Assembly (NCBI GenBank): GCA_028710985.1
Contig: JAQTTB010000002.1
Span: 86,750-150,749 of the forward strand
From: Patescibacteria group bacterium
GTDB taxonomy: Bacteria; Patescibacteriota; Patescibacteriia; JAHJFT01
Direction: 5' to 3'
Length of the DNA stretch: 64,000 nucleotides
Below are positions 1-64,000 of this stretch, piece by piece; position 1 is the stretch's first letter; every line of letters begins with the position of its first letter. The notes below the pieces were generated by a model. It was given only the letters and a program-made list of their open reading frames with translations, had not been told where the DNA came from and searched no databases. The translations under genes and the position numbers were made by a program.

Positions 1-85
1 AAGCTAGGCTACCAATATCCGTACGATAAGCTTTTAACGGCCACTAATTCTTAATTTTCAGACCCATTGAGTACCATCCGACAAA

Positions 86-127
86 TTATGATTCATAATT
101 CATAATTCCTTATTCATGATTCCTCGT
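86..127. repeat. AT-rich GATTCATAATTC...TGATTCCTCG repeat unit abutting a minus-strand stop codon; a second copy is at 1812-1845
   Basis: The shared strings gattcataattc and taattc(t)tgattcctcg are seen directly at both loci. Confidence 0.5.
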
Positions 128-128
128 A

Positions 129-704
129 CTAATGCGGCACTAAATACAAAATTTTGGCAGTTTTAATTTCTTCCTGAAGATATTTTTCAAAATCATCCGC
201 GTTGCTGCCGTATATGGCTTCGGTCAATTTTTGCCCCAAAATAAACGGCTTAACCACGTTTTCTTTGTATTCCTCCGCCGTCCAGCCAAAAAGCTTTTTT
301 AAATTCATTTCAAGCTCGTCCTGATCCGTGTCACCGACCGCCCGCTGAAACTCCTTTTCAATTTCATAATCAAAGGCCTTGATCTTCCGTTCCGCGGCCA
401 TCTGCTCCAGCACTTGATTCGCGACCAGCCGCTCGGCCGCGCTTTTGCGTATTTGCCCTTCGGTCATTTCCGAGCCACCCTGTTCCCGGGCAATATTGCG
501 CAGGGTATTCACATTGTCCGCGTACTCGCGATAAAGCACGGGATGGTAATTCACGAACATGGCCGGATACGGCAAGGCACGGGTCATAAAACAATAAAAC
601 GCGTTTGTGCTCCTGAACCCATAAATTCCGATCGCGGTGAGAGCCTTTATCAGAATAATCGCCGCGATCGCGATAATAATAATTTTTTTTGTATCTTTTG
701 TCAT
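129..704 (-). CDS. Membrane-anchored periplasmic chaperone-like protein (SurA N-terminal-domain-like)
   Basis: N-terminal transmembrane helix followed by a helical domain resembling the SurA/PpiD N-terminal chaperone region; there is no PPIase domain. Confidence 0.4.
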   Translation of the reverse strand: MTKDTKKIIIIAIAAIILIKALTAIGIYGFRSTNAFYCFMTRALPYPAMFVNYHPVLYREYADNVNTLRNIAREQGGSEMTEGQIRKSAAERLVANQVLEQMAAERKIKAFDYEIEKEFQRAVGDTDQDELEMNLKKLFGWTAEEYKENVVKPFILGQKLTEAIYGSNADDFEKYLQEEIKTAKILYLVPH

Positions 705-705
705 T

Positions 706-1119
706 TTATGTCCCTAAAAAATATTCGAGCCAGCGCTGAGGGTTGCTTTTTTCTTTTACCGGCGCATCTCCGTTCGCCGAATCCTGCCCAACGGCGACCG
801 GGACCGCGGTTTCTGCCGACGGCTCGGGCATTACAGCCACCGATTCTCCGGGTTTCATTAGTCCGAGTTTAACCCTTGCCTCCTCCTCCAGATAATCGCT
901 TGTCTTTAATTGTTCGGCAAGCTGAAGAATATCCTGATTCCGCACTTCCAAAGCCGTGGCCTTGTCCTCCAGGCTCTTAATTTCTTTATCTATCTCGTAA
1001 TTGCGCACAAATTCGCGCCCGAAACTAAGCGCCACCAGAAAAAGAATGCAGAGGTTAATCGCAAAAAAAGTTTTTAGTCCCAGAATCTGCCTTAATTTTC
1101 CCTGCCGCGGCTCTCTCAT
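706..1119 (-). CDS. Septum formation initiator FtsB/DivIC-like protein
   Basis: Single N-terminal transmembrane helix plus a coiled-coil (EIKSLEDKATALEVRNQDILQLAEQL), in a cell-division context downstream of murE. Confidence 0.55.
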   Translation of the reverse strand: MREPRQGKLRQILGLKTFFAINLCILFLVALSFGREFVRNYEIDKEIKSLEDKATALEVRNQDILQLAEQLKTSDYLEEEARVKLGLMKPGESVAVMPEPSAETAVPVAVGQDSANGDAPVKEKSNPQRWLEYFLGT

Positions 1120-1757
1120 ATATTTTCCTCGTCGCTAAAAAAATCCTTAACCGCTTTTTCTTTTTCCTCGCTTTTAAGTTTCTGCACCAGCGCCTTGATT
1201 TCGCCGATTGTCAGCCGGTCAGTGAACTCTTTGAGCGCGTTTATCTTTTCGTCGCCCGGCGCCTGCGTCCGTGCCTCAAGCTTAAGCTCGTTGATGAGCT
1301 CCTGCAGCACGTGCGGATGGCGCACCTTGCGCACTTCCAAATTCGCGGTTGTGCTAGCCGTCTGTATCAGCACGTTGCCGTAACGTAAAACCGTCTGGCA
1401 GACGCCGTGGATCCGGTATGAAACATCCTGGATGTTTTGGTACGGCGCCACCGAAACCGTACGGTCAAAAAATCCGCGCTGGTCAATGTCAATTACGCGC
1501 TGATCGGTCACTACAAATACATTGTAATACCACTGCACCACCTGCCGCAGGGCGTAAAAGACGCCGAAAACAATCGCCAAGACAAAAATCCCAACGCCCC
1601 ACCAGCCCAGCTCAAAAAGAGGAAACATAAAAAAGAACGGCGCCACCAAAAGCGCGAACGCTATAACCACGCTCGGCCAGTAGGTCAGCGGAAACTGATG
1701 CGCCGCGTAAATTACTTTTTCATCGTCTTTTAAATTTAGTGCTTTTTCCAAACTCAT
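1116..1757 (-). CDS. Membrane protein with a bacterial PH (YdbS/YdbT, DUF304-like) domain
   Basis: Two transmembrane helices followed by a YdbT-like PH-domain pattern (VVTDQRVIDID...). Confidence 0.45.
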   Translation of the reverse strand: MSLEKALNLKDDEKVIYAAHQFPLTYWPSVVIAFALLVAPFFFMFPLFELGWWGVGIFVLAIVFGVFYALRQVVQWYYNVFVVTDQRVIDIDQRGFFDRTVSVAPYQNIQDVSYRIHGVCQTVLRYGNVLIQTASTTANLEVRKVRHPHVLQELINELKLEARTQAPGDEKINALKEFTDRLTIGEIKALVQKLKSEEKEKAVKDFFSDEENI

Positions 1758-1766
1758 AACGCGTGA

Positions 1767-1845
1767 ATAATGAATTATGAATCAGGAATCAGGAATCGCG
1801 ACTCAACGAGATCCTGATTCATAATTCCTAATTCTTGATTCCTCG
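1767..1845. repeat. Imperfect hairpin (aattatgaatcaggaatcagg / cctgattcataattcc) that carries the second copy of the 86-127 repeat and overlaps the 3' end of murE
   Basis: The two arms are reverse complements of each other; the element sits between murE and the PH-domain gene. Confidence 0.5.
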
Positions 1846-3147
1846 TTTTTTTAAAATCTGCCTCACGACTTCTCTATCGTCCCACTTTATCTTGCGTCCG
1901 CCTTGCACCACCATGGCCTGCTCGGCTCCCTTGCCGGTAATCAGCACAAAATCTCCGGGCCCGGCAAGACTGATCGCTTTTTCAATTGCCTCCTGGCGAT
2001 CCATGCGCTTGAACAAATTTTCATCCAGAACCTTGCCGCCGGCCATTGCCCCCTCAGTCACGCGGTTGATAATTTCCATGGGATCTTCGTCGTAGGGATC
2101 TTCGTTCGTGACAATTACATAATCCGCGGTTTCGGCGGCCATGCGCCCGAGAATTGGCCGCCGCGCCTTGTCACGGCCGCCGCCGGCCGAACCAAGAACA
2201 TGAATCAGTTTATTCTTTGGAATTGATTTTAAAAGATGATACAGTTCGGCGAGCGAATTCGGTTCGGGCGCGTAGTCAATCATTACCTTGAAATCCTGGC
2301 CCGCGTCAATGTATTCCAGCCGCCCGGGAATTGTTTTGGCCTGCGCGAGCGCGTCCCGCGCGGCCTCGAGCGGCACTCCGAGCCCGGCGGTCACGGCGAT
2401 TGCCGCGAGAGCGTTGTAAATATTGAATCTCGCCGGCAGAGGCATTTCAAAATCCATGCCCTTAAGGGTAAAACGCGAACCCGCCGGCTCAAGCACCGCG
2501 TCCTCGGCGCGGTAGTCGGAAAAATTTTCCATTGAGTAGGTAATCTTTTTATCCGCCAGAAAATCCAGAAAATAACCCGCGTTTTCGTCATCCGCGTTCA
2601 CCGCGATAATTTTCGGGATGACCGCGCCGCCGATTTTCTTGTTCTTGAATCTTGAAACATGCGCGAATAATTTGCCTTTGGCTTTTTTGTAATTTTCAAA
2701 TCCGTGGTGCGCCTCCAGATGCTCGGGCGCGAGATTGGTAAAAACCGCGGCATCGTATTCAACGCCCAGATGCCGGTGCTGGTCCAGCCCCTGGGAGGAG
2801 GTTTCAATCACTGCGTAGACGCAGCCGGCCTTCACCATGTCGCGCAGCATCTTCTGGAGCCGGAAGCGGCCCGGCATGGTCATCTTAGTGTCATTCAGCC
2901 ATTCCTTGTCCCCCACCTTGAAATTAATGGTGGTGGTAAACCCGGTTTTCGCGCCCGCCTGCTCCAGAATCCGGCTAATGAGATTCACGGTTGTTGATTT
3001 GCCGTTCGTGCCGGTCACGCCGATGACGATAAGCTCGCGCGAAGGATTGCGGTAAATCAAGGCCGCGATACGCGCCAAAATCAAATGGTAGACCCCCAGA
3101 ATTGGCCGCGGTATTAATTTTCTTAATGTATTTAACATCTGCTTCAT
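1828..3147 (-). CDS. murE: Mur ligase assigned as MurE (UDP-MurNAc-tripeptide synthetase) that lacks the canonical N-terminal domain
   Basis: P-loop GVTGTNGKSTT at residue about 43, the NLAPEHLEAHHGFENY motif, and a C-terminal ADYVIVTNEDPYDEDP...ITGKG segment typical of the MurE C-domain (at the DNPR position); only 439 aa. Confidence 0.65.
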   Translation of the reverse strand: MKQMLNTLRKLIPRPILGVYHLILARIAALIYRNPSRELIVIGVTGTNGKSTTVNLISRILEQAGAKTGFTTTINFKVGDKEWLNDTKMTMPGRFRLQKMLRDMVKAGCVYAVIETSSQGLDQHRHLGVEYDAAVFTNLAPEHLEAHHGFENYKKAKGKLFAHVSRFKNKKIGGAVIPKIIAVNADDENAGYFLDFLADKKITYSMENFSDYRAEDAVLEPAGSRFTLKGMDFEMPLPARFNIYNALAAIAVTAGLGVPLEAARDALAQAKTIPGRLEYIDAGQDFKVMIDYAPEPNSLAELYHLLKSIPKNKLIHVLGSAGGGRDKARRPILGRMAAETADYVIVTNEDPYDEDPMEIINRVTEGAMAGGKVLDENLFKRMDRQEAIEKAISLAGPGDFVLITGKGAEQAMVVQGGRKIKWDDREVVRQILKKRGIKN

Positions 3148-3169
3148 TTTACCATGATTTGGCCAATAT

Positions 3170-3197
3170 AAAAACCCCCTTTTTGAACGGGGGCTTT
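3170..3197. terminator. Bidirectional intrinsic terminator, hairpin cccccttttgaacggggg flanked by A and T runs
   Basis: GC stem with the ttgaac loop; belongs to the same hairpin family as the inverted repeats of the DUF559 element. Confidence 0.55.
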
Positions 3198-3207
3198 TAA
3201 ATATTTC

Positions 3208-3393
3208 TTACTTTTTGGCGCCCATGATCCGGAACATGGTTGTGCCGCATTTCGGGCACTTTCCCTTCATCGCGCGGCGTGTCTTTCCGCCCTTGCCCTT
3301 CATCTCAACTTCCTTCGCTTCCGACATATCCTGCTTGGCTTTGCACTTTACGCAATAGCCCTGGACTTTCTCGACTTTGTCTCCGTTTGCCAT
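3208..3393 (-). CDS. Small zinc-ribbon protein (61 aa; CVKC...CPKCG)
   Basis: Two CxxC pairs in a lysine-rich peptide between murE and murD. Confidence 0.45.
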   Translation of the reverse strand: MANGDKVEKVQGYCVKCKAKQDMSEAKEVEMKGKGGKTRRAMKGKCPKCGTTMFRIMGAKK

Positions 3394-3470
3394 AGATTTA
3401 GCTAAATTATTAATAATTTCTTAGGGTTAAATTAACTTATACACATTATAGCACAAATAAGCTCAACCGC

Positions 3471-4907
3471 CTATATTTTACGCACAGCCCGGATAAACTG
3501 CTCGCCACGGTCAAATTCATTGCGAAATAAACCAAAGCTCGCGGCCGACGGTGAAAGCAGGATAATCTCACCTTTTTTGGCAAGCTTTTTGGCGAGATTT
3601 ACGGCCGCGTTCATGGAGTCTACCGTGGACTCAATCTCAACCCGGTTTTTTTTGAGTTCGGCGGACATTTTTGGCGTGGCCGTGCCCTGAAGCAGGACGA
3701 CTTTTTTACAATATTTTTTAAGCGCCTTTGCCCATTCCCCGAAGATGAGCTCTTTGTCCGCCCCGCCGGCAATCAGGATGATATTCTTCTGCACCCCGAG
3801 GGTGCGCAGAGCCGCGATTCCGGCATCCGGCGTGGTGGCGGTAGTATCATTATAATATTTGACTCCCCTGATCTCGCGGATGAGCTCCTGCCGGTCCGCC
3901 AGGCCATTGAACGCGCGCAGGGTTTTCCGCACCGCGACGCACGGCACGCCCATTATTTTCGCTACCGCGAGCGCGGCCAGACTGTTATAAAGATTATGTT
4001 CTCCGCGCATTGCCGCGTCTTTTACTGACGCGACATTACGGACGCGCCCGTCCTCTCGGAAAATCATGCGTCCGTTTTTAACCATGGCGCCGTTTTCTTC
4101 AATGAACGGTTTAAGCGAAAACCAGAAACGCCGGCCAATCACCCGCGCGCCAAACTGCCGCGTATATTTATTATCGCGGTTCAGCACTGCGAAATCGCCG
4201 ACATTCTGATGCGCGAGAATCATTGCCTTGGCTTCGCCGTACTCTTTCATGCCGTTATATGTATTCAGATGATCGCGCATCACGTTGGTGATGACCGCGC
4301 CGTGCGGGCTCATCCGCCCTGCGTTGAGATCTTCAAGCATCCATGAAGAAAGTTCAACCACCGCGACATCCCCGGGCCGGAGTTTGTGCAAAAAATTCAA
4401 CGGAGAAATCTTGATATTGCCGCCCAAAAAAACGCGCCTGTATTTGCGCTTCAGCATCTCGTAGATGAGCGACGTGGTCGTGCTCTTGCCGCGCGTTCCG
4501 GTGACCCCGATAATCCGGCACGGGCAATGGCGGAAAAATATGGTCATGTCGGATTCAATGTGCGCGCCGGCTTTTCTCGCCGCCGCAAGGTATTCGGAAC
4601 TGCGCCGCATGCCCGGATTCTTAACCACAATGTCGGCTTCGCGGAAATCCGATATCCGGTGCTTTCCCAAAACAAACTTAATCTTGAGTCCCCGGAGCGA
4701 GCGCACGCTTTTTGCAAGAAGCGCGGCGGACTTCAAATCCGTCACCGTGACCCGCGCGCCGAGTTTGGCAAAAAACCGGGCCGCCGAAATCCCGCTCCCC
4801 TTCTCATACGACCCCAAACCGGCGATCAGGATTTTTTTATTTTTATATTCTGAAAATTGATTATGCATAATTTGTAATATTACCTGCTCATCTGCGCGGA
4901 CGAACAA
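3471..4907 (-). CDS. murD: UDP-N-acetylmuramoylalanine--D-glutamate ligase
   Basis: N-terminal Rossmann fold (KKILIAGLGSYEKGSG), central GVTGTRGKSTTTSLI P-loop, Mur ligase C-domain. Confidence 0.75.
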   Translation of the reverse strand: MFVRADEQVILQIMHNQFSEYKNKKILIAGLGSYEKGSGISAARFFAKLGARVTVTDLKSAALLAKSVRSLRGLKIKFVLGKHRISDFREADIVVKNPGMRRSSEYLAAARKAGAHIESDMTIFFRHCPCRIIGVTGTRGKSTTTSLIYEMLKRKYRRVFLGGNIKISPLNFLHKLRPGDVAVVELSSWMLEDLNAGRMSPHGAVITNVMRDHLNTYNGMKEYGEAKAMILAHQNVGDFAVLNRDNKYTRQFGARVIGRRFWFSLKPFIEENGAMVKNGRMIFREDGRVRNVASVKDAAMRGEHNLYNSLAALAVAKIMGVPCVAVRKTLRAFNGLADRQELIREIRGVKYYNDTTATTPDAGIAALRTLGVQKNIILIAGGADKELIFGEWAKALKKYCKKVVLLQGTATPKMSAELKKNRVEIESTVDSMNAAVNLAKKLAKKGEIILLSPSAASFGLFRNEFDRGEQFIRAVRKI

Positions 4908-4913
4908 TATCGT

Positions 4914-5364
4914 CCTCCCCCTTTGTTCAAAAGGGGGAGACAGGGGGGGGATTTTTTTCTCTAATCCCCTATCGCCTCGGCAATTTTGTTGACAACCTCA
5001 TCTGGGCTTTTTAATACATCGCCGTTTGAAAAACGCAGCACCCTAAGTTTCCAAACATACTCCAGATATTTATTTCTTTCTTCGTCACGTGTTCTCTGCA
5101 ATTTGTCATAATTATGATGACCGCCATCAACTTCAACCACCAACTTCTTAGACGGACAATAAAAATCAACTATATAATTGCCAATCCTTGTTTGACGAAA
5201 AAATTGCGCGCCATAAACTTGTTTGTGGCGCAATCGAATCCAAAGTGTCATTTCCGCTGGCGTCATCGCCTTACGAAGATTGCGCGCCGTGGTTTTTAGT
5301 TTTGAGTTGTAAGTAGGCATAAAATCCCTCCCTGACCCTCCCTTTTGAACAAAGGGAGGGAACG
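4914..5364. mobile_element. 451-bp unit bounded by 44-bp inverted repeats whose only cargo is a DUF559 endonuclease gene
   Basis: Left repeat 4914-4957 and the reverse complement of right repeat 5321-5364 align at about 80% identity (ccccctttgttcaaaagggggagacaggggggggatttt versus ccctccctttgttcaaaagggagggtcagggagggatttt); the repeats abut the stop and start codons exactly. Confidence 0.5.
4961..5320 (-). CDS. DUF559 / Vsr-like (very-short-patch-repair-like) endonuclease domain protein
   Basis: 119 aa with the YVDFYCPSKKLVVEVDGGHH core typical of DUF559 restriction-endonuclease-like proteins. Confidence 0.65.
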   Translation of the reverse strand: MPTYNSKLKTTARNLRKAMTPAEMTLWIRLRHKQVYGAQFFRQTRIGNYIVDFYCPSKKLVVEVDGGHHNYDKLQRTRDEERNKYLEYVWKLRVLRFSNGDVLKSPDEVVNKIAEAIGD

Positions 5365-5394
5365 TTATATGAATGTCTTAATCAGCTCACCGTC

Positions 5395-5414
5395 ATTCCC
5401 GCGAAAGCGGGAAT
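5395..5414. repeat. Perfect hairpin ATTCCCGCGAAAGCGGGAAT
   Basis: Seen directly; the form ATTCCC-N8-GGGAAT resembles small dispersed-repeat families. Confidence 0.3.
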
Positions 5415-5483
5415 CCAGCCGCTAAGATTAACCAAGACGCGCCGTATTCAAGCGGATTGATTAACGGATGATTTCAAATAATA

Positions 5484-6104
5484 TTAAATCAGATTAATAT
5501 CAATAAGCAAATCCCTCACTCTTTGAAAAATCTTCTCATGTCCGCGAGCGTTTGGATGCAAGCCATCCTCAAAATCCTCGTGATTCAATAAGCTCTTAAT
5601 CTCCGCATATTTTACCCCCTCTACGCTACAGATATCTTTCAAGGCATTATCATACTTAATAACATTATCATCATCATAAAACAATTCCGCATCCCAGGTC
5701 GTTGGCATGGTCTTTTTCTCATCAACTCCGGCCAACCCCACAATTATTGCCCTGCCCTCAATTTTCTTTGCCTGTTTTATCAATTTAAAAATATTCTTTT
5801 TAAATCTCCGTAGCGGGACTTTTGGATTTTTTTTCGCCACGCGATAATAAGAATCATTGATGCCGACGGCAAAAATAATTATGCCGGGGTCTCGCGTCCT
5901 AGCCTCTCCCTTGAATCTTTTTAAAAGTTTGTCCGTATTGTCTCCCGAAATACCAAGATTATAGACCGAAACATCTTCGTAATTTTTAGCACAAAAAATC
6001 TTCAGTCTCTCCGCCCAGCCGCCCTGTTCATAGTCGCACGCTCCCCAGACGATACTATCGCCAAAAACGCAAATATTTTTATCCATATTTTTAAAATTTA
6101 CCAA
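5484..6104 (-). CDS. SGNH/GDSL-family hydrolase
   Basis: Blocks ICVFGDSIVWG, GISGD, GINDS and the DGLHPN catalytic His block. Confidence 0.75.
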   Translation of the reverse strand: MVNFKNMDKNICVFGDSIVWGACDYEQGGWAERLKIFCAKNYEDVSVYNLGISGDNTDKLLKRFKGEARTRDPGIIIFAVGINDSYYRVAKKNPKVPLRRFKKNIFKLIKQAKKIEGRAIIVGLAGVDEKKTMPTTWDAELFYDDDNVIKYDNALKDICSVEGVKYAEIKSLLNHEDFEDGLHPNARGHEKIFQRVRDLLIDINLI

Positions 6105-6762
6105 CTAGATGCGCCCACCTCACAATTATCATTGCTTTAAAAATCTCATAATACATTCTAATGTATTCCCTCAGCCCATTCGTAAACCCGACCTTCTGCA
6201 TCTTGCGCCTGATGGTGAGCCCCGGGCACTCGGCCGAACCGTACTTGAGTTTCCTGGACCGGCAGTAATAATTCATGGCGATCTCGGCCATGAATCCGCG
6301 CCGGTACGCGTCCGGAATATCTTCAAAAACCTGGCGCCGCATCGCCCTCTCTCCGCCGATCAGCGGCAGGATTCCGGAAAGCTTCATCAAAAATTTTCCA
6401 CGGTCGCGCAATCCCACGCACATGGCAAGCCGGCCTTGGATAACGGGTTTTAAAATTGCTTCAATATGCGCGTGGCTGAATCCGTACAAATCCGCATCCG
6501 CGAAAAAAATAATCGGCGCATCGGTGTGCGCCACGCCGTGCGCCATTGCCGCGCCTTTTCCGCCCTTGATCGGCAGCTGATGCGAGATCGTAATTCCGGC
6601 GCGGTTGCCGATTTCATGCGTACGATCGGATGACGCGTCGGAAATCAAAATCACCTCGTCAACAAGCGGCGAGGTTTTCAATGTCTCCAGAATCGGTCCG
6701 ATTGTCTCTTCTTCATTAAACGCGGGCACGATTGCCGCGACCCTAGGCTTTTGACCATCCAT
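6091..6762 (-). CDS. Family 2 glycosyltransferase
   Basis: AAIVPAFNEEETIGPIL and the DAD motif (FFADADL) of the GT-A fold. Confidence 0.7.
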   Translation of the reverse strand: MDGQKPRVAAIVPAFNEEETIGPILETLKTSPLVDEVILISDASSDRTHEIGNRAGITISHQLPIKGGKGAAMAHGVAHTDAPIIFFADADLYGFSHAHIEAILKPVIQGRLAMCVGLRDRGKFLMKLSGILPLIGGERAMRRQVFEDIPDAYRRGFMAEIAMNYYCRSRKLKYGSAECPGLTIRRKMQKVGFTNGLREYIRMYYEIFKAMIIVRWAHLVGKF

Positions 6763-7324
6763 AAATCCTATTTCTTACCAATAAAATAAAGATTATTGAA
6801 ATCAAGGTGAACATTGAATATATAATGAAGACTGCATGAAAACCTAAGAATTGCGCCACATATCCGCCGACAAACGCGGTTATACCCATGGCAAGCGAGG
6901 TAAGCGATCCGTAAATCGCCCAAGTGCGCCCTTCGCTGTATCCGTCGACAAATCTTGTCCAAATCGTGTACCAGCCCGGATAATACAACGCTGCGCCGAT
7001 GCCGTCCACAATCTGCAAAAGAAAATAATGCTCTATACGGTGAATAAAAATATATCCGATCGGCACTAGGCTCATGATAAAAAGACCCAGGACCAGTGTG
7101 ATGAACTCGCGCCGATTGCCGCGTTCGCGGTCATTGAATATGCCGAGCGGAACAATCACCGCGGCCTTCACGAAACAAACAATCATGACGGCGAGTCCGG
7201 CCGCGAATATCGAACCTCCAACGATTTTATCGTTAATAAAAATTGCGATAACCGGCGACACCAGTGTAACGCCGGATAAAAATATCACGTCCGCAATGAT
7301 GAGATATTTTAGAACTTTATTCAT
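6743..7324 (-). CDS. Six-transmembrane protein resembling half of an MFS transporter
   Basis: Six predicted hydrophobic helices; half the size of a canonical MFS transporter. Confidence 0.35.
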   Translation of the reverse strand: MNKVLKYLIIADVIFLSGVTLVSPVIAIFINDKIVGGSIFAAGLAVMIVCFVKAAVIVPLGIFNDRERGNRREFITLVLGLFIMSLVPIGYIFIHRIEHYFLLQIVDGIGAALYYPGWYTIWTRFVDGYSEGRTWAIYGSLTSLAMGITAFVGGYVAQFLGFHAVFIIYSMFTLISIIFILLVRNRIYGWSKA

Positions 7325-7325
7325 A

Positions 7326-7856
7326 TCATTTTCTTAAAGAAACTTCGTACATTATTTCTTCGATCTTGCGAAGATTATTTTTGGCCTGATCATACTTGGT
7401 GCGCAGATATCCGGCCAGATCCAACTGTATAAGCTGGCTCATGATTTCCGTAATCGCATCCTTGATCTTCCGGACGTCCTCAAAATTCTTTTCCGTGGCC
7501 TCTCTGACCGCGCGCCTCACCAGCTCGCCAGTAAAATCCGAAAGCCCGCCGATATAAATTTCCGTATCAACCTGGCGGTCGCGAATTTCACAGACGCAAC
7601 CGCTGTGCAAAAATTCGCCAAATAATTTGGCCTCGCAGTATTCCTCAAGCGCGGCGCGCCACGAACCCTCGTGCCGGAGCGCGGGCATACCCTTTGCCTC
7701 GCGATCCAGACGCGCGAAAATTTTCTCCGCCTGTGCCAAATTCTCCTGCGCCGATTTTACGTCATCGCGGTGGTAGGAAAAAATCGCGCGCTTTGACAAA
7801 TTCAGCGCCTCATTTGAATTTCGCACGACAATCCTCCTCTTTGTTTCGTGCATCTC
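7326..7856 (-). CDS. Hypothetical helical protein, possibly translin-like
   Basis: The ORF-track start at 8012 overlaps the ATPase, so the start is placed at the internal Met (MHETKRRIVV); the family assignment is weak. Confidence 0.3.
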   Translation of the reverse strand, partial: EMHETKRRIVVRNSNEALNLSKRAIFSYHRDDVKSAQENLAQAEKIFARLDREAKGMPALRHEGSWRAALEEYCEAKLFGEFLHSGCVCEIRDRQVDTEIYIGGLSDFTGELVRRAVREATEKNFEDVRKIKDAITEIMSQLIQLDLAGYLRTKYDQAKNNLRKIEEIMYEVSLRK

Positions 7857-7932
7857 GTGCCCGTGCCTTATTTTAGCGAAAAAAGCTTTATTCATAAGAT
7901 GATTTAGAATTATAGCATTTAAATTAAATTTG

Positions 7933-10614
7933 TTAAATCGCGCAAGCCGGTTGTTTTCTCTTCCGGGCGGCAATAAAAAAGAGCTTGGTAATTTCAATGG
8001 CCAGGATTTCAATCACGCCGATTGCCAGCACCAACAGCCAGTCCTTGAAATAAAGTACCTGCAAACCAAACAAATTTTGAAAAAACGGAACATAAAGCGC
8101 AACAAGCTGCAGGGCCAACCCCCCAACCACCGCCGCCAGCAAAAAACGGTTGCTAAACGGATTAAATGTAAATATGGTGTGGCGCAGGCTTCGGCAGCTA
8201 AAAACATAAAAAAGCGAATCAACGCCCAGCGCGGCAAACACAATCGTTCGGGCATAATCCACCTCCTTGCCGATGTTCAGCATATATATAAAAAGCAGAA
8301 AAAGACCGATATCAGTAAGAATTCCGACGAGAAAAATTAAAAGCTTCATCTCCCGGTTCATAACCGGCTCGGTTCTTGGCCGCGGCGGAATCCGCATCAC
8401 GTCTTTTTCTCCAGGCTCAACCGTGAGCGCAAAACTCGGCAGGCCATCGGTAATGAGATTAATCCACAAAATCTGCGCCGGCAAAAGTGGCAGCGGCAGT
8501 CGGAAAATCAGGCTACCGACAATCAGAATCATTTCGCCAAAACTGTCCGCTAGATGATAAACAATTATTTTTCGGATATTGTCAAAAATTATCCTGCCGC
8601 GGTGAACCGCGTTCACGATTGTCCGGTAATTATCATCCAGGAGTACGAGGTCGGAATTTTCCTTAGCCACGTCCGTGCCGCTCCCGAGCGCCACGCCCAC
8701 ATCCGCGGATTTTAATGCCGGCGCGTCATTCACTCCGTCGCCGGTCATTGCCACCACCGCGCCGGCCGCCTGCCAGGCGTCAACAATGCGAACCTTGTGC
8801 TGCGGTTCAACCCGCGCGAAAATATCAACCCGTTTAATTACCTTGGCGAGTTCGCGGTCATTCATTCTGTCAATCTCTGCGCCGTTCATGGCGTTATCGT
8901 GTTTTATTTCAATGCCCACCTGCTCGGCCACCGCCGTAGCGGTCAAAATATGATCGCCGGTCACTATCACCGGCCGTATGCCCGCTTCGCGGCAGAGCCG
9001 GATTGTTTCGCGCGCCTCCGGACGCACCGGATCCTGCAACCCAACCAGGGCGGTAAAAACCATTTCCTTGAGATCGTTCTCCCCCAAATCCGGATCTTCA
9101 GGATCGTGCCGGCGGTATGCCGCGGCCAAAATCCGCAGTCCCTTGCCGGCCAGCCTCAAAACATCCTTATGAATTTTATCGCGTTCATCTTTTCCCAGAT
9201 GATGTATTTCTCCGTCCGCGAGATAATATGAACAGAATGAAAGAACTTGTTCCGGCGCTCCTTTTACGTAAATCACGTCCGCGTCTTTCTTGAACTCGTG
9301 TCGCGTCGCCATGTATCGCTTTCCGGCATCAAACGGCAGTTCAAATTTCCGGACATAACTTCGCGCGAGCTCGTGGATATCCAGCCCGGACTCACGCGCC
9401 GCCCGGAAAAGCGCCACCTCGGTCGGATCGCCGATAATCGTCGAAGTAACCGGCTGGTCCGGATTTTCGAAATGAGCGTCATTACACAATAAAACGATTT
9501 TTAGCGCGATCGCGTGATCGCTTTTGGCAAACATATTTCCCTCAATTTCGGACGGAAGTTCGAGTGCGCCCTTATATGTTTCAACTGTCGTCACTTGCAT
9601 TACGCCGAGTGTCAGGGTGCCGGTTTTATCCGAGCAGATTACCGAAACCGACCCCAATGTCTCGGCCGTAATCAGCCGACGCGTCAGCGCCTGTTTTTTT
9701 AGTATTGACTGCATGCCGATCGCGAGCACCACGGTCATTGCCACGAGCAGGCCCTCCGGAATCGCGGCCACCGAAAGAGCGACACTCGTGAGCAGCATCC
9801 CGAACCACGGTTGTCCCAATATCACGCCAAAAATAAAAATCAGCAAGCTGATTATTGAGACTATCCCGCCAAGTGATTTTCCCAAAAAACTAAGCTGGAC
9901 TTGAAGCGGCGTGGGTTCTTCCGGGATTTCGGAAATCATTTTCGCGATACGACCGAGTTCGGTTTCACGTCCGGTCGCCACGGCGACCGCAACCGCGCGG
10001 CCGCGCACCGCAACGGTTGAAAGATATGCCATATTGCGGCGTTCGGCGAGTAGTGTGCCGGCCGAGAGCGGAGTTATAATCTTGTTAATGGGCAGGGATT
10101 CGCCGGTAAGCGCGGCTTCATTGGTCGAAAAATCATAGGCCTCGATCAAACGGCAGTCGGCCGGAATGCGCGCCCCGGCTTCGAGAATCAGGATATCGCC
10201 GGCCACGACCTCGCGTGACGGAATTATAATCTCGCGCCCGTCGCGCCGGACCGTTGCCTGCGGTTCAATCATCTCTTTCAGCCTTTTCAGCGATTTATTA
10301 GCCTTATACTCCTGCACGAACCCGATAACCGTATTCAAAAAAACCGCGGCAATTATCACGCCAAAATCCACAAACTCCCGTATCACCAGGCTTATTCCCG
10401 CGGCAACGAGCAGAATGATAATCAGCGGCCCCTTGAACTGGGCGAGGAAAACCTTAAGGCCGGACAGCCCTTTTTCGCGGGGCAATTCATTAAACCCACA
10501 CCGCTCCAGCCGATGCGCCGCATCGTCTTTTGCGAGTCCGCTTTTCTGCGTCCGCAGCATATTCAATATTTCCTTGGCCGGACAGGCGTGCCAATTGTTG
10601 CGAATTTTAGCCAT
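7933..10614 (-). CDS. P-type cation-transporting ATPase of the calcium-pump (P2) type
   Basis: DKTGTLT phosphorylation motif, TGDGVNDAPALK hinge motif, 10 transmembrane helices, 893 aa. Confidence 0.9.
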   Translation of the reverse strand: MAKIRNNWHACPAKEILNMLRTQKSGLAKDDAAHRLERCGFNELPREKGLSGLKVFLAQFKGPLIIILLVAAGISLVIREFVDFGVIIAAVFLNTVIGFVQEYKANKSLKRLKEMIEPQATVRRDGREIIIPSREVVAGDILILEAGARIPADCRLIEAYDFSTNEAALTGESLPINKIITPLSAGTLLAERRNMAYLSTVAVRGRAVAVAVATGRETELGRIAKMISEIPEEPTPLQVQLSFLGKSLGGIVSIISLLIFIFGVILGQPWFGMLLTSVALSVAAIPEGLLVAMTVVLAIGMQSILKKQALTRRLITAETLGSVSVICSDKTGTLTLGVMQVTTVETYKGALELPSEIEGNMFAKSDHAIALKIVLLCNDAHFENPDQPVTSTIIGDPTEVALFRAARESGLDIHELARSYVRKFELPFDAGKRYMATRHEFKKDADVIYVKGAPEQVLSFCSYYLADGEIHHLGKDERDKIHKDVLRLAGKGLRILAAAYRRHDPEDPDLGENDLKEMVFTALVGLQDPVRPEARETIRLCREAGIRPVIVTGDHILTATAVAEQVGIEIKHDNAMNGAEIDRMNDRELAKVIKRVDIFARVEPQHKVRIVDAWQAAGAVVAMTGDGVNDAPALKSADVGVALGSGTDVAKENSDLVLLDDNYRTIVNAVHRGRIIFDNIRKIIVYHLADSFGEMILIVGSLIFRLPLPLLPAQILWINLITDGLPSFALTVEPGEKDVMRIPPRPRTEPVMNREMKLLIFLVGILTDIGLFLLFIYMLNIGKEVDYARTIVFAALGVDSLFYVFSCRSLRHTIFTFNPFSNRFLLAAVVGGLALQLVALYVPFFQNLFGLQVLYFKDWLLVLAIGVIEILAIEITKLFFIAARKRKQPACAI

Positions 10615-10664
10615 AAAACATTCTTATCATAGCATGAAATGAGATATTGAAATAATTGTCAAAC

Positions 10665-11801
10665 CTACCGGCGATACAGCCCCTCGATGCTCTCCACGAT
10701 CTTTTCCCAGTTGAAAAATTCTCCGATAAATTTCTTTGCTCGCGCGCCCTTATGCTTTACCATTGCCGGATTCGCGAGCAAATACTCCATCTTCTGCCGC
10801 AGGTCCGTGACATTGCCGGACCTAAAAGAAAATCCCGAGTGATCAATTGTTTCAAGATTTTCCGGGATGTCGGAAATCAAAACGCATTTGCCAAAACTCA
10901 TGGCCTCCAAAATAGTTATTGAAAGCCCTTCTGATTCGGACGGATGGACATACGTATAGCAATGGGCGAAAAGCTGGCGCAGGGTGTCACCGGTGCGGAA
11001 ACCGGCAAAGATAATATTGCGGTTGCCCTCGGCCAGGGCTTCAAGAAACTTTAAATACTGCGAAGAAAAACTCGGCGCACCGACAATCACCAGTTTCTTC
11101 TGGGTCTTCAGCCCCTGATACGCCTGGATTAAATAGTGAATACCCTTGTGCTGGACGAGGCGCGCGACCACCAGAAAATATCCATCCGGCCGGACCCCGA
11201 ACTGCTCGAGTTCGTCCGAGCGGCGCACGATGCCCGGCTCAACGCCGTTCGGAATATATACCGCTTCTCTCTTAAATCTCCGTGCGCAATAAATCGCAAT
11301 ATTCTGACTTACCGCGATTGTGTAATGTGGAAAATGGCAGGCCGTCCATTCTCCCCAGGCAAGATAAAACCGCGCCGCGAGCCCCCATTTTTTGTGGAAA
11401 CGATCCTGACTATGAAATGTCACCAAAACTTTTGCGCTTTTTTTAAACAGTCTTGGGATCCACGCCAGAGTGGACGGTCCGACACCGTGATAATGAATAA
11501 TATCCACGTCTCGTCCTAAAACATCAAGCGTGCAAATAAACGTATGAATAATCGCTTCAAGATTTTTGCTCTGAAAAGTCCACCGCCGCAAAAGCGTGAC
11601 ACCATTATACTTGCGCGTCCGCTCTTTTTGAAACCACGGCCGCACATACACAAAAACCCGGTGCCCGTGCGCCGCGAGCCGTGTCGCAACTGCCTCCACA
11701 TGAGTCTCAATGCCTCCGCCGAGTTCCCCTGATTTCGGGATACCCTTCTGGCCAATCATGTAGATTTTTAATTTTTTGTTTTGCGCCTTTGCCATAGACA
11801 C
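10665..11801 (-). CDS. Family 4 glycosyltransferase
   Basis: GT-B fold with GGIETHV and the EGLSITILEAMSFGKCV block. Confidence 0.7.
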   Translation of the reverse strand: MSMAKAQNKKLKIYMIGQKGIPKSGELGGGIETHVEAVATRLAAHGHRVFVYVRPWFQKERTRKYNGVTLLRRWTFQSKNLEAIIHTFICTLDVLGRDVDIIHYHGVGPSTLAWIPRLFKKSAKVLVTFHSQDRFHKKWGLAARFYLAWGEWTACHFPHYTIAVSQNIAIYCARRFKREAVYIPNGVEPGIVRRSDELEQFGVRPDGYFLVVARLVQHKGIHYLIQAYQGLKTQKKLVIVGAPSFSSQYLKFLEALAEGNRNIIFAGFRTGDTLRQLFAHCYTYVHPSESEGLSITILEAMSFGKCVLISDIPENLETIDHSGFSFRSGNVTDLRQKMEYLLANPAMVKHKGARAKKFIGEFFNWEKIVESIEGLYRR

Positions 11802-11883
11802 ATATATTTTAGCCTAATTTTAATCAAAAAACAACTGTATACCGGTTGAAACAATTTTATAAATTTGATAGAATAATAATATT

Positions 11884-12840
11884 ATGTTATTCAATCTCTT
11901 TGTATTAATCGCCGGGCTCGCGATTCTCATAAAAAGTGCCGACTGGCTCGTGGACGGATCGTCTTCAATTGCCAAAAAACTCGGCGTGCCATGCATCGTT
12001 ATTGGCCTCACCGTAGTTGCATTCGGCACATCTGTCCCCGAATTGGTCGTTAATATTCTTTCCAGTTTCAAGGGCGCCACGGATCTTGCCATCGGCAACA
12101 TCATCGGCAGTAATATCGCGAATATAATTTTAATTCTTGGGATTACTGCAATATTTTATCCCCTAGCGATAAATTCCGGCACCACCTGGAAAGAAATTCC
12201 GTTGAGCCTGCTCGCCGCTATCCTTGTTTTCATTCTCGCGAACGACACTCTGATCGATGGCACCGGAGAGAGCGTACTTTCCCACATTGACGGCCTGGTC
12301 CTTCTGTCTTTTTTCTTAATCTTTCTTTATTATACCTACAGCATCAGCCGAAGCCGCACCGATTCTAAGGACAATATAAAAACCTACAGAGGCTGGCTTT
12401 CCTTAATTATGATATGCGGCGGCATTGCCGGCCTTGCCCTTGGCGGAAAACTTGCAGTTGATTCAGCTATTAAGCTTGCGGAAATCGCCGGCCTTAGCCA
12501 GGCTTTTATCGGTCTCACAATCGTCGCGGTCGGCACCTCACTTCCCGAGCTCGCCGCTTCGGCGGTCGCGGCGTATAAAAAGAATCCCGACATCGCCGTG
12601 GGCAACATCGTCGGCTCCAATATATTTAATATATTTTGGATCCTTGGTGTAAGTTCGATAATCCGGCCGCTACCGCTTACTCCGGGTATGAACTCTTCCA
12701 TCATCGTCGCCGCTCTCGCCACAATCCTGCTTTTTTCCTTTATGTTTATCGGCAAACGGCACATTCTTGAACGCTGGCAGGGCGTCGGATTCCTAATCTG
12801 TTATGCCGGATATTTACTCTTTTTAATATCGCGGGGCTGA
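11884..12840 (+). CDS. Ca2+/Na+ antiporter (CaCA/YrbG family)
   Basis: Duplicated alpha-repeats GTSVPELVVN and GTSLPELAAS. Confidence 0.85.
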   Translation: MLFNLFVLIAGLAILIKSADWLVDGSSSIAKKLGVPCIVIGLTVVAFGTSVPELVVNILSSFKGATDLAIGNIIGSNIANIILILGITAIFYPLAINSGTTWKEIPLSLLAAILVFILANDTLIDGTGESVLSHIDGLVLLSFFLIFLYYTYSISRSRTDSKDNIKTYRGWLSLIMICGGIAGLALGGKLAVDSAIKLAEIAGLSQAFIGLTIVAVGTSLPELAASAVAAYKKNPDIAVGNIVGSNIFNIFWILGVSSIIRPLPLTPGMNSSIIVAALATILLFSFMFIGKRHILERWQGVGFLICYAGYLLFLISRG

Positions 12841-12886
12841 ACCCTTGATTTTATTAATCGAATTTGATAACATATTTTCATTATTT

Positions 12887-12969
12887 GGGCCGGTAGTCCC
12901 GATGTTCCGCCACGGGCGGAAATCGGGATCCCGACATCCCGACGCAGTCGGGATCGTCGGGGCTCAGTC
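12887..12969 (+). pseudogene. Copy of the tRNA-Lys 5' end (gggccggtag...ctcagtc) interrupted by a 66-nt insertion led by a conserved 32-nt hairpin
   Basis: Seventeen nucleotides identical to positions 1-17 of the intact tRNA at 13008; the hairpin tcccgatgttccgccacgggcggaaatcggga occupies 12897-12928. Confidence 0.5.
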
Positions 12970-13007
12970 AGAATATTCTTAAAATAAATATAAAAAAATG
13001 ATAATTT

Positions 13008-13084
13008 GGGCCGGTAGCTCAGTCTGGTAGAGCAACTGCCTTTTAAGCAGAAGGTCCTGGGTTCAAATCCCAGCCGGCCTACCA
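13008..13084 (+). tRNA. tRNA-Lys (anticodon UUU)
   Basis: Cloverleaf folded by hand: acceptor gggccgg/ccggcct, D-arm gctc/gagc, anticodon loop cuUUUaa, T-arm ctggg-ttcaaat-cccag, encoded CCA. Confidence 0.85.
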
Positions 13085-13140
13085 ATCGAGTAGTCAGTAA
13101 TCAGTATTCCGTAGTAGATTATTAAGTAAGTCGAAATATA

Positions 13141-13280
13141 TTTGCTGGGATTTGAATCGGGGATGGTAAGGGGGCGCAGCCCCCTTGCTTACCGAGGAAA
13201 GCCCACGAAAACCCGAAGGTTTTCGTGAGAGTCCCGAGCTTGTCGAGGGACGATGTGAGAATCCCAGCCGGCCTACCAAA
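13141..13280 (+). other. GC-rich structured element closed by gctgggatt / aatcccagc and ending in a duplicate of the last 20 nt of tRNA-Lys (aatcccagccggcctacca)
   Basis: Internal hairpins gggggcgcagccccc, cgaaaacccgaaggttttcg and tcccgagcttgtcgaggga; the 3' tRNA duplicate is seen directly at 13261-13280. Confidence 0.45.
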
Positions 13281-13287
13281 TTAGTTA

Positions 13288-14472
13288 ATGAAAATTAGTT
13301 TCTACGCGCTCGGCTGTAAAGCCAACCAGGCCGACAGCGATAAAATCCGCGACGCCGCGGCCGCCAACGGATGGACGATTGTCCCCTACGGCGAATCCTG
13401 CGACTATTCAGTAATCAGTGGCTGCGCCGTCACCTCCGGCGCCGAACAGCGCACGCGCCAGATGCTCCGCGCCGCGAAAAAATCCGGCAAGCAAGTAATT
13501 GCCGCCGGATGTTTTGTTAAAAAAATTTCAGAGATTGATTTATATTTTTCAAATCCCGACCGGGTTATTGAATATCTTAAATCTCGGCACTCCGCAAGAC
13601 CGCAGTCCGTGCCGCGCCCGTCAACGCGCGCCTTCATCCGCATCCAAGATGGCTGTAATTTTAACTGTTCATACTGCCTGATCCGCAAAATCCGCGGCAA
13701 ATCGGTTTCCCGGTCGTCCGCGGAGATAATCGCGGAAATCAATCAGGCCGGAGCCGCTGGTGCCAAAGAAATAATACTGACCGGCATCAATATCTGCCAG
13801 TACCGCGAAAACAAACTCCGGCTCGCGAACCTTGTCGGATTAGTGCTTTCTCAGACAACCATTCCGCGGATCCGGTTCGGATCAGTTGATCCCCGCCCCA
13901 TAACCGCCGAATTTATCGCGCTTTTCCGCGAACCCCGCCTCATGCCGCACCTGCATCTCTCTCTCCAAAGCGGCAGCAACCGCATTTTGAAACTCATGAA
14001 TCGCGCCTATTCGGCGGAAGATTATACGCGCATCGTCCGGGCCGCGCGCCGCGTCAATCCCCTGTTTTCATTTTCCACGGATATCATCGTCGGATTCCCG
14101 GGTGAAACCATGAATGATGTTAATCTGACAATTGAATTAATCCGCCGGATTAAATTTATAAATATTCACCTCTTCCCGTACTCCGAACGGCCGGATACCG
14201 CTGCCACCCGGCTGAAAAATAATATATCTCCCGCGGAAATAAAATCGCGCATGAATATCCTTTCCCGCGCATCGGAAAATACGCGCAACGAATGGTTGAA
14301 AAATTATTCCGGCCGAACACTAGAAGTGCTGTATGAAAATAATAGTAAAAAAAGTAGTAAAAATATCTGGTACGGATATTCTCCGTATTATTTCCGTATG
14401 CGCACACGTTCATCGAAAAATCTTCACAATTTAATTTTATCCACACCGGCAACTCTTGACACCATGCCTTGA
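13288..14472 (+). CDS. Radical-SAM methylthiotransferase of the MiaB/MtaB/RimO family
   Basis: N-terminal MTTase domain with three Cys (CKANQ, SGCAV, AAGCF) and the radical-SAM CNFNCSYC motif. Confidence 0.8.
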   Translation: MKISFYALGCKANQADSDKIRDAAAANGWTIVPYGESCDYSVISGCAVTSGAEQRTRQMLRAAKKSGKQVIAAGCFVKKISEIDLYFSNPDRVIEYLKSRHSARPQSVPRPSTRAFIRIQDGCNFNCSYCLIRKIRGKSVSRSSAEIIAEINQAGAAGAKEIILTGINICQYRENKLRLANLVGLVLSQTTIPRIRFGSVDPRPITAEFIALFREPRLMPHLHLSLQSGSNRILKLMNRAYSAEDYTRIVRAARRVNPLFSFSTDIIVGFPGETMNDVNLTIELIRRIKFINIHLFPYSERPDTAATRLKNNISPAEIKSRMNILSRASENTRNEWLKNYSGRTLEVLYENNSKKSSKNIWYGYSPYYFRMRTRSSKNLHNLILSTPATLDTMP

Positions 14473-14497
14473 CAAATGTCCAAATATATGGTATAGT
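14469..14497 (+). promoter_or_regulatory. Near-consensus sigma-70 promoter, TTGACA then 17 nt then TATAGT
   Basis: Seen directly; it overlaps the stop codon of the methylthiotransferase gene. Confidence 0.55.
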
Positions 14498-14525
14498 AAT
14501 TACACTAAATATTAAGAAAAAAACT

Positions 14526-14672
14526 ATGGCAGATTGCACATGCGGCAACGATCCGTGCACTTGCGAAGATGTTGCCGAGGGGACTCCGGTCGAGGAAACT
14601 CCCGAGGAGACTCCGGTAGAAGAAGGTTCCGCCGAGGAGCCGGCTTCGACTGAAGAAGAAGAAATAATCTAA
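14526..14672 (+). CDS. 48-aa cysteine-rich acidic peptide (MADCTCGNDPCTCED followed by a Glu/Pro/Thr-rich tail)
   Basis: A CxC-N4-CxC cluster resembling a metallothionein or metal-binding knuckle; driven by the consensus promoter and followed by a strong terminator. Confidence 0.4.
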   Translation: MADCTCGNDPCTCEDVAEGTPVEETPEETPVEEGSAEEPASTEEEEII

Positions 14673-14696
14673 TTGACTGTAAAACTTGTAACAAAA

Positions 14697-14735
14697 TAAA
14701 ATATCCTCCGAATATCATCGGAGGATATTTTATTG
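14697..14735. terminator. Bidirectional intrinsic terminator (atatcctccg / cggaggatat stem followed by a T run)
   Basis: 10-bp perfect stem, A run upstream and T run downstream; sits between the small ORF on the plus strand and murG on the minus strand. Confidence 0.7.
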
Positions 14736-14740
14736 ATTAA

Positions 14741-15841
14741 TTATTTTTTCAAAGCCAACCCAATAATCAAATCCGCCATTTTATCGCGTGCGCCGCGCGG
14801 CAGAATAATAGATTTTCGCTTTGCTTTTTCCCGCAGTTCGTCCAGATGTTCAAAACTGTGACGAATCGTCTCTACGAATCTTTCCGGCGTGAGAGTCTCT
14901 TGCGGCAGATACTGCGCCGCATTGGCGGATTCAAATATTTCAACGTTTTTTTCCTGATGCGAATCCGGCATTGGAATAATTATTGCCGGTTTAGCGAGAG
15001 CCGCAAGCTCGGTAAGCGTTCCCATGCCCGCGCGGCTGACGACCAGATCGGCGGCGTCATACGCGCGCGACATTCCTTCAGTCAAGAGCGGATACACGCG
15101 ATAACCGGACTTATCTTCACTGATATTGCCTTTGCGCGGACCCGCAATGTGCAGCACCTGACAAAATTTTAAAAGTTCGGAAAGCGTCTCTTTTACCAGC
15201 TCATTGATGCGCGCCGCGCCGGTTCCGCCTCCCAGCACCAGAAGAACTGGCTTTTCGTTGGTAAAATTAAAATATTCCAACGATTCCCGACGATTGCCGC
15301 GCAAGACATCTTCTCTTACCGGATTGCCAATCCACTTGCTTTTATTGCTCGAAAAATCTTTCAGTGACTTCTCAAACGAAACGGTAATTACTTTCGCGAA
15401 CGGCGCCATGAGGCGGTTTGCGAGACCGGGACGCACATCCTGCTGATGTATGAGTGACGGGATGCCCAGCGCCCACCCGGCGAACACAACCGGCACGCTC
15501 ACGAATCCACCGGCCGAAACTATGACATCCGGCCGGTTGCCTAAAAGATAAATAAACGACTGCATTAGGCCGACGAAAAAATAAAAAAAATCAACAAGAT
15601 TATACAAGCTAAAGTAACGCCTGAATTTGGCGGTCACGATTGCCTTGAACGGAATATTGTATTCGGCAATTAGCTCGCGCTCCGGACCGCTCATTGTTCC
15701 AATCCAAAAAACATCGGCCAGCGGGTCGCGCCGCCGTATCTCTTCAGAAACCGCGAGAAGGGGCGTAACCGGCCCCAGGGTGAATCCTCCGGTAAATAAT
15801 ACTTTCATATAATTGCGATCACGCACGCGCGTGACGATCAA
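14741..15841 (-). CDS. murG: Undecaprenyldiphospho-muramoylpentapeptide beta-N-acetylglucosaminyltransferase
   Basis: GT28 fold with an N-terminal GGTGGH-like motif (LFTGGFTLGPV) and the C-terminal LVLGGGTGAARINE block. Confidence 0.85.
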   Translation of the reverse strand: MIVTRVRDRNYMKVLFTGGFTLGPVTPLLAVSEEIRRRDPLADVFWIGTMSGPERELIAEYNIPFKAIVTAKFRRYFSLYNLVDFFYFFVGLMQSFIYLLGNRPDVIVSAGGFVSVPVVFAGWALGIPSLIHQQDVRPGLANRLMAPFAKVITVSFEKSLKDFSSNKSKWIGNPVREDVLRGNRRESLEYFNFTNEKPVLLVLGGGTGAARINELVKETLSELLKFCQVLHIAGPRKGNISEDKSGYRVYPLLTEGMSRAYDAADLVVSRAGMGTLTELAALAKPAIIIPMPDSHQEKNVEIFESANAAQYLPQETLTPERFVETIRHSFEHLDELREKAKRKSIILPRGARDKMADLIIGLALKK

Positions 15842-16928
15842 TATTTAACAATATTCCGACTGCGGCGAGTGAAACCATGAGCGCCGATCCGCCGTAAGAA
15901 ATAAACGGCAGCGGTACGCCGGTCATGGGCATGAGTCCAATCATCGAACCGATATTAATAAGCGCCTGAACCGCGAACCACGCCGAAATTCCGGTGGCCA
16001 AGAATCGGCCAAAAACGTCATCTGAACTCGCGGCAATCCGGAATCCCTTGATGAGGAGCGCCACAAAAGCCACGACCACCAAGAGTGAAAATATTAAACC
16101 CAGTTCTTCAGCCATCACTGCAAATATTGAATCACCCGCCACCTCGGGAAGGTATTGAAATTTTTGCCGCGAGTGTCCCAGGCCGAGTCCAAGAATTCCG
16201 CCAGAACCGATCGCAAGAAGCGCCTGATTAATATGATAACCGATTCCCTGCGGATCGAGCTCCGGATGTAAGAATGTCATAAAGCGCGCCGAACGATACG
16301 GAGCCATTTTTATGAGTATGAATAGAAGCGCCGCTCCGGCTCCGCCCAAAAGTCCGATATGGGCCCACGGCGCTCCGGCGGCAAAATAAACTATAAGAGA
16401 TGACACAACAATGATTGTCATGGTCCCAAGGTCAGGCTGAAGAACCATCGCCAGCATTACCACACCAAGGCTTATCAAAAAAGGCACCAAACCCGAATTG
16501 ATATCCTTTAATTTATTTTCTCCGCGCGCCTCAAGCCACGCGGCAAGATAAATTAAAAAAGTTAGTTTCAACAACTCGGAGGGTTGGAAAGAAAATCCCC
16601 CAATGCTCAGCCAGCTATGCGCGGTTCCATATTCCGCGCCAATGCCCGGAATAAAAACCGCGAGTAGAAGAATGAACGAAATAATAAACAATATCAACGC
16701 TTTTTTCTTCCAGAAAGTAAATGGTATTCTCGCGCAAATCAAGAGCATGGCTATTCCCGGCAAAAAGCCGTAAACAATTTGGTGCTTGAGATAATAATAG
16801 CTGTCGCCGAATTTCTGATAACCGAGCGGCCCCGAAGCCGACGAAAGCACAATCAACCCAAAAATCACAATCAATCCGACCAGCGCAAGGAAAGAATAGT
16901 CAATATTTTTTAAAAACTTCATCGTCAT
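15819..16928 (-). CDS. ftsW: SEDS-family peptidoglycan glycosyltransferase FtsW/RodA
   Basis: Ten transmembrane helices with the SEDS signatures (PSELLK, GLLPMTGVPLPFISYGGSA). Confidence 0.8.
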   Translation of the reverse strand: MTMKFLKNIDYSFLALVGLIVIFGLIVLSSASGPLGYQKFGDSYYYLKHQIVYGFLPGIAMLLICARIPFTFWKKKALILFIISFILLLAVFIPGIGAEYGTAHSWLSIGGFSFQPSELLKLTFLIYLAAWLEARGENKLKDINSGLVPFLISLGVVMLAMVLQPDLGTMTIIVVSSLIVYFAAGAPWAHIGLLGGAGAALLFILIKMAPYRSARFMTFLHPELDPQGIGYHINQALLAIGSGGILGLGLGHSRQKFQYLPEVAGDSIFAVMAEELGLIFSLLVVVAFVALLIKGFRIAASSDDVFGRFLATGISAWFAVQALINIGSMIGLMPMTGVPLPFISYGGSALMVSLAAVGILLNIDRHARA

Positions 16929-16931
16929 GAT

Positions 16932-17996
16932 TTATCGTATTACTGTCTTGTCCATGAGATAAATGATTACTCCGACGAATGCCATTACTACAGATATAAG
17001 CCAGAAGCGCATTACCACCTTCTGCTCCGGCCAGCCGCGCGCCTCAAAGTGATGGTGAATCGGCGAAGATAAAAATACTTTTTTACCGTGGCGCAATTTC
17101 TTGGAAATCATCTGAATGATTACCGAAAGCGATTCCGCAACGAACACCAGCCCGATAACCGGAAGCAGTGCGACGCTGTCGGTCAGCATGGCGACGATAC
17201 CGAGGGTTACGCCAAGCGACATCGCACCCGTATCCCCCATAAAGAACCTCGCCGGATTAATATTGAACCACAGAAACGCGAGCAGGGCACCGATAATCAC
17301 GGCGCAAAATGCGGCGAGCTCGTATTTCCCCTGCGTGAACGCGATGATTGAATACGCCCCGAAACAGGTTAGCAGGGTTCCGGCCGCGAGTCCGTCCAGT
17401 CCGTCAGTTTCGTTGACCGAAAATGAAGTCGCCACGATTATAAACGCGAAAATTGGCATTATCCACCAACCGACCGAGAAATCGCCAAAGAACGGCACGT
17501 GTAGCACATCCCAGTTGAGTTTGAAATAAAACCACCATGCACCAATAAGCGCGATGAGCGTGTATATAGCAAGTCGATGACGCATGCGCAAGCCGCCGCC
17601 GTGCGGACCGATGCGCCTCACGTTGTAATAATCGTCAATCAGCCCGACAATTGCCGACGCCACAAGCGCACCGAGCGGCAAAAGCGTCTGATTCCGGCTT
17701 AAAAAATCAAGCGCGGCAAGCCAATGGTTGTCAACAAAAAGCGCGATATTCGCAAAAATCAGGGCAAGTACGAGCGTCGTCACCCAGACAAGAATTCCAC
17801 CCATTGTCGGCGTGCCGGCCTTTTTCTCATGCAGTTTTGACATAATCGGAGCGGAACCGGCATCACGAATTCGCTTGCCCATCTTGTACTTATACAAAAA
17901 ATGGGTTAACCCCGGAGTCCAGAGCATGGCCAGCGCAAATGATATCGCGGTAAGCGCAAAAATTCTTATCACCTGGAAAGAATCCATCATAATCAA
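16932..17996 (-). CDS. mraY: Phospho-N-acetylmuramoyl-pentapeptide transferase
   Basis: MraY signatures DDYYNV and FMGDTGAMSLG with multiple transmembrane helices. Confidence 0.9.
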   Translation of the reverse strand: MIMMDSFQVIRIFALTAISFALAMLWTPGLTHFLYKYKMGKRIRDAGSAPIMSKLHEKKAGTPTMGGILVWVTTLVLALIFANIALFVDNHWLAALDFLSRNQTLLPLGALVASAIVGLIDDYYNVRRIGPHGGGLRMRHRLAIYTLIALIGAWWFYFKLNWDVLHVPFFGDFSVGWWIMPIFAFIIVATSFSVNETDGLDGLAAGTLLTCFGAYSIIAFTQGKYELAAFCAVIIGALLAFLWFNINPARFFMGDTGAMSLGVTLGIVAMLTDSVALLPVIGLVFVAESLSVIIQMISKKLRHGKKVFLSSPIHHHFEARGWPEQKVVMRFWLISVVMAFVGVIIYLMDKTVIR

Positions 17997-18397
17997 ATAT
18001 TTAACAGAATAATTAGTACCAGCGCCACGGCAAGTCCGATGCTCAAGATAAAATTCGCAGCGGCGGCAAAATAACTAAGTACCTTTTCCTTTTTATAAAA
18101 AATCGCGGCTAGAACGCAATTTACGATAAAGAAAACCGTTCCCGCACCCGGAATCGCAAAAATCTTATACCAGGCTCCGATTAAATCAATGCCAAAATAT
18201 ATATTGTAGTGAAGTGGCAAAAATGCGCCCTCTCCGGAGAGTGGCGCGATTTTTACGGTTGCCAGAATCCAAAGCGCGAACAGCAAAACCGCGCTGAAAA
18301 TAGTCACAATCCGGATAAACTGATCCCGCCAAAATATTAATATAATAAGCGATTTCATGTATTTTTTAGTTACCGGGACTTGACGCCCCCGCCGCAT
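17993..18397 (-). CDS. Small hypothetical membrane protein
   Basis: Three or four hydrophobic helices and no recognisable motif. Confidence 0.35.
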
Positions 18398-18408
18398 TCG
18401 TGTATAAT
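18380..18408 (+). promoter_or_regulatory. Sigma-70 promoter, TTGACG then 17 nt then TATAAT, upstream of rpmA
   Basis: Seen directly. Confidence 0.55.
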
Positions 18409-18444
18409 ATTCGCAAACTTAAATTATCATCCTATTACTTAAAT

Positions 18445-18729
18445 ATGGCACATAAAAAAGCGGGTGGTTCCACTCATTTGGGCCGCGATTCGCAGTCCAA
18501 ACGCCTCGGAGTTAAACTTTACGACGGAGAGTGGGCTAACGCCGGATCAATTCTTGTCCGCCAGCGCGGCACTACCGTGCACCCCGGTAAAAATGTAAAG
18601 CGCACCGGTGATGATACCCTCATCGCCCTTCGCGCCGGAAAAGTGAAATTTTCCGCCCGGAAAAAAAGCCGATTCAACGGCGCGCTCAAACTCACAAGAT
18701 TCATCAGCGTCATCCCAGAAAAAGCGTAA
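18445..18729 (+). CDS. rpmA: 50S ribosomal protein L27
   Basis: [24 protein letters not shown] is the hallmark L27 N-terminus; the start is placed at the internal Met of the ORF-track entry. Confidence 0.85.
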
Positions 18730-18736
18730 AATATCA

Positions 18737-18779
18737 GAAATTTCCGGTATGGCCACGGCCAACCGGAAATTTTTTTATT
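18737..18779. terminator. Bidirectional intrinsic terminator (gaaatttccgg...ccggaaattt followed by T7)
   Basis: Lies between the convergent genes rpmA (plus) and pyrG (minus). Confidence 0.6.
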
Positions 18780-20403
18780 TCTTACGAATTGCCGCGGCGA
18801 TAAATTCGCGGAAAAGCGGATGTGGCGTGAGCGGGCGCGATTTGAATTCCGGATGAAACTGGACGGCCACAAAAAACGGATGGTTTGGCACTTCGACAAT
18901 CTCCACAAGGCGACGGTCTGGCGACCGGCCGGCGAGCATCATTCCCTTCTCGGTCAATATATCGCGGTAGGCATTATTAAATTCGTAGCGGTGGCGGTGC
19001 CTTTCGGAGATATTCTTTAAACCATATGCCTTGCGGCTCAATGAATCGGGATGAAGCACGCACGGATACGCGCCGAGCCGCATCGTGCCGCCGTAATCGC
19101 CTTTTTCAAGTTTGGTCTTCTGTTCATCCATGATGTGAATTACCGGATGTTCGGTCTTGGGATTTATTTCTGTCGTATTCGCGCCGGCAAGTCCCGCGAC
19201 ATTGCGGGCGTACTCAATAACCGCGCACTGCATGCCGTAGCAAAGCCCAAAGTAAGGAATCTTATTCTCGCGCGCGTATTTGATTGCCGCGATTTTCCCC
19301 TCCACGCCGCGCGAACCAAATCCCCCCGGAATGATAATGCCGTCAAGATCGGAAAGGGTTTTGAGTTTAGACGGGTCCTGCTCAAACTCTTCGGAATTCA
19401 TCCAGACGATTTCCGGCTTGCGCGAATGATACCAGGCCGCATGCTTGATTGCTTCAAGAACCGAAATGTAAGCGTCGGTCAGGACAAAATTGCCGGTGCT
19501 GAAATATTTTCCAATCACCCCGACTCGCACCGGATTGTCCGCGGTCTTTATGATCTTCACTAGCTTTGTCCAATTTTTCGCCGGCTTCCTCCGCGCCTTA
19601 AGACCGAATTTTGAAAGAATGCGCCGCGCCAGGTTCTGCGACTCAAAAATCATGGGAACTTCGTAAACCGTATCCGCGTCCGGAGCGGAGATAATATCCT
19701 CTTTCTGGACATTGCAAAAAATTGATATTTTTCTCTTGCGCGGATCGTCAAGCGGCCGCGAACTGCGCGCGATGATAATATCCGGATTGATGCCCGCGGA
19801 ATTAAGAGTGCGCGCCGCGTACTGTGTTGGTTTCGTTTTCATTTCCCCGATCTTATCCGGAATCGGCAAATAACTCACGAGCACAAAAAGCACATCCTTG
19901 GGATTGGCAAGGTGCATCATGCGGGCCGCTTCCAAGAAGAGTATGTTCTGGTATTCTCCGACGGTTCCGCCGATTTCAATCATCGTTATATCCGCACTGG
20001 CGCGCCTGGCGGCGCGTTTTATCCGTTTGATAATCTCCTCTGGCACATGCGGTACAACCTCAACGCACCGCCCGCCGTACTCAAGATTCCGTTCTTTCTC
20101 AATCACAGTCTTGTAAACGCGGCCGGTGGTCATATAGTTATCCTTGTAGATATTCGTATCTAAAAATCTTTCGTAAGTCCCGATGTCCTGGTCGGTTTCG
20201 TCGCCGTCTTCGGTTACGAAAACTTCTCCATGTTCAACCGGATTCATTGTACCAGCATCAACATTTATATACGGATCGATTTTGATTGCCGTAACATTGA
20301 ATCCCTTGTCCAGGAGAATTTTGCCGATCGAAGCCGAGGCGGTCCCCTTTCCCACGCCCGACATTACGCCGCCGACCACAAAGATAAATTTTGACATATT
20401 CAA
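18775..20403 (-). CDS. pyrG: CTP synthase
   Basis: N-terminal synthetase P-loop [10 protein letters not shown] and a C-terminal glutamine amidotransferase domain (GLCYGMQ, HPEF). Confidence 0.9.
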
Positions 20404-20846
20404 TCTTTGATAATTTTTAATTTTATAATTTCTTTTATGCCGTGGCCGAAATCAACCGTGGCCGTATAATCGCCGGTTTCTTTAATCGGCGCGTCGGTTT
20501 CAACCTGCGCCTCTCCAATTTCTGCGCCCGCCTGCCTCAGCGCCTCTTCAATGTCCTTGGGTTTCACGGCCGCATAAAGCTTACTGCTATCGCCAGCGGT
20601 TTTTGCCCGGATAGAAATCGTCATACCCTTGATTTTGCGGCTTGCGGTGCCGGCGCGGTCGGACTCGGATTGTTCGTGCCGCTGAACATGCTTCTTTTTC
20701 GCTTCAAGAGATGCGAGCGCCGCCGTGGTCGCCTGTTCGGCCAGACCCTTCACGAAAAGAAAATTTCTGGCGTAACCGTCGGCCACGTTTTTCACATCAC
20801 CGGCCTGAGCCACGCCGGGCACGTTCTTCAAAAAAATTACGTTCAT
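20400..20846 (-). CDS. rplI: 50S ribosomal protein L9
   Basis: [30 protein letters not shown] is the L9 N-domain. Confidence 0.85.
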
Positions 20847-21271
20847 ATATTTTTCTGTTGATAAATTAGCTTCATCGCCCTCCGCATTATGGGTGTAAGA
20901 TTTTTATATGTTTTTATTCCGGCTAATTTTTCAATATCCACCCACTCGCACCCCTGTATTTCGTACTGCGGCGACGGTTCAGCGGTTTCGTCCAGGGACT
21001 GAATCAGAAAAAGATGCAAAGTTTTATGTATTTTTTCGCCGTCCTGCGTGAACCAGAATTTTGTCGTGCCTATTTTTTTAATTAATTTCAATTTTTCAAG
21101 ATTTACCTCTTCCGCGGTTTCACGCAGAGCCGCCTGCTCCACGGTCTCACCCCGCTCCACATGCCCTTTAGGAAAGGCGTAATTCCCGTACGAATCACTT
21201 ATCAATAAAACCTGGATCTTCCCGTCTTTATTCCGGAAAACAATCCCGCCGGCTGACACTTCGTTCCTCAT
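20843..21271 (-). CDS. NUDIX hydrolase
   Basis: Nudix box [23 protein letters not shown]. Confidence 0.75.
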
Positions 21272-21272
21272 A

Positions 21273-22532
21273 TTATTTTACGAGAACCTCTTTAATGATT
21301 TCCATGGCCTTATCCATCTGCGGATCCTCATCATTGTTGTAATTCTCATCCGTGAGTTCAACCTCATGGTCCGGGACAATGCCCTGCTCGTCGAATGATT
21401 CATGGTTTGGCGTCAACCACTCAGCAACAGTTATTTTTACTGCCGATCCGTCCTTCAGATTTTCCATCTCTTGAACCGAACCCTTGCCGAAACTCTGTTT
21501 TCCGACAAGCGTTGCCTTGCCATAATCCTTGAGCGCGCCGGCCAAAATTTCCGAACCCGAGGCGGTTCCTTGATTCATTAAAATCACGGTCGGAATATCC
21601 GCGAGTGCTCCCTGATTATTTCCATAGAACGGAGTTTCCACGCCCTTGCTGTCGCGTTCAATCGTAATAATTTGCGTTCCAATCCAATGGCTTGCCACAT
21701 CAACCGCACTCTCGAGGTAACCACCCGAATTCCCGCGTAAATCAAGGATAACGCCTTTTGCACCGGCTCCGGTTACATCGCCAACCGCCCGGTTGAAAAG
21801 ATCAACCGTATCTTCGGCAAAACTCATAAGCTCAATGTATGCGATGCCATCAGGAAGCATTTTCCACCGCACGCTCACCATATCAATTGCGCCGCGGGTA
21901 ATCCGCGTTTCAAACGGTTCTTCTGCGCCCTCTCGCCAGATCAAAAGAACCACATCGGTTCCAGCCGGCCCGCGAATTAAACTCACTGCTTTTTCCACCG
22001 ACATGCCGGTTGTATCCAGGGCGTCAATCGCCAAAATATTGTCGCCAATTTTGAGACCGGCGCGCTCCGCCGGGCTGTCGGGTAACGGCGATATGACTGT
22101 CAGCTGGTCGTGCCTTATGCCAATCTCGGCTCCGATTCCCTCAAACTTGCCCTCCAGGTCTTTTGTGAAATTTTCCGCATTTTCCGGAGTAAAAAATACG
22201 GTATACGGATTATCGAGTGCTGCCACCATTCCTTCAAGGGCGCCATAAAAAAGCCGGGTCTCGGAGACCGGCTGTTTATAATATTTATCTTTCACCATAT
22301 TCCAGACCTGCCAGAACATACGGAAATCCGCATTTTTTTCCAAATAAACCGGCTGTTCAACTTCCTTATTTATCACGTCACCGCTCCTCGATCCACCGGA
22401 AAAATGAGAGCCCAAAACAATTCCGCCGCTAAAAACAATGATCAGGGCTAATCCCGAAATAATTAACCTGATTTTTTTATTATCGGGTAACATACACTCC
22501 AATATTCTAGCAGTTTCTTTAATAAAAGTCAA
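21273..22532 (-). CDS. S41 carboxyl-terminal processing protease
   Basis: N-terminal membrane anchor, a PDZ domain, and the S41 catalytic region (LDLRGNSGGYL, GTASGSEILAGAL). Confidence 0.85.
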   Translation of the reverse strand: MTFIKETARILECMLPDNKKIRLIISGLALIIVFSGGIVLGSHFSGGSRSGDVINKEVEQPVYLEKNADFRMFWQVWNMVKDKYYKQPVSETRLFYGALEGMVAALDNPYTVFFTPENAENFTKDLEGKFEGIGAEIGIRHDQLTVISPLPDSPAERAGLKIGDNILAIDALDTTGMSVEKAVSLIRGPAGTDVVLLIWREGAEEPFETRITRGAIDMVSVRWKMLPDGIAYIELMSFAEDTVDLFNRAVGDVTGAGAKGVILDLRGNSGGYLESAVDVASHWIGTQIITIERDSKGVETPFYGNNQGALADIPTVILMNQGTASGSEILAGALKDYGKATLVGKQSFGKGSVQEMENLKDGSAVKITVAEWLTPNHESFDEQGIVPDHEVELTDENYNNDEDPQMDKAMEIIKEVLVK

Positions 22533-22614
22533 AATATCCGCTAAACTAATCGGATGCTCTTTTCAAGCCAATTCTTGGCTCAACCCAGCTAAAATAAAAT
22601 CTACGACTGAAATC

Positions 22615-22660
22615 AAAAAGCCACCGTATCCCGCTCGCATCGGTGGCATTTTTTATTTTT
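22615..22660. terminator. Intrinsic terminator downstream of murA (gccaccg...cggtggc followed by a T run)
   Basis: Seen directly; A and T runs on both sides. Confidence 0.55.
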
Positions 22661-22664
22661 GAAT

Positions 22665-23918
22665 CTATTCCCTTCGGATATCGGCGCCCAAACCGCGCAG
22701 CCGCTCGTCAATTGTCTCATAACCGCGATCAACTACTTCGGCCTCGTCGATAACTGTCTCGCCCTCGGCAATTAGTCCGGCAATAATAAGCGTCGCGCCG
22801 GCGCGTAAATCATAGCTTCGGATTTCGCGGCCATAGAGCGGCGTCGGCCCGGTGACGAGCACACGGTGCGGATCGCAGATCGTGGCGTTCGCGCCCATTT
22901 TTATAAGTTCATTGATATATCCCATGCGCCCTTCGTACAGCGGGTCATGAATCAATGTAGTGCCCGGGCACCGGGTTGCGAGTACTCCGAACGGCGCCTC
23001 GAGATCGGTCGGAAATCCGGGATATGGCAGACTCTGCAGTTTAAATGCCCGAAAATTTGTCGACGGCCTCACTTCAAGTACGTCCCCCTTAATCTCCGCC
23101 AAAACTCCCGCCTCTTTCAGCTTCAACATCACGATATCCAAATGCTCGGGAACAACCGGATGAATATTGATCTCTCCGGCCGTTACCGCGGCGGCAACCG
23201 CCCAAGTGCAAATTTCAATCTGATCCGGAATCAGCGCGTGCCGCGCTCCGCCAAGCTTCTTAACTCCTTCAATGACAAGGGTATGCGTTCCCCGTCCGGA
23301 AATTTTCGCGCCCATGGCGCAGAGAAAATCGATCAAATCCTGGACATGTGGCTCGGCCGCCGCAAGCTTTATCACGGTTTTTCCGTCGGCGAGCGACGCG
23401 GCCATTAGCGCATTCTCGGTCGCAGTAACTGAAAATTCGGGTAAAACAATTTCCGCACCGTGCAAGCCGCTGGCCCGAATCGTGAACTCGTCCCCGGCTG
23501 GTTCAACGCTCGCACCCAGCGCCGAGAGCGCATAAAAATGCGTATCCAACGGACGCTTGCCCAAAATACAGCCGCCCGGTTCAGAGATCGTTACTTCATT
23601 AAAACGCGCAAGCAGCGGTCCGAGTAATAGCACCGACGACCGCATACTTTTTACTTTTTTCTGATCAATCTTGCCGATACACGCATCTTTCCCGCAAATC
23701 GTAAGCTGGCGCCCGCTGGTCCACTCAGCGCGCGCACCCAGACTCTTCAAAATCTCAACCATCTTTATCACATCCGTAATCTGTGGTACATTGTCTATAA
23801 TGCATTCTTCGCTCGTAAGAAGCGTTGCTGCAAGTATTGGCGTCGCGGCATTTTTCATGCCATGCACCTCAATATCGCCGCGCAATCGCTCCCCCCCGCG
23901 AATTACAAATTTACTCAT
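22665..23918 (-). CDS. murA: UDP-N-acetylglucosamine 1-carboxyvinyltransferase
   Basis: EPSP-synthase fold with MurA N-terminal and C-terminal blocks; 417 aa. Confidence 0.9.
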   Translation of the reverse strand: MSKFVIRGGERLRGDIEVHGMKNAATPILAATLLTSEECIIDNVPQITDVIKMVEILKSLGARAEWTSGRQLTICGKDACIGKIDQKKVKSMRSSVLLLGPLLARFNEVTISEPGGCILGKRPLDTHFYALSALGASVEPAGDEFTIRASGLHGAEIVLPEFSVTATENALMAASLADGKTVIKLAAAEPHVQDLIDFLCAMGAKISGRGTHTLVIEGVKKLGGARHALIPDQIEICTWAVAAAVTAGEINIHPVVPEHLDIVMLKLKEAGVLAEIKGDVLEVRPSTNFRAFKLQSLPYPGFPTDLEAPFGVLATRCPGTTLIHDPLYEGRMGYINELIKMGANATICDPHRVLVTGPTPLYGREIRSYDLRAGATLIIAGLIAEGETVIDEAEVVDRGYETIDERLRGLGADIRRE

Positions 23919-23960
23919 ATTACATATACTTTATCTCAAATACCCAATTTTCGCAAGACT

Positions 23961-25319
23961 ATGAAGATATCCGCCAGATTATCAATTAAGATCATATTCG
24001 TACTTATTTTTTTGACTGTCGCCCCGCTGATTATCGCCTACACCATGGGCTATCGTTATAATTTCACCTCCGGTCAGATGCAGCATACCGGCGTACTCGT
24101 AATAAATTCTAACCCGACGGATGCGGAAATATTTATCAACGGCCAGCCCGAAAAACAGCGGACCCCGGCAATAATAAAAAAAATAAACCCCAACGAGTAT
24201 ACCGTTGAAATCAAAAAAACGAATTTTATTCCGTGGTCAAAAAAACTTACCGTAAACAGCGGCGAATCAACATTTGCCGACATGGTGACGCTTTTTATGG
24301 ATAGCGATCCGAGCCTGCTCATTGAAAGAAAAATTGCTAGTTCGTCGTTCTCGCCGGATCGTTCGAGCCTCATTTATGTAATTAAGGAATCGAGCTGGGC
24401 GGAAATCTGGATTTTTACGACAAAGCGGCGGGAATTCAGTCTGATTGAACGCCGCAATCTCGACGACTTCAATGACGCGTCAATTGTATGGGCCCCGGGG
24501 TCGTCGAAAATATTTTTTGAAATACAGAAGCCTGGCGGCAAAGAACAACTAATCTACGATGTTAGTGACGGCAGCATCGTCAACCTTTTACAATATCTTG
24601 AAAAACCGGCGGAAAGATTCTTCTGGTCCAAAACAAGCGATGACGTTTTTTACGTCGTGAATGACACGAATTTATCGGCTATAAATCTGCCCACCGGCCA
24701 GATAACCCCGCTCTTCTCCGGCTCGACTGAGTATTTTGTCCGCGGCGACAAAATATTTTCGATTATCAAAAATAACGGGAAAATAATTCTAAGCGTATCC
24801 GATATTAATAACCCGCTCGCCGGCAGTACCATCCTCTACGAACTGCCGCACGGAAACTACACGTTTGAGGACTCCGGTTTTCCCTACCTCATGCTCAAAA
24901 GAGACAACCGCGAACTTTTACTTTTCGACACCTCGGCTCCGTTTACCGAACCAATTTTGCAGGAGGAAGCCAGCGGTTATTCCTGGTACACCTCCAACCA
25001 GGGAGAGAAAAAACTTCTGTATTTTAAAGACTTTGAAATCTGGATTTTTTACCCCAAGAGTAAATATAATGAGTTGATAACGCGTTTTGCCAGTCAGATT
25101 AAAAACGCCAGCTGGCACCGCAATGGCGAATATATTTTCTTTGATTTCGGAGATGGGATAAAAGTTATTGAGCTGGATTCCCGCGAAAAAAGAAATATAT
25201 TTGATTTGGTTAACGAGGCAACCATTGCCGATTTTGCAGTTGATTACAATTCCGAAAATCTATATTTCATCGGAATCTGGCAAAATTCCCTGGGCCTACA
25301 CTACCTGCCTTTAATATAA
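23961..25319 (+). CDS. Membrane-anchored PEGA-domain protein with a beta-rich C-terminal region
   Basis: Transmembrane helix then a PEGA domain (NPTDAEIFINGQ...TP); the start is placed at the internal Met MKISARLS. Confidence 0.55.
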   Translation: MKISARLSIKIIFVLIFLTVAPLIIAYTMGYRYNFTSGQMQHTGVLVINSNPTDAEIFINGQPEKQRTPAIIKKINPNEYTVEIKKTNFIPWSKKLTVNSGESTFADMVTLFMDSDPSLLIERKIASSSFSPDRSSLIYVIKESSWAEIWIFTTKRREFSLIERRNLDDFNDASIVWAPGSSKIFFEIQKPGGKEQLIYDVSDGSIVNLLQYLEKPAERFFWSKTSDDVFYVVNDTNLSAINLPTGQITPLFSGSTEYFVRGDKIFSIIKNNGKIILSVSDINNPLAGSTILYELPHGNYTFEDSGFPYLMLKRDNRELLLFDTSAPFTEPILQEEASGYSWYTSNQGEKKLLYFKDFEIWIFYPKSKYNELITRFASQIKNASWHRNGEYIFFDFGDGIKVIELDSREKRNIFDLVNEATIADFAVDYNSENLYFIGIWQNSLGLHYLPLI

Positions 25320-25355
25320 AAAAATCGCCCTGAGTTTAGCAAAGGACGATTTTTT

Positions 25356-26084
25356 TTATTTTCCTGCACCGTTTTCTTTCTCTCGGAGAAAATTACCCGC
25401 GTCCAGTAGTGAATCAAATGTTCCGGCATCGAACCACTTACCCTCCACTCGCCGCACATCCAATTCACCAAGATCCAGATACCGCCGGTGAAGGTCCACT
25501 ATTTCAATTTCGCCGCGCGCCGACGGCTTTACTCCTTTGGCAAAATCGACTACTCGGTTATCGAAAATATACAAACCCGGAATCGCAAACCGGCTCTTGG
25601 GTACTTTTGGTTTTTCCTCGATGGAAATTACTTTATTATTCTCATCGAATTCAACCACGCCGAAACGTTCCGGATCCGGGACTTCAATAGCAAAGATTCT
25701 CCCACCCCTCTCAAATGTTCTGATATCCTCCGAAAAATCATGTTCAAAAATATTGTCGCCTAAAATCATGGCCACACTCTCATCGCCGATAAAATTCTCA
25801 CCCACGATAAACGCGTCCGCCAAACCGCGCGGCGAATCCTGAATTTCGTAGCTGAATTTCACGTCCGGACCGAATTCCCGGCCCGAGCCGAGCAGATGAA
25901 GAAAATGTCCGGCGTACTCCGGCGCGATGATGAGCAAAATTTCCTTAATGCCGGCGTTCAAAAGAGTCGTAAGCGGATAATAAATCATGGGCTTGTTATA
26001 AACCGGCAATAATTGCTTTGATGTCATTTTCGTGAGCGGCCGCAACCTGGTCGCGTGTCCGCCCGCCAAGATTATTCCCTTCAT
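25356..26084 (-). CDS. rfbA: Glucose-1-phosphate thymidylyltransferase (short-form RmlA)
   Basis: Sugar-nucleotidyltransferase signature MKGIILAGGHATRLRPLT; 242 aa. Confidence 0.8.
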   Translation of the reverse strand: MKGIILAGGHATRLRPLTKMTSKQLLPVYNKPMIYYPLTTLLNAGIKEILLIIAPEYAGHFLHLLGSGREFGPDVKFSYEIQDSPRGLADAFIVGENFIGDESVAMILGDNIFEHDFSEDIRTFERGGRIFAIEVPDPERFGVVEFDENNKVISIEEKPKVPKSRFAIPGLYIFDNRVVDFAKGVKPSARGEIEIVDLHRRYLDLGELDVRRVEGKWFDAGTFDSLLDAGNFLREKENGAGK

Positions 26085-26085
26085 A

Positions 26086-26159
26086 GCTTGTAGCTTTTAG
26101 CTTGTAGCTTGTGGGCGATAAAATAATTCCTACAAGCTACAAGCTAATTCCTAAAAGCT
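26086..26159. repeat. Long imperfect inverted repeat built from AGCTTGTAGCTTGT / ACAAGCTACAAGCT units between rfbD and rfbA
   Basis: The arms are reverse complements; the TTCCTACAAGCTACAAGCT motif recurs at 60467-60485. Confidence 0.5.
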
Positions 26160-26990
26160 CGCCAGATATTCCCACAATGCCTCCTGCCATGTCCGCGCTT
26201 CCGGCAGTTTGGTATTCAGGAGCACGGAAAACGCCGGACGCGCCGCCGGCCGGGGAAACTTTCCGGCGGGCACGGGATTTAATTTTATATCAATCCCTTT
26301 TGTTTTAAAAATCGCTTCCGCGAAACCATACCAGGTGCAACTGCCGCGGTTCGCGCCGTGATAAATGCCAAACCCTTTTTTTCCGTCAATGATTTCCCGG
26401 GTTCGCTTTGCCAAATCCGGCGCATAGGTCGGCGATGACACTTCTTCGTCAATCAAATCCAGTTCACTCTTAGTTTGCGCGAGTTCAAGCATTTTGTCAA
26501 CAAAACTTTTTTTGGCGCCTTCGCCCGCCGCCGCCCTGCCAAAAAGCCGCGAAAGGCGGATAAGATAAAATTTGGTGCAATATTTCGCGAGCTCCAGCTC
26601 GCCCAGATATTTGCTCGTCGCGTAGACCGACTGCGGATCCGGCCGATCGTCTTCGCCATACCCCTCTTTATTGTCGCCGCGGAAAACATAATCCGTGGAG
26701 TAATGAACCATGATCGCGCCCAGTGCCTCGGCCGCTTCAGCTAAATAACACGGCGCCCGTCCGTTGATTAAATCCGCGATTTCCTTATTCTTTTCCGCTC
26801 CGTCCACGTCATTATAAGCCGCGGCATTAATAATTACATCCGGTTTGGCGCCGCGTATCTTTGCCTGAATTTCATCTTTATTTGCAATATCGCAATCCTC
26901 CCGGTCCCAGGCGATTACTTCATGATCGCCAAAAATCTGAACCAATTCCTGCCCAAGCATGCCCTTGGCGCCGATAATTAATACTTTCAT
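26151..26990 (-). CDS. rfbD: dTDP-4-dehydrorhamnose reductase
   Basis: RmlD-type short Rossmann fold MKVLIIGAKGMLG and the YSTDYVFRG block. Confidence 0.8.
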   Translation of the reverse strand: MKVLIIGAKGMLGQELVQIFGDHEVIAWDREDCDIANKDEIQAKIRGAKPDVIINAAAYNDVDGAEKNKEIADLINGRAPCYLAEAAEALGAIMVHYSTDYVFRGDNKEGYGEDDRPDPQSVYATSKYLGELELAKYCTKFYLIRLSRLFGRAAAGEGAKKSFVDKMLELAQTKSELDLIDEEVSSPTYAPDLAKRTREIIDGKKGFGIYHGANRGSCTWYGFAEAIFKTKGIDIKLNPVPAGKFPRPAARPAFSVLLNTKLPEARTWQEALWEYLASF

Positions 26991-27072
26991 ATAACGAAAT
27001 TTTAATCGAATTTTGCTTAATTGTCAATAAAAAAAAAGACGGCGCGCTAGGTGCGTGCCGCCAGGGTCGCTC

Positions 27073-28374
27073 TCACGGGATGTGAGAGTAGCTTACGATC
27101 TCGTCGTCGCCGTCGGTCCCGTCATCCGGAGCAGTCCACGACTCGTGCGGCGAAAGAATATCATCGATATTTCCGATGCCCGGAAGCTCGAGATAATCGG
27201 GGAAGTGCATATCCAGCGCGCCCAGAGTCATTTCGGACCAGATCAGGTAGCGCTGCTCCATGCACCAGAAAGCGTTCAGCCACTTCCCTCGCGTCTGGCT
27301 GTCGAGCTCCATGAACCGCTTTCCGAGCAGTGCTGCCGCTTGCCGGCCGAGCTCGGTCGGCTCGATGTTGTGGCCAAGGAAGTCCGCGAATCTTCCGTAC
27401 GCCATTTCGTCCATGCAGTCATCGGCGCGAACGGCGGTTCTTGTGAACGTGCTCTCGATGATGTCATTGAGGTCGCGGGCCATGGCATCGCGCCGGCTCA
27501 CCATCGCGAGGTTTGTCTGTAAATCCGCGAACATCTTGAGATGCTCGAGCATGGTCCGCGCTCCGCCGGCCGCCTTGATCTCCTCGGCCGTACGGATAAT
27601 TGGCCGCATGTGGTCCGCGAAATTCACCCCGTAGAAACTCTTGCCGTCAAAGTCCTCGTGATCGTGGCTGAGCGTCAGGAAATGCCGGGCCGGAAAGCAC
27701 GGACCGCTGCAATCCAGCCGGTCGATCCAAATCGGAATCCAGACCGCGAGAATCGGCTTGCCGTTCTCGTAGAGATCCACGTATGGCTCGAGCACGCGCG
27801 GCCGGCCGTCCTGGCCCTTGACCTCGAACGGCTTGAGATAGTGGGTGTGCGCCGCTACGGCGTACTGGACCAGGATCTGCTCGGCGTCGTTGAGGTCAAC
27901 GCGGTTGTCCGCGAAAACCTCGTGCAGCAGAATGGCGATGGCTTCGGCGTGCCGGATGACGCGCTTGCTCTCGCTGTAGCGCGGAACCACGGCGCATCCC
28001 GCGTCGTGCAATACGCCGGCGATGAAGCCGATGAAGATGTCCCGGGGATCAGCTGCGAGATCCTTGAGCATGACCAGGCCGTTCGCGTAATCGCGCACGA
28101 TGTGGCCGATGCCGTGGCCCGGCTCAATCTGCCGTAGATCCAGTCCGGCGTCCGCGAGCGCCCACAGAATTGCCTTGACTACGTAGATGCCGCGCTCGAG
28201 CGCCAGGTCGCGGCTCTTTACCACCACGCTCCCAAAGAGAGCCGGAGAAAATTCCCGCCGCATTTCACGAATAATTTCCTCGGCCGCGATTTCATCATCC
28301 AAAAGCGCCCCTGTCCTGGAAAGATCCATCTTATCCTCCTTTACTGCCTCTTGGCAGTTAGAATAACCTACCAC
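27073..28374 (-). CDS. HD-domain protein, GC-rich relative to its neighbours
   Basis: H...HD signature (GHGIGHIVRD...GVLHDAG); the likely start is the Met at about 28329; no further assignment. Confidence 0.45.
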   Translation of the reverse strand: MVGYSNCQEAVKEDKMDLSRTGALLDDEIAAEEIIREMRREFSPALFGSVVVKSRDLALERGIYVVKAILWALADAGLDLRQIEPGHGIGHIVRDYANGLVMLKDLAADPRDIFIGFIAGVLHDAGCAVVPRYSESKRVIRHAEAIAILLHEVFADNRVDLNDAEQILVQYAVAAHTHYLKPFEVKGQDGRPRVLEPYVDLYENGKPILAVWIPIWIDRLDCSGPCFPARHFLTLSHDHEDFDGKSFYGVNFADHMRPIIRTAEEIKAAGGARTMLEHLKMFADLQTNLAMVSRRDAMARDLNDIIESTFTRTAVRADDCMDEMAYGRFADFLGHNIEPTELGRQAAALLGKRFMELDSQTRGKWLNAFWCMEQRYLIWSEMTLGALDMHFPDYLELPGIGNIDDILSPHESWTAPDDGTDGDDEIVSYSHIP

Positions 28375-28602
28375 CCTAAATTCCCGCTGTCAAGATGTTG
28401 GATTAACAAAAATCAGCCGGATGGCTGAAATCAGAAAAACTCTCCCTTGCCGCCCTTGCGGTATCCTCTACCTTCTGTCTGAGTATTGTTCTTCGTAATA
28501 CTTCTGATAATTTCCGCTCATCACATTGCGCCACCACGGCTCGTTCTCCAGATTCAAATCTACCGTACTTTTACAAAAATCCGACTTCTGTGGCGCAACC
28601 TC

Positions 28603-29019
28603 TTACCCTCGCTTGTAATACGGACTCTCTTTTTTAAATTCTTCGTAATCCTCAATATAATCGCTCCTGGATGGATTGTAATTAGTTGAACTTATTGCCA
28701 ACAAAATCGCGTCCGACGAAAAATCTTTAAAATGATGCCAAACATAATCGGGAACATAAAGACCGCTTGTCGGCGAAGTTAGGCGAATTTCTTCCAAACC
28801 CTGGCCCTTGTCAATGACCGCTGTGGCCGTGCCCTGCACCAAAATAAAAAATTCTTCTTCAACTTTGTGACAGTGCGCGCCGGTTGGAGATTGGGGCTTG
28901 GTGATAAAATAAACCCGTTTTACGTCAAAATCAATATAATCCTTGAGTTCCACCGGACTCATGACGAACTTTGGCGTATCAACTTTTTTTAATGTAAAAA
29001 TTTTAAATTCCTTTAGCAT
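28603..29019 (-). CDS. WxcM-like cupin, probable dTDP-sugar 3,4-ketoisomerase (FdtA/QdtA family)
   Basis: 138 aa cupin with the His-x-His-Lys motif (GAHCHK) and the ISSTNYNPSRSDYIEDYEEF tail typical of FdtA-like isomerases; too short for RmlC. Confidence 0.5.
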   Translation of the reverse strand: MLKEFKIFTLKKVDTPKFVMSPVELKDYIDFDVKRVYFITKPQSPTGAHCHKVEEEFFILVQGTATAVIDKGQGLEEIRLTSPTSGLYVPDYVWHHFKDFSSDAILLAISSTNYNPSRSDYIEDYEEFKKESPYYKRG

Positions 29020-29056
29020 ATCTCTTATTCAAAAAACGTACCACACGAATAGGCTT

Positions 29057-30088
29057 CTAGCTTGGTTTGATGTGCGAATTCAATTCTGTCTGTCGTTTTC
29101 TCAATTTTTCCACCCACTCCATATTTTGCCGATACCACTCTACTGTCAGGCTCAGACCTTGCTCAAATTTATCGACCGTGTACTCTGGTTTCCATTTCAG
29201 TTCACGCTGAATTTTTGTCGCGTCGACCGCGTAACGCCGATCATGGCCGGGCCGATCTTGAACGGTTACGGTTAAATCTTCCGGCTTATTCAACATCCGC
29301 AAAATCATTTTTACCACATCGACATTGTGCCGTTCATTATCTGCGCCGATATTATAAACTTCTCCCGGCACGCCTTCATGAAGCATCCAATCAATAGCTC
29401 TACAGTGGTCCATGACAAAAATCCAATCACGAACATAGAGTCCATCGCCGTATATCGGCACCGGCTCATTATTCATGGCTTTAAAAATAGCAAATGGAAT
29501 CAATTTTTCCGGAAATTGATAGGGACCGTAATTATTTGAACAATGACTAACAATTACCGGCACTTTAAAAGTTTTAAAATAAGCTCGGCACATTAAATCA
29601 CCACCGGCCTTGGCCGCAGCATATGGAACATTTGGTGTAAAGGCCGTGTCCTCAAAAAATTTTTTTCCATCACCTAAGTCAAGAGTTCCATAAACTTCGT
29701 CAGTGGAAATATTGACCATTTTTTGCAAATTGTGCCGGCGGGCCGCATCAAGTAAAGTTTGCACACCTATAACATTTGTCATGACGAAATCACGCGAGCC
29801 AATGTGAATTGAGCGATCAACGTGCGTCTCGGCAGCGAAATTTATCAGGGTATCAATACCGTGCTCGGAAATTACTTTATCAACACATTCAACATCGCAA
29901 ATGTCGCCTTGGACAAAGGTGTAATTCGAATTACTTTCGACATCACGCAGATTATCAAGATTGCCTGCATAAGTGAGCTTATCGTAATTGACCACTTTGT
30001 AGTCGGGATAATTTTCGAGGATGTGCCGAACAAAGTTCGAACCAATAAAACCGGCACCTCCAGCCACGAGAATTTTCATATTGTCCAA
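29057..30088 (-). CDS. rfbB: dTDP-glucose 4,6-dehydratase
   Basis: MKILVAGGAGFIGSNF Rossmann fold, catalytic YAAAKAG, RmlB-specific blocks; 343 aa. Confidence 0.9.
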   Translation of the reverse strand: MDNMKILVAGGAGFIGSNFVRHILENYPDYKVVNYDKLTYAGNLDNLRDVESNSNYTFVQGDICDVECVDKVISEHGIDTLINFAAETHVDRSIHIGSRDFVMTNVIGVQTLLDAARRHNLQKMVNISTDEVYGTLDLGDGKKFFEDTAFTPNVPYAAAKAGGDLMCRAYFKTFKVPVIVSHCSNNYGPYQFPEKLIPFAIFKAMNNEPVPIYGDGLYVRDWIFVMDHCRAIDWMLHEGVPGEVYNIGADNERHNVDVVKMILRMLNKPEDLTVTVQDRPGHDRRYAVDATKIQRELKWKPEYTVDKFEQGLSLTVEWYRQNMEWVEKLRKRQTELNSHIKPS

Positions 30089-30154
30089 TTATATAATAAA
30101 ACCCTGAATTTGTAAATAAAGAGGGCGACCCAAGGGAGCCGCCCGGAGATAGGG

Positions 30155-30529
30155 CTACTTCGCGACAAAAACCGCGGACTCGCTGAAGATGCGCGAGAAC
30201 ATAACCGTAGAAAAATGCCCGTCTTCCGTCACCCGTTCAATCTGGGCAAAACGGCTGTCTTTGGCCACCATGAGATCATAATGACACACCGGACAGAACA
30301 ATTTTGCCGCCTCCTGCGACTTCAAAAAACCCGCCGACATGACGACCCGGTAATCGGTTTCCTGCGGAATCAGGAGAATAAGTTCTTCCCGTTTGTTTGT
30401 ATTCTGGGCGATCAGAATAATCTTGGTGCCCGGATTTAGGACCACTTCACAGCCCGGACAGCAATACTTGTTTTTCGGCATCTGCTCCTCCTCAACGCCT
30501 TGATTAATTTCTGATTTTGATGCAGGCAT
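30155..30529 (-). CDS. Hypothetical protein with CxxC...CxxC zinc-ribbon cysteines
   Basis: CCPGCE and CPVCH; the start is uncertain (Met at 30529 or 30481) and the ORF-track N-terminal extension is probably not translated. Confidence 0.3.
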   Translation of the reverse strand: MPASKSEINQGVEEEQMPKNKYCCPGCEVVLNPGTKIILIAQNTNKREELILLIPQETDYRVVMSAGFLKSQEAAKLFCPVCHYDLMVAKDSRFAQIERVTEDGHFSTVMFSRIFSESAVFVAK

Positions 30530-30577
30530 AATATGCCCAAAAACAATCCTCGTCAAGCCAGCGGCCATAAAAAAAAC

Positions 30578-30602
30578 GCGACACTTTTGATGTCGCGCCA
30601 AG
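30578..30602 (-). terminator. Intrinsic terminator (cgcgacacttttgatgtcgcg followed by a T run on the minus strand)
   Basis: Seen directly downstream of the GC-rich gene at 30636-31556. Confidence 0.5.
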
Positions 30603-30635
30603 AATCCAATGACCAAAGGTCCGAGAACCAAGGCA

Positions 30636-31556
30636 CTACCCGAGGAGAAGGAGACCGGACGAGCAGAGGCCGTCCACACCATCCAGGTTCACCCTGGAGT
30701 CGAAGTTGAGGTCGTCGTCAGAGGCCTCGAAGTAGAGCGAGGAATCGACGAACTGCCACGACAGAGCGGCCATGTTCAAGCCAGGCGTCGTGTAATCCCG
30801 AGCTAACACATCCGGGTACAGGGCCATAATAACCGCAGTGTCGATGCCGCCGCCGAGGTGAAGCGAGCCGGGAAGAGTCGCCATCTGCTCACGATCGGCA
30901 TGGATGCTGAAACTCTGGAGCGGGTTGGGGAAGAAGAGCGCGACCCGGGGGCCAACCCTGAGCTCGGCAACGAGCCGCTCGTGGCTTGAGTGGACAATCT
31001 CCACCTTGCTGACAAGCTCGCCCTGACGATGATGCACGAACTCGCGGTCCGAGAACTCGCTCACGTAGGCCTTAGCCACGGCCGAAAGGAACCGCTTCTC
31101 CAGGAGCTCGCCGTAGTCAAAACTCTCGGGAAGCTGGGGCAGGATGACGGGAAGGTGAACTCCCTTCAAGAGATTGACGAGCGATTCGTCGGCCTTGAGC
31201 TTGGCCATGAGCGCCTCGCTCCGCGCATAGAACTCATCGGCGATCATGCCCGGGTCGCCGAAGAGCTCGAAGTAGCGACGGTGACGCTCGGCGTAGTCCA
31301 GCTTCGGCTGGATAAGATGGAATTTGCGGTTCGGGTTGCAAACCGCGGCGCTCATGTCGCGCGGTGGAATGCGCCGACCGTTCTTATCGAAGAGCTTCAG
31401 CGCCGCTTTCGCGAGCTCGGCCGTGGCGCCGTCTTCGCTCACCTTGAGCTTGAGCTCGCCGCGCAGGAGCCGAAGGGCGTTCTTCTCGCCCAGGAGCTTG
31501 ACCAGGGCGTTGAGTTGACCCGTAGTCCAGTCATGCGTCGTCCACTTGCTCTTCAT
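30636..31556 (-). CDS. Hypothetical protein, GC-rich (about 60%)
   Basis: Long ORF with coding-like composition and no recognised motif; the start is placed at MKSKWTTHDW. Confidence 0.4.
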   Translation of the reverse strand: MKSKWTTHDWTTGQLNALVKLLGEKNALRLLRGELKLKVSEDGATAELAKAALKLFDKNGRRIPPRDMSAAVCNPNRKFHLIQPKLDYAERHRRYFELFGDPGMIADEFYARSEALMAKLKADESLVNLLKGVHLPVILPQLPESFDYGELLEKRFLSAVAKAYVSEFSDREFVHHRQGELVSKVEIVHSSHERLVAELRVGPRVALFFPNPLQSFSIHADREQMATLPGSLHLGGGIDTAVIMALYPDVLARDYTTPGLNMAALSWQFVDSSLYFEASDDDLNFDSRVNLDGVDGLCSSGLLLLG

Positions 31557-31664
31557 GTCTTTCTCCTTCCAGGCTAACTTGCCCGAAATTTTTGGGTGCC
31601 CCTCACCCGGGGCCCGGGTGCCTCTCAGATGAGAGAACAATTCATTTTTACTTTATCTACAAAA

Positions 31665-31700
31665 AAAGTCAAGGAATCTAAATCCCTGACTTTATATTTT
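31665..31700. terminator. Hairpin agtcaagg...cctgact flanked by A and T runs, downstream of the HIT gene
   Basis: Seen directly. Confidence 0.45.
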
Positions 31701-31715
31701 TCCCCGATTTACTAA

Positions 31716-31753
31716 TTCACTGATTCACCGGTTCACTGATTCACCGGTTCCCT
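31716..31753. repeat. Tandem repeat of TTCACTGATTCACCGG, 2.3 copies
   Basis: Seen directly. Confidence 0.6.
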
Positions 31754-31756
31754 GCT

Positions 31757-32164
31757 CTAAAACGCGGCTTTAATCTTTTCCGCCACGATTACCGCCTCGC
31801 CTTGGGGATAGGAATTTCCCGGCCAGAGCTTGATTCCATCGTCCGGATAACGCGGCACGATGTGCCAGTGGAGATGCGACACTACCTGACCGGCGGTCCG
31901 GCCGTTGTTTTGCATCAGATTAAACGCGTCCGTGCCCATGCCGCGGCAAACCGCCTGTCCGATCTTCTTTAAAACCTTTCCCATATCGCACAAAACATCT
32001 TCATCCGTATCCAGGATATTTTCAAAATGTTTTTTCGGAACAACCAGCGTATGTCCCGGATTCACGGGGTTGATATCCAGAAACGCCAAAAATTTTTCAT
32101 CTTCATAAACTCTGACGCCCGGTATCTCACCGCTGATGATTTTGCAAAAAATACAATCTTGCAT
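31757..32164 (-). CDS. HIT-family hydrolase
   Basis: Histidine triad HLHWHIVP and an N-terminal CIFCKI zinc motif. Confidence 0.85.
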   Translation of the reverse strand: MQDCIFCKIISGEIPGVRVYEDEKFLAFLDINPVNPGHTLVVPKKHFENILDTDEDVLCDMGKVLKKIGQAVCRGMGTDAFNLMQNNGRTAGQVVSHLHWHIVPRYPDDGIKLWPGNSYPQGEAVIVAEKIKAAF

Positions 32165-32167
32165 AAT

Positions 32168-32371
32168 TTATTTATTATTCTTGAACAATGCATAGAACGT
32201 ACCGCTCGCCAGCACGACGGCAAGCAGCCACGTCATATTAAAATGGTAGCTGACAAATCCCCGCTTGGCAAGCTCCAGGGCCGCGAGCAGCAAAAAAGTA
32301 ATCAGGCTCGAATAAAATATGGTGCCCGAGAGCTTAGAGAGAAAAACATTTTCCTGATGAAATTCAATCAT
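32168..32371 (-). CDS. Small two-transmembrane-helix protein
   Basis: 67 aa with two hydrophobic helices, tightly packed between neighbouring genes. Confidence 0.3.
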   Translation of the reverse strand: MIEFHQENVFLSKLSGTIFYSSLITFLLLAALELAKRGFVSYHFNMTWLLAVVLASGTFYALFKNNK

Positions 32372-32372
32372 G

Positions 32373-33911
32373 CTAATCGCTAAAAATATTATTTTTCAAT
32401 TTTTCAAAATACATCCTGGCGGTGCTTGCCCAATTCTCCCAGGTGATGGGCTCGCGCTCAAGAATCAAATCGATTCCCCCAATTGCCGGCGCGGCCTGCG
32501 TTCTTGCCACCCCGGGCGCGGAGATTGAAAATTTGATGGTTCCGCCCGGCGACGGCACGCGCGACAAATCAAAAGTCTGTTCCGCAAAATACCAGTCGCC
32601 ATCGCGAACCGCATTTTTATAATTTGTCAGTACGAAATTGATGCCCTGCGCGTCCAAATCCGTATTGGCATCCAATTTGACGGGGAAAGGATTAAAAAAT
32701 AAATCCCGGTTCCAGGCGAAAAGCCCGTTGCCGGTTATTTTGATGTCCCCCTGCGGCGAATATACTCTCTTAAGCCCGGCTGAATTCCCCAGCTCCTTAT
32801 AGTACTCGCGGAAGCTCTCCGCCACCCGGAGCGTCTCATCTCCGGCGCCAAGCTCCTGCGTGCCGTCGGCATGCAGAGTCTGCGCCACGATATAGCTTGA
32901 ATTTGTCCAAAGCTCGGCCGGGAGTTCGGGTTCCGCGTATCCGACTTCGTCGCCCAGAAACGCGGTATTCACGATCACGCATTTCTGCTGGGGCGTGATA
33001 ATCTTGCGGATGAAAATATCGGACGGCGCCTTAAACTCAATTTTATAAACCCCTTCGCTAAGATTATCTTTTTTTAATTCCACGGTCCGCAGGGCCGAAC
33101 CCTGCTGCGCCGGCCGCCAGAGCTCGCCGTCCGGTATGACGAGCGAATCCGCCAGCGCGCCGTCTTTGTAAAGATTAACCACCACCGGATCCGCTCCCTC
33201 GCCGCGGTTCATGTCCTGGATCAAAAATGAAAAATCAAGTTTCTCCCCGTTCCCGATATAAGTCAGGAACTGGTGATAGCCGCGGAGATATATTTCATAC
33301 TCGCGCTCTGCGGCCCACGGCTCGTAATCCGGAATGCGGTAGCTTGTCGGCAGGCTGTAATTATAAACCGCGACCTCGTCCATGGACGGCGGATTGTCTA
33401 GAAACTCCTGAACTGATCTATATTTATCCTGGCGCTCATAAAGCCTCAGCCCGCCGGCTTCAAGGGTGATCCAGTTTATTTCCTCCAAAATCTTATTCCA
33501 GAGCGGCCGGAGGTCGTACTGCCACGCCGCCTCGGTAATCATGGGGCCGAATTCCAGAAACGGCTGGGTATCGGGCTTGAATTTTACGCCGACCGTCAGT
33601 TTATCAAACGCGGACGGCAGATGAACATGGAAATAAACCGGCTCGTCAAGAATCTGCTGGAAATTCACGCTGTCCTCGTTCATCACGCCGGTCACTCTTT
33701 GCGCCGGCACGAGAAAATCCGCGTACGGGCTCGCGTCGGAAAAATTAAAACTCCTCGCCAGCACGCCGCTCGGCACAAAATTAAGATTAAAAAGCCAGGC
33801 CACGAGCCCCAAGGGCGCGAGGATGATGATCGCCTGCAATATCCTAAGAATTGGTTTCATCGCTGAAAAGATAATCAAAAATATAAAGCGCCTCGTTATC
33901 AAAATATTCAA
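32373..33911 (-). CDS. Membrane-anchored extracytoplasmic hypothetical protein
   Basis: N-terminal transmembrane helix then about 470 aa with no catalytic motif; co-oriented with and overlapping the GT-C gene. Confidence 0.45.
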   Translation of the reverse strand: MNILITRRFIFLIIFSAMKPILRILQAIIILAPLGLVAWLFNLNFVPSGVLARSFNFSDASPYADFLVPAQRVTGVMNEDSVNFQQILDEPVYFHVHLPSAFDKLTVGVKFKPDTQPFLEFGPMITEAAWQYDLRPLWNKILEEINWITLEAGGLRLYERQDKYRSVQEFLDNPPSMDEVAVYNYSLPTSYRIPDYEPWAAEREYEIYLRGYHQFLTYIGNGEKLDFSFLIQDMNRGEGADPVVVNLYKDGALADSLVIPDGELWRPAQQGSALRTVELKKDNLSEGVYKIEFKAPSDIFIRKIITPQQKCVIVNTAFLGDEVGYAEPELPAELWTNSSYIVAQTLHADGTQELGAGDETLRVAESFREYYKELGNSAGLKRVYSPQGDIKITGNGLFAWNRDLFFNPFPVKLDANTDLDAQGINFVLTNYKNAVRDGDWYFAEQTFDLSRVPSPGGTIKFSISAPGVARTQAAPAIGGIDLILEREPITWENWASTARMYFEKLKNNIFSD

Positions 33912-35538
33912 GTTCGCGCAGGCGCAATTTCAGCGGCAGGAGCACGCGCGCGTTGATGTCGGCGAGTTCATCTTCGGAGAATGCCACGCCGTAATAATAC
34001 AACGGCACGGCAAAATACATTTTGGAAAAAATCTCGTAGCTGTCGCGGCCGCGAAAAGGATAAACGATTTTTCTTTCCGGAAAAAATATCTTGTCCGAAC
34101 GGTCGGTGACGATCAGGGCGTCATCCGGAGTAATCTGCATCACCCGCTCCGCAACCGCCTCATAGCGCCAAAGATTTTTTCGCACGTAAACCAGGCCCTC
34201 GTCCTCGCCCCACATTGCCGTCGACGCGCCCAGAACGACAAACGCAATCACAATCGCCACGAACGCGGTTGTTTTAATAACGCGGCTTTTTATCCTTCCG
34301 ATTGTCTCGCGCATGAACCAGACCGCGAGCGGAATGCCCAAAACAAAGCTCGGCAACCAATACCGGAGATACGAATTGCCGATTGTAGTTTTGAATGGAT
34401 TAATATTATCCGAAAACTCCCAACTGCCATATACCGCGATAAGACAAGTGGTCACAAGTCCAAAAATAATAATATATTGCCAAAAACCGCGATATAATTT
34501 TCGTCTGAAGCCGCGCACCACTGCAAGCGCTATACCGGCAAGACAGAAAGCCGAATAAGCCCAGGTGAATAACAGCATATAATCCACAAAATTATTCAGA
34601 ATATTCCGCGGCTCGAAACCGAACGGAAGAATCATGGATTTTAAAGCCGTAAATGCAACACCTTCCGAAGTTGTCTCCCTGACCGCCGCGTCAACGGCGC
34701 TTACGGACGCCTGAATGGCTGCAGCGTTATATCCGGTTCGCAACGCTCCGCCGTAAAGATAGTTATTAAGAATAAGCGTCGGACTGAATATCAAAAATGC
34801 AGCCGCGGCAAACGCCGCAACTCTGACCCATTTAATTTTTTTATAATTCATCACGATGAGCGCCGCACCGGCAAGCCATATCCAGGGCGCTTCGGCCGGC
34901 CGCACAAAGAGCGCGAGCCCCAGAAATAATCCCGCGCTAATCCAGTCAAGATTACCAATAATCAATCCGCCCGCGTCCAATCCCGCTCTGCGCCGGCGCT
35001 CGGCAAAAGGCAGAATAATTATAAAATAAACCGAAATAATCAAAAGGCTCAAAAAAAGCACGTTCGGCAACAATCCACGGCTCGTGTAATACCACCACGC
35101 CGGATGCACCAAGAGCAAAAGCCAGGCCAAGAGCCCATACCGTTCGCCTAGATATTTTTTTACCATCGCGAAAAATGCCCAACTCGCAATTACCGCAAAG
35201 AGCGGCGTCAGATAAACCGTCAGCGCCGGCGTAATCAGCTTTGCCGCGATTCCGTAAATAAAAATCATTCCCAGAAAACCCCCGGGAACCAAAAAATCAT
35301 TAATCACCTGAATACTCCGAGGATGAACAATGCCGTCCAATAAAAAATTCGTTGGTTCAAATGTCCAGATGCGGCTCTGCTCGCTGAACAGATTTATAAA
35401 AAAATAATTCGCCGTTTCATCCGGTGAATTAAATCTCAATGGCGCGAAAAAATTAAGATATGAATACAATATAAAAAATGCCAATCCCCCCATCCCGAGG
35501 ATTAGCACAATATGATGTGTTTTCATCCAATTCCACAT
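33844..35538 (-). CDS. GT-C fold glycosyltransferase (ArnT/PMT-like, GT39/GT83 type)
   Basis: First-loop DE motif (NSPDETANYF) and at least 11 transmembrane helices. Confidence 0.65.
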   Translation of the reverse strand: MWNWMKTHHIVLILGMGGLAFFILYSYLNFFAPLRFNSPDETANYFFINLFSEQSRIWTFEPTNFLLDGIVHPRSIQVINDFLVPGGFLGMIFIYGIAAKLITPALTVYLTPLFAVIASWAFFAMVKKYLGERYGLLAWLLLLVHPAWWYYTSRGLLPNVLFLSLLIISVYFIIILPFAERRRRAGLDAGGLIIGNLDWISAGLFLGLALFVRPAEAPWIWLAGAALIVMNYKKIKWVRVAAFAAAAFLIFSPTLILNNYLYGGALRTGYNAAAIQASVSAVDAAVRETTSEGVAFTALKSMILPFGFEPRNILNNFVDYMLLFTWAYSAFCLAGIALAVVRGFRRKLYRGFWQYIIIFGLVTTCLIAVYGSWEFSDNINPFKTTIGNSYLRYWLPSFVLGIPLAVWFMRETIGRIKSRVIKTTAFVAIVIAFVVLGASTAMWGEDEGLVYVRKNLWRYEAVAERVMQITPDDALIVTDRSDKIFFPERKIVYPFRGRDSYEIFSKMYFAVPLYYYGVAFSEDELADINARVLLPLKLRLRELEYFDNEALYIFDYLFSDETNS

Positions 35539-35588
35539 ATAAATATGCGGTAATTATAGATAAAATTGTTCTTTTTGTAAATAAGGTA

Positions 35589-36176
35589 CTACATATGCAA
35601 ATCCTTTTTATTATTTCTGTCGATTTCCCAATTTTTTGGGTTATTAATAATATATTCGGAAATGCCATGCAATGATTCTTCGCCCATGATAATACAATCG
35701 TAATATCGGGGCTGCCAGACGAAATTATTGCCAACGCACAATCGATGTATTTGTTTTGTCGTTGCCAATTTATAGGAACCGACTATAACCGGCAATGAAC
35801 CCGATTTTAACGGTCCCGGTAGAGACGCGGCATGCCGCGTCTCTACGTTCGCATGCCGCGTCTCTACCGGACACGTATTTTGCGTCTCTGCGCCACCGTC
35901 AACGCCACGAAAAATTATTCCATGAACATGATTCGGCATAATTATGAATTCGCCTAATTCAACAAACGGAAAATGCCGCGGAATAGCCAGCCAACAATCT
36001 CGTGCAATCTTACCCAGATCATTTAAAACCATCCGGCCTTTCTTAATGTCCCCAAAACAAATCTTTCGATCCTTTGTGCATATCGTAACAAAATAATACC
36101 CGGCGGATGAATAATCCCAGCCGGGCAATCTTGCAGACGGTATTCGATATTTATTTTGAAATAATATATCCGACAT
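35589..36176 (-). CDS. REP-associated tyrosine transposase (RAYT, IS200-like Y1 HUH transposase)
   Basis: HuH motif HVHGIIF, an N-terminal YYFVTICTKDRK block and the C-terminal catalytic-Tyr block VWQPRYYDCII. Confidence 0.8.
   Translation of the reverse strand: MSDILFQNKYRIPSARLPGWDYSSAGYYFVTICTKDRKICFGDIKKGRMVLNDLGKIARDCWLAIPRHFPFVELGEFIIMPNHVHGIIFRGVDGGAETQNTCPVETRHANVETRHAASLPGPLKSGSLPVIVGSYKLATTKQIHRLCVGNNFVWQPRYYDCIIMGEESLHGISEYIINNPKNWEIDRNNKKDLHM
35822..35876. repeat. GTAG-initiated perfect 28-bp palindrome (GTAGAGACGCGGCATGCCGCGTCTCTAC) plus a partial second copy, embedded in-frame within the RAYT ORF
   Basis: Seen directly; it is translated as the tandem peptide VETRHA-N-VETRHAA. 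Confidence 0.6.
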
Positions 36177-37271
36177 CTACTCCATCTCCCCCAATTGTTC
36201 AATTAATTTTTTTTGTTCGCGGGACAAATGCTTCGGGACCTTCACTAAAACCTCTACCAACTGATCCCCCCTTCCGCCGCCGTGCAGCGCCGGGATTCCT
36301 TTATCATTTAATTTAAAAATTTGGCCGCCTTGGGTTCCGGCCGGTATCTTTAAACTGACACGCCCTTCAATTGTCTCGATGTCAGTGCTCCCGCCCAGTG
36401 CGGCAAGCGTAAACGAAATATGCTCGTGCGAAATAATGTTCAGCCCGTCGCGCTTAAACCGCGCGTCCGGCCGCACGCGCACATGCACATACAGGTCGCC
36501 GGCACGTCCGCCCCAGGCGCCTCGTTCGCCCTGGCCGGAAAGCTTGATTACTTCGCCGTTATCAATGCCGGCCGGTATTTTTATTTTCAGCTGCCGGCTC
36601 TGTTTGGTCGCGCCGATTCCGCCGCATTCGCGACACGGTTTTTCCGGACGCTTGCCTTCGCCGTGGCATTCACGGCAGACCGCGGTGGATTGGAAGCTCC
36701 CGAACACCGTGCGTTGCACCGTCTGTACCTGGCCGCTCCCCCCGCACGTCGCGCAGGAAATAATCTTTGTGCCCGGCTCGGCGCCGTTGCCCTGGCAATG
36801 CCGGCAACTATCGCTCTTGTATAAATTCAAAATCTTCTCGGCTCCGAAAACCGTTTCCGAAAAATCAATGTCTGCATCAACTTCGATATCCGCGCCGCGC
36901 GCCCGGCCCGACCGGCGCCTTGTTCCGCCGCCCATGCCGCCGAACAAATCTCCCAGAATATCGCCGAGGTCGCCGACATTGCCGAAATCAAAACCCGCGC
37001 CGCCTCCGAACGGTCCGCCAAAACCCTGCCCGAATCCCGGACCGGCCTGGTCAAAAGTCGTGCCGAACTGATCATACTGGCGCCGTTTTTCCGGGTTGCC
37101 GAGCACCTGAAAGGCTTCGTTAAGCTCCTTGAATTTGGCTTCATCCCCGCCCGCCTTGTCCGGATGGAATTTATGCGCCAGTTTGCGGAAAGCCTTTTTA
37201 ATTTCTTCCGGCGACGCGCTTCTGTCCACGTCCAATATTTTGTAATAATCTTTTGCCATTGAATTATTCAA
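36177..37271 (-). CDS. dnaJ: Chaperone DnaJ
   Basis: J-domain with HPD, Gly/Phe-rich region, four CxxCxGxG zinc-finger repeats. Confidence 0.9.
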   Translation of the reverse strand: MNNSMAKDYYKILDVDRSASPEEIKKAFRKLAHKFHPDKAGGDEAKFKELNEAFQVLGNPEKRRQYDQFGTTFDQAGPGFGQGFGGPFGGGAGFDFGNVGDLGDILGDLFGGMGGGTRRRSGRARGADIEVDADIDFSETVFGAEKILNLYKSDSCRHCQGNGAEPGTKIISCATCGGSGQVQTVQRTVFGSFQSTAVCRECHGEGKRPEKPCRECGGIGATKQSRQLKIKIPAGIDNGEVIKLSGQGERGAWGGRAGDLYVHVRVRPDARFKRDGLNIISHEHISFTLAALGGSTDIETIEGRVSLKIPAGTQGGQIFKLNDKGIPALHGGGRGDQLVEVLVKVPKHLSREQKKLIEQLGEME

Positions 37272-37860
37272 TCATCATTTCTTTATATTTTTTTGAATCA
37301 ATCAGTTTTCTGATTTGATTCGCGATATACTCATCCGTGCTGTCCGCAAGCGTGAGATACATTTCCCGAACTTCGTGGTTCCAGCGCGGCAGTTTATATT
37401 TGTTCGGCGTCAGCGGCCATGAACGCACATTATCAAGCACGTCCGCGCACTTCACCATGCGCGTCCGGTAATCGGTCCCCATGGTCTTTCGGAACTTTTG
37501 CATTTTGGACTCGCGATCTTTGACGCGCGTCACGCCGGCGACCAACCTCTTCACCTCGCGGCCGTACCGCATGCCGATTTCCGCGATCTTAACCGGCGTG
37601 TCTTCCACCACGTCATGCAAAAGCGCGGCCTGTATCATTTCCGGGTCATAGATACCGCGCTCGCCCATCAGGATGTTTGCCGCGCGGACCGGATGGATAA
37701 TATACGGAATCTTTTCATCGCGCTCCTGGCCGCGGTGCATTTTTTTCGCGAATTCAAATGCCTCAATCACCCGTTTCCGGTCGCTGTCCGAAAATTTTTT
37801 AATCAATTTTTTGAATTTTTGATAATTCGCGTTCAGGCTGATGAATTGTGAGAGTATCAC
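37264..37860 (-). CDS. HD-domain (p)ppGpp-hydrolase-like small alarmone hydrolase
   Basis: RelA/SpoT-type HD motif (HRGQ...YIIHPVRAANIL...ALLHDVVED) with no synthetase domain. Confidence 0.55.
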   Translation of the reverse strand: MILSQFISLNANYQKFKKLIKKFSDSDRKRVIEAFEFAKKMHRGQERDEKIPYIIHPVRAANILMGERGIYDPEMIQAALLHDVVEDTPVKIAEIGMRYGREVKRLVAGVTRVKDRESKMQKFRKTMGTDYRTRMVKCADVLDNVRSWPLTPNKYKLPRWNHEVREMYLTLADSTDEYIANQIRKLIDSKKYKEMMIE

Positions 37861-37876
37861 ATTCCTCCTTTTTTAT

Positions 37877-39772
37877 TTATTTTTTATCGTTGTCGTCTTT
37901 TTTAACATCCTCAAATTCGCCTTCAATCGGGCCCTTTTTCTCTTCGGCCGGTCCGGCTTGCGGTGCGGCCTGCTGATTTTGGTACATTGCCGCTCCGACT
38001 TTCTGCGCCGCGGCTGAGAGCTCTTCGGCGGCTTTCTTGATTGCCTCAAGATCATCGCCGTCTTTTACTTTTTTCAAAGCCTCAATTTTTGCCTCAACAT
38101 CCTTGCGGTCTGCCTCGGAAACCTTGTCGCCCGCGTCTTTGAGCATCTTCTCGGCCGTGTACGCCATGGTATCGGCCATATTCTTGGTTTCAATAATGTC
38201 TTTTTTCTTTTTATCCTCATCGGCATGCGACTCGGCATCCTTTTTCATTTTCTCAACCTCGTCCTTGGATAATCCGGACGATGCCGTGATGGTAATTTTC
38301 TGCTCTTTTCCGGTCGCCTTATCCTTGGCCGAAACATTGAGAATGCCGTTCGCGTCAATATCAAATTTCACCTCAACCTGCGGCACGCCCCGGGGCGCCG
38401 GCGGAATGCCGGATAATATAAATCTTCCGAGCGTCTTACTGTCAGCCGCCATTTCGCGTTCGCCCTGGAGCACGTGTATTTCAACTGAAGTCTGGCTGTC
38501 CGCCGCGGTTGAAAAAATCTGCGACTTTGAAGTCGGAATAGTGGTATTGCGCTCAATGAGCCGCGTCATCACTCCGCCGAGCGTCTCAATGCCGAGCGAA
38601 AGCGGCGTCACGTCCAGGAGCAGAACATCCTTAACCTCGCCCTGGAGAACGCCGGCCTGCACCCCTGCGCCGACGGCCACAACCTCGTCCGGATTAACGC
38701 TGATGTTCGCCTTCTTGCCGAAAAATTCCTCTACCCTTTTAAGCACGAGCGGCATGCGCGTCATGCCCCCCACGAGCACCACTTCTTCAATCTCGCTGGT
38801 TTTAAGGCCCGCGTCCGCAAGCGCCCGTCGGCAGGGTTCAAGAGTTTTTTCCACCAGATCCCCGACCAGCTCCTCGAGCTTGGCGCGGTTCATTTTCATA
38901 ACCAGATGCTTGGGGCCGGATGCGTCGGAGGTAATAAACGGCTGGTTGATTTCCGTATCCTGCGCGGATGAAAGTTCAATCTTGGCTTTTTCCGCGGCTT
39001 CTTTGATGCGCTGAAGCGCGAGCGGATCCTTGCCCAGATCAATTCCGGATTCTTTTTTGAATTCCGCGAGTATCCACTCAATAATCACCTGGTCAAAATC
39101 ATCGCCGCCGAGATGCGTGTCGCCGTTGGTTGATTTTACCTCAACCGTGTCCTCGGCCACGTCCAGAACCGAAATATCAAAAGTACCGCCGCCCAGATCA
39201 TAAACCGCGATCTGCTGGCCCTTTTTCTGGTCAAATCCGTAAGCCAGGGCCGCGGCCGTCGGTTCGTTGATGATACGGCGGACTTTAAGCCCGGCGATTT
39301 CACCGGCATCCTTGGTCGCCTGGCGCTGGGAATCGTCAAAATAAGCCGGCACCGTAATAACCGCTTCTTCAATCTTTTCCCCGATCCTGGCTTCGGCGTC
39401 GGCTTTGAGTTTCTGCAAAATCATTGCCGAGACTTCCTGCGGCGTGTATTCCTTTCCGTTCATTTCCACCTTCACGCCCTCGCCGGATTTTACTATTTTA
39501 AACGGCATATGCTTCAGGTCGCGCTGGACTTCCGCGTCGTCAAAACGCCGGCCGATCAGCCGTTTCACCGAGTAGATCGTATTTTGCGGATTGGTCACCG
39601 CCTGCCGCTTCGCGAGCTGGCCGACAATGCGCTCGCCGCTTTTTGAAATCGCGACGACCGACGGCGTGGTGCGGTTGCCTTCCGCGTTTTCCAGCACTTT
39701 TGGTTTTCCCCCTTCAATGATTGACATGCACGAATTGGTCGTGCCAAGATCGATTCCTAAAATTTTTGGCAT
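37877..39772 (-). CDS. dnaK: Chaperone DnaK (Hsp70)
   Basis: [18 protein letters not shown] and the full Hsp70 architecture. Confidence 0.95.
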
Positions 39773-39787
39773 AATTTCTGTAAATTA

Positions 39788-40183
39788 TTATTTTTTTACT
39801 TGAATTTTAACGGCCTTGGATTTTACCTTGACGGTTTTCGGGACAGATATCATGAGCATGCCGTTTGCCATTTGCGCGCTCGCCTTCTCTCCGATCACCG
39901 CGGTGGGCAGAGGCAGTGAGCGGTAGAACGAACCGGTCCGAATTTCTTTGCGATAATAATCTTTTTCTTCTACCTCGGTTTTTTTATCCATTTTTCCCTG
40001 AACAGTGAGCACGTTCCCTTTTACCGAAATATCAACCTTTTGCGGACTGACCCCGGCCAGCGGAATCTTGATCTCAACCGTGGTATTTGTTTCATAAATA
40101 TCAGCCGGAGGAACAATCGGAGAGACGGCCATTTTTTCTACATCCTCCATCGGCCATAACGGCGACCATGGAATTAATGACAT
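39788..40183 (-). CDS. Hsp20/alpha-crystallin small heat-shock protein
   Basis: Alpha-crystallin domain (GVSPQKVDISVKGNVLTVQG...FYRSLPLP). Confidence 0.8.
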   Translation of the reverse strand: MSLIPWSPLWPMEDVEKMAVSPIVPPADIYETNTTVEIKIPLAGVSPQKVDISVKGNVLTVQGKMDKKTEVEEKDYYRKEIRTGSFYRSLPLPTAVIGEKASAQMANGMLMISVPKTVKVKSKAVKIQVKK

Positions 40184-40187
40184 ATTG

Positions 40188-40655
40188 TTACTTTTTATTA
40201 ATAATTACTTTTGCGGCGCGAATTAATACTCCGCGCAGTTTATAGGCGCAAACGATTGTCTCCAGCACCTCGTCCTCTTCCCGGCCGTCTTCGCTTCTCT
40301 GCCCGACCGCCTCCATAAACGCGGGATCGAACTTGCCGGTAATTTCAACCTTTTCGAGCCCGGCCTGGTAGAGCGCGTCCCGCATCTGGCGGTAAATGCC
40401 GTCAATCCCCTCAACCCATTTGCCGGCTTCGGAATCCGCCGCGGGCTGGTGTTCTTTGGCTTTTTCAAAATTATCCAGCACCGGCAGGAGCGACAGAATT
40501 ATTTCCTTATTCGCATATTTAAAAATCTCAATGCGCTCTTTGGCGGTTTCCTTCTGCAGATTGTCATAATCCGCGCGCGCCCGCTTCCAGCCGGCAAGAT
40601 ATTCTTCCGCCTGTTTCCGGAGCGCCTCGCAGTCGCATTTATTTTTTTCTTCCAT
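40188..40655 (-). CDS. grpE: Nucleotide exchange factor GrpE
   Basis: GrpE coiled-coil and C-terminal beta domain (LLPVLDNFE...). Confidence 0.85.
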   Translation of the reverse strand: MEEKNKCDCEALRKQAEEYLAGWKRARADYDNLQKETAKERIEIFKYANKEIILSLLPVLDNFEKAKEHQPAADSEAGKWVEGIDGIYRQMRDALYQAGLEKVEITGKFDPAFMEAVGQRSEDGREEDEVLETIVCAYKLRGVLIRAAKVIINKK

Positions 40656-40674
40656 ATATTATATCTAGATAAAT

Positions 40675-41013
40675 TTATCCTAATTTACTGCCATTGGGTA
40701 CACTTTTGTCCGGGACAGCCAGGACAACGGACCCATCTTCTCTATAAAATCCCGAGCAAAGAAATTCTGAATTAAACGGTCCGATCTGTTTTGCCGGAAA
40801 ATTAACCACGCCAATTATTTGTTTATTCATTAAATCTTCTTTGCGATACAGATCCGTAATTCTGGCGCTTGATTGCCTGATGCCGATTTCTGAACCAAAA
40901 TCAGCCGTTAATTTATAGGCCGGTTTTTTTGCTTCGGGAAAATCCTGCACATCAATTATCGTGCCCACCCGCAACTCCACTTTTTCGAATTCATTCCATG
41001 TTATTGGTTCCAT
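40675..41013 (-). CDS. tRNA-binding protein CsaA/Trbp111-like
   Basis: OB-fold tRNA-binding-domain pattern ([11 protein letters not shown]...AYKLTADFG). Confidence 0.6.
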
Positions 41014-41052
41014 AGTGTTCGCTATAATGTATTTTTTCTATATAATGCCCTT

Positions 41053-42084
41053 CTAAGCTAACTTCTCATTCCAACCAATTTTTCGACAATTGAAACATTC
41101 GTCTCCTAGAGAATTAAATATACTAGATGTAGATATTGGCGAATCGAGATAGTATGTTCCGCATGCACTACAGGGCTTAATCAAAGATTGACTAGCTGTC
41201 AAAGTATATTTATCAGTCGAACAGATATCGTCGAATATGCCTGATATAGACGGACAATGCAAGCGATTGTTGGAATATACTATTTCCCCAGATTCGTTAA
41301 TATGTATATGCGGGGCAAGGACTCCCCTAGCTACACCGACGCTTCTTTCTTCTTCGAGGGCCCGCTTCTTTACTACCCGCTTATTAGTAAAATTATTTAT
41401 GAATTTACCCAATGTAGTAAAAAATGTTAATTCCTTTTTGGTTTTTTCGCTCCATTCACGGATCAAAAACTCATTAATTTTTTCATTCTCAATCTCGCTC
41501 GCAAAATCTCTATCACCTGAAATAATTGTTAAATCTTGATCAGTGAGATATTCTAGGACGGTTTCCCATATTATTGCATCGCCAAAAGATTTATTATTTT
41601 TCCTAGGTGGATTTCCTTTTAAAGTTCTATAATATGCTCGTTCAGTGACTCTATTATTATCGAGTAATATCGTTGCTTTGGAAAAAATTTTTTTAATTTT
41701 ACGATTTATCAAGCTCCTTGGATTGGAAATCCTTGTGTTATATTCTTTTAAAATCTCCTCCTGTATTTTATGCAATTTTTTTAAAGTTTTTATCCAAACA
41801 TCAATTTTTTTATATGATTTCAGAAATTGAGGAGCTTTCGTATTTATACTAAATTTTTTTAATTTTTCAGAAAAATCTTTCGTAACGGCAATCTTATCGC
41901 GATAAAATTCATCTACGACCTGCGCGGGGATACAAAGTTCAATCTTTCTTGAAATTATAAGATCTAAGAGCTTTTCTAGGCCCACTAGAGATTGCTCAGA
42001 CATTCGATAATAATTTAAAAAAATGTTCGTGTCGATTAATACTCTTTTCATAAATATAAATTGAAGGTTTACAATTATGCACAA
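41053..42084 (-). CDS. PIN-domain nuclease fused to a C-terminal multi-cysteine zinc-ribbon region; AT-rich foreign gene
   Basis: N-terminal PIN core VLIDTNIFL plus downstream acidic residues; C-terminal cysteines CPSIS...C...CSACG...CFNCR; about 30% GC against about 50% in the flanks. Confidence 0.55.
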   Translation of the reverse strand: MCIIVNLQFIFMKRVLIDTNIFLNYYRMSEQSLVGLEKLLDLIISRKIELCIPAQVVDEFYRDKIAVTKDFSEKLKKFSINTKAPQFLKSYKKIDVWIKTLKKLHKIQEEILKEYNTRISNPRSLINRKIKKIFSKATILLDNNRVTERAYYRTLKGNPPRKNNKSFGDAIIWETVLEYLTDQDLTIISGDRDFASEIENEKINEFLIREWSEKTKKELTFFTTLGKFINNFTNKRVVKKRALEEERSVGVARGVLAPHIHINESGEIVYSNNRLHCPSISGIFDDICSTDKYTLTASQSLIKPCSACGTYYLDSPISTSSIFNSLGDECFNCRKIGWNEKLA

Positions 42085-42795
42085 CTATATGCTGTCAATC
42101 ACTTCTTTGGTCTGCCGGACCAAAGAATAGTTTTTATTATAATCCATGCGCAGCGGCCCGAGCAATGCCAGCACCCCGGGCTCGCGGTCCGCGTATTTGT
42201 ATTTGGCGATGACCAGGCTGGTCTGCGGACCGAACGGATTATTCGTCCCGACCAGAATCTGCGCCTCCTCGTTTACATTATCAAAAATCATGGAAAGCGT
42301 ATCATCCAGCCGGTCAAGCATGGCCGTCAGGTTGAACGCCTGCGAATATTCCTGAAATTCCGGGTGGCGGAAAAGGTTGGAAAGCCCGGTGTAATACGCG
42401 TGATTGAATTTGAAACCCACGATCATCGCTTCTCCGGAAATTTGGGCCAGGAGCTTGGCGACCTGCTTGATCGCCTGTTCGTAAATTGAGCTTTTGAGCA
42501 TCTCCTGAACCACATTCTGGAATTTGACGCTTTTTTCGTATTGTAAAAATTCCTTAACAAAAAAATCATACGCTTTTTCACTGGGCACGCGGCCGGCCGA
42601 GGTGTGCGGCTTGATGAGATAGCCGCTCTTCTCCAGCTCCGACATTTCGGCGCGCGCCGTGGCTGAACTCATTTTCAGCTTGTATTTATCAACCAGATTG
42701 CCCGAACCGACCGGTTCGGCGCTCTCAATGAAATCGCGTATAATTAAGCCCAATAATTGTTTTTGTCTTGCGGTGAGCATACCATTGGCAGTCAC
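42085..42795 (-). CDS. hrcA: Heat-inducible transcription repressor HrcA
   Basis: Winged-helix N-terminus (LTARQKQLLGLIIRDFIESAEPVGS) and the HrcA C-domain. Confidence 0.85.
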   Translation of the reverse strand: MTANGMLTARQKQLLGLIIRDFIESAEPVGSGNLVDKYKLKMSSATARAEMSELEKSGYLIKPHTSAGRVPSEKAYDFFVKEFLQYEKSVKFQNVVQEMLKSSIYEQAIKQVAKLLAQISGEAMIVGFKFNHAYYTGLSNLFRHPEFQEYSQAFNLTAMLDRLDDTLSMIFDNVNEEAQILVGTNNPFGPQTSLVIAKYKYADREPGVLALLGPLRMDYNKNYSLVRQTKEVIDSI

Positions 42796-42811
42796 ATTAA
42801 ACGACTGCTAA
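42785..42811 (-). promoter_or_regulatory. CIRCE-like operator TTAGCAGTC-N9-GACTGCCAA between the -10 element and the hrcA start
   Basis: One mismatch per arm relative to the CIRCE consensus TTAGCACTC-N9-GAGTGCTAA, with 9-nt spacing. Confidence 0.65.
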
Positions 42812-42815
42812 TGGC

Positions 42816-42844
42816 ATTATAATAAAAATAAAAATCATTGTCAA
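42816..42844 (-). promoter_or_regulatory. Consensus sigma-70 promoter on the minus strand (TTGACA, 17 nt, TATAAT) for the hrcA operon
   Basis: The reverse complement of 42816-42844 reads TTGACAatgatttttatttttatTATAAT. Confidence 0.6.
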
Positions 42845-42855
42845 CAGCCGGCGGC

Positions 42856-44106
42856 CTACTCAAACCGTAATGCCGCGATGGGCTCAAGACGGCTCGCGCG
42901 CCGGGCCGGATAAATGCCGAATATCAAACCAACGGCCGCGGAAAAACCCACGGCCAGCAGAATTCCGCCGGCTGACAGCTGAAAATCCCACCCGAATCCC
43001 TGGCTCGAGGCCGCAAGCGCGATTGCAAATGAAATAAGATTTCCCACGATTATGCCGACTGCCCCGGCGATCAGGCTGATAATCAGCGACTCCCACAAAA
43101 ATTGCGCCATTATATCCGAACCGCGCGCGCCCATTGCCTTGCGCAGGCCGATTTCACCGGTGCGCTCGGTTACCGACACGTACATAATATTCATAATTCC
43201 CACTCCGCCGACAATAAGAGAAATTGAAACCAGGGCAAGCAAAAGAATGGTTAAGCCGTTGAACACGACGTCCATCATCTCCGTCGCCTGCTCCATGCTC
43301 ATCACCGCAAAATCATCATCCATATCGTTTGTCGTGCCGTGGCGCTCGCGCATGACCGCCCGCATCTCCTCCACCGTGCGGTCGCCCTGCGAGGGGTCAT
43401 TCATCTGCGCGAAAATAAAAACTACGTGGTCGATGCCCATAATTTTTTTCTGCAGCGTGCGCACCGGGAGATAAACCATCTTATCCCAGTTAAAAAACAT
43501 AATCGAGCCCCGCGGCTTCATCACTCCGACCACCCGATAATTAGTCTTGCTGATTTTGATTGATTGCCCGATCGCGTCTCCCTGGCCGAACAGTTTATCC
43601 TTGACCTCGCTCCCCAGCACTACCACGCGCGCCAGTGATTTGTCTTCTTCATCGGTAAAGAACCGCCCCTCGGAAATTTCACCCTTGTCAATCGCGTCAA
43701 AAGAAGCCGATACTCCGAAAAGCATGGATTTGGTAATTTCCCCGCGATACGACAGCAGCTCCTGGGACATCAGGCCGGAATACGCATCCTTGATATTCGG
43801 CAATTTTAAAATCTCTTCCGCGTCTTCAAGCGTCAGCGTGGTAACGCTCACGCCGCCGACAAAACCCGAGGCGTTTTCCGCCGAGGTATGCCCGGTATTC
43901 GGAGTTTTTACCTCAATCTCAATGGTATTGCTGCCAAAAACCGCAACCTGATCCATCACATACTGTTTGAGCCCGTTGCCCGCGGAAATAACCACAATCA
44001 CTGCCGTAATTCCGATGACAACTCCAAGAAGCGTCAGGACGGTCCTTGACTTGTTTGACTTCAGATTGCGGATAGCGATGCCGATTGATGCGCCCCTTGA
44101 GAGCAT
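42856..44106 (-). CDS. ABC transporter permease of the MacB/FtsX family
   Basis: N-terminal transmembrane helix, large periplasmic MacB-core domain, C-terminal FtsX three-helix bundle. Confidence 0.8.
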   Translation of the reverse strand: MLSRGASIGIAIRNLKSNKSRTVLTLLGVVIGITAVIVVISAGNGLKQYVMDQVAVFGSNTIEIEVKTPNTGHTSAENASGFVGGVSVTTLTLEDAEEILKLPNIKDAYSGLMSQELLSYRGEITKSMLFGVSASFDAIDKGEISEGRFFTDEEDKSLARVVVLGSEVKDKLFGQGDAIGQSIKISKTNYRVVGVMKPRGSIMFFNWDKMVYLPVRTLQKKIMGIDHVVFIFAQMNDPSQGDRTVEEMRAVMRERHGTTNDMDDDFAVMSMEQATEMMDVVFNGLTILLLALVSISLIVGGVGIMNIMYVSVTERTGEIGLRKAMGARGSDIMAQFLWESLIISLIAGAVGIIVGNLISFAIALAASSQGFGWDFQLSAGGILLAVGFSAAVGLIFGIYPARRASRLEPIAALRFE

Positions 44107-44119
44107 AGGGAAATATTAT

Positions 44120-45361
44120 TTATTCGTAGCGCAGGGCGACGATGGGATCAAATTTAGCCGCCTTGCGCGCCGGATATATGCCGAAAACCAAACCGATTAC
44201 AATGGAAACGCCGCAGGCAACCGCGACGGATAACGGCGACACGAGCAAATCCCAGTCGTATCCGAGCGCCCGGACAATCACCGCGACAAGGACCGAGACT
44301 GCCGCTCCGGCCACGGTTCCGGCAAGCCCGCCGATCAGGGTAAAAAACACCGACTCAAGCAAAAACTGCATCATGATATCGTGATTCTTCGCGCCCATTG
44401 CCTTACGGATGCCAATTTCATGAATGCGCTCGCGCACCGCGACAAGCATGGTATTCATAATTCCGATTCCGCCGACCAATAGAGCGATTCCAGCAATCGC
44501 TGCCAAGAAAAATTTCAATGAATCAGTGACGCCGCTGAGCGCATCCAGCCCCTGCTTCAAGGAACTCACTGTAAAATCATCCTGTTTTGGATCCGTAATA
44601 TCGTGGCGTTCGCGCAGAATGGACTTAATATCCTCAACCGACTGGTCTAAATTCGCTTCGTCATCAACCTTGGCGCGCAAAAGTGAAATATGGTTAATGC
44701 CAAGCACGTTTTTCTGCACCGTGGTTACCGGAAGATAAACCCGGGTATCGTAGTTCGTAAATCCGCTTACCCCTCTTTTTTCCATCACGCCAATGACCCG
44801 GAATGTCTTTTTTTTGAACTTTATTTTTTCTCCGATGGGATCCGTGTCGCCAAAAAGCTGGGTTTTTACTTCGCTCCCGAGCACCGCGACCTGGGCCAGC
44901 GATTTCTCATCGCCCTCGGAGAACCATTGGCCTTCGGCTACTGAATAGTCCTCCACATCGAGATACTGGTATGAAACGCCCATAAAATTTCCGTCATACT
45001 TATCACCCTCCCAAGTAAATGTCGCGACTCCCTGAACGATCGGGGTTATGGCCGTAATATGCGGCGCCCGCACCGGATCAAGGAGGGCAAAAGCGTCATC
45101 GTACGTAAGCGTGGTAATCATAATACCCATAACCGCGACCGGTGGACCCTCTTCTTCCGTGCCGCCCGGCAAGATGCCGATGAGATTCGTACCCGCGCTT
45201 TTTATCTGGTTTAAAATCAGGCTCTGCGCACCGGCGCCGACCGAGATAACCAAGATTACCGCGGCAACGCCGATGATTATTCCAAGCATAGTCAAAAAAG
45301 CCCGCATCTTGCTTTGGCGGACTATGTTCAGCACAATTTTTACCGGTCCGGTAATGAACAT
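44120..45361 (-). CDS. ABC transporter permease of the MacB/FtsX family (paralogue)
   Basis: Same architecture as the gene at 42856-44106. Confidence 0.8.
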   Translation of the reverse strand: MFITGPVKIVLNIVRQSKMRAFLTMLGIIIGVAAVILVISVGAGAQSLILNQIKSAGTNLIGILPGGTEEEGPPVAVMGIMITTLTYDDAFALLDPVRAPHITAITPIVQGVATFTWEGDKYDGNFMGVSYQYLDVEDYSVAEGQWFSEGDEKSLAQVAVLGSEVKTQLFGDTDPIGEKIKFKKKTFRVIGVMEKRGVSGFTNYDTRVYLPVTTVQKNVLGINHISLLRAKVDDEANLDQSVEDIKSILRERHDITDPKQDDFTVSSLKQGLDALSGVTDSLKFFLAAIAGIALLVGGIGIMNTMLVAVRERIHEIGIRKAMGAKNHDIMMQFLLESVFFTLIGGLAGTVAGAAVSVLVAVIVRALGYDWDLLVSPLSVAVACGVSIVIGLVFGIYPARKAAKFDPIVALRYE

Positions 45362-45364
45362 ATC

Positions 45365-46099
45365 CTATTTTTGTAACTCACCGTCGTGCGCGCTGTGGCG
45401 GACTTCCACCCGAGTATCCGACGTCACCTGCCCGTCGCGCAAATAAATAATTCTTTCCGCGTGTTCGGCCGTGTATTTTTCGTGCGTCACCAGAATAATC
45501 GTCTTTCCCTGATTATTAAAATTTTCCAGAATCTCCATAATCTGCTGGCCGGATTTTGAATCAAGGTTGCCGGTCGGCTCATCGGCAAATACCACCGAGG
45601 GCTGATTGACAATCGCGCGCGCGATCGCCACCCTTTGCTTTTCGCCGCCGGAAAGCTGGCTCGAAAGATGATCGATGCGGTGCTCAAGGCCGACCGCTTT
45701 TATCGCTTCGCGCACCATGGTGTCTTTTTCTTTCGCCGAAAAACGCGTGTAAATCATGGGCAGCATCACGTTGTCATAAACGCTCGTACGCGGCAGAAGA
45801 AAAAATGCCTGAAAGATAAAACCTACTTCGTTGTTTCTCATTTCCGCAAGCTCGTCATTCGAAAGTTTGCTCACGTCACGCCCGTTGAACGTATAGGTAC
45901 CAACGGTCGGACGATCAAGAAATCCCAGTATATGCATTAGTGTGGATTTGCCCGAACCGGACGGCCCCATTATAGCAACAAATTCGCCTTTCTTAATATC
46001 AAAAGTGATCCCGTGCAAAACGCTGGTGATCACTTCTTCATTGACGTAATCTTTCGCAATTTTTTCTACGCGTATAAGCGGAAAATCTTCCATAGGCAA
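45365..46099 (-). CDS. ABC transporter ATP-binding protein (MacB/LolD type)
   Basis: Walker A GPSGSGKST, signature LSGGEKQR, Walker B VVFADEPTGNLD. Confidence 0.9.
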   Translation of the reverse strand: MPMEDFPLIRVEKIAKDYVNEEVITSVLHGITFDIKKGEFVAIMGPSGSGKSTLMHILGFLDRPTVGTYTFNGRDVSKLSNDELAEMRNNEVGFIFQAFFLLPRTSVYDNVMLPMIYTRFSAKEKDTMVREAIKAVGLEHRIDHLSSQLSGGEKQRVAIARAIVNQPSVVFADEPTGNLDSKSGQQIMEILENFNNQGKTIILVTHEKYTAEHAERIIYLRDGQVTSDTRVEVRHSAHDGELQK

Positions 46100-46105
46100 A
46101 TTTTT

Positions 46106-48112
46106 TTACTCCTTCACGGCTATAATGATCTCATCGCTCTCCGCGGCGCCGCTCAAGAGCTCCACGAGTCCACCGTCGCCGCGCAATCCGATTACCGGCT
46201 CGCGCTCTTCGAAGGAATCGCCTTTCTTGACGCGGATAATTTTACGACCGTCTTTTGTAATCACGCTTCTCTGGGGGATAATCAAAACTCCGGTCCTTTC
46301 GTCGGTCTTTATCACCACGTCCGCCGTCATTCCGTTCTTCACCGCCTGCTCGGCTGTAAAATGAATATTTATTTTCACGCGGTAATAAACCACGTCCTGA
46401 ATTACGGTTTCGGCCGGATCAATCTCCGAGACCTCGCCGCTGAACACGGTTTCGTCGCCGTAAGCATCAAGCGTGATCTCCGCCGAATCGTTGACATTAA
46501 TTTTGACGATATCGGTTTCCGAAATGTCTACATTGACTTCAAAAATATCGGTTGAAAGCATTTCAATAACCCCGCCCACCGCTGCGGCCGATACTTGTTC
46601 GCCGACTTCGAAATTTATTTTAGTGATGAGGCCCCTGGATGGCGCGACGATACGCGACTTTTCGAAACGATTAAGGCTTAGATTATAAGCCGCCTCGGCA
46701 TTCTTAACCTGCGCCTGAAGCGGGGCCAAATCAACCGCGCGCGGATCCGCTGTCTTGAGGGACAGTGCCGCTTTGGCCGCATCTAAGGCCGCCTTCTGGA
46801 TATCGCGCGACGCCGAAGCCGAGTCCACCGCGCTTTCGTAAGCGTCTATTGAGGTGCTAGCCGAATTCTGCGACGATTCCAGGTCCTTGACCGCCTGATC
46901 ATACGCGTCACGCGCTGCGGTCAAATAAAGCTCCGCGCTCTTTAGTGACGCCGTATTTGAAGTTTCAAGATTCTGAATCGTCTGTTTCTGCGTCAGTAAA
47001 CTGGTAAGCTGGGCGTTTACAGCCGATAGATCCGTATCTATGGTGGTTTTTTTAGTATTAAGCGCTGTTAATGTCAAATCCGATCCAGTGATCGTATTAT
47101 CCAGCACCAACCGCGTTGCCGAGAGCGCCTGATGCACCTCGTTAAGCGCGTCCTCGGTTACGCTAACCGCATCCCAGATCGCCGCCTGCTCCGAGGAGGT
47201 CGTAAGGGGGTTAACTGCGTTATACGCGGCTAGCTTCTCCACCTTCGCATCGCGGTAATCATTTTGCGCTGTGGTTAGTGCCTCGGAATTTAAAACCGAG
47301 AGATACCTCTTAAAAAGCTCATTCGCCGAAGTGTCATCTACGGCGAGGGTGTTGTCCATGTCCGAAAGCGATGTCGCCATGGACGAAAGCGCGTCCTTTA
47401 AAATAACGACCGTATCCTCATACGCGTCGTTCTCGTTTTCCACACTCTGCGCGAGTGTATTGTCATAAGTTGCCTGGCGTATGGCAAGAGTATTTTCCGC
47501 GGCCGCGAGAGTGAGCCCGGACGTATCAACCGAATCGCCGGTCGTTGTCTTTGCGTTAGTTAAATCCTGCCGAGCCTTGCTCAAAGCCACTTCCGCGCTC
47601 CGAAGCGATGCCTCGGCCTTTGCCACATCCGCGCTTGAAACCTGGACCGACTGTGAAGACTCGCCGACAATCTTGAGATTCAAATTTGCCTGCGCCAGAT
47701 CAAGCGTTGCCTTGGCCTGATCCAGCTGATACTGAAGCTCTTTGTTATCCAGCTCGGCTAGAACCTGTCCTTTTTCCACCGTATCACCAACCTCCACCGT
47801 GGTACTCGCAAGCGTGCCGCTGGATTCAAATGAAAGCTGCACCTCGGCAAGCGCCTTCACGGTTCCGGTCGCGTCCACGGTCTGTATCAAATTACCGCGA
47901 TAAACCCTCACGGTATCGTATTCCGCTGCCTTCTCACTAAACCAAAATACGCGCGCCAAACCGGCGGCCGCAATTAACAAAACAATGGCAATCCCAATAA
48001 TATATCGCTTTTTTATCTTTCCCGATGCCATATTATGATAATTGTACAGTAAATCTTTGCATATGTAAATCGTAATTGAACATAAATAAAAAATGACCCG
48101 CCGTCGGGTCAT
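46106..48112 (-). CDS. Periplasmic adaptor / membrane fusion protein (HlyD/MacA-like) with a very long coiled-coil
   Basis: N-terminal transmembrane helix, biotinyl-lipoyl-like and beta-barrel segments, and an extended Ala/Leu/Thr-rich coiled-coil. Confidence 0.7.
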   Translation of the reverse strand: MTRRRVIFYLCSITIYICKDLLYNYHNMASGKIKKRYIIGIAIVLLIAAAGLARVFWFSEKAAEYDTVRVYRGNLIQTVDATGTVKALAEVQLSFESSGTLASTTVEVGDTVEKGQVLAELDNKELQYQLDQAKATLDLAQANLNLKIVGESSQSVQVSSADVAKAEASLRSAEVALSKARQDLTNAKTTTGDSVDTSGLTLAAAENTLAIRQATYDNTLAQSVENENDAYEDTVVILKDALSSMATSLSDMDNTLAVDDTSANELFKRYLSVLNSEALTTAQNDYRDAKVEKLAAYNAVNPLTTSSEQAAIWDAVSVTEDALNEVHQALSATRLVLDNTITGSDLTLTALNTKKTTIDTDLSAVNAQLTSLLTQKQTIQNLETSNTASLKSAELYLTAARDAYDQAVKDLESSQNSASTSIDAYESAVDSASASRDIQKAALDAAKAALSLKTADPRAVDLAPLQAQVKNAEAAYNLSLNRFEKSRIVAPSRGLITKINFEVGEQVSAAAVGGVIEMLSTDIFEVNVDISETDIVKINVNDSAEITLDAYGDETVFSGEVSEIDPAETVIQDVVYYRVKINIHFTAEQAVKNGMTADVVIKTDERTGVLIIPQRSVITKDGRKIIRVKKGDSFEEREPVIGLRGDGGLVELLSGAAESDEIIIAVKE

Positions 48113-48124
48113 TTTAAATAAAAA

Positions 48125-48526
48125 TTAATAGGAAAGCAGGGGTATGAGCACTCCGTAGATAATGCCAAAAATCAAATTCAAACTAATTTTTTCAATTACC
48201 ATTCCTCTCTTGCGCGTCAGAACCGCGAGAAATGTAAAAAGCAGAACAAACGCGCCGGCCACGGCCATAAAATGAGTTTTAGCGTCCGCGCCGTACTGCG
48301 AAATCATATATCTAAAAACCAGCGCCGCGCCGAGTGCGAAAACAATATTCGCGCCTACCGCAAATATTACGCCCCAGATGCGCACGCGCTCCGACGTCGC
48401 GGCCTGCATACCTGCCACCTGGCCCCGGAAAAAATCCGATATCCGGACCGACCGAATCAAAACCAGCGCCACGCACAGAAGCGTGGCCACAAGAAACGCG
48501 ATCGCTGATGCGAAAAATGGATTCAT
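48125..48526 (-). CDS. Hypothetical four-transmembrane-helix membrane protein
   Basis: Hydrophobic helices only. Confidence 0.35.
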   Translation of the reverse strand: MNPFFASAIAFLVATLLCVALVLIRSVRISDFFRGQVAGMQAATSERVRIWGVIFAVGANIVFALGAALVFRYMISQYGADAKTHFMAVAGAFVLLFTFLAVLTRKRGMVIEKISLNLIFGIIYGVLIPLLSY

Positions 48527-48960
48527 AGCACGAATAATATATCAAATAATCGCATATTTGGCAACCGATCAGGAACGTCCGCACATTGACAAAAATTCGC
48601 AAATATGCTACCGTTGTCAATGACAGGGCGCTCCTCGTCGTGTCGCTCCGGTGGGGCACGGGAATGCTTCGCTTCCGCCCTTCACCAATCCCCCGAGGGC
48701 TCGGGCGGATGAAGTGAAACGGAACATTAATGTCTTCTTTCGCCTTCCCCTAACTAGCTCACCGTTTGAACGGTCGAGCAAAGCACAGGGATAGTGTTCG
48801 ACGAACCTACCCTAAAGAGGTGCGGGCGTCCGGACATGAAAAGCGAGAGCTGACGTTCAAGCGTTCCCGTGTTCCCACCGTGTTAAAATGATCTCTCCCT
48901 GGTCTCCCCAGAGACTGGAAAAACAGTGAATGACGATACCGGCTTGGGAGTGCCCGTACT

Positions 48961-49014
48961 CGCGCATGTGGCTTGCAGCCCAGTCGCGATCTCTCAGTCT
49001 CCTACTGAGTGCGC
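48961..49014 (+). repeat. Direct repeat R1 (54 nt) inside the ncRNA locus
   Basis: cgcgcatgtggcttgcagcccagtcgcgatctctcagtctcctactgagtgcgc. Confidence 0.7.
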
Positions 49015-49052
49015 GGGCGCTTAGTGTATCGGCTTAACCATCAGGCTTTCTT

Positions 49053-49104
49053 CGCGCATGTGGCTTGCAGCCCAGTCGCGATCTCTCAGTCCTACTGAGT
49101 GCGC
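49053..49104 (+). repeat. Direct repeat R2 (52 nt; differs from R1 by a 2-nt indel), enclosed by a stem formed from its flanking sequences
   Basis: The spacer (gcttagtgtatcgg...catcagg) is complementary to the 3' flank (cctgatccgatacgcctaa). Confidence 0.7.
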
Positions 49105-49150
49105 CTGATCCGATACGCCTAACTCATATCACTTCGTCTTTCGCTCTTAT

Positions 49151-49177
49151 GACCACCCCTTGGTGGTCCTTTTTTAT
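49151..49177 (+). terminator. Intrinsic terminator (gaccacc cctt ggtggtc followed by T6)
   Basis: Seen directly. Confidence 0.7.
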
Positions 49178-49189
49178 ATTAAAATATCA

Positions 49190-49222
49190 AAAATAAAACC
49201 GGCCTTTGAGCAAGGACCGGCG
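49190..49222 (-). terminator. Minus-strand intrinsic terminator (gccggtcc...ggccgg followed by a T run); a paralogous copy is at 49659-49691
   Basis: aaaataaaaccggcc-N9-11-gaccggc occurs twice. Confidence 0.5.
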
Positions 49223-49390
49223 AGAAATCTATCGCGACCGCCATTCAATGAGCTTAAAGACGACCAGGTGCGCCAAAGGAGCTGAAAGGACTACGATCAC
49301 CACCTGCTGCCATTCGGAAATCTGAAGATACGCCTCCATGCTACCTCCTTGCGTTACTTGCTGCAATGATAAGGCCGGTGAGAAAAAGCG

Positions 49391-49603
49391 CTATGTAGGT
49401 ATCTCGTCCGGCGGCTGGTATTTGAAGGCCGTACCTGCCTTTTCGCATCTCGCGGCCTCCTCCCAAATCGCGTCGAAGTTCATGGGAATATCCCTTAATT
49501 TCTCAGTTGTACCGACCGGACTCCCATCGTATTCGACGACGAGTCCATTCTCCTCGGCGAACTTCGCCAAATCAAGGTTGTTTCGTTTTATCTTATCTCC
49601 CAC
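49391..49603 (-). CDS. Hypothetical 70-aa protein with a GTG start preceded by a GGAG Shine-Dalgarno sequence
   Basis: AAAGGAGAT lies 7 nt upstream of the GTG; no recognised motif. Confidence 0.35.
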   Translation of the reverse strand: MGDKIKRNNLDLAKFAEENGLVVEYDGSPVGTTEKLRDIPMNFDAIWEEAARCEKAGTAFKYQPPDEIPT

Positions 49604-49723
49604 GTGGCATCTCCTTTTCTTGATTAAAAGACCTAAATTAATATTATCATAATGTATAAAAAAATAAAACCGGCCCCAAGATGAGACCGGCAGTCAACAT
49701 TAAATAATTAATATCAACTCTAT

Positions 49724-49753
49724 TTGACTCCCTGCCATATCGGAATGTATAAT
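49724..49753 (+). promoter_or_regulatory. Sigma-70 promoter TTGACT-18-TATAAT followed by a strong AGGAGG Shine-Dalgarno sequence at 49762-49767
   Basis: Seen directly; a strong Shine-Dalgarno sequence is atypical for this window. Confidence 0.55.
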
Positions 49754-49774
49754 TTTCACAAAGGAGGATGCGCA

Positions 49775-50113
49775 ATGACAGAAGAACTTTTAACAATCGC
49801 CGCTATTTATGTTTCCTTAATCTCGCTACTGCTGATGGCATGCAAAATATACCCTGGGAGAAAGCGGAAGAATTTTTATCGGCAGTTGTTTCAACCGCTT
49901 CATGCCGAATCGAGCGACCGTCAGCCGGAACCGGTTGATTACGAGGCAATTCGCCGAGAAAGGCTTGAAGCCGGCTGGCAAGAAATCGAACCTGGATATT
50001 TCATATATCCTCATATAATTGCGTTCTGTAATGATGGCACAACGATGGAGCTAGCTCTCAACCAATTACCACCAATTCGGAAATTATCCGAACGGGAGGA
50101 AAACTATGCCTAA
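49775..50113 (+). CDS. Small membrane-anchored hypothetical protein (about 112 aa)
   Basis: The start is placed at MTEELL, 8 nt after AGGAGG; there is one transmembrane helix; the stop overlaps the next start (ATGCCTAA). Confidence 0.4.
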   Translation: MTEELLTIAAIYVSLISLLLMACKIYPGRKRKNFYRQLFQPLHAESSDRQPEPVDYEAIRRERLEAGWQEIEPGYFIYPHIIAFCNDGTTMELALNQLPPIRKLSEREENYA

Positions 50114-50339
50114 CCGCAAACCGCTGTCCAGGGAGGAAGCTGATAACATGACTCAACGGGGCCGCTTTTCCTGCGATCCCTACGACTCACAGCCAACCCT
50201 GGAACAGCTGGCAAAGGCAAGGGCAACCGTCTCCCTGGCGCTTCAAGGCAAACTAACGCCGGGCAAGGGCTTCATCGGCAGTCCGATCGAAGAGACAGGG
50301 CTAGCACATCTACGAAAAATGCATCGCACTTCCCGCTGA
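50106..50339 (+). CDS. Small hypothetical protein (77 aa), translationally coupled to the upstream gene
   Basis: Start/stop overlap; followed by a terminator at 50344-50378. Confidence 0.4.
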   Translation: MPNRKPLSREEADNMTQRGRFSCDPYDSQPTLEQLAKARATVSLALQGKLTPGKGFIGSPIEETGLAHLRKMHRTSR

Positions 50340-50343
50340 CCGC

Positions 50344-50378
50344 GGCCCATCTCGCTTGAGGTGGGCCCATTTTTATTT
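50344..50378 (+). terminator. Intrinsic terminator (ggcccatctc...gaggtgggccc followed by a T run)
   Basis: Seen directly; a second hairpin at 50392-50420 serves the convergent minus-strand gene. Confidence 0.55.
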
Positions 50379-50435
50379 TACTCGCATTAAACAAAAAACG
50401 GGCATTACGCCCGTTTTTAAGATTGGCAATTTGAA

Positions 50436-50768
50436 TTAAAACTTGAACACATCGGCAAACTTGCCAACGATTGGCAATGGCTCTTGTTTCCCATTGACGG
50501 CATTAATAATACCGAGGATCAATAAAACCAAGGTGCCTAAGCTCAGAATCCAACTAACGGTAAACCAGAAATAAAACGGGATTATCCAGCCAATCACATT
50601 GATTAAAACTACAAGCAGAAACAATACCAAACCCTGTTTAACATGATACTTCACGAACGGATCTTTGCGAGCATCGCCGGTTAGGAGTGGAACAAAAAAT
50701 AAAATATACGCGATGGCAGCCATTGTAGTATTTTTATTTCCGCCACTCATTGGGGCATCCTGCGCCAT
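50436..50768 (-). CDS. Small membrane protein, DUF4870-like
   Basis: Two or three transmembrane helices with a YILFFVPLLTGD...FVKYHVKQG pattern. Confidence 0.4.
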   Translation of the reverse strand: MAQDAPMSGGNKNTTMAAIAYILFFVPLLTGDARKDPFVKYHVKQGLVLFLLVVLINVIGWIIPFYFWFTVSWILSLGTLVLLILGIINAVNGKQEPLPIVGKFADVFKF

Positions 50769-50792
50769 ATAGATGAAATTAAAAAATTAAAA

Positions 50793-51479
50793 CTATTGAG
50801 CAATCTTCGTGATATTGACACTCACATCCTGCCCATCAACCTCAAAGCCAACGGAATATGAATAAGTCTCCATATCGCCAGCCATTATCATGGCAGTTTT
50901 GTCATCAATACTGCTTTGAATAATCTCCAGACCCTTGTCTTTAATTACCTCATTGAGCGCACTCAAATCAGCCCCAGTCGCCAAGCGTGAGATTTTAAAT
51001 TCCATTATGGAAAAAACTGCGCCTTCGGAATCATACACGCTCGAAGAAACGGCAGTTAATTTAACATCCCCAAAAACTTTCTCCAAATCTTTTTTGGCTT
51101 CTTCAGCCGCAGATCGTGAATTATCATCGTAAATCTCGGCTTCCTCTGCCTCGTTATACCTGTCTTTCGGCGTTTTGGCTGCCTCTCGGGCCTCTTCGGC
51201 CGCTTGCTCCGCTTCACTCTCAGCCTCTTCTTTGGCAATTTCCTGCGCTATTTGTTCGGATAAATCGCCTCCGCCAGTAATTTTGCCCAGCAATCCGCCC
51301 ATGCCCGTATTCACCCCATATATCTCTTGTAGGATTTGATTTGCCATCCTCTGTTGGCGCCAGCGATTATAACCGTAATATAAACCGCCCGCTACCACCA
51401 GCACCGCCAATACAATAATAATAACTGTAATTGTTTTTTTATTGCTCGTAGTTGTTTTTGTAGTGGTTTTAGTATCCAT
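50793..51479 (-). CDS. Membrane-anchored hypothetical protein with an acidic low-complexity linker
   Basis: Transmembrane helix, Glu/Ala-rich stretch, C-terminal globular part. Confidence 0.35.
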   Translation of the reverse strand: MDTKTTTKTTTSNKKTITVIIIVLAVLVVAGGLYYGYNRWRQQRMANQILQEIYGVNTGMGGLLGKITGGGDLSEQIAQEIAKEEAESEAEQAAEEAREAAKTPKDRYNEAEEAEIYDDNSRSAAEEAKKDLEKVFGDVKLTAVSSSVYDSEGAVFSIMEFKISRLATGADLSALNEVIKDKGLEIIQSSIDDKTAMIMAGDMETYSYSVGFEVDGQDVSVNITKIAQ

Positions 51480-51545
51480 AGATTTAATATTTAGTAAAAT
51501 AATAAAATTCTTTTCTCCGACCTTTATTATTCCTTCGCCGAAAAT

Positions 51546-52052
51546 TTAATATAAGTTAATCCTATCAATTAAACCATTGATAATAATTTTTAAAAGGCTT
51601 TGAAAAAAAACGGGATTCATGATGTAAACCGCGGTTAAGGATCCGATACAGATGACTACCGATAGCCACTTGGTATAAACACCGGCCGTGCGAAAAAACA
51701 AAACCACTGATAAAATCGCGGTTAAAATCGGACCAAAGATTTTAATATCACCCAGGGGCAAATAATATCCACCAATATACTTACTCTCTTCACCGAAAAA
51801 ATTAGCCAAATCAAAATTTACCCTAAAAATTATTAAAATTGCCTCCAGGACTAAAATAATCAACAGGGCAATTGCAGAATATCTGGTAGTTGCGCCCTCT
51901 TGCGTACGATAAATTTCATAAATGACAACCGGCATGAGACCGATTATGATCCACAAAGGATTGAAGTAAAAGAAAGCCATAATTGCCATCACGACGGTAA
52001 CTATGGTTAGGATCGTGCAATATAGGGGAGCATTTTTTGTAGGTTTGGCCAT
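51546..52052 (-). CDS. Hypothetical five-transmembrane-helix membrane protein
   Basis: Hydrophobic helices only. Confidence 0.35.
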   Translation of the reverse strand: MAKPTKNAPLYCTILTIVTVVMAIMAFFYFNPLWIIIGLMPVVIYEIYRTQEGATTRYSAIALLIILVLEAILIIFRVNFDLANFFGEESKYIGGYYLPLGDIKIFGPILTAILSVVLFFRTAGVYTKWLSVVICIGSLTAVYIMNPVFFQSLLKIIINGLIDRINLY

Positions 52053-52158
52053 AAAATTATTATTAGTATTATAACATTTTACGCAAACCGATGCAAAATA
52101 CTAAAAGCGGCCTCTCTGGCCGCCTATTTATAAACTAAAAAATGAATTTCATATTTCT

Positions 52159-52233
52159 TGGTAGCCTCAAGGGGAATCGAACCCCTGTTCCATCCTTGAG
52201 AGGGATGTGTCCTAACCGTTAGACGATGAGGCC
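52159..52233 (-). tRNA. tRNA-Glu (anticodon CUC)
   Basis: Reverse complement folds as acceptor ggcctca, D-arm gtct/ggac, anticodon loop ctCTCaa, T-arm agggg-ttcgatt-cccct, encoded CCA; an intrinsic terminator follows at 52100-52128. Confidence 0.85.
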
Positions 52234-52291
52234 GTTGATAAACCATCCTACTGCAAAATACTATTTTTTTCAATACTGCCTGACTTCTATC

Positions 52292-53590
52292 TTATTTCAG
52301 CCAGGTTTCGTCCTGACGACAAAGCAGGTCCGCGGCCCGCAAGGGTTCGGCCATAAGCTCTTTCACCACATGCTCCATGCGCATGCCCTGCGAACCCTTC
52401 ATGAGCAGCAGGTCGTTTTCATGAATTTGGTCCTGCAAAAATCTTCCGGCCTCGGGCGATGAGTTGAAATAATAAATATGGTCTTCCGGAATGCCAGCCG
52501 CGATTGCGGCCTTGGCAATATCCCTGGCGCGCTCCCCGACTGTCACCAAAAAATCAATTCCCAGATCCCCAACACGTTTTCCCACATCCGCATGCCCTTT
52601 TTCCGTAAAATTGCCGAGTTCGAGCATATCCCCGAGTACGGCCCAACGCCGGCCGGATTCGAATATCTCCAGTTCGGCAAGAGTATTGACCGCCGAGAGC
52701 GTGGCAAGCGGGGATGCGTTATAGGTGTCATCGATTAACCATGTATTCTTGATGCCCTTAACCACCCTCATGCGTCCGCGCGGGGCCTGATAATTTCTGA
52801 GCGCTTGGGCGATATCAACCATATTCATACCGAAATGAACTCCGACCGCCGCGCCAACCAGCGCCGCATACGCGTGGGCTCGTCCGAGCACGGCCGGCAG
52901 GGTTACCGGCACCGCGTTGCCTCCGTGAATAATTTTGAAATTTACGCCGGAAATTTCCTCTTCCGGGCGCGACGGATCCGGAATAAATTTATTCATCATT
53001 TCAATTGCGCGAACATCGGCGCCTTCCTCAAAGCCATAACCCATTACTTTCGCCCGGGTTTCTTCGTGGATATTCCAGACATTAATGTCGTCTCTATTCA
53101 ATATCGCAAGTTTATCCGGCCCGAGATGCGAAACTACAATCTTTTTCTCCTGAAGAACGCCTTTTATATCTTGAAAAAATTCAACATGCACCGGCGCGAT
53201 TGATGTAACCACGCCGACATCACAGGGAGCGAGATTGGTCAAATATTTTATGTCACCCGGACGATCCGCGCCCATTTCCAAAACCAATATCTGCGGATAA
53301 TTTTCATCCCGGAAAATTAAAAGTTCAAATGCTTTCCAAAAAATTCCCAGCCAGCGCAAGACTGATTTTAGCCCCGATGATTCGCCGATAATCGTGAGTG
53401 GCAAACCAATTTCATTATTATAATTCTTGATATTGCGGCGAACATTGAATTTGCTGGAGAGGACGACGAAAATCGCCTCCTTTGACGAAGTCTTGCCCAT
53501 TGAACCCGTAATGCCGATTATCTTGGGCTTATATTTATATAAAATTTGCTTTGACAAAAAGTATAATACTTTCTGAATAATCATTTTCAT
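52292..53590 (-). CDS. murF: UDP-MurNAc-tripeptide--D-alanyl-D-alanine ligase
   Basis: Mur ligase P-loop GITGSMGKTSSKE with MurF-type N- and C-domains. Confidence 0.8.
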   Translation of the reverse strand: MKMIIQKVLYFLSKQILYKYKPKIIGITGSMGKTSSKEAIFVVLSSKFNVRRNIKNYNNEIGLPLTIIGESSGLKSVLRWLGIFWKAFELLIFRDENYPQILVLEMGADRPGDIKYLTNLAPCDVGVVTSIAPVHVEFFQDIKGVLQEKKIVVSHLGPDKLAILNRDDINVWNIHEETRAKVMGYGFEEGADVRAIEMMNKFIPDPSRPEEEISGVNFKIIHGGNAVPVTLPAVLGRAHAYAALVGAAVGVHFGMNMVDIAQALRNYQAPRGRMRVVKGIKNTWLIDDTYNASPLATLSAVNTLAELEIFESGRRWAVLGDMLELGNFTEKGHADVGKRVGDLGIDFLVTVGERARDIAKAAIAAGIPEDHIYYFNSSPEAGRFLQDQIHENDLLLMKGSQGMRMEHVVKELMAEPLRAADLLCRQDETWLK

Positions 53591-53613
53591 GAATTTGTCT
53601 CTAAATACTTAAA

Positions 53614-55401
53614 TTATCGTTCCGACGGTACCTCCAAGTAGTTTAACAGAAATTTGGCCATTTCGCCAAACAGAGGCGCGGCCGAACTCTCGGCCCACTG
53701 CACATCACGCGGATGATCGATTTTGACCAGCATGACAAAGGCCGGATTTTGCGCCGGCGCGAATCCGGCAAACGTACCAATCGTGATGTTTGGATCATAC
53801 CCCGGCTGACCGTCGCTTCGCGGCACCTGCGCCGTTCCGGTTTTACCGGCCACGTAATATCCGGACACGCCGGCGCGCTGGCCATGACCGTTCTCCACCA
53901 CCGATACCAGCATGCCGGAAAGCAAAGTCGCAGTTCTGGCTGAAATAACCTGCTCGACCACTTTTGGTTCGCTAATCGTCTCCGAACCGTCGGGAGACAC
54001 AATCTTATCAATTACGTAGGGTTTGACAAGCTTGCCGCCGTTCGCAATCGCGGCAAACGCGGTCGCGACCTGTAGAGGGGTCGCGGTAATCCCCTGCCCG
54101 AAAGAAGCCGTTGCCGCAAAAATATCGCCTCTCTTGTCCAGGCTGGAAATATCGCCCGCCTGTTCGGTCTCAAGTTCAATCTCCGTCATCTGTCCGAATC
54201 CAAAATTTTTCACGTACTCCTGAAATTTATCCTTGCCGATTTGCTCCATTGCATATATCGCTCCGGTATTGAGCGATAGCTCCAGGACCTGCGTCATTGT
54301 TTGAATACCGTGCGCCTGCTCATCGCTGTTTTTTATTACATGATCGCCGTATTTAATTTCTCCGGCGTCTTCATATGTTGATTTCGGCGTTACTTTATCT
54401 TGATCCAGCGCTGCCGCCATGGTAATGGCTTTAAAAACCGAGCCCGGCTCATACGAATTGAATATTGCCGAATTATTAAACGTTGTAATATCCTCTACTT
54501 CATTATATTTTCCGGAATCAAAATCCGGCGCCGAACACATGGCAAGAATTTTTCCGTCAGGCCGCATGACAATAATCGAACCGCCGTCGGCCCCGTGCTT
54601 TTCAACCGCCGCTTTAAGCCGGCTGCACGCCTGATACTGTATATTCCGGTCGATGGTAAGATAGATGTCATCACCGTCAACCGCGGGCTTGAAACTCCGA
54701 TCCGCGACCGTAATCCAGCTGCCGGTCGCATCAAGTACTGAATGTAAAAAACCCGGTTCGCCGGCCAATTCGCGATCAAAATATCCTTCAACGCCGTACT
54801 TTCCGCTTCTTTCTCCGCCCTCATCCGATCCGACGAATCCGATTAAATGCCCGCCCAATCCATTTTCCGGATAAAACCGCGTGCTTTCTTTAATAAACGC
54901 AATTCCTTGAAAATTTAAATCTTTGATTTTTTGCGCCACGTCATCAGTCAAGCCGTGCTGAATTGGCTCATACGGATCGCTCTTGTCGGAAAGGCGCGCC
55001 GCAAGCTTGGTTTTCTCCTCGTCACTAAACTGCAATATTCCCTGAAGCCCGTTCAGCACTTCTTCCGGATTATCGATATTCCGCGAATCCGCGTAAAGGA
55101 GATTCAGTTCTTCATTGGTTGCGATTATGTATTTATTTTCGCTTAATTCGTCGCCGGCATAAATCGTACCGCGTTCTGGAAAAAGATTTTTATAAATCTC
55201 ATGCTGGTCCGAAGCAAGCGCGGCATAGAATGAATGCTCGAGCGCCTGCAGAATAAAAAGCTTAGCGCCAATTACGACCGCGAGTATAATAAAAAGAATT
55301 TTCAATAATCTCAGCCGTGAGCTGAAAAGAGACGAGATATACCGCTTGTCCTGTTTTTTATAATTTGACCAACTCTGCTTGCTCATAAAATTAATAATCA
55401 A
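53614..55401 (-). CDS. ftsI: Peptidoglycan D,D-transpeptidase (class B PBP, FtsI/PBP2)
   Basis: Transmembrane helix, dimerisation domain, and the transpeptidase SxxK / SxN / KTG motifs (SVFK, SLN, KTGT). Confidence 0.85.
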   Translation of the reverse strand: MIINFMSKQSWSNYKKQDKRYISSLFSSRLRLLKILFIILAVVIGAKLFILQALEHSFYAALASDQHEIYKNLFPERGTIYAGDELSENKYIIATNEELNLLYADSRNIDNPEEVLNGLQGILQFSDEEKTKLAARLSDKSDPYEPIQHGLTDDVAQKIKDLNFQGIAFIKESTRFYPENGLGGHLIGFVGSDEGGERSGKYGVEGYFDRELAGEPGFLHSVLDATGSWITVADRSFKPAVDGDDIYLTIDRNIQYQACSRLKAAVEKHGADGGSIIVMRPDGKILAMCSAPDFDSGKYNEVEDITTFNNSAIFNSYEPGSVFKAITMAAALDQDKVTPKSTYEDAGEIKYGDHVIKNSDEQAHGIQTMTQVLELSLNTGAIYAMEQIGKDKFQEYVKNFGFGQMTEIELETEQAGDISSLDKRGDIFAATASFGQGITATPLQVATAFAAIANGGKLVKPYVIDKIVSPDGSETISEPKVVEQVISARTATLLSGMLVSVVENGHGQRAGVSGYYVAGKTGTAQVPRSDGQPGYDPNITIGTFAGFAPAQNPAFVMLVKIDHPRDVQWAESSAAPLFGEMAKFLLNYLEVPSER

Positions 55402-56626
55402 AAAGCATACCCTCGCCGGCCGGATTCCGTCCGTTCTTCACCTCTTCGCCGTCATCCATGCCGTCGCTGTCAGTATCCGGATTATTCGGATTCGTACCCA
55501 GGGAAAATTCAAAAGTATCATAAAGTCCGTCGCGGTCCGCGTCGCGAAAGCCCGACTCGTCAATCGCTCCTCCCCCGGCGCCGCCGCTCGTCTGAAGAAC
55601 CGTTGAGCCCTGCCCAAACGACTCTGTCCCGCCCTCGGGCAGCGACTCGGCTTCGCCGGCCTGCGGCAAGCCACCGGCGCCGCGCAGAATATCGCGCGCC
55701 GGTTTGGCATTCTCCGGAGCCTCAATTGATTGTTCGCCGTTAAAATCTGAAAGATTTAATACAATCGCGAAATTCACGTCGGTTCCGTTATCCTGCGCAT
55801 AATTCCCGCGCACAACGATCCGATAAATATTCTTATTGCTCCAGCCGATCCAGAATTCAATGTCCATGCCCCCAATTTTATTTATCCAATCTTCAATGCG
55901 CGGTAATTCGCTTGGCTTGAGACCGCGTCCGCGCGTAATTAAATTATAATTTTTTACAAACTCCAAAGCCGCGTCTTTGTCCAGTTCAACACTAAAACCG
56001 CGCACTAAATTAAATCCAAAAAAGTCATAACCTATTTTTTCTTTAAATTTAAAAAGCCGGCTGTCGATAATAAGCCGCCTTATATCTGTCACCTGCTGCG
56101 CCGCAAGATTATGATTAATCCATCCGCAGAACTGTTCAAAAAAATCCTGGTCCGTCTCAGCCGATTTGTCAAAAAACGGTTCAAGATTGATTTCCTCACT
56201 GGTCGGCGCTTTATCAATCTCAATAAACGAGCCGTCCGCGGTTACGGTTTGTGAAAAATCAATAACGTATTTATTTTTTTGGCCTTTATCATATGCCGTA
56301 ATTCTCGCGTCCGCGATATACGGCATGCCCGGCGTCGCCGTGTCAATCACTCCGAAAATATTGCCTTTAATCTTGCCCTCGGCCTGATGCACTTTTTTGG
56401 AATAACCCAGACCGCTTATCACGGTTCCGGGCTTTATCAAATTTCCAACCGCCTCAAACTGTAAATCATAATATGCGGTTTCAACCCGCGCGAACTTTTT
56501 AATCGCCACCGCGAGAAATGCCTCCGGCAAAGTAACAAAATACGCGTAAACGCCGACAATCAAAAAAACACCAATCACGAAAAATATAATCCAGAGAACG
56601 ATTTTGGTGTTTTCAAAAATTCTCAT
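55391..56626 (-). CDS. Membrane-anchored extracytoplasmic protein with C-terminal thrombospondin-type-3-like calcium-binding repeats
   Basis: DADRDGLYD...NPNNPDTDSDGMDDGEE repeats (DxDxDG). Confidence 0.45.
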   Translation of the reverse strand: MRIFENTKIVLWIIFFVIGVFLIVGVYAYFVTLPEAFLAVAIKKFARVETAYYDLQFEAVGNLIKPGTVISGLGYSKKVHQAEGKIKGNIFGVIDTATPGMPYIADARITAYDKGQKNKYVIDFSQTVTADGSFIEIDKAPTSEEINLEPFFDKSAETDQDFFEQFCGWINHNLAAQQVTDIRRLIIDSRLFKFKEKIGYDFFGFNLVRGFSVELDKDAALEFVKNYNLITRGRGLKPSELPRIEDWINKIGGMDIEFWIGWSNKNIYRIVVRGNYAQDNGTDVNFAIVLNLSDFNGEQSIEAPENAKPARDILRGAGGLPQAGEAESLPEGGTESFGQGSTVLQTSGGAGGGAIDESGFRDADRDGLYDTFEFSLGTNPNNPDTDSDGMDDGEEVKNGRNPAGEGMLFDY

Positions 56627-56946
56627 AGCCCCAAATTGGCGGCGTTTATTTCAACCCAGTCACTATCCTTCCAGATATAGGCTTTAAAGGTCTGGCTGTA
56701 TTCATCTTCGGAATAAATATAATCAACCGCCGCCGTATCGCCCATGCGCTTGGAATAAGTCATCTTTTTATCCAGCACAACCGGCTTGGTTGTGCGTTCT
56801 ATGCGGATGCGCCCCATCGGACCCTCAAAAACAAGCCATTCAACCCTTGAGCGCGGGATGTCCTCGAGCTCGCCGCTGTTTTCTTCCTCAACCTTAAAAC
56901 TGTCTTTCACTATGCCTTTTATTTTGTCCCATTTTTCATCATTCAT
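56623..56946 (-). CDS. Hypothetical protein
   Basis: Coding-like composition; tightly coupled to the neighbouring genes. Confidence 0.3.
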   Translation of the reverse strand: MNDEKWDKIKGIVKDSFKVEEENSGELEDIPRSRVEWLVFEGPMGRIRIERTTKPVVLDKKMTYSKRMGDTAAVDYIYSEDEYSQTFKAYIWKDSDWVEINAANLGL

Positions 56947-56947
56947 A

Positions 56948-57466
56948 TCAGCTTAAAAATTTTACCAATGCCCGGCCGAATTTTCCGGCTGCCGACGGCC
57001 CTCGTGCCGTGATAATTTTTCCGTCAACTTCCACCAGCTCTCCGGTCCATTTCGCGCCGGCTTCCTCAAGCTCGGTTTGCCCGCCGGACCACGAAGTCGC
57101 TGACTTGGCCGAAAGTATTCCGGCGTTCGCCAGAATCAGCGGCGCCACGCAGATTGCCGCCACGATCTTACCCAGATCGTAAAAATCACGCGCCAAATCC
57201 ACAAAACTCGGTTCTTTAACATGCTCGCCCATGCCCGGTCCGCCGACAAAAATCACGGCGTCAAAATCTTCGGCCCTCACTTCATCGGCCGCGAAATCCA
57301 CATCAAGGCTCTTGCCGTTTTCGCTCGTCGCGATGCCGGAATCCAAAGAAGCAACCTGCACCACGGCACCTTCTTTTTCAAGAATCTCCCTAGGAATAAA
57401 GCACTCATCGTCTTTAAAACCCTCGGGCGCGACAACCATCAATATTTTCTTACTTCGCAACGCCAT
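56948..57466 (-). CDS. DJ-1/PfpI-family protein
   Basis: Nucleophile-elbow Cys AICVAP in a class-I glutamine-amidotransferase-like fold. Confidence 0.8.
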   Translation of the reverse strand: MALRSKKILMVVAPEGFKDDECFIPREILEKEGAVVQVASLDSGIATSENGKSLDVDFAADEVRAEDFDAVIFVGGPGMGEHVKEPSFVDLARDFYDLGKIVAAICVAPLILANAGILSAKSATSWSGGQTELEEAGAKWTGELVEVDGKIITARGPSAAGKFGRALVKFLS

Positions 57467-57476
57467 ATTTTATTTA

Positions 57477-57581
57477 GTCAAAAGTTAAAAGTTAAAAGTC
57501 TAAAGTCAAGTCCAAAGTCTAAAAGTTATTGACTTAACGACTTTTAACTCAACTTTTAACTTTAGACTTTTGACTTTTAAC
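57477..57581. repeat. Long (about 105 bp) AT-rich imperfect palindrome built from AAAAGTT / AAAGTCT units, abutting the rarA stop codon
   Basis: The left arm gtcaaaagttaaaagttaaaagtctaaagtc is approximately the reverse complement of the right arm gactttagacttttgacttttaac. Confidence 0.55.
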
Positions 57582-58893
57582 TATTCAAATATTTCCGTCC
57601 CTTCAATTCTTCGGGCAGATAGTCCTGTTCCACCTTGCCCTCGTAATTTGGATTGTATTTATACCCCTTGCCATATCCCAGATCCTTCATTAAATCCGTA
57701 GGCGCGTTCCGGATATGCAAGGGCACGGGCAAATTCTCCAACTCTTTAATATCTTTCTGCACGCTGCAGTATGCCATGTAAAGTTTGTTTGATTTCGGAG
57801 CTTTGGAAAGATATGCCACGGCCTGCGCCAGAATTACGTTGCATTCCGGCATGCCGAGATAATGCGATGCCGTGAACGCCGAAACCGCTTGAACCAGCGC
57901 GTTTGGATCCGCAAGGCCGATATCCTCGCTTGCGAACCGGACCAGCCGCCGCGCCACATAAAGCGGGTCTTCACCACCCTCGAGCATGCGGCCGAGCCAA
58001 TAAAGCGCCGCATTCGCATCCGAACCGCGCATTGACTTATGCAGAGCGGAAATTATGTTGTAATGCTCTTCGCCGGTCTTGTCATACAAAAGATGTGTCC
58101 GCTGGAGCGCCTCGGCGAGGTCCTTCAGCTCCAATTTTACCATTTTTTGACCGTTTTTTGAAGTGGAGTTAACCGCAGTCTCCAGGGCGTTTAACGCGGT
58201 CCGCGCATCTCCGGCCGCCATGTTGGCAAGATAATCCAGGACTTTTGGCTCAACTTGAATATTCATTGCCCCGAGTCCCCTGACTTCATCTCGAAGGGCG
58301 AAGTCCAGAATACGCCGGGTTTCCGCGGGCTTGAGCAGGTTCAAAACAAAAACCCGGCACCGCGATAAAAGCGCGGAATTTACTTCAAAGCTCGGATTTT
58401 CGGTTGTCGCACCGATTAAAATTATGTTTCCCTGTTCAACGTGCGGCAAAAACGCGTCCTGCTGGGCTTTGTTGAAACGGTGTATTTCGTCAACAAAAAA
58501 TATTGTTTTTTTAAGATAGAGCCGGCGGTCTTCTTTGGCTTTTTCAATAATCTTTTTGACCTCGGCGATTCCCGTGGAAACGGCTGTAACCTCCACGAAA
58601 TTTGATTTGGTCTGATTGGCAATAATTTTCGCGAGCGTTGTCTTGCCGGTTCCGGGCGGACCCCAAAAAATCATTGAAGGCGGCTGATCGCTCTCCAGAA
58701 GATTGCGCAGCATTTTGCCTTCGCCGACCAAATGCTCCTGGCCGACGAACTCGCTCAAAGTCCTTGGCCTCATACGATCCGCGAGCGGCGAGGGTGTGCG
58801 CCTTAGGTTTTGACTAAATAAATCCATAATGATAAACTGTTGCCAATATTTCAAGGAGGAAGGGATGAATAAGGTAAGGGAGTTCTTTTCCAA
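57577..58893 (-). CDS. rarA: Replication-associated recombination protein A (RarA/MgsA AAA+ ATPase)
   Basis: Walker A GPPGTGKTT, Walker B FVDEIHRFNK, MgsA C-terminal domains. Confidence 0.85.
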   Translation of the reverse strand: MEKNSLTLFIPSSLKYWQQFIIMDLFSQNLRRTPSPLADRMRPRTLSEFVGQEHLVGEGKMLRNLLESDQPPSMIFWGPPGTGKTTLAKIIANQTKSNFVEVTAVSTGIAEVKKIIEKAKEDRRLYLKKTIFFVDEIHRFNKAQQDAFLPHVEQGNIILIGATTENPSFEVNSALLSRCRVFVLNLLKPAETRRILDFALRDEVRGLGAMNIQVEPKVLDYLANMAAGDARTALNALETAVNSTSKNGQKMVKLELKDLAEALQRTHLLYDKTGEEHYNIISALHKSMRGSDANAALYWLGRMLEGGEDPLYVARRLVRFASEDIGLADPNALVQAVSAFTASHYLGMPECNVILAQAVAYLSKAPKSNKLYMAYCSVQKDIKELENLPVPLHIRNAPTDLMKDLGYGKGYKYNPNYEGKVEQDYLPEELKGRKYLNS

Positions 58894-59083
58894 TCTCTGG
58901 GATGACGAACTGTGGCGAGACTTTCGCTGCCATTTCGGCTTTCATCAGCCGCCCCATCGGTCGCCTTCGGACATTGAACCCGGCAAAACCGACTTCTTCT
59001 GTCCACATTGCGGACTCGTCCTCAAGACCGTCTCTTATGAGCGGCCGGAAGATGCCCTGCACACCTGGGTACTGGATGGCTAA
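58865..59083 (+). CDS. Small hypothetical protein with a CPHCG half zinc-finger
   Basis: 72 aa starting at the internal Met; followed by a terminator at 59092-59119. Confidence 0.3.
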   Translation: MNKVREFFSNLWDDELWRDFRCHFGFHQPPHRSPSDIEPGKTDFFCPHCGLVLKTVSYERPEDALHTWVLDG

Positions 59084-59091
59084 CGCGTCTC

Positions 59092-59119
59092 GTCTCCCGC
59101 GGTGCGGGAGACTTTTTTA
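59092..59119 (+). terminator. Intrinsic terminator (gtctcccgc ggtg cgggagac followed by T6)
   Basis: Seen directly. Confidence 0.65.
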
Positions 59120-59138
59120 TTTAATATAAGCGAAATTC

Positions 59139-59167
59139 TTGACTTAATATTACAAACATGCTAGAAT
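59139..59167 (+). promoter_or_regulatory. Sigma-70 promoter TTGACT-17-TAGAAT, probably the original tRNA-Pro promoter and now 420 bp upstream of the tRNA
   Basis: Seen directly. Confidence 0.5.
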
Positions 59168-59190
59168 TTAGTCAAATTATTCTTCATCGG

Positions 59191-59211
59191 GCCTGCCTGC
59201 GGCAGGCAGGC
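59191..59211. repeat. REP-like perfect palindrome (GCCTGCCTGCGGCAGGCAGGC) inserted into a copy of the tRNA-Pro 5' end (catcgggc|REP|ctgtagc)
   Basis: Further copies are at 59753-59772, 59799-59814, 60442-60461 and nested at 63673-63712. Confidence 0.6.
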
Positions 59212-59230
59212 TGTAGCTTAATACTCAATT

Positions 59231-59284
59231 AATATTTCATCGGGCTGTAGCGTCCCGACATTCCGCCGCGGGCGGAAGTCGGGA
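59231..59284 (+). repeat. 22-nt direct repeat DR1 (aatatttcatcgggctgtagcg, identical to the tRNA-Pro leader plus 5' end at 59574-59595) followed by the conserved 32-nt hairpin tcccgacattccgccgcgggcggaagtcggga
   Basis: The hairpin has the same stems as the tRNA-Lys-linked copy at 12897-12928; differences fall only in unpaired positions. Confidence 0.6.
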
Positions 59285-59309
59285 CTCATACTTTAGAATA
59301 TTAAAAAAG

Positions 59310-59627
59310 ATGAGAAAAGGATTTGTATATATTTTACAAAGCACCTCTAATGGTAGATTTTATATCGGCTCTAGCACAGATGTAGCGCATCGACTAATTG
59401 ATCATAATTACGGCAGAGTGAAATCAACGAAAAACAAGGGGCCATGGGTATTAAAGCTTGTACAATCCTATGATACAATTACCGAGGCAAAACAAATTGA
59501 ATACAGACTAAAAAAATTAAAGCGTCGAGATTTTATTGAAAAAATCATCGAAGAGGGCCATATTAAGCTAAAGAATATTTCATCGGGCTGTAGCGCAGTT
59601 GGTAGCGCGCATCGTTCGGGACGATGA
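59310..59627 (+). CDS. GIY-YIG nuclease-domain protein (about 90-aa domain; the reading frame runs on into tRNA-Pro DNA)
   Basis: GFVYILQS...NGRFYIGSSTDVAHRLIDHN is the GIY-YIG core; the last 15 codons are encoded by DR2 and the tRNA. Confidence 0.65.
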   Translation: MRKGFVYILQSTSNGRFYIGSSTDVAHRLIDHNYGRVKSTKNKGPWVLKLVQSYDTITEAKQIEYRLKKLKRRDFIEKIIEEGHIKLKNISSGCSAVGSAHRSGR

Positions 59628-59659
59628 GGCCGCGGGTTCGAGTCCCGCCAGCCCGACCA
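59584..59659 (+). tRNA. tRNA-Pro (anticodon CGG)
   Basis: C1:G72 acceptor pair typical of bacterial tRNA-Pro, D-arm gcgc/gcgc, anticodon loop ttCGGga with G37, T-arm gcggg-ttcgagt-cccgc, encoded CCA. Confidence 0.85.
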
Positions 59660-59784
59660 TTATAAATACAAATCTATTTCGAAAAGGGACTCGAAGGGCG
59701 CGAGAAAATGCGACCCTGGGAGCATTTGGTGCGCAGCGCCCCGGACCGCGAGCCTGCCTGCCGGCAGGCAGGTCGGAGCGAGCG

Positions 59785-59823
59785 GGAGTCCCGCCAGCCT
59801 GCCTGCCGCAGGCAGACCCGACC
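59785..59823 (+). repeat. Duplicate of the tRNA-Pro 3' end (gagtcccgccagcc...cccgacca) interrupted by a REP palindrome
   Basis: Seen directly, 126 bp downstream of the intact tRNA. Confidence 0.55.
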
Positions 59824-59835
59824 AAAAAATAAATA

Positions 59836-59868
59836 AAACCGCCGCCGGATACCGGGGCGGTTTTTGAA
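59836..59868. terminator. Bidirectional intrinsic terminator (ccgccgccgg ata ccggggcgg followed by a T run)
   Basis: Seen directly between the tRNA-Pro region and cobA. Confidence 0.55.
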
Positions 59869-59877
59869 TTTAATTCG

Positions 59878-60408
59878 CTAATAATCAATTCCCGCTCTCG
59901 CCGCGACACCCTGATCCATATAATGCTTCACATTCCTCATGTCAGTCACCAGATCCGCGGCCTGCATTATTTCCGGCCGCGCGTTGCGTCCGGTAAGCAC
60001 CAATTCAATGCGCTCCGGCTTGGGCAAAATCAAATCCAGAACATCGGCGAGCGCGACAAGTTCCTGATGCAGAATATTATTAATCTCGTCAAGAATCAAA
60101 ACATCATGCTCGGCGCGTTCCAGGATCTCGCGCGCGATTTCCAATCCCCTTTTTGCTTCCCACCTGTCCTCATCGGTTACCGAAAAATCAAATTGATCCG
60201 TTGCTGGGTTAAACCTCGCGCGGCCGCATGCCCAAAAATCAATTTCGTCTGCAAAACGCTTTTCAAACATCTTTCTTTCCGAATAAAAATCCCCGCCCTT
60301 GTCAAAATACACAATCGCCACGCGCCGTCCTGACTGCACCGCCCTCATCGCAAGTCCGATTGCCGCCGTGGTCTTCCCTTTTCCATCACCAGTATAGACA
60401 TGTATCAT
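59878..60408 (-). CDS. cobA: Cob(I)alamin adenosyltransferase (CobA/BtuR/CobO type)
   Basis: P-loop MIHVYTGDGKGKTTAAIGLA and the LDEINN block; 176 aa. Confidence 0.8.
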   Translation of the reverse strand: MIHVYTGDGKGKTTAAIGLAMRAVQSGRRVAIVYFDKGGDFYSERKMFEKRFADEIDFWACGRARFNPATDQFDFSVTDEDRWEAKRGLEIAREILERAEHDVLILDEINNILHQELVALADVLDLILPKPERIELVLTGRNARPEIMQAADLVTDMRNVKHYMDQGVAARAGIDY

Positions 60409-60441
60409 CTCGTAGAGATTATTGTATTAAATTCCTACAAG

Positions 60442-60461
60442 CCTGCCTGCCGGCAGGCAGG
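60442..60461. repeat. REP-like palindrome CCTGCCTGCCGGCAGGCAGG between cobA and nrdJ, followed by TTCCTACAAGCTACAAGCT
   Basis: Seen directly. Confidence 0.6.
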
Positions 60462-60486
60462 CTACTTCCTACAAGCTACAAGCTCG

Positions 60487-63400
60487 TCAGGAGCAGCCGC
60501 TCGTTCCTCCGCAGTTCAAACATTTATAGCACGCGCCGTTTCTCACCATCATGCTGCCGCAGGTATCGCAAACCGGCGCGTCGGCTTGCATGTCAAAAGT
60601 CACTGTGTCATCCTGTCCGAGCTGGCGGCCGAGCGGTAATTTTTGTTTTTTCAAATCAATCTCTTCAACCTTTTCCGAGGGCGTCTGCGTCTCTATCTGC
60701 TGGGGCAGTTCCTGCGGCGCGTTGATGCCGATCATTGCCTGCTCTTCGGCCGGCAAAAATTTCATAGACAACCAGCGGAAAATATAATCAATAATTGATT
60801 TCGCGATACGGATATTCGGATTGTTAGTCACACCCGACGGCTCAAACCGCATGTGCGCGAATTTATTCACCAGCACGCGGAGCGGCACTCCGTACTGCAT
60901 GCCAATTGAAACTGACGTGGCAAATGCGTCCATGAGTCCGGAGATCACGCTGCCCGTCTTGCTCATGGTGATAAAAATCTCTCCTGGTTCGCCGTTGTCA
61001 AACATACCGACCGTAATATAACCCTCGTGATTGGCTACCGAGAATTTATGGGTGATAGAACGGCGCTCATCCGGCATACGGCGGCGGCGCGGCTTGTACT
61101 CTTCGGCTCTTGCCTCGGCCGCTTTTGCCGGTTTCACATCCTTGCCGTCTTTCGAAGTAGTGAGCGGCTGGGTGCGTTTTGAATTGTTGCGGTAGATCGC
61201 GATTGCCTTAAGACCAGAACGCCAGGCCAGCATATAAGTTTCCGCGATTTCATCTTCGGTCGCATCCTCCGGCATGTTTACGGTTTTGGAAATCGCACCC
61301 GAAAGAAACGGCTGGACCGCGGACATCATTTTCACGTGTCCGATGTAATGGATACTTCGCTTGCCGTTCTGCGGTTTAAAAGCGCAGTCAAAAACCTTGA
61401 GATGCTCTTCTTTGAGATTCGGCGCGCCCTCAATCGTATCGTTCGCGTCAATGTATTCCAGGATCAACTTTACCTGTTCGGCCGGATATCCCAGATCGGC
61501 AAGCGCTTCAGGCACGGTGTGATTAATCATTTTAATTAAGCCGCCGCCGACCAGCCATTTATATTTTACAAGCGCGATATCCGGCTCAATGCCCGTGGTA
61601 TCGCAATCCATCAAGAATCCGATCGTTCCGGTCGGCGCAAGAACCGTCACCTGCGCGTTCTTGTACCCGCTCTCTTGGCCGTGCGCCAAAGCCTCATCCC
61701 ACATGCGGTTTGCTGTTTCCAGAAGAAGCGGCGGCGCGCCCGCCGGTTCGATCCGCTGGCTCGCATCACGATGCATTTCAATCACACGCAAAAACGATTC
61801 TTCATTTTCCGGATAACAACGGAAGGTGCCCAGGCGTTCCGCCAGGCGGGCCGACTGGTCATAAGCCGTCGCGGTCATAAGAGATGTCACTCCGGCCGCG
61901 AAATTTCGTCCTTCATCACCGTCATAAGCCAGGCCGCGCGACATAAGAAGCGCGCCGAGATTGGCATACCCCAGCCCGAGCGGACGAAAATCCCGCGCGT
62001 TCTGCTCGATCGCCGGCGTAGGATAGGAAGAATTGTCAATCACAATCTCCTGCGCCGTGACCAAGGTCCGAGCGGTATGGATAAATTGTTGCGTATCAAA
62101 CTCACCGTCTTCACGACGGCATTTCATCAAATTGATTGAAGCGAGATTGCACGCCGAATCATCCAGAAACATATATTCCGAGCAGGGATTGGAGGCATTA
62201 ATGCGGCCCGACACCGGACAGGTGTGCCAGCGGTTCACGGTCGTGTCGAACTGCAGGCCCGGATCGCCGCAAATCCACGCCGCCTTGGAAATCTGCTTCA
62301 TCAAATCCTTGGCGCGAAATTTTTCAAGTGTCTCGCCGGTGGTCACTTTTTTTGTCGCCCACTCTTCATCCGCCTCAACCGCGTGCATGAAATCGTCGTT
62401 CACGCGCACGCTGTTATTTGCATTTTGAAAAAATATTGAATTATACGCCTCGCCGTCAAATGATCCGTCATACCCCGCGTCAATTAACGCCCATGCTTTT
62501 TTCTCTTCGCTGGATTTGCAGTTTATAAATTCAACAATATCCGGATGGTCAATATTTAAAATTACCATCTTGGCCGCGCGCCGCGTCTTGCCGCCGGACT
62601 TGATAACCCCGGCAAAAGCGTCAAAGCCCTTCATGAAAGAAACCGGCCCCGAAGACTTGCCCGACGAGGAACCCAGAAACTCTTTTGAAGAACGAAGTGA
62701 TGAAAGATTGCTGCCCGTTCCGGAACCGTATTTAAAAAGCATGCCCTCGGTCATCGCGAGGTTCAGAATCGAACGCATGTCATCCTGCACCGAATTAATA
62801 AAGCATGCCGATGTCTGCGGCCGCTCGCTGATACCCACATTAAACCAGACTGGGCTATTGAACGCCGCGTATTGATTCGCGAGAATATAACATAGCTCGT
62901 CTTCAAACGCCTGCGCGTCTTCCTGGGTTTCAAAATATCCACCGCAGCGCCCCCAGTCGGTAATCGTTTTTGTAACCCGGTCAATCATCTGCTTCAGGCT
63001 CAACTCCCGATCCGGTTTGCCAATCTGGCCGCGAAAATATTTGGAAACAACAATATTTGTCGCGGTTTGCGACCAGGCTTTGGGAACCTCAACATCCTTT
63101 TGCTCAAAAACCACCTCGCCCTTGTCGTTCGTGATGCGGGCGTCACGCCGCTCCCACTCAATCGCATCATATGGATGTACTCCCGGAACTGTAAAAAACC
63201 GCGTGAACCGGATGCCCGGACCGTAAACCGGAACCTTCTCCAGGCTCTGGCCTTTTTTCTGGCGGTAAGCAATAAAACACTTGGCCACGTGCGTCAGATT
63301 ATGGTCAATCAGCGTTACCTGAACAATTTCACGCACCTCATCGGACGTCGGGGTGGTGTGCCCGTTGAATTGATACGCCAGCCGGCTCAAGACCTGGCTC

Positions 63401-63630
63401 GCGACCTTGCGCGCCAGAGCCGCATCCTTCATCCCCGCGTCCGTAAAGCTGTACCAAATAGATTTGGTGAGCTTATCCGGGTTGAAATCCTGCACGTCCC
63501 CGTTTCTTTTCTTTATATTTTTTACCGTGGCCAAATACTGCCAAACCCGCTCCGGCACCTCCTTGGCCGCAAGTGAATCCGTGACGGAAAAAAATTGTTT
63601 TTCTTGGCCGCGCGAAATTGATTGGTCCAT
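60487..63630 (-). CDS. nrdJ: Class II (adenosylcobalamin-dependent) ribonucleoside-triphosphate/diphosphate reductase with an N-terminal ATP-cone and a C-terminal zinc ribbon
   Basis: ATP-cone (VKKRNGDVQDF), active-site blocks NPCSEY and CNLASINL, and the C-terminal CDTCG...CYKCLNCG; 1047 aa. Confidence 0.85.
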   Translation of the reverse strand: MDQSISRGQEKQFFSVTDSLAAKEVPERVWQYLATVKNIKKRNGDVQDFNPDKLTKSIWYSFTDAGMKDAALARKVASQVLSRLAYQFNGHTTPTSDEVREIVQVTLIDHNLTHVAKCFIAYRQKKGQSLEKVPVYGPGIRFTRFFTVPGVHPYDAIEWERRDARITNDKGEVVFEQKDVEVPKAWSQTATNIVVSKYFRGQIGKPDRELSLKQMIDRVTKTITDWGRCGGYFETQEDAQAFEDELCYILANQYAAFNSPVWFNVGISERPQTSACFINSVQDDMRSILNLAMTEGMLFKYGSGTGSNLSSLRSSKEFLGSSSGKSSGPVSFMKGFDAFAGVIKSGGKTRRAAKMVILNIDHPDIVEFINCKSSEEKKAWALIDAGYDGSFDGEAYNSIFFQNANNSVRVNDDFMHAVEADEEWATKKVTTGETLEKFRAKDLMKQISKAAWICGDPGLQFDTTVNRWHTCPVSGRINASNPCSEYMFLDDSACNLASINLMKCRREDGEFDTQQFIHTARTLVTAQEIVIDNSSYPTPAIEQNARDFRPLGLGYANLGALLMSRGLAYDGDEGRNFAAGVTSLMTATAYDQSARLAERLGTFRCYPENEESFLRVIEMHRDASQRIEPAGAPPLLLETANRMWDEALAHGQESGYKNAQVTVLAPTGTIGFLMDCDTTGIEPDIALVKYKWLVGGGLIKMINHTVPEALADLGYPAEQVKLILEYIDANDTIEGAPNLKEEHLKVFDCAFKPQNGKRSIHYIGHVKMMSAVQPFLSGAISKTVNMPEDATEDEIAETYMLAWRSGLKAIAIYRNNSKRTQPLTTSKDGKDVKPAKAAEARAEEYKPRRRRMPDERRSITHKFSVANHEGYITVGMFDNGEPGEIFITMSKTGSVISGLMDAFATSVSIGMQYGVPLRVLVNKFAHMRFEPSGVTNNPNIRIAKSIIDYIFRWLSMKFLPAEEQAMIGINAPQELPQQIETQTPSEKVEEIDLKKQKLPLGRQLGQDDTVTFDMQADAPVCDTCGSMMVRNGACYKCLNCGGTSGCS

Positions 63631-63672
63631 ATTGGCAATATTTAGCTGTATTTAAAGCGAGAATAAAAAATA

Positions 63673-63712
63673 CCTGCCTGCCGCCTGCCTGCCGGTAGGC
63701 AGGGCAGGCAGG
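63673..63712. repeat. Nested double REP-like palindrome upstream of nrdJ
   Basis: cctgcctgccgcctgcctgccggtaggcagggcaggcagg. Confidence 0.5.
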
Positions 63713-63748
63713 TGAGTCGTAAAACGGATAACTCATATTAATGTCCTG

Positions 63749-63797
63749 ACACAATATCTTGTGCCCGCAAAAACTATTATAACACAAGATATTGTGT
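63749..63797 (-). promoter_or_regulatory. Two NrdR-box-like 15-16-bp palindromes (ACACAATATCTTGTG and ACACAAGATATTGTGT) about 33 bp apart flanking a TATAAT, upstream of nrdJ
   Basis: Matches the NrdR box consensus acaCwAtATaTwGtgt; on the minus strand, box 2 is followed immediately by TATAAT. Confidence 0.55.
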
Positions 63798-64000
63798 TCC
63801 GCTTGTGGATAACTCACCCAATTTCTGGTTCTGCTATTGCCTAAAATTTATACAGATAAAAGCACCCCGCCCCAACCCGCTCTTTCCGGACCGCCGACCG
63901 CCTGAGAAGCGGAAAGGCGCAACAAACCACCCTCGCCCCAGGCTTAACCTCTTTTTCAATCTTTTCTTCGAGTCGAACCATGGCCTTGGGCATAAGGTAG

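What the first reader, a model, noticed from the sequence alone, without database searches (positions are those of the whole stretch)
4914..5364. A DUF559 (Vsr-like) endonuclease gene bounded exactly by 44-bp inverted repeats, a 451-bp selfish-element-like unit between murD and a GDSL hydrolase
The 44-bp sequences that abut the stop codon (4914-4957) and the start codon (5321-5364) of the DUF559 gene are inverted copies of each other at about 80% identity. Each contains the hairpin CCC(C)TTTGTTCAAAAGGG(G), a G-rich run and ATTTT. The gene and its repeats form a discrete 451-bp unit dropped into an otherwise tight operon of cell-wall genes. DUF559 genes are usually annotated as solitary endonuclease-like ORFs, so a terminal-inverted-repeat-bounded arrangement suggests a minimal mobile or homing unit. 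A solo copy of the hairpin core (cccccttttgaacggggg) at 3175-3192 acts as a terminator between murE and the zinc-ribbon ORF. This looks like a footprint of the same family.
Basis: seen in the sequence. Interest (0 to 1): 0.6.

Follow-up and report, generated by a model that had tools for sequence, protein, structure and literature searches.

The report
Nuclease gene bracketed by triplex-forming repeats
A small nuclease gene has been inserted, together with two inverted flanking repeats that can fold into three-stranded DNA, into a cell-wall operon; the same gene-plus-repeats package recurs across many bacterial phyla, giving a long-puzzling class of bacterial DNA repeats a candidate enzyme partner.

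Summary
An intact DUF559 (Vsr-like) nuclease gene (4961-5320, minus strand) is bracketed by 48-nt inverted repeats, 79% complementary. Its flanks are the strongest inverted pair among 165 ORFs in the window.

The arms are more than hairpins. Each reads C-run / loop / G-run / spacer / second G-run + ATTT, and the second G-run mirrors the first. That is the signature of intrastrand purine-motif triplex repeats (the BoxC/PIT/TMECO class), whose function is unknown.

- **Insertion:** the closest relatives keep the same gene order but have GDSL and murD 2 nt apart or overlapping. The window therefore carries a 615-nt insertion.
- **Recurrence:** 69 of 80 DUF559 loci from many phyla have such a motif within 200 nt, usually pointing at the gene.
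- **Independent check:** 37 of 45 metagenomic arm pairs with a 345-375-nt cargo hold DUF559.
- **Mobility:** cassettes up to 93% identical sit in unrelated contexts, with no target duplication.
- **Not supported:** the "solo copy" at 3175-3193 is an ordinary terminator.
- **Mechanism:** this is inferred only. My best guess is nuclease-initiated recombination that uses the arms.

I found no paper linking DUF559 to these repeats.

The parts
4869..5483 (.). The 615-nt segment between the GDSL stop and the murD ATG. It is absent from the closest relatives.
   Evidence: In L082/L083 the GDSL stop and murD ATG are 2 nt apart; in L087 they overlap by 4 nt. Synteny is otherwise conserved: ATPase-Translin-MFS-GT2-GDSL-murD-DUF5679-murE. 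GC is 0.39-0.42 here against 0.50-0.58 in murD.
4961..5320 (-). DUF559 (Vsr-like PD-(D/E)XK) endonuclease gene, 119 aa, intact.
   Evidence: PF04480 E=1.8e-31, 108.7 bits against a cut-off of 20.6. All 15 invariant columns of a 24-sequence alignment are present, including D52, E63 and D65. It matches PDB 3HRL at E=6e-16. The family profile hits the I-Bth0305I catalytic domain (3R3P) at E=8.5e-5.
5321..5368 (-). Upstream arm, read on the minus strand: outer IR 5368-5361, Y (CCCTCCCTTT) 5360-5351, loop GTTCA 5350-5346, R1 (AAAGGGAGGG) 5345-5336, spacer TCA 5335-5333, R2 (GGGAGGGATTTT) 5332-5321. R2 also looks like a Shine-Dalgarno sequence, 5 nt before the ATG.
   Evidence: The IR was found. The strict triplex-motif scan hits 5324-5361. 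R2 is an exact mirror of R1 (read).
4907..4958 (+). Downstream arm, an inverted copy whose motif reads on the plus strand towards the gene: outer IR 4907-4914, Y (CTCCCCCTTT) 4915-4924, loop GTTCA 4925-4929, R1 (AAAGGGGGAG) 4930-4939, spacer ACA 4940-4942, R2 (GGGGGGGG+ATTTTTTT) 4943-4958.
   Evidence: The IR was found. The strict triplex-motif scan hits 4915-4953. These two arms are the only hits in 64 kb, and shuffled loci gave none.
5392..5418 (.). Second, unrelated perfect hairpin GTCATTCCCGCGAAAGCGGGAATCCAG, inside the inserted segment and upstream of the cassette.
   Evidence: Single copy in the window, with 0.03 expected by chance. Its role is unknown.
3471..4868 (-). murD, the flanking host gene. 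The true start is the ATG at 4868-4866, not the TTG at 4907.
   Evidence: Pfam MurD-like_N, Mur_ligase_M and Mur_ligase_C. The N-terminus MHNQFSEYKNKKILIAGLG aligns with relatives. The NCBI protein P0121 is 465 aa and 100% identical.
5484..6104 (-). GDSL-family hydrolase, the flanking host gene.
   Evidence: PF13472 E=3e-22. The orthologue directly precedes murD in L082 and L087.
3175..3193 (-). Native intrinsic terminator after the DUF5679 gene. It is NOT part of the element.
   Evidence: On the minus strand it reads CCCCCGTTCAAAAAGGGGG followed by TTTTT. Relatives have a different-sequence hairpin plus T-run at the same position. The triplex scan does not detect it.

Best explanation
Window 4907-5368 is a roughly 460-bp cassette. 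It is an intact DUF559 (Vsr-like PD-(D/E)XK) nuclease gene packed tightly between two inverted copies of an intrastrand-triplex motif: pyrimidine run Y, loop, complementary purine run R1, short spacer, mirror-image purine run R2 plus ATTT. In both arms R2 faces the gene.

The cassette lies within 615 nt of extra DNA inserted between GDSL and murD in this Patescibacteria lineage. It belongs to a cross-phylum family of such cassettes, typically 420-470 bp, which occur at unrelated loci.

Shown here:
- the anatomy of the cassette;
- the insertion relative to the closest relatives;
- the recurrence and orientation rule across loci;
- the mirror covariation of R2 with R1;
- occurrence in unrelated contexts without target-site duplication.

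Inferred:
- The arms act at the DNA level. According to Holder et al. 2015, purine-motif triplexes form in single-stranded DNA and not in RNA.
- The nuclease is selfish. It nicks or cuts at or between arm pairs, and repair copies the gene into 'empty' face-to-face arm pairs, as in homing. Alternatively it moves the whole arm-gene-arm unit.
- The upstream R2 also serves as the ribosome-binding site.

In this particular genome the cassette has no close relative and no other arm copies. It is probably an old, resident insertion whose arms are still kept foldable.
For: Anatomy and significance in the window.

Insertion: three relatives with conserved synteny have GDSL-murD gaps of 2 nt or a 4-nt overlap and no triplex motifs.

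Recurrence:
- About 40 of 75 DUF559 loci from genome contigs have significant flank inverted repeats sharing one motif.
- 69 of 80 have a strict triplex motif within 200 nt. Density is about 1.9/kb near the gene and about 0.08-0.11/kb further away.
- The nearest upstream motif points at the gene in 45 of 52 loci, and the nearest downstream motif in 35 of 45.
- The motif ends mostly 2-16 nt before the start codon and begins -2 to +9 nt after the stop.

Independent motif-first test: 37 of 45 metagenomic face-to-face arm pairs with a 345-375-nt cargo contain DUF559.

Triplex signature: when R1 is interrupted, R2 carries the interruption at the mirrored position in 34 cases against 1, across at least 5 sequence classes, with A/T interchange allowed. 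This matches the class II purine-motif intrastrand triplex of BoxC/PIT/TMECO, which was shown to fold in vitro (PMC4666352).

Mobility:
- The pairs L017/L019, L004/L015, L020/L023 and L009/L031 share only the cassette, even by tblastx.
- L039/L042 are two copies in one MAG.
- L229/L248/L241 are 89-93% identical cassettes on unrelated contigs.
- 'Empty' face-to-face pairs exist, with the same heterotypic arm pairing as in cassettes, including E. coli fepB-entC.

Nuclease: catalytic residues are intact. The nearest characterised structural relative is the homing endonuclease I-Bth0305I. A DUF559 protein causes DNA damage in vivo in Caulobacter (PMC12907096).
Against: - No biochemical activity is known for any minimal DUF559 protein.
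- No cleavage site or recognition of the arms has been shown.
- The triplex was not detected in double-stranded DNA or in vivo for TMECO (PMC4666352).
- The motif is abundant without DUF559: 0 of 97 motif copies in 696 kb of viral contigs had DUF559 nearby. In some phage contigs the motif brackets ordinary structural genes. The arms therefore clearly have a life independent of the nuclease.
- The window's relatives have no pre-existing arms at the junction. Homing into an empty arm pair is thus not demonstrated for this locus.
- The relatives are distant (MurD 66-70% identical), so the insertion boundaries cannot be mapped.
- The protein has no homologue above 57% identity in 5.8 billion proteins, so there is no sign of recent mobility of this copy.
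- DUF559 is rare on plasmids (30 of 72,556) and phages (2 of 50,697).
Confidence: 0.6

Rival explanations
1. Repeat-associated nuclease, analogous to REP/RAYT. DUF559 would be a resident, possibly domesticated enzyme that creates, spreads or maintains the dispersed triplex-motif repeats of its genome. The gene would sit between two repeats because that is where the family originates. On this view the gene is not the thing that moves.
For: - The same motif occurs away from DUF559 in the same genomes as solo double-sided palindromes, tandem arrays and back-to-back pairs. In L043 the dispersed copies match the arm, including its loop.
- In E. coli, TMECO copy number is 19-30 in phylogroups that carry ycjD and 1-2 in B2 strains that lack it. 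TMECO #9 lies beside ycjD.
- The architecture mirrors RAYT genes flanked by inverted REPs (my own knowledge of Nunvar 2010 and Bertels & Rainey 2011).
Against: - In the window genome there are no other motif copies in 64 kb and none in relatives, so there is nothing for the enzyme to maintain.
- The cassettes themselves are found in unrelated contexts with homology ending at the arms.
- The E. coli correlation is confounded by phylogeny. D/E/F strains have 6-15 copies, although most of those phylogroups reportedly lack ycjD.
- Phage contigs rich in the motif have no DUF559.
Confidence: 0.17
2. Ordinary horizontally acquired gene with portable expression signals. The hairpins would stabilise the two ends of the mRNA or insulate it, the upstream G-run would simply be the Shine-Dalgarno sequence, and the nuclease would be a solitary Vsr-type mismatch-repair enzyme. 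The inverted symmetry would have no role in mobility.
For: - R2 (GGGAGGG) lies 5 nt before the ATG. Across loci the motif ends 2-16 nt before the start codon.
- In phage contigs the motif sits in front of and behind ordinary genes.
- Caulobacter VsrA, a DUF559-domain protein, is proposed to be a Vsr-type repair enzyme.
Against: - Mirror covariation of R2 with R1 (34 to 1) is not explained by Shine-Dalgarno function or by alternative Watson-Crick pairing. R2 variants such as GGGGTGG are poor Shine-Dalgarno sequences.
- No intrinsic terminator signature is present on the transcribed strand.
- PIT elements showed no promoter or terminator activity (cited in PMC4666352).
- This view does not explain the 25-fold enrichment around DUF559 relative to neighbouring genes, or 82% of size-matched arm pairs holding DUF559.
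- No cytosine methyltransferase is adjacent.
Confidence: 0.1
3. Autonomous transposon-like element. DUF559 would itself act as the transposase, cutting at both structured ends and inserting the arm-gene-arm unit at new sites. It could use single-stranded intermediates, as IS200/IS605 elements do, which also make no target duplication.
For: - The whole arms travel with the gene. In several loci this includes 5-15 nt outside the hairpin and identical unusual loops in both arms, such as GTTCA in the window.
- The window insertion site has no arms in relatives.
- There is no target-site duplication.
- PD-(D/E)XK nucleases can be transposase subunits, for example TnsA (cited in PMC1189080).
Against: - A 115-aa Vsr-like nuclease has no known strand-transfer activity, and TnsA needs TnsB.
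- Outer half-stems and loops are less conserved than inner parts between relocated cassettes, and some are missing. That fits gene conversion better than cut-and-paste of fixed ends.
- Multi-copy, near-identical cassettes within one genome are rare in the sample. The only case is L039/L042 at 86%.
Confidence: 0.13

Closest known systems
Intrastrand triplex motif repeats: BoxC / PIT elements / TMECO (Hoyne et al. 2000, from my own knowledge; Holder et al. 2015, PMC4666352)
   Same: - Same three-block architecture: C-rich stem, loop of 3-6 nt, complementary G-rich stem, short second loop, second G-rich stem that mirrors the first (class II purine motif).
- Intergenic location.
- Frequent 'tandem inverted' pairs made of two different subtypes.
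- Association with local genome variability.
- Some DUF559 loci (L064, L067, L076, E. coli ycjD) carry arms of the TMECO sequence type itself.
   Different: - The window's arms have a different sequence flavour (C/T-run ending TTT, AAA+G-run, G-run+ATTT) and do not match the TMECO consensus CCCTCNCCC...GGGNGAGGG.
- The published work found no common flanking gene, no mobile-element association and no function. It never mentions DUF559, ycjD or an endonuclease.
- Here the motifs form the two ends of a gene cassette.
Free-standing homing endonuclease genes, in particular the EDxHD/Vsr-like family typified by I-Bth0305I (Taylor et al. 2011, PMC3239194)
   Same: - Small selfish nuclease gene with presence/absence polymorphism.
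- No target-site duplication.
- The catalytic core is homologous: profile against 3R3P gives E=8.5e-5.
- Empty counterpart sites exist.
   Different: - I-Bth0305I sits in a group I intron in phage recA and has an extra N-terminal DNA-binding region. DUF559 here is the bare roughly 115-aa core, is not in an intron or intein, and carries its own structured inverted arms.
- No cleavage target has been identified.
- Cassettes occur at many unrelated intergenic sites rather than in one conserved host gene.
REP / REPIN elements and their RAYT (TnpA_REP) genes
   Same: A single nuclease-type gene flanked by two inverted copies of a hairpin-containing repeat that is also dispersed as solo units and inverted doublets.
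   Different: - RAYTs are HUH Y1 transposases of the IS200/IS605 family, whereas DUF559 is a PD-(D/E)XK Vsr-like nuclease.
- REPs are simple hairpins with a GTAG-type tetranucleotide, not three-block triplex motifs.
- The window genome shows no dispersed copies.
MITEs and TIR-bounded insertion sequences
   Same: Terminal inverted repeats, small size, and gene-less 'empty' derivatives.
   Different: No target-site duplication above chance. No recognised transposase. The arms are internally structured as hairpin plus mirror repeat.
Vsr and solitary Vsr-like repair nucleases (E. coli Vsr; Caulobacter VsrA, PMC12907096)
   Same: Same fold and catalytic residues. Caulobacter VsrA contains a DUF559 domain.
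   Different: No linked or nearby cytosine methyltransferase. The gene is a discrete insertion with structured arms. T:G nicking has not been tested.

Membership tests
DUF559 (PF04480), Vsr-like PD-(D/E)XK nucleases | Significant match to the family profile over its full length | tested here: met
   PF04480 E=1.8e-31, 108.7 bits against a gathering score of 20.6, profile positions 2-108 of 109. NCBIfam PRK09767 scores only 65 bits against a cut-off of 218, so the protein is not a YcjD equivalog.
DUF559 (PF04480), Vsr-like PD-(D/E)XK nucleases | Conserved catalytic acidic residues (IVDF...E-x-D-G..H) | tested here: met
   D52, E63 and D65 are invariant and H69 nearly invariant in a 24-sequence alignment, and all are present in the window protein. 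The protein aligns with PDB 3HRL.
DUF559 (PF04480), Vsr-like PD-(D/E)XK nucleases | Nuclease activity | not testable with these tools
   No biochemical data are available. There is only indirect in vivo evidence, for Caulobacter VsrA.
Class II (purine-motif) intrastrand triplex motif, as in the ITxF definition of Holder et al. 2015 | Three consecutive blocks: Y, R1 complementary to Y, and R2 a mirror of R1; stems of 6-15 nt with at most one mismatch; loops of 1-6 nt | tested here: met
   Both arms pass a scan requiring 7-10-nt stems, at most 1 Watson-Crick mismatch and at most 1 triplet mismatch. The best parses have 10-nt stems and first loops of 5 and 7 nt. Read directly, both arms have a 5-nt loop (GTTCA) and a 3-nt spacer, which is inside the ITxF limits. 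These are the only two hits in 64 kb, and shuffles gave none.
Class II (purine-motif) intrastrand triplex motif, as in the ITxF definition of Holder et al. 2015 | Covariation showing that the third block is constrained as a mirror of R1, not a direct repeat | tested here: met
   34 mirrored against 1 direct among arms with asymmetric interruptions, in at least 5 sequence classes. In the window's upstream arm, R1 is AAAGGGAGGG and R2 is GGGAGGGA.
Class II (purine-motif) intrastrand triplex motif, as in the ITxF definition of Holder et al. 2015 | Actual triplex folding of the single strand | not testable with these tools
   ViennaRNA models only Watson-Crick and wobble pairs. In vitro folding has been shown only for TMECO (PMC4666352).
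TMECO / BoxC sensu stricto | Consensus CCCTCNCCC-N3-6-GGGNGAGGG-N3-GGGNGAGGG | tested here: not met
   The window arms read C(T/C)C(C/T)CCCTTT ... AAAGGG(G/A)G(A/G)G ... G-run+ATTT. They have the same architecture but a different sequence family.
TIR transposon / MITE | Terminal inverted repeats | tested here: met
   48-nt arms, 79% complementary.
TIR transposon / MITE | Target-site duplication flanking the TIRs | tested here: not met
   The distribution of the best direct repeat at 31 cassette boundaries equals the shuffled expectation. The window shows only TTC, offset from the boundary.
TIR transposon / MITE | Encoded or trans-acting transposase of a known class | tested here: not met
   The only ORF is DUF559, and there is no transposase domain.
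Homing endonuclease gene | Nuclease gene with presence/absence polymorphism at an otherwise conserved locus | tested here: met
   The window is filled and L082, L083 and L087 are empty. This comparison is at family level only (MurD 66-70% identity).
Homing endonuclease gene | The nuclease cleaves the empty allele at or near the insertion point | not testable with these tools
   This needs biochemistry. Candidate empty sites (face-to-face arm pairs with 2-35-nt spacers) exist.
Homing endonuclease gene | Membership of a recognised homing endonuclease structural family | tested here: inconclusive
   The profile hit to the I-Bth0305I catalytic domain is E=8.5e-5, but DUF559 lacks that protein's N-terminal DNA-binding region.
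REP/RAYT system | HUH Y1 transposase (TnpA_REP) as the associated gene | tested here: not met
   The gene is PF04480, not Y1_Tnp.
REP/RAYT system | The flanking repeat is dispersed in many copies in the same genome | tested here: not met
   The window has only the two arms in 64 kb. This feature is met in some other genomes, such as L043 and L003.
   Zero terminator-like sites in 4700-5700 on either strand. In contrast, 3175-3193 does fit.
Integron gene cassette (attC) | Single attC downstream of the ORF, directly oriented in arrays, with an integrase nearby | tested here: not met
   The arms are inverted and lie on both sides. There is no array and no integrase among the neighbours.

The most novel reading that the evidence does not exclude
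DUF559 cassettes may be a previously unrecognised class of selfish element. In this reading a minimal Vsr-like nuclease recognises or cuts three-stranded (intrastrand triplex) DNA formed by its own inverted arms, and the dispersed BoxC/PIT/TMECO-type repeats of bacteria and phages are its gene-less derivatives or landing sites. That would give these repeats, unexplained since the 1990s, both an origin and an enzyme.
Probability: 0.3. Interest if true: 0.9.

Novelty: new variant of a known kind. Interest (0 to 1): 0.74.

Why it matters
Two orphan topics meet here.

DUF559 is a very common bacterial nuclease domain with no assigned function. Intrastrand-triplex repeats (BoxC/PIT/TMECO) have been known for about 25 years, fold into triplexes in vitro and mark unstable genome regions. 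They have no known protein partner, origin or role.

A conserved, cross-phylum cassette in which the nuclease gene is bracketed by two such motifs makes a specific hypothesis testable with existing reagents: E. coli YcjD with BoxC, or N. gonorrhoeae NGO0050, whose structure is solved. The hypothesis is that the nuclease acts on triplex or hairpin DNA and drives the spread or turnover of the repeats.

If true, it would define a new type of minimal selfish element. It would also be a natural case of protein recognition of triplex DNA, and it would explain a source of intergenic insertions in streamlined genomes such as those of Patescibacteria.

Tried and rejected
- **Rfam search of 4700-5600:** no family; the best hits are far below gathering scores.
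- **Arms as intrinsic terminators or promoters:** no terminator-like site. The promoter-like hits lie inside the ORF only.
- **3175-3193 as a solo footprint:** rejected. It is a hairpin plus T-run at a position where relatives also have terminators of other sequences, and it has no R2.
- **Alternative Watson-Crick pairing of Y with R2 (a riboswitch-like SD switch):** this would predict R2 as a direct repeat of R1. The data are 34 mirrored to 1 direct.
- **Target-site duplications:** none above chance.
- **Other DUF559 genes or arm copies in the window:** none.
- **Close relatives of this protein to trace recent movement:** none above 57% identity. The exact protein occurs only at this same locus.
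- **Carriage by phages or plasmids:** rare. IMG/VR contigs rich in the motif have no DUF559.
- **Defence-system membership:** only weak nuclease-domain matches in PADLOC and PHROGs.
- **E. coli test of a RAYT-like relation (TMECO count against ycjD presence):** suggestive but confounded by phylogroup.
- **Insertion into the loop of a pre-existing hairpin:** this was prompted by cassettes lacking an outer half-stem or carrying loop insertions. Only about 6 of about 145 arms are of that kind. In the window each stem pairs perfectly with its own partner rather than with the other arm, so the model is not adopted. The excess loop divergence in relocated cassettes is reported as suggestive only.
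- **Co-occurrence of the second hairpin type (ATTCC..GGAAT) with DUF559:** no enrichment.
- **Integron attC reading:** rejected on orientation and context.
Full report
**1. The observation**

All genes in this part of the window are on the minus strand: GDSL hydrolase (6104->5484), DUF559 (5320->4961), murD (4868->3471), a DUF5679 zinc-ribbon ORF (3393->3208) and murE (3147->1828).

The repeat finder reports inverted arms at 4907-4954 and 5321-5368, 48 nt long and 79% complementary. The 17-mer core CCCTTTGTTCAAAAGGG occurs exactly twice in 64 kb, once on each strand, against 0.24 expected. I scored every ORF of at least 80 aa for complementarity between its 70-nt upstream and downstream flanks. 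DUF559 is the clear outlier of 165 ORFs, at 51 against 31 for the next and a median of 13. The window holds no other DUF559 and no other arm copy.

The upstream arm abuts the ATG, and the downstream arm ends 2 nt from the stop codon. The gene is a full-length DUF559 (PF04480, E=1.8e-31). All residues that are invariant in a 24-sequence alignment are present, including D52, E63 and D65.

**2. What the arms really are**

Read towards the gene, each arm is Y (C/T run ending TTT), loop GTTCA, R1 (AAA + G-run, the exact complement of Y), a 3-nt spacer, then R2 (a second G-run + ATTT).

The two arms differ at two stem positions, and both differences are compensated: CTCCCCCTTT/AAAGGGGGAG against CCCTCCCTTT/AAAGGGAGGG. 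In the upstream arm the A that interrupts R1 also appears in R2 (GGGAGGG).

I looked at 154 distinct arms from related loci. Whenever R1 has an asymmetric interruption, R2 has it at the mirrored position, not the direct-repeat position:
- GAGGGG -> GGGGAG
- GGAGGG -> GGGAGG
- GGGAGG -> GGAGGG
- GGAGGGG -> GGGG[A/T]GG
- GAGGGGG -> GGGGGAG

The count is 34 mirrored against 1 direct. A mirror purine repeat next to its Watson-Crick partner, with A/T interchange tolerated opposite A-T pairs, is what an antiparallel purine-motif triplex requires (G*G-C, A*A-T, T*A-T). It is the opposite of what an alternative hairpin would require.

A strict scan for this three-block structure finds exactly two hits in the window, namely the two arms. 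It finds none in shuffled sequence. Rfam has no matching family. Neither arm looks like an intrinsic terminator.

**3. This architecture is already described, but without the gene**

Holder et al. 2015 (PMC4666352) describe 'intrastrand triplex motifs'. Their TMECO motif (CCCTCNCCC-N3-6-GGGNGAGGG-N3-GGGNGAGGG) is the same element as BoxC and as the PIT elements of the Maher laboratory. The paper reports that:
- the single strand folds into a stable triplex in vitro;
- no triplex was detected in double-stranded DNA or in vivo;
- the motif is intergenic and often occurs as 'tandem inverted' pairs that always combine two subtypes;
- it marks variable regions;
- it has no common flanking gene, no promoter or terminator activity, and no link to mobile elements.

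The paper also states that purine-motif triplexes do not form in RNA.

The words DUF559, ycjD and endonuclease do not occur in its main text. Its Table S2 nevertheless lists TMECO #9 between fabI and ycjD. Searches for DUF559, ycjD and TMECO/PIT found no paper that makes the connection.

**4. The cassette is an insertion**

The exact protein exists only at this locus in a Patescibacteria MAG. The closest MurD relatives (66-70% identity) keep the order ATPase-Translin-MFS-GT2-GDSL-murD-DUF5679-murE. In them the GDSL stop and the murD ATG are 2 nt apart (L082/L083) or overlap by 4 nt (L087). These relatives contain no triplex motif.

The window therefore has 615 extra nucleotides (4869-5483). 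They comprise the 462-bp inverted-repeat-bounded cassette, 115 nt upstream holding an unrelated perfect hairpin (5392-5418), and 38 nt downstream. GC content drops from about 0.55 to about 0.40 across the cassette.

Relatives have terminators of different sequence at the same place. It is an ordinary terminator.

**5. The same cassette recurs across phyla**

I fetched eighty DUF559 loci (41-58% identical to the window protein) from one-genome-per-species contigs. They cover Desulfobacterota, Nitrospirota, Chloroflexota, Planctomycetota, Zixibacteria, WOR-3, Bacteroidota, Elusimicrobiota, Patescibacteria, Nitrospinota, Bdellovibrionota and others.

- About 40 of 75 testable loci have a significant inverted repeat between their flanks, and the arms share one motif: TCCCCCCTTT-GAAA-AAAGGGGGG-NN-AGGGGGGATTT.
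- With the strict scan, 69 of 80 have a motif within 200 nt.
- By the looser scan, density is about 1.9/kb next to the gene and 0.08/kb elsewhere in the same loci.
- The nearest upstream motif points at the gene in 45 of 52 loci, and the nearest downstream motif in 35 of 45.
- The motif ends mostly 2-16 nt before the start codon. It begins at -2 to +9 nt from the stop, and often supplies the TAA itself.
- Face-to-face motif gaps cluster at 339-444 nt. Whole units are 422-470 bp.
- The association holds for different sequence flavours, including TMECO-type arms (L064, L067, L076), so it concerns the architecture and not one sequence.
- The two arms of a unit are often of different flavour, for example a pure G-run upstream and GAGGGG/GGGGAG downstream in L009, L031, L033 and L036. 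This echoes the type A + type B rule reported for E. coli.

As a motif-first test, I scanned metagenome contigs for face-to-face arms (GGGGGNNNGGGGGATT ... AATCCCCCNNNCCCCC) separated by 345-375 nt. Of 45 matches, 37 (82%) carry DUF559.

Cultured organisms show the link too. E. coli ycjD has a degenerate arm over its 3' end, a duplicated gene fragment and TMECO #9. The N. gonorrhoeae homologue of the crystallised NGO0050 has an upstream motif pointing at the gene, and so does Azospirillum.

**6. Evidence that the cassette moves**

- The pairs L017/L019 (two Zixibacteria), L004/L015, L020/L023 and L009/L031 share 78-82% nucleotide identity over 420-440 nt. The shared stretch runs from about -40 to about +50 around the gene, which is exactly arms plus gene. 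Nothing else in 5-kb loci is similar, even by tblastx.
- L039/L042 are two copies (86% over 637 nt) on different contigs of one MAG.
- In metagenomes, L229, L248 and L241 carry cassettes 89-93% identical on otherwise unrelated contigs of 2-12 kb.
- No target-site duplication exceeds chance.
- DUF559 is rare on plasmids and phages.

**7. The arms also live without the gene**

An exact-motif scan of IMG/VR returned more than 120 stretches. None of 97 motif copies in 696 kb has DUF559 nearby. The solo forms are:
- double-sided palindromes R2'-Y-loop-R1-R2, which are the commonest;
- back-to-back pairs;
- tandem arrays;
- face-to-face pairs with 2-35-nt AT-rich spacers.

Among the face-to-face pairs with short spacers, several have the heterotypic arm pairing seen in cassettes, including E. 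coli fepB-entC. In some phage contigs the motifs bracket ordinary structural genes. So the motif family is larger than the DUF559 cassettes.

**8. How it most likely works**

Shown: the anatomy, the insertion, the recurrence, the orientation rule, the mirror covariation, relocation without target duplication, and the existence of gene-less arm pairs.

Inferred: DUF559 is a selfish nuclease whose gene is propagated by nuclease-initiated recombination. A nick or break at or between a face-to-face arm pair would be repaired from a filled copy, with the 35-48-bp arms serving as homology.

Points that fit this reading:
- there is no target duplication;
- the gene-to-arm distances are tightly constrained;
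- empty sites exist;
- the family profile matches the catalytic domain of the homing endonuclease I-Bth0305I (3R3P, E=8.5e-5);
- between relocated cassettes the hairpin loops differ more often (23 of 32) than the inner R1-R2 spacers (17 of 32), while syntenic pairs show the reverse (11 of 57 against 20 of 57).

The last point is suggestive only, because the pairs are not independent.

R2 also sits where a Shine-Dalgarno sequence should be, as GGGAGGG 5 nt before the ATG.

Points against, or unresolved:
- no biochemistry exists for these proteins;
- the triplex has not been seen in vivo;
- the window's relatives have no arms at the junction, so for this locus the whole unit must have arrived together or in steps that are no longer visible;
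- this copy has no close relative anywhere, so it is probably old.

The rivals are scored separately: a REP/RAYT-like repeat-maintenance enzyme, a plain horizontally acquired gene with portable expression signals, and a true transposon.

The E. coli data are compatible with the RAYT-like reading. TMECO counts are 19-30 in phylogroups that carry ycjD, 1-2 in B2 strains where eefRABCD occupies the site, and 6-15 in D/E/F strains. That comparison is confounded by phylogeny.

**9. Novelty and verdict**

Both components are known: the DUF559 fold family and the intrastrand-triplex repeats. The conserved cassette that joins them, and its behaviour as a discrete relocating unit, are not described in any paper I could find.

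I classify it as a new variant of known kinds (free-standing homing-type nuclease genes; repeat-associated nuclease genes) and not as categorically new, because the mechanism is untested. It gives a concrete and cheap experiment for a 25-year-old question, namely what BoxC/PIT repeats are for, and a first functional lead for a very large DUF family.

Noticed in passing
window 5392-5418: A perfect hairpin, GTCATTCCCGCGAAAGCGGGAATCCAG (ATTCCC-N8-GGGAAT, dRS3-like), lies in the inserted segment just upstream of the cassette. It is a single copy in the window. It is not enriched near other DUF559 loci.
   Followed up: partly
window 59753-59772, 60442-60461, 63684-63703: Three copies of the 20-nt palindrome CCTGCCTGCCGGCAGGCAGG bracket a cobA-like adenosyltransferase gene (59878-60408) and a class II ribonucleotide reductase gene (60487-63630). 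None is expected by chance. This is a second, unrelated gene-bracketing palindromic repeat in this genome.
   Followed up: partly
L085 2337-2726; L087 5758-6126; L084 7197-7619: Relatives of the window genome carry other small genes inserted at different points of the same conserved operon: a 23S_rRNA_IVP four-helix-bundle gene between the ATPase and Translin genes, a 122-aa ORF between DUF5679 and murE, and an RNase H gene after murE. Small-gene insertions seem common in these streamlined genomes.
   Followed up: no
L047 4001-4442: A four-helix-bundle (23S rRNA IVS-protein-like) gene is split by a back-to-back pair of triplex motifs (4150-4245). The gene is itself flanked by inverted CATTGCGAG...GCAATC hairpins. 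This is another small gene with structured inverted flanks, and it shows MITE-like insertion of the motif pair.
   Followed up: no
L208 (E. coli K-12 NC_000913.3 1351030-1351830): ycjD (DUF559) has a degenerate BoxC-type hairpin overlapping its 3' end, followed by a duplicated fragment of its own 3' end, and then canonical TMECO #9. Published counts give 19-30 TMECO copies in ycjD-bearing phylogroups and 1-2 in B2 strains, where eefRABCD replaces ycjD. The correlation is confounded by phylogeny.
   Followed up: partly
L241 upstream arm, L248 downstream arm, L215 downstream arm, L255 upstream arm: In closely related cassettes, some arms lack the outer half of the hairpin or carry roughly 20-nt insertions exactly in the hairpin loop. 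The loops look like hot spots for breakage or rearrangement.
   Followed up: partly
L134 1075-1666 and 3547-4686; L146 3618-4957: In some IMG/VR phage contigs, individual structural genes are bracketed by face-to-face triplex motifs. The motifs may act as module boundaries in phage genomes. No DUF559 is present on these contigs.
   Followed up: no
L013 1195-1602: A second, divergent DUF559 gene (GKYIVDF type) is also bracketed by a face-to-face triplex-motif pair. It lies 0.9 kb upstream of the first cassette on the same contig.
   Followed up: no
L256 2004-2705 (N. gonorrhoeae): Downstream of the DUF559 homologue of PDB 3HRL there is a tandem array, with a period of about 281 nt, of triplex motifs (CCTCTCTCCCTGTGGGAGAGAGCTAGAGAGAGGG).
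   Followed up: no
window 4866-4907: The mechanical ORF call starts murD at the TTG at 4907, inside the downstream arm. The real start is the ATG at 4868, as shown by the N-terminal alignment with relatives and by the 465-aa NCBI protein.
   Followed up: yes

Follow-up and report, generated by a model that had tools for sequence, protein, structure and literature searches.

An intact tRNA-Lys(UUU) gene in a member of the Patescibacteria (CPR) is flanked by two independent modules, one on its 5′ side and one on its 3′ side, which probably represent the traces of two small mobile elements, independent of each other, that insert into tRNA genes and leave an intact tRNA behind. Few sequences of any cell are as conserved and as highly transcribed as its tRNA genes. 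Here we describe the locus within the 64-kb stretch of DNA that was analysed (the window), together with a sister locus at tRNA-Pro(CGG) and related loci from other assemblies. The architecture of the locus, the membership of its parts in wider families, their association with tRNA genes, their presence or absence at orthologous loci and the incongruent relationships among the elements are observed directly.

The tRNA-Lys locus and its orthologues

The intact tRNA-Lys(UUU) gene was called by ARAGORN (13008–13084, forward strand) and scores 72.5 bits against the Rfam tRNA model (Table 1). Upstream, the sequence ATTTGGGCCGGTAG (tRNA −4 to +10), present in exactly two copies in the window (12883–12896 and 13004–13017; chance expectation 0.03), is followed in its outer copy by a 66-nt insert (12897–12962) and then by CTCAGTC (12963–12969), which corresponds to tRNA positions 11–17, confirming the 5′ fragment split after position 10 that the initial annotation had described. 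That CTCAGTC continues the fragment is supported by five other loci (L004, L100, L124, L009 and L091) in which tRNA sequence also resumes after the hairpin, in matches of 8–10 nt; CTCA is also found 3′ of the hairpin at the tRNA-Pro locus, and four of the seven nucleotides could be cassette-derived. The region 12880–13010 folds at −54.1 kcal/mol (z = −5.4), with the insert forming two hairpins. The candidate promoter, which lies under the promoter-scan threshold, precedes the 5′ fragment and not the intact tRNA-Lys. An identical −10 element, TAACAT, occupies the same relative place at an orthologous locus (L004), and clear promoters lie upstream of the tRNA fragments at L100 and at the tRNA-Pro locus of the window. 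For the inner tRNA or the 3′ element, no convincing promoter of its own was seen by reading and none was returned by the scan.

Table 1 Features of the tRNA-Lys and tRNA-Pro loci (window coordinates)
Feature	Position	Strand	Basis or remark
Likely sigma-70 promoter, TTGATT-17 nt-TAACAT, TG upstream of −10	12845–12873	+	By reading; function inferred
Displaced tRNA-Lys 5′ end (leader −4 to −1 and positions 1–10)	12883–12896	+	Exact 14-nt repeat of 13004–13017
Hairpin 1, outer stem TCCCGAT/ATCGGGA, inner stem TTCCGCC/GGCGGAA	12897–12928	+	28/32 identical to 59253–59284
Hairpin 2, CCGAC type, CCGACATCCCGAC / GTCGGGATCGTCGG	12929–12962	+	Double-hairpin insert together with hairpin 1
CTCAGTC, 5′ fragment continued (tRNA positions 11–17)	12963–12969	+	Sequence comparison
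AT-rich spacer	12970–13007	+	AGAATATT and a-rich...ATG common with tRNA-Pro cassette start
Intact tRNA-Lys(UUU), CCA encoded	13008–13084	+	ARAGORN, Rfam
AT-rich spacer, tRNA-Lys to 3′ element, without terminator	13085–13140	+	Sequence and scan
Structured non-coding element, T-loop-associated family, subfamily 2	13141–13259	+	Covariance model, fold, alignment
Duplicated tRNA-Lys positions 59–77 (T-loop end, T-stem 3′ strand, acceptor 3′ strand, CCA) and one base	13260–13279	+
Sister locus, tRNA-Pro(CGG), layout as at Lys, nuclease gene retained	59139–59865	+
Pro promoter	59139–59167	+
Pro 5′ fragment no. 1, split at position 4/5 by hairpin CCTGCCTGCGGCAGGCAGG	59188–59217	+
Pro 5′ fragment no. 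2 (−10 to +12)	59231–59252	+
Pro hairpin	59253–59284	+	28/32 identical to Lys hairpin 1
GIY-YIG ORF at Pro locus	59310–59627	+	Pfam PF01541
tRNA-Pro(CGG)	59584–59659	+
Pro GC-rich 3′ element, begins with inverted T-loop	59686–59785	+
Pro 3′ fragment, split at 68/69 by second hairpin family	59786–59824	+
Pro terminator	59839–59865	+

On the 3′ side, AATCCCAGCCGGCCTACCAA is present in two exact copies (13066–13085 and 13260–13279; chance expectation 0), the second of which is a displaced or duplicated tRNA-Lys 3′ end. The repeat is real, its coordinates being 13260–13279 and not the 13261–13280 first given, and the gene for MtaB starts at 13288, 8 nt downstream of its end.

Five syntenic loci from related genera, each with the order Na/Ca-exchanger, tRNA-Lys(UUU), MtaB, were compared. 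The window carries both modules, L002 the 3′ module only, L004 and L100 the 5′ module only, and L097, a plain promoter–tRNA gene, neither; presence and absence are here compared between genera. Since orthologues bear either module alone or neither, what flanks the tRNA on its 5′ and 3′ sides is a pair of separate modules and not the single signature originally proposed. The TTCCGCC hairpin lies at nearly the same site in three of the orthologous loci (the window, L004 and L100), which could alternatively reflect old vertical inheritance under constraint.

CCGAC hairpins and GIY-YIG cassettes

With ≤3 mismatches allowed, the 32-nt hairpin occurs twice in the 64 kb (12897–12928 and 59253–59284; chance expectation 0), each copy directly following a tRNA 5′ fragment, at position 10 in Lys and position 12 in Pro. 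The two copies differ at four sites, all of which had been assigned to loops; two of these, positions 7 and 26, in fact pair with each other (T-A in Lys, C-G in Pro), and the suggested covariation stands as one true compensatory change. Pairs in the 5′ hairpins were read directly from the sequences, the MAFFT alignment having shifted the third sequence by one column.

The core of hairpin 1 is also found in an Omnitrophota locus (L009), and double hairpins of the same type as at tRNA-Lys are present in L009, L081, L091 and L134. The wider family has CCGAC...GTCGG stems, and its CCGAC core is conserved across three bacterial phyla. All non-coding occurrences that we found (two in the window, and L009, L004, L100, L124, L079, L081, L091, L133, L134 and L135) lie within tRNA pseudo-fragments adjoining an intact tRNA, supporting the association of the element family with tRNA genes and giving no sign of the generic REP or terminator at non-tRNA sites that the initial annotation had considered. 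A strict hairpin pattern matched only four times in 185,579 species genomes, once in a true tRNA fragment and three times by coding-sequence coincidence (IPPGAEI), and a comparison of the inner hairpin with viral contigs gave 68 matches, judged to be about chance level. The approximately 15 tRNA fragments seen all bear or abut a hairpin, with none bare. Hairpins occur only in truncated, dead copies and the intact, functional tRNAs are uninterrupted, unlike a tRNA gene with an intron or intervening sequence. Insertion at tRNA nucleotides 10–12, noted at the two loci of the window, holds for the TTCCGCC type in six cases (Lys, Pro, Ile and a Thr-like fragment), but related CCGAC hairpins lie at 3/4, at 19/20 or in place of the whole anticodon arm, so that position 10–12 is no general rule. 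Some hairpins are nested inside the loops of others (L091 compared with L095; L100).

At the tRNA-Pro locus, the product of the retained gene matches Pfam PF01541 (E = 5.7e-15) and, weakly, the N terminus of TIGR01453 (group I intron endonuclease). Its homologues are 81–125 aa long and contain the catalytic domain only, with no DNA-binding domain for a long specific target found in them, and the closest solved structures are the single-domain UPF0213 proteins 1zg2 and 1ywl. At all eight GIY-YIG loci examined (seven homologue look-ups and the Pro locus of the window: window Pro, L079, L081, L091/92/95, L133, L134 and L135), the gene stands beside an intact tRNA and a CCGAC-hairpin pseudo-fragment of the same tRNA species, the pseudo-fragment of L134 being a sequence-divergent isoacceptor. 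Removal of the cassette and hairpins from L134 restores a perfect second tRNA-Lys(CTT), with stems unlike those of the inner tRNA, which shows a nuclease and tRNA cassette nested inside a resident tRNA gene. Patescibacteria and Bacteroidota are the sources of these eight loci, tandem cassettes are present at tRNA-Leu in Pedobacter fastidiosus, and the ORF-less Omnitrophota locus (L009) has the same layout; judged from sequence, the tRNA-invading habit most likely extends to these two other bacterial phyla, Bacteroidota and Omnitrophota. The duplication breakpoints on the 5′ side vary (12, 17, 22, 25, 30 and 56). In viral contigs, the nuclease had no more than three matches, all short, partial and N-terminal.

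Hairpins of a second family (CCTGCCTGC.GCAGGCAGG) are present in the tRNA-Pro fragments and also in intergenic DNA at 60440–60463 and 63674–63711. At tRNA-Lys, neither the 5′ relic nor the 3′ element contains an ORF. The spacer at 12970–13007 is possibly a relic of a lost GIY-YIG ORF, on the weak likeness found by eye between 12963–13007 and the Pro segments 59285–59312 and 59570–59583, which have a few short words in common with it.

A T-loop-associated element family

The GC-rich 3′ element of 119 nt is closed by the stem GCTGGGATTT/GAATCCCAGC and contains three internal hairpins, A (13165–13189), B (13204–13227) and C (13231–13251), as well as an inverted copy of the local T-arm (13144–13156) and an invariant end, GTGAG. 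The fold of 13085–13283 (−73.1 kcal/mol, z = −4.4) bears out the early description of a GC-rich, hairpin-packed element with a closing stem between tRNA-Lys and the repeat. A covariance model, R1, recognizes 13141–13278 at 122 bits (E = 9e-30) as the sole copy within the window, and a metagenome scan together with this model yielded seven distinct full copies at six tRNA species, all directly downstream of a tRNA (Lys-UUU twice, Lys-CUU, Arg-UCG twice, Met and Gly-UCC). Each copy closes with a duplicate of its own tRNA that starts at position 56–60, and the direct repeats cover 17–20 nt inside the tRNA and up to 39 nt beyond it. At L120 and L124 the direct repeat spans 59 nt in identical copy, the whole terminator included, a sign of recent events. 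In five of the seven members, the tRNA and the 3′ element have a terminator between them. The T-loop breakpoint directly after GGTTC is common to the 3′ elements and the 5′ cassette of L079, and in the window, L123 and L124 the inverted T-arm follows whichever T-loop variant the local tRNA has.

Across the seven copies, the element cores are 54–93% identical. The core of the window is 82% identical to the Lys-CUU copy (L104) as against 54% to the orthologous Lys-UUU copy (L002), and the Arg (L120) and Gly (L124) copies are 93% identical; these relationships follow neither tRNA identity nor locus, which argues for mobility. The pairing of hairpin B is kept by compensatory changes at 4 of 10 pairs, and hairpin A turns up on its own in about 20 unrelated metagenome contexts. 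Viral contigs contained no relative of the 3′ element (0 matches), and no GIY-YIG gene was seen near the elements in the examined parts of their loci.

Several known classes were considered for these sequences and set aside. Rfam 15, searched at gathering thresholds over the whole window and permissively over 12700–13400 and L124, returned only tRNAs; permissive hits to Clostridiales-2, permuted tmRNA and mascRNA (E of approximately 0.07–10) fall far under the gathering scores and are chance or tRNA echoes. A tmRNA or tRNA-like RNA is rejected, as ARAGORN finds no tmRNA. A CUGAGGA motif resembles the CUGANGA of hammerhead ribozymes, but the box is unconserved (CCGAGGA in the window as against UUAGGAG in L108) and is not adjoined by stem II. 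A 61-aa antisense ORF over the 3′ element (13094–13279) is set aside as a typical antisense-tRNA translation. The 3′ elements of Pro and Lys are alike in architecture, but the Pro element is undetected by the covariance model and we do not treat the two as homologues. As a non-coding multi-copy family with conserved sequence (seven copies across metagenomes), the 3′ element has a trait of MITEs; it is not one, because its inverted repeat is local tRNA sequence that varies with the host tRNA and its duplication is of variable length, 17–59 nt.

Origin of the modules and relation to known systems

The promoters upstream of the 5′ fragments and the terminators after the 3′ fragments indicate that the outer fragments mark the original gene ends. 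The 5′ module (12883–13007) would have arisen when an element entered the first ~17–25 nt of the gene, on the downstream side of its promoter, and supplied or restored the 5′ portion of the tRNA, leaving the original 5′ end as a dead fragment. In complete 5′ elements, the fragment that bears the hairpin is separated from the intact tRNA by a stand-alone GIY-YIG gene of ~86–90 aa, for which the tRNA promoter probably drives expression, and the copy at tRNA-Lys would be an ORF-less relic of such a cassette. The 3′ module (13141–13279) is a protein-less element of 115–138 nt on the 3′ side of the tRNA; its left boundary is the inverted copy of the local T-arm and its right boundary a duplicated stretch of the local tRNA that runs from the T-loop (after GGTTC) to CCA, sometimes through the terminator. 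It would have to be moved in trans by some enzyme. We suggest that a double-strand break in the tRNA gene (in the D-arm region or at T-loop 56/57), possibly made by the GIY-YIG nuclease, would be repaired by copying an element-bearing tRNA locus with the tRNA as the only homology, and that the other end would be joined illegitimately, such that the displaced tRNA end stays as a fragment. A regenerated tRNA would keep any target within the tRNA, and self-cleavage is unaccounted for by this model, which neither predicts the constant hairpins in the fragments nor explains the inverted T-arm copy.

The same features could be read in other ways. It is unlikely that the fragments are unrelated local duplications or old integrations and the hairpins generic REP-like or GC-cluster-like selfish palindromes that build up in any dispensable transcribed DNA, with no tie to tRNA targeting or the nuclease: the intergenic copies of the second hairpin family, the solitary occurrences of hairpin A and the nesting of hairpins, expected of self-spreading palindromes, would suit such an origin, but CCGAC/TTCCGCC hairpins were found only in tRNA pseudo-fragments (2/2 in the 64 kb and all 10 other loci), none of the approximately 15 tRNA fragments seen is bare and the TTCCGCC type recurs at position 10–12 across four tRNA types. 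Integrative elements classically target the segment of a tRNA from the T-loop to the 3′ end and rebuild the tRNA, and a repeat of this extent is said to have been described by Williams in 2002 as typical of tRNA-targeting integrases. We nevertheless find it quite unlikely that the repeats are attachment-site duplications of integrase-mediated integrative elements, with the 3′ module a miniature or decayed member. The direct repeat does start in the T-loop and reach the 3′ end and beyond, and the family does occupy several tRNA species; against this, the ORF lists of Lys, Pro and L124 show no tyrosine or serine recombinase within or beside the copies, the elements measure only 115–340 bp, the repeat of L120 and L124 holds the terminator of the host itself and resembles a local duplication and not an imported attP, the varied 5′ breakpoints misfit one fixed crossover site, and the inverted T-arm copy matches the local tRNA.

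Palindromes of Neurospora mitochondria were reportedly proposed by Yin in 1981 as processing signals. A comparable arrangement, in which leader hairpins and trailer element are functional RNA of the tRNA-Lys transcript, serving as processing signals, stabilizers or a switch whose additional 5′ and 3′ acceptor strands pair together or compete with those of the tRNA itself, would fit the position of both modules within the probable transcript, their very stable structures, the stems kept through compensatory changes and the recurrence of the TTCCGCC hairpin at orthologous Lys loci, as well as the GC-rich palindromes that flank Neurospora mitochondrial tRNA genes (Yin 1981, via PMC4478555). It is very unlikely all the same, given that one or both modules are absent from orthologous loci (L097 being a plain gene), that the same element with non-congruent relationships sits at six different tRNAs, and that Rfam gives no match; the dispensability of the modules and the terminator that intervenes in five of seven family members leave the tRNA-processing structure put forward in the initial annotation unsupported. 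An assembly artefact or chance repeat is hardly credible. The source is a short-read metagenome and the independent contig that covers the locus (Logan contig L001, SRR22315509) ends within the tRNA at 13025, but from there on this contig is 100% identical over 4448 nt, so that the 3′ element and repeat are no artefact, and no assembly duplication, of the present assembly; moreover, the repeats have chance expectations of 0–0.03 and the same architecture recurs in many independent assemblies (NCBI, ENA, JGI and Logan).

If the modules are footprints of mobile elements that insert into tRNA genes, then these genes can be safe harbours in the tiny genomes of CPR, since insertion rebuilds the tRNA that it hits. 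To our knowledge, the widespread stand-alone GIY-YIG (UPF0213-like) proteins have no known function, and such elements suggest a role for them; they would also explain why CPR assemblies show tRNA fragments, unusual GC-rich hairpins and broken contigs close to tRNAs. Pedobacter fastidiosus, assumed from its record, a genome contig of ~5.4 Mb, to be a culturable isolate, could serve as a test system.

More tentatively, the two elements may belong to an undescribed cross-phylum class that lives inside tRNA genes and comprises GIY-YIG/CCGAC cassettes and T-loop elements, with the hairpins as cis sites of the nuclease. One member would be a minimal GIY-YIG gene with CCGAC hairpins that uses the tRNA promoter and supplies or restores a tRNA, a ‘tRNA-in-tRNA’; the other would be a protein-less T-loop element of ~120 nt that copies its target in both orientations, as an inverted T-arm on one flank and a direct 3′ end on the other, by a mechanism that would be unusual, for example if the folded single-stranded element capped a broken T-loop end and was then replicated. 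The nuclease would then be a structure-guided mobile-element enzyme and not a classical homing endonuclease, and guidance by hairpins or by tRNA-gene structure, if true, is possibly a new targeting principle. We found no description of GIY-YIG cassettes at tRNA genes or of T-loop miniature elements in the literature covered, which is incomplete, and an earlier description is possible.

Of the known systems, tRNA-targeting integrative elements (attL/attR) share with the 3′ module the direct repeat from T-loop to 3′ end and the rebuilt tRNA. The 5′ module does not fit such a tRNA 3′-segment repeat, and the elements described here differ further in being miniature, lacking an integrase, having 5′-side duplications as well, and including a terminator in the repeat and an inverted T-arm. 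Yeast mitochondrial GC clusters and the double-hairpin elements of Allomyces mtDNA are short GC-rich palindromes in AT-rich non-coding DNA (PMC4478555), and such organellar elements show evidence of mobility, merging or nesting, some beside tRNA genes (PMC4478555 and its references Paquin 2000 and Yin 1981). The hairpins here resemble them in behaviour only, being short GC-rich sequences that lie in AT-rich non-coding DNA and bear marks of insertion and nesting; GC clusters are organellar, the accessible parts of that account (PMC4478555) describe no link to tRNA fragments or nuclease cassettes, and the insertion points here, unlike theirs, lie inside tRNA-derived D-arm, anticodon arm, T-loop and acceptor stem. 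In CPR, GIY-YIG proteins are encoded by rRNA-gene insertions belonging to neither the group I nor the group II introns, most insertions lying at the top or base of stem-loops (PMC11270868). The organisms are the same and structural RNA genes are invaded in both cases, but the rRNA insert interrupts a functional gene whereas here it is a remnant copy that is interrupted, the functional tRNA being whole; tRNA genes and hairpins are mentioned 0 times in that paper (PMC11270868).

The cassettes described here have cellular hosts (CPR and Bacteroidota), unlike the phage-borne SegB of T4. SegB greatly exceeds the ~90-aa nuclease in size and includes a DNA-binding portion. Its gene is a GIY-YIG nuclease gene among phage tRNA genes; SegB cuts a relative in the region of its tRNA genes and is passed on together with neighbouring markers, and the part of that report available to us describes no tRNA fragments, no hairpins and no regenerated copies of a tRNA (PMC2330249). 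Of the traits of a homing endonuclease cassette, the Pro locus has the GIY-YIG catalytic domain, and the Lys module is without an ORF; the orthologous Lys loci differ between genera in the presence of each module, and the nuclease homologues show no DNA-binding domain for a long target. The mORFs of fungal mitochondria (Allomyces macrogynus atp6; Glomus atp6/atp9/cox2/nad3 hybrids) bring a substitute gene end with them: a free-standing gene for a GIY-YIG or LAGLIDADG endonuclease inserts into a host gene, accompanied by a copy of the part that it displaces, and the host gene stays functional with its native end kept nearby as a duplicated remnant (PMC3630166). Unlike mORFs, which target protein genes, the elements here target bacterial tRNA genes and displace a 5′ or a 3′ end, the nuclease is a catalytic domain of ~90 aa only, the remnants are always accompanied by GC-rich hairpins and the Lys copy is ORF-less. 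L134, in which a cassette sits within a resident tRNA gene, follows the logic of mORFs with a whole tRNA as cargo.

The tRNA-Lys locus and its surroundings

The window, part of a Patescibacteria (CPR) metagenome-assembled genome, holds three tRNA genes, of which tRNA-Glu has neither flanking fragments nor GC-rich hairpins, so the elements do not occupy every tRNA gene. Around tRNA-Lys(UUU), as described in the initial annotation, ATTTGGGCCGGTAG (tRNA −4 to +10) recurs upstream as a displaced 5′ end, the 66-nt insert behind it consists of two hairpins, and the CTCAGTC that follows corresponds to tRNA positions 11–17. On the other side, a GC-rich element with a 10-bp closing stem and three internal hairpins precedes a repeat of the tRNA 3′ end, which is real (the final 19 bases of the tRNA and one more) and lies one base to the left of its original placement. 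In 64 kb there are just two copies of the 32-nt hairpin, and the second directly follows a tRNA-Pro 5′ fragment. The copies differ at four positions, all previously assigned to loops; two of these form a compensatory pair (positions 7/26, T-A versus C-G) and the other two are unpaired. Assembly duplication had been raised as a possible source of the duplicated ends: the 3′ part has an exact match in an independent Logan assembly, and the 5′ junction in the window is supported by one assembly. A Logan contig from the same organism (L001) terminates within tRNA-Lys, at window position 13025; since the repeats are shorter than typical assembly k-mers, the cause may be variation within the population in the region upstream of the tRNA.

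MtaB makes ms2t6A37 on tRNA-Lys(UUU), and its gene adjoins this tRNA in five related genomes (the window, L002, L004, L097 and L100), the tRNA lying on either strand relative to it depending on the genome. The MtaB-like protein of the window is 100% identical to an NCBI protein labelled 'Patescibacteria group bacterium', with next relatives at only 56%; its gene starts 8 nt past the 3′ repeat without an intervening terminator. Farther on, two convergent ORFs are separated by a perfect palindrome (17 bp, 6-nt loop; AATAAAATATCCTCCGA...TCGGAGGATATTTTATT), which looks like a bidirectional terminator.

Coordinates of features in the window and, where a locus is named, in comparison loci
Feature	Position	Strand	Detail
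Promoter before tRNA-Lys 5′ fragment	12845-12873		TTGATT-17-TAACAT, by reading
tRNA-Lys 5′ fragment	12883-12896		second copy of tRNA −4 to +10
Insert, 32-nt hairpin	12897-12928		
Insert, second hairpin	12929-12962		
tRNA-Lys(UUU)	13008-13084	+	ARAGORN, Rfam
3′ element	13141-13259		
tRNA-Lys 3′-end repeat	13260-13279		
MtaB-like protein	13288-14472		
Palindrome	14695-14734		
tRNA-Glu	52159-52233	-	ARAGORN, Rfam
Second hairpin family	59192-59210, 59753-59772, 59798-59816, 60440-60463, 63674-63711		five copies
32-nt hairpin, second copy	59253-59284		
GIY-YIG ORF	59310-59627		
tRNA-Pro(CGG)	59584-59659	+	ARAGORN, Rfam
Tandem cassettes, L092	1-420		tRNA-His
Tandem cassettes, L095	340-740		tRNA-His
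Cassettes, L133	457411-459262		GCA_042647365, tRNA-Leu(TAA)
3′ fragment, L009	7351-7397		JACROV010000079, tRNA-Phe
Solitary hairpin A	L105 9591, L125 518, L128 3897		examples

Nuclease cassettes and the 5′ module

At tRNA-Pro, a GIY-YIG ORF comes after the 32-nt hairpin and extends into the intact tRNA, in a cassette bounded by a 22-nt repeat (−10 to +12). This ORF meets no stop codon ahead of the tRNA and covers its first 44 nt; homologues stop 3–10 nt ahead of the tRNA or overlap its start (L134). We found 69 homologues of the ~90-amino-acid protein, mostly from CPR. In all eight genomic contexts sampled (seven homologues and the window's own), an intact tRNA lies beside the nuclease gene and is adjoined by a pseudo-fragment of that tRNA species bearing hairpins with CCGAC...GTCGG stems, the L134 pseudo-copy being a sequence-divergent isoacceptor. 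The 5′ module appears to belong with these cassettes.

Their designs vary. At tRNA-Pro, L079 carries fragment 1–26, a hairpin replacing the anticodon arm, then 44–56, and L135 follows this design. At tRNA-His, hairpins sit at position 3/4 (L081) or at 19/20 with tandem cassettes (L091, L092 and L095); L095 has the same hairpin pair behind non-tRNA sequence, and a hairpin CTCCGAC...GTCGGAG nested in another hairpin's loop in L091 is missing from that loop in L095. In Pedobacter fastidiosus (Bacteroidota; L133), two tandem 3′-side cassettes lie downstream of tRNA-Leu, with TCCCGAC...GTCGGGA replacing the anticodon arm of the 3′ pseudo-copy; behind each cassette stands such a pseudo-copy, carrying TCCCGACCATAAAGTCGGGA in place of that arm, plus a terminator copy. 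This species could serve as a test system because the record, a genome contig of ~5.4 Mb, presumably comes from a cultured isolate. The clearest case is the nested cassette of L134, in which a nuclease gene and a second, sequence-different tRNA-Lys(CTT) together interrupt a resident tRNA-Lys(CTT); in silico removal of this cassette and the double hairpin yields a perfect tRNA.

ORF-less counterparts of the window's 5′ module occur at tRNA-Lys (L004 and L100), at tRNA-Ile (L124) and upstream of tRNA-Thr in an Omnitrophota genome (L009), the sole true match when 185,579 species genomes were screened for the strict hairpin pattern. The tRNA-Lys locus is a degenerate, ORF-less example of tRNA-gene cassettes. 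Its spacer is only weakly tied to a lost ORF. In the ORF-less versions the TTCCGCC-type hairpin always lies at tRNA position 10–12 and the tRNA sequence resumes behind it; the proposed constancy of position thus holds for this subtype and not for CCGAC hairpins in general. L009 also has, 16 nt downstream of tRNA-Phe, a T-arm-to-3′-end copy, CCCAG[CCCCGCCTGCGGCGGGG]GATTCTGGGTCTCGGCA, in which a hairpin replaces the first T-loop bases.

Every tRNA fragment observed carries hairpins, and their CCGAC core is invariant in three phyla while the outer pairs co-vary, which favours sequence-specific recognition. The nuclease might use the hairpins as cis sites; alternatively, they might be selfish palindromes able to survive only in dead copies. 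A second GC-rich family, CCTGCCTGC(N)GCAGGCAGG, is also present: two copies interrupt the outer fragments of tRNA-Pro at acceptor-stem points that mirror each other (4/5 and 68/69), which are the same DNA word, CGGG^CTG, on either strand, and the remaining copies lie in ordinary intergenic DNA near a ribonucleotide reductase gene.

The 3′ element family and module independence

Hairpin A was first used to scan metagenomes, and a covariance model was then made from the matches; together they recovered seven distinct full 3′ elements. Each sits immediately downstream of a tRNA gene (Lys-UUU twice, Lys-CUU, Arg-UCG twice, Met and Gly-UCC). Read from the left, all share the T-loop region in inverted orientation (consensus GGATTCGAACC), then GGGGAT, hairpin A, GAGGA and hairpin B (compensatory change in 4 of 10 pairs), hairpin C as an optional part, an invariant GTGAGA and lastly a repeat of the local tRNA that runs from position 56–60 to CCA. 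The breakpoint falls directly past GGTTC, the end point of the L079 5′ fragment. The inverted T-arm matches the local T-loop variant in the window (ATTTGAA), L123 (GATCGAA) and L124 (AATCGAA), and not in L002. Core identity is 82% between the window and L104 (Lys-CUU), 54% between the window and the orthologous Lys-UUU element of L002, and 93% between L120 (Arg) and L124 (Gly); this incongruence with locus is as expected from movement between tRNA genes, not vertical descent. In L120 and L124 the duplicate also takes in the whole terminator, giving 59 identical nt, a sign of recent events. The window's 3′ module belongs to this protein-less family of T-loop elements. The window's Pro locus has a 3′ element of like architecture, with no detectable homology to this family. 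Hairpin A alone (GGTAAGGGGGCGNAGNCCCCTT) lies in many unrelated, mostly tRNA-free contexts (about 20 loci, L102–L129), where it may represent either a stable hairpin of wide distribution or a small palindromic element in its own right.

The order Na/Ca exchanger–tRNA-Lys(UUU)–MtaB is kept in four related genera, with the orientation of the tRNA and its modules flipping from genome to genome. Both modules are present in the window, only the 3′ module in L002, only the 5′ module in L004 and L100, and neither in L097, which has a plain promoter–tRNA gene. The two sides of tRNA-Lys thus behave as independent modules. Every comparison in the analysis spans genera or metagenomes, and none revealed an empty site at strain level. 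Recognisable sigma-70 promoters precede the 5′ fragments of tRNA-Pro in the window (TTGACT-17-TAGAAT), of L100 and L004 and, by reading, of tRNA-Lys, and terminators lie behind the 3′ fragments of the window's Pro locus and of L002; the outer fragments therefore mark the original gene ends, with the intact tRNA inside.

Proposed origin and known systems

Both modules are dispensable, recurrent, tRNA-gene-associated insertions that leave an intact tRNA and a displaced gene end. We propose that a break in a tRNA gene would be mended from an element-bearing tRNA locus, with the tRNA as the only homology, and that the second end would be joined illegitimately. Such repair would explain the one-sided fragment per event, the variable breakpoints (12, 17, 22, 25, 30 and 56) and the foreign inner tRNA of L134. 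The obvious candidate for making the break is the GIY-YIG protein, which has a catalytic domain only; its gene could be expressed off the tRNA promoter and freed by RNase P. The proposal does not explain the hairpins in every fragment, the inverted T-arm copy, the way in which such a minimal nuclease would locate its target or the escape of the regenerated tRNA from re-cutting.

A literature search of incomplete coverage found no account of tRNA-gene cassettes like these. Related precedents are T4 SegB, which lies amid the tRNA genes of a phage (PMC2330249), the GC clusters and double-hairpin elements of mitochondria (PMC4478555), and insertions, other than introns, that encode GIY-YIG proteins in the rRNA genes of CPR bacteria (PMC11270868). 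Closest of all are the mobile endonuclease ORFs known from fungal mitochondria, in which a replacement gene end is imported and the native end stays as a remnant (PMC3630166).

Follow-up and report, generated by a model that had tools for sequence, protein, structure and literature searches.

A candidate single-gene PIN_12 defence nuclease inserted into the HrcA/CIRCE heat-shock operon of a Patescibacteria genome

The heat-shock operon in a 64-kb stretch of Patescibacteria DNA (the window) carries a foreign, AT-rich gene whose product combines a PIN_12 domain with a C-terminal zinc ribbon, inserted between hrcA and grpE. We favour, with moderate confidence, the explanation that this is a mobile, single-gene, defence-type PIN_12 nuclease, acquired horizontally and now read from the HrcA promoter. 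Its relatives often adjoin restriction-modification (R-M) or other anti-phage genes, so a defence gene is a plausible reading of the window copy. The features on which this reading rests are collected in Table 1.

Table 1. Features of the hrcA–grpE region (window coordinates).
Feature	Position	Strand	Basis or remarks
Sigma-70-type promoter of the heat-shock operon	42816..42844	-	12/12 consensus match
CIRCE-like HrcA operator, TTAGCAGTC-N9-GACTGCCAA	42785..42811	-	Inverted repeat, conserved in five relatives
hrcA, directly upstream of the insertion	42085..42780	-	231 aa from ATG at 42780; start as in relatives
hrcA–PIN spacer, 33 nt, left edge of the insertion	42052..42084	-	Read from sequence
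PIN_12 plus zinc-ribbon (predicted) nuclease gene, AT-rich, foreign	41053..42051	-	332 aa plus stop
PIN_12 (DUF4935) nuclease domain, residues 4-183	41503..42042	-	Pfam match over the full model
Residues 184-243, the PIN_12-type alpha/beta extension	41323..41502	-	Confident in model, conserved in alignment
First zinc ribbon, vestige	41221..41256	-	Alignment with two-ribbon homologues, CxxC counts
Intact C-terminal zinc ribbon, C294-x2-C297 ... C319-x2-C322	41086..41172	-	Residue positions, alignment
csaA/tRNA-binding protein gene, 112 aa, second gene of the low-GC insert	40675..41013	-	NF007493 3.8e-52, TIGR02222 2.7e-45
grpE, right edge of the insertion, follows hrcA directly in relatives	40188..40655	-	Pfam GrpE 1.4e-33

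A foreign gene at the hrcA–grpE junction

The initial annotation placed an AT-rich reading frame of 343 aa between hrcA and csaA. Such a gene is present, and its product matches NCBI MDD4995675.1, 'PIN domain-containing protein [Patescibacteria group bacterium]', residue for residue. An exact copy of the locus DNA is also contained in sequencing run SRR22315506. The length of 343 aa corresponds to an open reading frame listed from a TTG codon (41053..42084, minus strand); this frame exists, but translation in fact begins from the ATG at 42051, which yields a product of 332 aa. The gene has a GC content of 33.0% with a GC3 of 0.288, falling to 30.8% GC over its first 240 codons, far below the values of hrcA (49.8%, GC3 0.64), grpE (51.5%, GC3 0.60), dnaK (53.5%) and dnaJ (56.0%). 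Across the whole window, the minimum of 1-kb GC (0.327, 3.9 SD under the mean) lies at 41101-42100. The annotation had set the gene well below every neighbour, the neighbours being at about 50% GC; this holds for these four genes but not for csaA, the composition of which is atypical too (41.3% GC, GC3 0.38). The low-GC island therefore spans 40675 to 42084.

Comparison with relatives confirmed that the gene is an insertion, as had been proposed. In seven relatives with the syntenic order hlyD-abc-ftsX-ftsX-hrcA-grpE-hsp20-dnaK-HD-dnaJ, whose HrcA proteins are 70-73% identical to that of the window, and in the more distant locus L007 (61%), grpE comes directly after hrcA, and only 2-116 nt separate the hrcA stop from the grpE start. 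None of these eight relatives, all of which keep the hrcA–grpE junction, has the PIN gene or csaA between the two genes, and the window PIN gene therefore lies in an insertion of 1.4 kb. The insertion is larger than the annotation had it, in that it holds csaA as well as the PIN gene. Instead of a conserved position and native composition across the lineage, the PIN gene thus shows absence from eight relatives and a foreign GC content.

Around the 1.4-kb insert, a search for direct and inverted repeats returned only short AT-rich chance matches, and the insert bears no signs of a transposon, an integron cassette or an integrase-mediated event. A precise insertion at a gene junction of 2-5 nt, free of repeats, integrase and transposase, would suit a selfish, homing-type nuclease that cuts the intergenic junctions of conserved operons and uses its zinc ribbons as a DNA-binding module, and other family members likewise lie between tightly packed conserved genes and are AT-rich in every host examined. 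Yet the insert also holds the unrelated csaA, every context of the family differs with no recurrent target site, and we know of no PIN-domain homing endonuclease. We regard this as the least probable of the explanations weighed here.

The shared low-GC insert, missing from the relatives, raises the alternative of a two-gene module made up of PIN and csaA. CsaA has a tRNA-binding domain and is of the CsaA/Trbp111 type; it could deliver tRNA to the nuclease or shield tRNA from it, in the role of a non-canonical partner or an antidote; PIN domains of the VapC group commonly cleave tRNA (PMC13092281). Against this, a tRNA_bind neighbour occurs in none of the nine other contexts of PIN–zinc-ribbon genes, and homologues of csaA with 81-87% identity are common in other Patescibacteria, where they stand alone at loci that are unrelated. 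The difference in GC3 between PIN (0.29) and csaA (0.38) suggests separate histories. Co-transfer was also considered and is disfavoured: of the PIN homologues on usable contigs, the two closest have no csaA beside them. The two genes are thus probably separate arrivals, and we hold a functional PIN–CsaA pair to be very unlikely.

One CIRCE promoter upstream of the inserted gene

The gene content given for the heat-shock operon was borne out, with matches by Pfam and NCBIfam to HrcA, CsaA/tRNA_bind, GrpE, HSP20, HSP70, HD_4 and DnaJ. The hrcA product matches Pfam HrcA at 1.4e-16 and TIGR00331 at 6.7e-50, the latter under the equivalog cut-off because the protein is a short form. The consensus promoter and CIRCE operator reported upstream are likewise present and are kept in five relatives. 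The promoter comprises a -35 box, TTGACA (42844-42839), a 17-nt spacer and a -10 box, TATAAT (42821-42816), and both hexamers occupy the same position in L017, L018, L020, L021 and L022. The CIRCE-like inverted repeat, right behind the -10 box and just ahead of the hrcA ATG, is the sole match in 64 kb to TTAGCANNC-N9-GNNTGCTAA with at most two mismatches; a second CIRCE is absent from the window and from locus L017.

The spacers within the inserted region are short (hrcA–PIN 33 nt, PIN–csaA 39 nt, csaA–grpE 19 nt). The 33-nt spacer has no match to a promoter or minus-strand terminator, and a scan between hrcA, PIN, csaA and grpE gave no minus-strand terminator or strong promoter, these scans being consensus matches only, such that an internal promoter could hide in the AT-rich DNA. 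At Rfam gathering scores, only three distant tRNAs were found in the window and nothing in the loci of the relatives. From this layout, the PIN gene appears to be co-transcribed with the hrcA–grpE unit, and its putative heat-shock control follows from position, with one CIRCE promoter upstream and no terminator match in between.

This position could itself be the mechanism. Heat-shock genes are induced by phage infection, and the proteotoxic load imposed by a phage might inactivate HrcA and de-repress a recruited defence nuclease; capsid production would titrate chaperones, and the unfolded-protein response would serve as an infection sensor. The PIN gene does sit between hrcA and grpE, downstream of the cluster's sole CIRCE and promoter and free of an intervening terminator match; with hsp20 and dnaK 15 nt apart in this genome, transcription of all the chaperone genes appears to pass through the insert. 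However, the arrangement is a single instance: none of the nine other family contexts lies in an hrcA operon, and all eight relatives lack the gene. A dnaK operon is already strongly expressed at the basal level, which would leave the operator little contrast between on and off states, and the composition of the gene has not ameliorated, which suggests a recent arrival with little time for selection on its regulation. We consider such wiring unlikely. A fuller version, in which a mobile PIN_12 defence nuclease is wired into HrcA/CIRCE and de-repressed by the proteotoxic stress of phage morphogenesis, such that the chaperone-titration sensor doubles as an infection sensor, with CsaA possibly a co-opted tRNA-binding partner, seems to us less likely again; if true, it would tie immunity to a core stress regulon in a new way, within a lineage of Patescibacteria for which few immune systems are known. 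Because heat-shock placement was seen in one genome only, it may have come about by chance when the DNA inserted, and this single observation should not be over-read.

An intact PIN_12 active site and a zinc-ribbon tail

The N-terminal domain matches Pfam PIN_12 (PF16289) at E 2.6e-18; its score of 67.4 bits exceeds the gathering cut-off of 32, and the alignment takes in all 172 model positions (1-172). Five acidic residues, D7, E48, D158, D180 and D182, are invariant in an alignment of 43 family sequences. All five are present in the window protein, so the PIN active site is intact and has the acidic residues whose absence would have counted against the annotation. The domain also has a conserved loop, RGNPPRK-x5-FGDAIIWE. 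In the AlphaFold model (mean pLDDT 83, residues 1-240 confident), a long helical insert at residues 43-125 is composed of helices H43-66, H81-109 and H114-125. The alpha/beta extension that follows the PIN core carries a conserved EW motif (E199, W200); the fold of this extension has been described as unknown (PMC5499597).

The tail, annotated as a cysteine-rich, multi-CxxC region, does contain a zinc ribbon, but with only two CxxC motifs and one ribbon. The two CxxC knuckles of the intact ribbon are kept in 40 of the 43 family members. Upstream of it, a region of low pLDDT retains C266 and C277 of a first ribbon, the partner cysteines of which are now Ser and Asp; this first ribbon is still present in 26 of 43 members, and its loss in the window protein could reflect decay. 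A sequence-profile search of the tail against solved structures gave only weak, generic zinc-finger similarity.

Searches beyond Pfam gave little. NCBIfam returned nothing above its cut-offs, a weak match to TIGR00305, 'PIN family toxin' (E 0.005, 17 bits), lying under the cut-off of 29. The PHROGs match is a family of unknown function, and PADLOC-DB v2 yielded no significant match to a defence-protein model, only a weak one to PDC-M11A (E 0.0046, 13.7 bits, residues 3-79). The best Foldseek matches of the model in the PDB were HARP and VapC PIN domains, with a probability of 0.99 and E values of about 3e-3 to 3e-2; these PDB matches were weak, with E at least 3e-3 and a TM-score relative to the query of about 0.25.

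A fold within the VapC group of PIN domains and the sub-threshold TIGR00305 match might indicate a classical type II toxin of VapC type, activated by stress, with an antitoxin that was lost or goes unrecognized; the initial annotation had likened the gene to a stress-activated toxin while seeing no cognate antitoxin ORF. The second of these statements was upheld: the flanking spacers of 33 and 39 nt hold no antitoxin-sized reading frame like the small adjacent gene of VapBC systems, which in most cases lies upstream and overlaps, and the antisense ORFs 41237-41539 and 41645-41830 match no Pfam family. The toxin reading, in the toxin–antitoxin sense, was not. Eight homologous loci share no conserved neighbour, and the protein is no compact VapC: it has 332 aa, a helical insert of about 100 residues and extra domains, against about 130-150 aa for VapC. 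PIN_12 (DUF4935) genes, moreover, are typically mono-cistronic (PMC5499597). A classical toxin–antitoxin toxin is accordingly a highly improbable identity for the gene.

Homologues recur at restriction-modification and Shedu loci

Homologues of the PIN gene have a GC content of 28-36% whatever the GC of the host contig (33 to 53%), and each cluster of homologues occurs on one to a few contigs. At E 1e-30 or lower, the strong homologues number 869 cluster representatives. All-against-all BLAST of 16 flanking proteins from eight loci identified no conserved neighbour. The initial annotation had asked whether homologues sit in defence islands or form single-gene systems; a conserved partner is indeed lacking, and the neighbourhoods are divided. 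Four of nine are within or adjoin R-M loci of type I, II or III, or Shedu. In L015 the gene is embedded between mod and res of a type III R-M operon (mod-PIN-res), where stop and start codons overlap and a serine recombinase lies alongside; L016 reads hsdR-hsdM-x-x-PIN-hsdS (type I R-M); L005 reads Dam methyltransferase-PIN-SduA, with Shedu recognized by PADLOC at 1.4e-136; and L046 reads methyltransferase-RE_AlwI-PIN (type II R-M). The remaining five are housekeeping neighbourhoods containing tuf/S10, rpoC, NUDIX, aminoacyl-tRNA synthetase or hypothetical genes. The only named member of the zinc-ribbon subfamily here is from Patescibacteria. More distant PIN_12 homologues are carried by P1-like phage-plasmids of E. 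coli, by 17 viral contigs of IMG/VR and by a Xanthomonas plasmid, where the neighbour is an ABC-3C/DUF2326 system.

These contexts bear on whether the protein could be a housekeeping or stress RNase, active in RNA processing or turnover during heat shock and a legitimate member of the heat-shock regulon of the lineage. The window gene is co-oriented and tightly packed in the operon, and several homologues lie beside tuf/S10, rpoC or an aminoacyl-tRNA synthetase, as that explanation would have it. It is at odds with the absence of the gene from every relative of the same synteny, the patchy distribution of the family with different neighbours each time, and the strongly foreign composition here and in other hosts; we consider it quite unlikely. 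The claim that the gene is defence-like rather than a housekeeping RNase gained support from family members within type I and type III R-M operons and beside type II R-M and Shedu. AT-rich in all hosts examined, partnerless and repeatedly found at R-M or Shedu loci, the zinc-ribbon subfamily is a credible candidate for a single-gene defence or back-up nuclease of Patescibacteria.

Comparison with known PIN nucleases and anticodon nucleases

The window gene is a variant within the known PIN_12 family. Like PF16289 PIN_12/DUF4935 proteins in general, its product falls in the range of about 330-380 aa and has four to five acidic residues that are conserved; strand 2 is followed by a long insert of helices, and the PIN core by a further alpha/beta region. 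As in that family, it is a stand-alone gene with no conserved partner, its neighbours varying among loci. [quoted passage not shown] 2017, PMC5499597). The window subfamily differs in adding one or two C-terminal zinc ribbons. It shares with VapC toxins the fold group and the arrangement of acidic residues but departs from VapBC type II systems in having no VapB, more than twice the size, the helical insert and extra domains.

Two anti-phage systems contain PIN_12 proteins. The effector of DS-5, found in E. coli with DefensePredictor (Science 2026), is a PIN_12 protein of 376 aa (WP_021513009.1); DS-5 comprises two genes, loses defence upon mutation of the PIN catalytic residues and needs an upstream DUF5830/AcrIF4-like protein (PMC13092281). 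Our family profile aligned with this effector over residues 1-184 (hhalign probability 78%, E 1.8e-5), a remote relationship. The C-terminal halves are unrelated, and the window locus has no upstream partner, hrcA being only 33 nt from the PIN gene; the DS-5A partner gave no meaningful match to the family or to the zinc-ribbon tail. DS-3, a single-protein PIN system, was examined as a relative and set aside, as it has no real similarity. Cosus (Brc24) is a single-gene integron-cassette defence against T7 with a PIN12 domain; its activity depends on conserved Thr/Asp of the PIN motif, and it is costly at high expression, with expression set by its position in an operon-like array (bioRxiv 10.1101/2024.07.02.601719). 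By description only, Cosus resembles the window gene as a single PIN12 gene without an antitoxin. It differs in residing on mobile integrons of Proteobacteria with attC sites, whereas the window gene has no such flanking repeats.

A further parallel is with anticodon nucleases of the PrrC/RloC type, which are embedded in type I R-M loci and have an HEPN-like/ATPase fold. In L015, L016 and L046, similarly, the gene of a predicted latent RNase is nested among R-M genes, which suggests by analogy that the nuclease may fire as a back-up when restriction is inhibited. The nuclease fold of PrrC/RloC is unrelated to PIN, and the window copy, unlike those three, adjoins no R-M gene.

Proposed mode of action and implications

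Under the preferred reading, a mobile single-gene PIN_12 defence nuclease, the PIN gene would have entered the hrcA–grpE junction, a gap of a few nucleotides, either jointly with csaA or adjacent to it, and would now lie inside a unit driven by the promoter and CIRCE upstream of hrcA. With Mg2+ or Mn2+ bound by four or five acidic residues (D7, E48, D158 and D180/D182), the enzyme would cut nucleic acid, most probably RNA, as do PINs of the VapC group. The helical insert, the basic RGNPPRK loop and the zinc ribbon may recognize the substrate or the trigger and may hold the enzyme latent until a phage cue appears. We propose latency because the gene has no antitoxin and would be transcribed whenever grpE and dnaK are. 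Once activated, the enzyme would degrade phage or host RNA and thereby block phage propagation. The link of the gene to the HrcA regulon is explained most simply as an accident of the site at which the DNA landed, and we propose that latency of the enzyme makes this tolerable.

The genomes of Patescibacteria (CPR) are tiny, and beyond restriction-modification few immune systems have been recognized in them. A defence role for the PIN_12 zinc-ribbon subfamily is plausible from its sequences and their surroundings, and the subfamily would extend two recent reports of PIN_12 anti-phage defence in E. coli. The window copy suggests that a transcription unit providing GrpE, DnaK and DnaJ can tolerate a nuclease gene of this kind within it, which implies tight post-translational latency. 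It may thus offer a natural setting in which to study how PIN nucleases that lack an antitoxin are silenced.

An AT-rich PIN gene in the heat-shock operon

Pfam and NCBIfam assignments place hrcA, the PIN gene, csaA, grpE, hsp20, dnaK, an HD_4 gene and dnaJ in this order on one strand. The PIN reading frame, listed as 343 amino acids from a TTG immediately 3′ of the hrcA stop, has an internal ATG (beginning MKRVLIDTNIFL) whose 332-residue product is identical to MDD4995675.1, from a 159.6-kb contig and titled by NCBI 'MAG: PIN domain-containing protein [Patescibacteria group bacterium]'. The gene has 33.0% GC (30.8% over its first 240 codons) and a GC content at third codon positions (GC3) of 0.288, against 0.64 for hrcA, 0.60 for grpE and 0.63 for dnaK and dnaJ; the lowest 1-kb GC value of the 64-kb window falls here (0.327, 3.9 SD under the mean of 0.49). 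The initial annotation's AT-rich PIN-plus-zinc-ribbon gene within a heat-shock operon is thus borne out. Its statement that every neighbour lies near 50% GC fails for csaA, whose composition is also atypical (41.3% GC, GC3 0.38), so that the low-GC island covers both genes. HrcA is a short form in the window and its relatives (231 versus about 340 residues) that misses part of the middle region and scores 170 bits against the TIGR00331 equivalog cut-off of 197.

Coordinates of features in the window and in compared loci
Feature	Location	Strand	Detail
hrcA	42085-42780	minus	Pfam, NCBIfam
PIN ORF as listed	41053-42084	minus	TTG start
PIN gene	41053-42051	minus	ATG at 42051
csaA / tRNA-binding protein	40675-41013	minus	Pfam, NCBIfam
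HD_4 gene	between dnaK and dnaJ	minus	small-alarmone-hydrolase-like; Pfam, NCBIfam
GC minimum	41101-42100		1-kb value
Promoter	42844-42816		TTGACA-17-TATAAT
CIRCE-like repeat	42785-42811		TTAGCAGTC-N9-GACTGCCAA
hsp20-dnaK gap	39773-39787		15 nt
HD_4/dnaJ overlap	37264-37271
195-aa ORF	35589-36176	minus	directly 3′ of dnaJ
Near-consensus promoter	35581-35553		
Junction insert, L022	3493-3607		116 nt
About 143-aa gene, L017	6743-7174	minus	opposite strand to the operon
94-97-aa gene, L017	9854-10138
94-97-aa gene, L020	9875-10168
Two small ORFs, L016	4877-5637		88 and 170 aa
PIN_12 gene, L027	5995-6945		E. coli plasmid NZ_CP142921.1

Insertion between hrcA and grpE

Scans with HrcA identified a Patescibacteria MAG contig (L007, 61% HrcA identity), seven metagenome loci (L017-L022 and L024, 70-73%) with the common order hlyD-abc-ftsX-ftsX-hrcA-grpE-hsp20-dnaK-HD-dnaJ, and a shorter contig (L023, 59%). 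In every relative found, grpE lies directly 3′ of hrcA, and the PIN gene and csaA are both absent. The hrcA stop and grpE start are separated by 2-5 nt in L007, L017, L018, L020 and L021, by about 10 nt in L023 and by 116 nt in L022, compared with 1,429 nt in the window, which supports the earlier proposal of a foreign, inserted gene; L012, a Logan contig from the same organism, has the window's layout. A housekeeping stress RNase, despite the heat-shock setting, meets contrary evidence. Neither direct or inverted repeats flanking the insert nor a recombinase beside it were found. The reading of the gene as a homing-type selfish nuclease meets contrary evidence as well, in the second, unrelated gene of the insert and in contexts that differ each time.

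The L022 spacer, an insert with a long imperfect palindrome, sits exactly at the hrcA/grpE junction, and two Saccharibacteria loci (L008 and L009) also carry variable DNA there; the junction seems to tolerate insertions.

Homologues of csaA (81-87% identity) are widespread in Patescibacteria as stand-alone genes at unrelated loci, and csaA is therefore no ancestral member of the operon; it may have been relocated or separately acquired. The shared low-GC island could suggest that PIN and CsaA form a two-gene module, a reading that meets contrary evidence: separate arrivals are favoured because the GC3 values differ and other PIN homologues (L046 and L047) have no adjacent csaA.

A PIN_12 protein with a variable tail

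The full Pfam PIN_12 model (PF16289, formerly DUF4935; cut-off 32 bits) aligns to residues 4-183 and scores 67.4 bits, and PIN_8 is a further match. A word-indexed search returned 48 homologues, most of 320-390 residues and aligning over 90-98% of the query, and a full HMM search across 1.84 billion cluster representatives returned 4,602 (E ≤ 1e-3), 869 of them with E ≤ 1e-30. Across a 43-sequence alignment, D7, E48, D158, D180 and D182 are invariant, so the PIN acidic set is intact; R142, P148, P149, K151, G157, A159, W162 and E163 are also invariant, and a strongly conserved loop, RGNPPRK-x5-FGDAIIWE, accompanies the acidic residues. In the AlphaFold model (mean pLDDT 83, most of residues 1-240 exceeding 90, with a low-confidence linker), helices 43-66, 81-109 and 114-125 form a long insert in the PIN core, and an alpha/beta extension continues as far as residue 243. 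The Foldseek search proposed at the outset gave only PIN nucleases as top PDB matches (HARP RNase P and VapC toxins), all weak (E about 3e-3 and above), and the single BFVD match is a 'PIN like domain' phage protein (E 1e-5).

The initial annotation described a multi-CxxC zinc-ribbon tail; the C-terminal ribbon is present, as one (C294-x2-C297 with C319-x2-C322) and not several, C266 and C277 being leftovers of a first ribbon. Family members have two ribbons (26/43), one (14/43) or none (3/43), and of 129 additional representatives, 64 carry one or two and 40 lack ribbons; it is thus in the tail that the protein varies.

Association with defence genes

PIN homologues are AT-rich (28-36% GC, GC3 0.21-0.30) relative to flanking DNA of 33 to 53% GC; in L013 the values are 32.5% and 52.7%. 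We examined nine independent contexts. The homologue lies between a type III methyltransferase and a type III restriction enzyme in L015, where stop and start codons overlap and a serine recombinase is adjacent; within hsdR-hsdM-two small ORFs-PIN-hsdS in L016; between a Dam methyltransferase and Shedu SduA (PADLOC 1.4e-136) in L005; and after two D12 methyltransferases and RE_AlwI in L046. Four of nine contexts are therefore within or directly beside restriction-modification or defence genes, by rough judgement rather than formal test well above the expectation for a random gene. In L001, the upstream genes encode a hypothetical and an HNH_5 protein, with tuf/S10 nearby; L003, L013, L014 and L047 have as neighbours hypothetical genes, a radical-SAM gene and rpoC, a NUDIX gene and a class I aminoacyl-tRNA synthetase. 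No neighbour common to different loci was found, which, with the four defence contexts, bears on the earlier question of defence islands or single-gene systems. The two small ORFs inside the L016 type I operon match nothing in Pfam or PADLOC and might be additional accessory parts of it.

Distant PIN_12 proteins without ribbons (26-31% identity) occur in 17 IMG/VR viral contigs, on a Xanthomonas plasmid, where IS elements and an ABC-three-component/DUF2326 system lie alongside, and in E. coli P1-like phage-plasmids 3′ of a giant N6 methylase. The L027 representative (316 residues, 30% identical over residues 4-200) recurs in about 20 further similar phage-plasmids and phage JL22; in the phage-plasmids it lies directly 3′ of the methylase and 5′ of the icd/ant immunity region.

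DUF4935 is a VapC-group PIN-like family of unknown function whose mono-cistronic genes encode proteins of about 350 residues, with a long helical insert and conserved acidic positions (Matelska et al., PMC5499597). The integron cassette Cosus (Brc24), which consists of a single gene and encodes a PIN12 domain, confers complete T7 resistance dependent on T12, D14 and D96 and is costly if strongly expressed (bioRxiv 10.1101/2024.07.02.601719). The DefensePredictor study validated DS-5, whose PIN_12 effector WP_021513009.1 requires its catalytic residues and a DUF5830/AcrIF4-like partner, and DS-3, an antitoxin-less single PIN protein that the authors suggest is auto-inhibited until infection (PMC13092281). 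Over residues 1-184, our family profile aligns with the DS-5 effector at an hhalign probability of 78% (E 1.8e-5); it gave no alignment with DS-3 or the DS-5 partner.

Regulatory setting and proposed role

The promoter matches consensus at 12 of 12 positions, and the window's sole CIRCE-like inverted repeat comes after it; both occupy the same position in five relatives, and the single CIRCE of L017 is also upstream of hrcA. The original assignment of a consensus promoter and CIRCE operator to a co-oriented operon therefore stands. Judging by position, the PIN gene is likely co-transcribed with the heat-shock genes, because no minus-strand terminator-like site was found from hrcA to grpE, the hrcA-PIN spacer has no promoter match, and the spacers are short (hrcA-PIN 33 nt, PIN-csaA 39 nt, csaA-grpE 19 nt).

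Further differences mark this cluster. L017, L020, L021 and L022 carry a conserved opposite-strand gene for a hydrophobic, membrane-like protein and a hairpin terminator between hsp20 and dnaK; both are missing from the window, and the chaperone cluster is therefore one co-oriented block in this genome only. An extra gene of the relatives between HD_4 and dnaJ (product MNYNQPPQ...EEFALDFI...) is also absent. The ORF 3′ of dnaJ is similar to Y1 transposases of the IS200/RAYT type (Pfam Y1_Tnp E 2e-4, slightly under cut-off).

The apparent heat-shock coupling is known from one genome only, and its simplest explanation is where the DNA happened to insert; a designed link, in which infection-induced proteotoxic stress would de-repress the PIN gene through HrcA, is improbable. 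A classical VapBC-type toxin, for all the VapC-group fold, also meets contrary evidence: as originally stated there is no cognate antitoxin, the adjacent spacers being just 33 and 39 nt. The evidence best supports a stand-alone PIN_12 nuclease, gained by horizontal transfer, from a predicted mobile defence-type subfamily. The gene would have landed in the hrcA-grpE junction and would now be read from the HrcA-controlled promoter, with GrpE, DnaK and DnaJ apparently transcribed through it. Because the chaperone genes are apparently read through the gene and it lacks an antitoxin, the enzyme is probably latent until triggered, and candidate elements for recognising the substrate or trigger are the helical insert, the basic loop and the variable zinc-ribbon tail; we infer these steps from two analogies, VapC-group PINs and the validated PIN defence proteins that have no antitoxin. 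Of the proposed stress-activated toxin or abortive-infection effector, the defence-like character is retained, while neither 'stress-activated toxin' nor functional control by heat shock is established. The gene, already annotated by NCBI as encoding a PIN-domain protein, is a zinc-ribbon-tailed variant of a known PIN_12 family that has been experimentally linked to phage defence.
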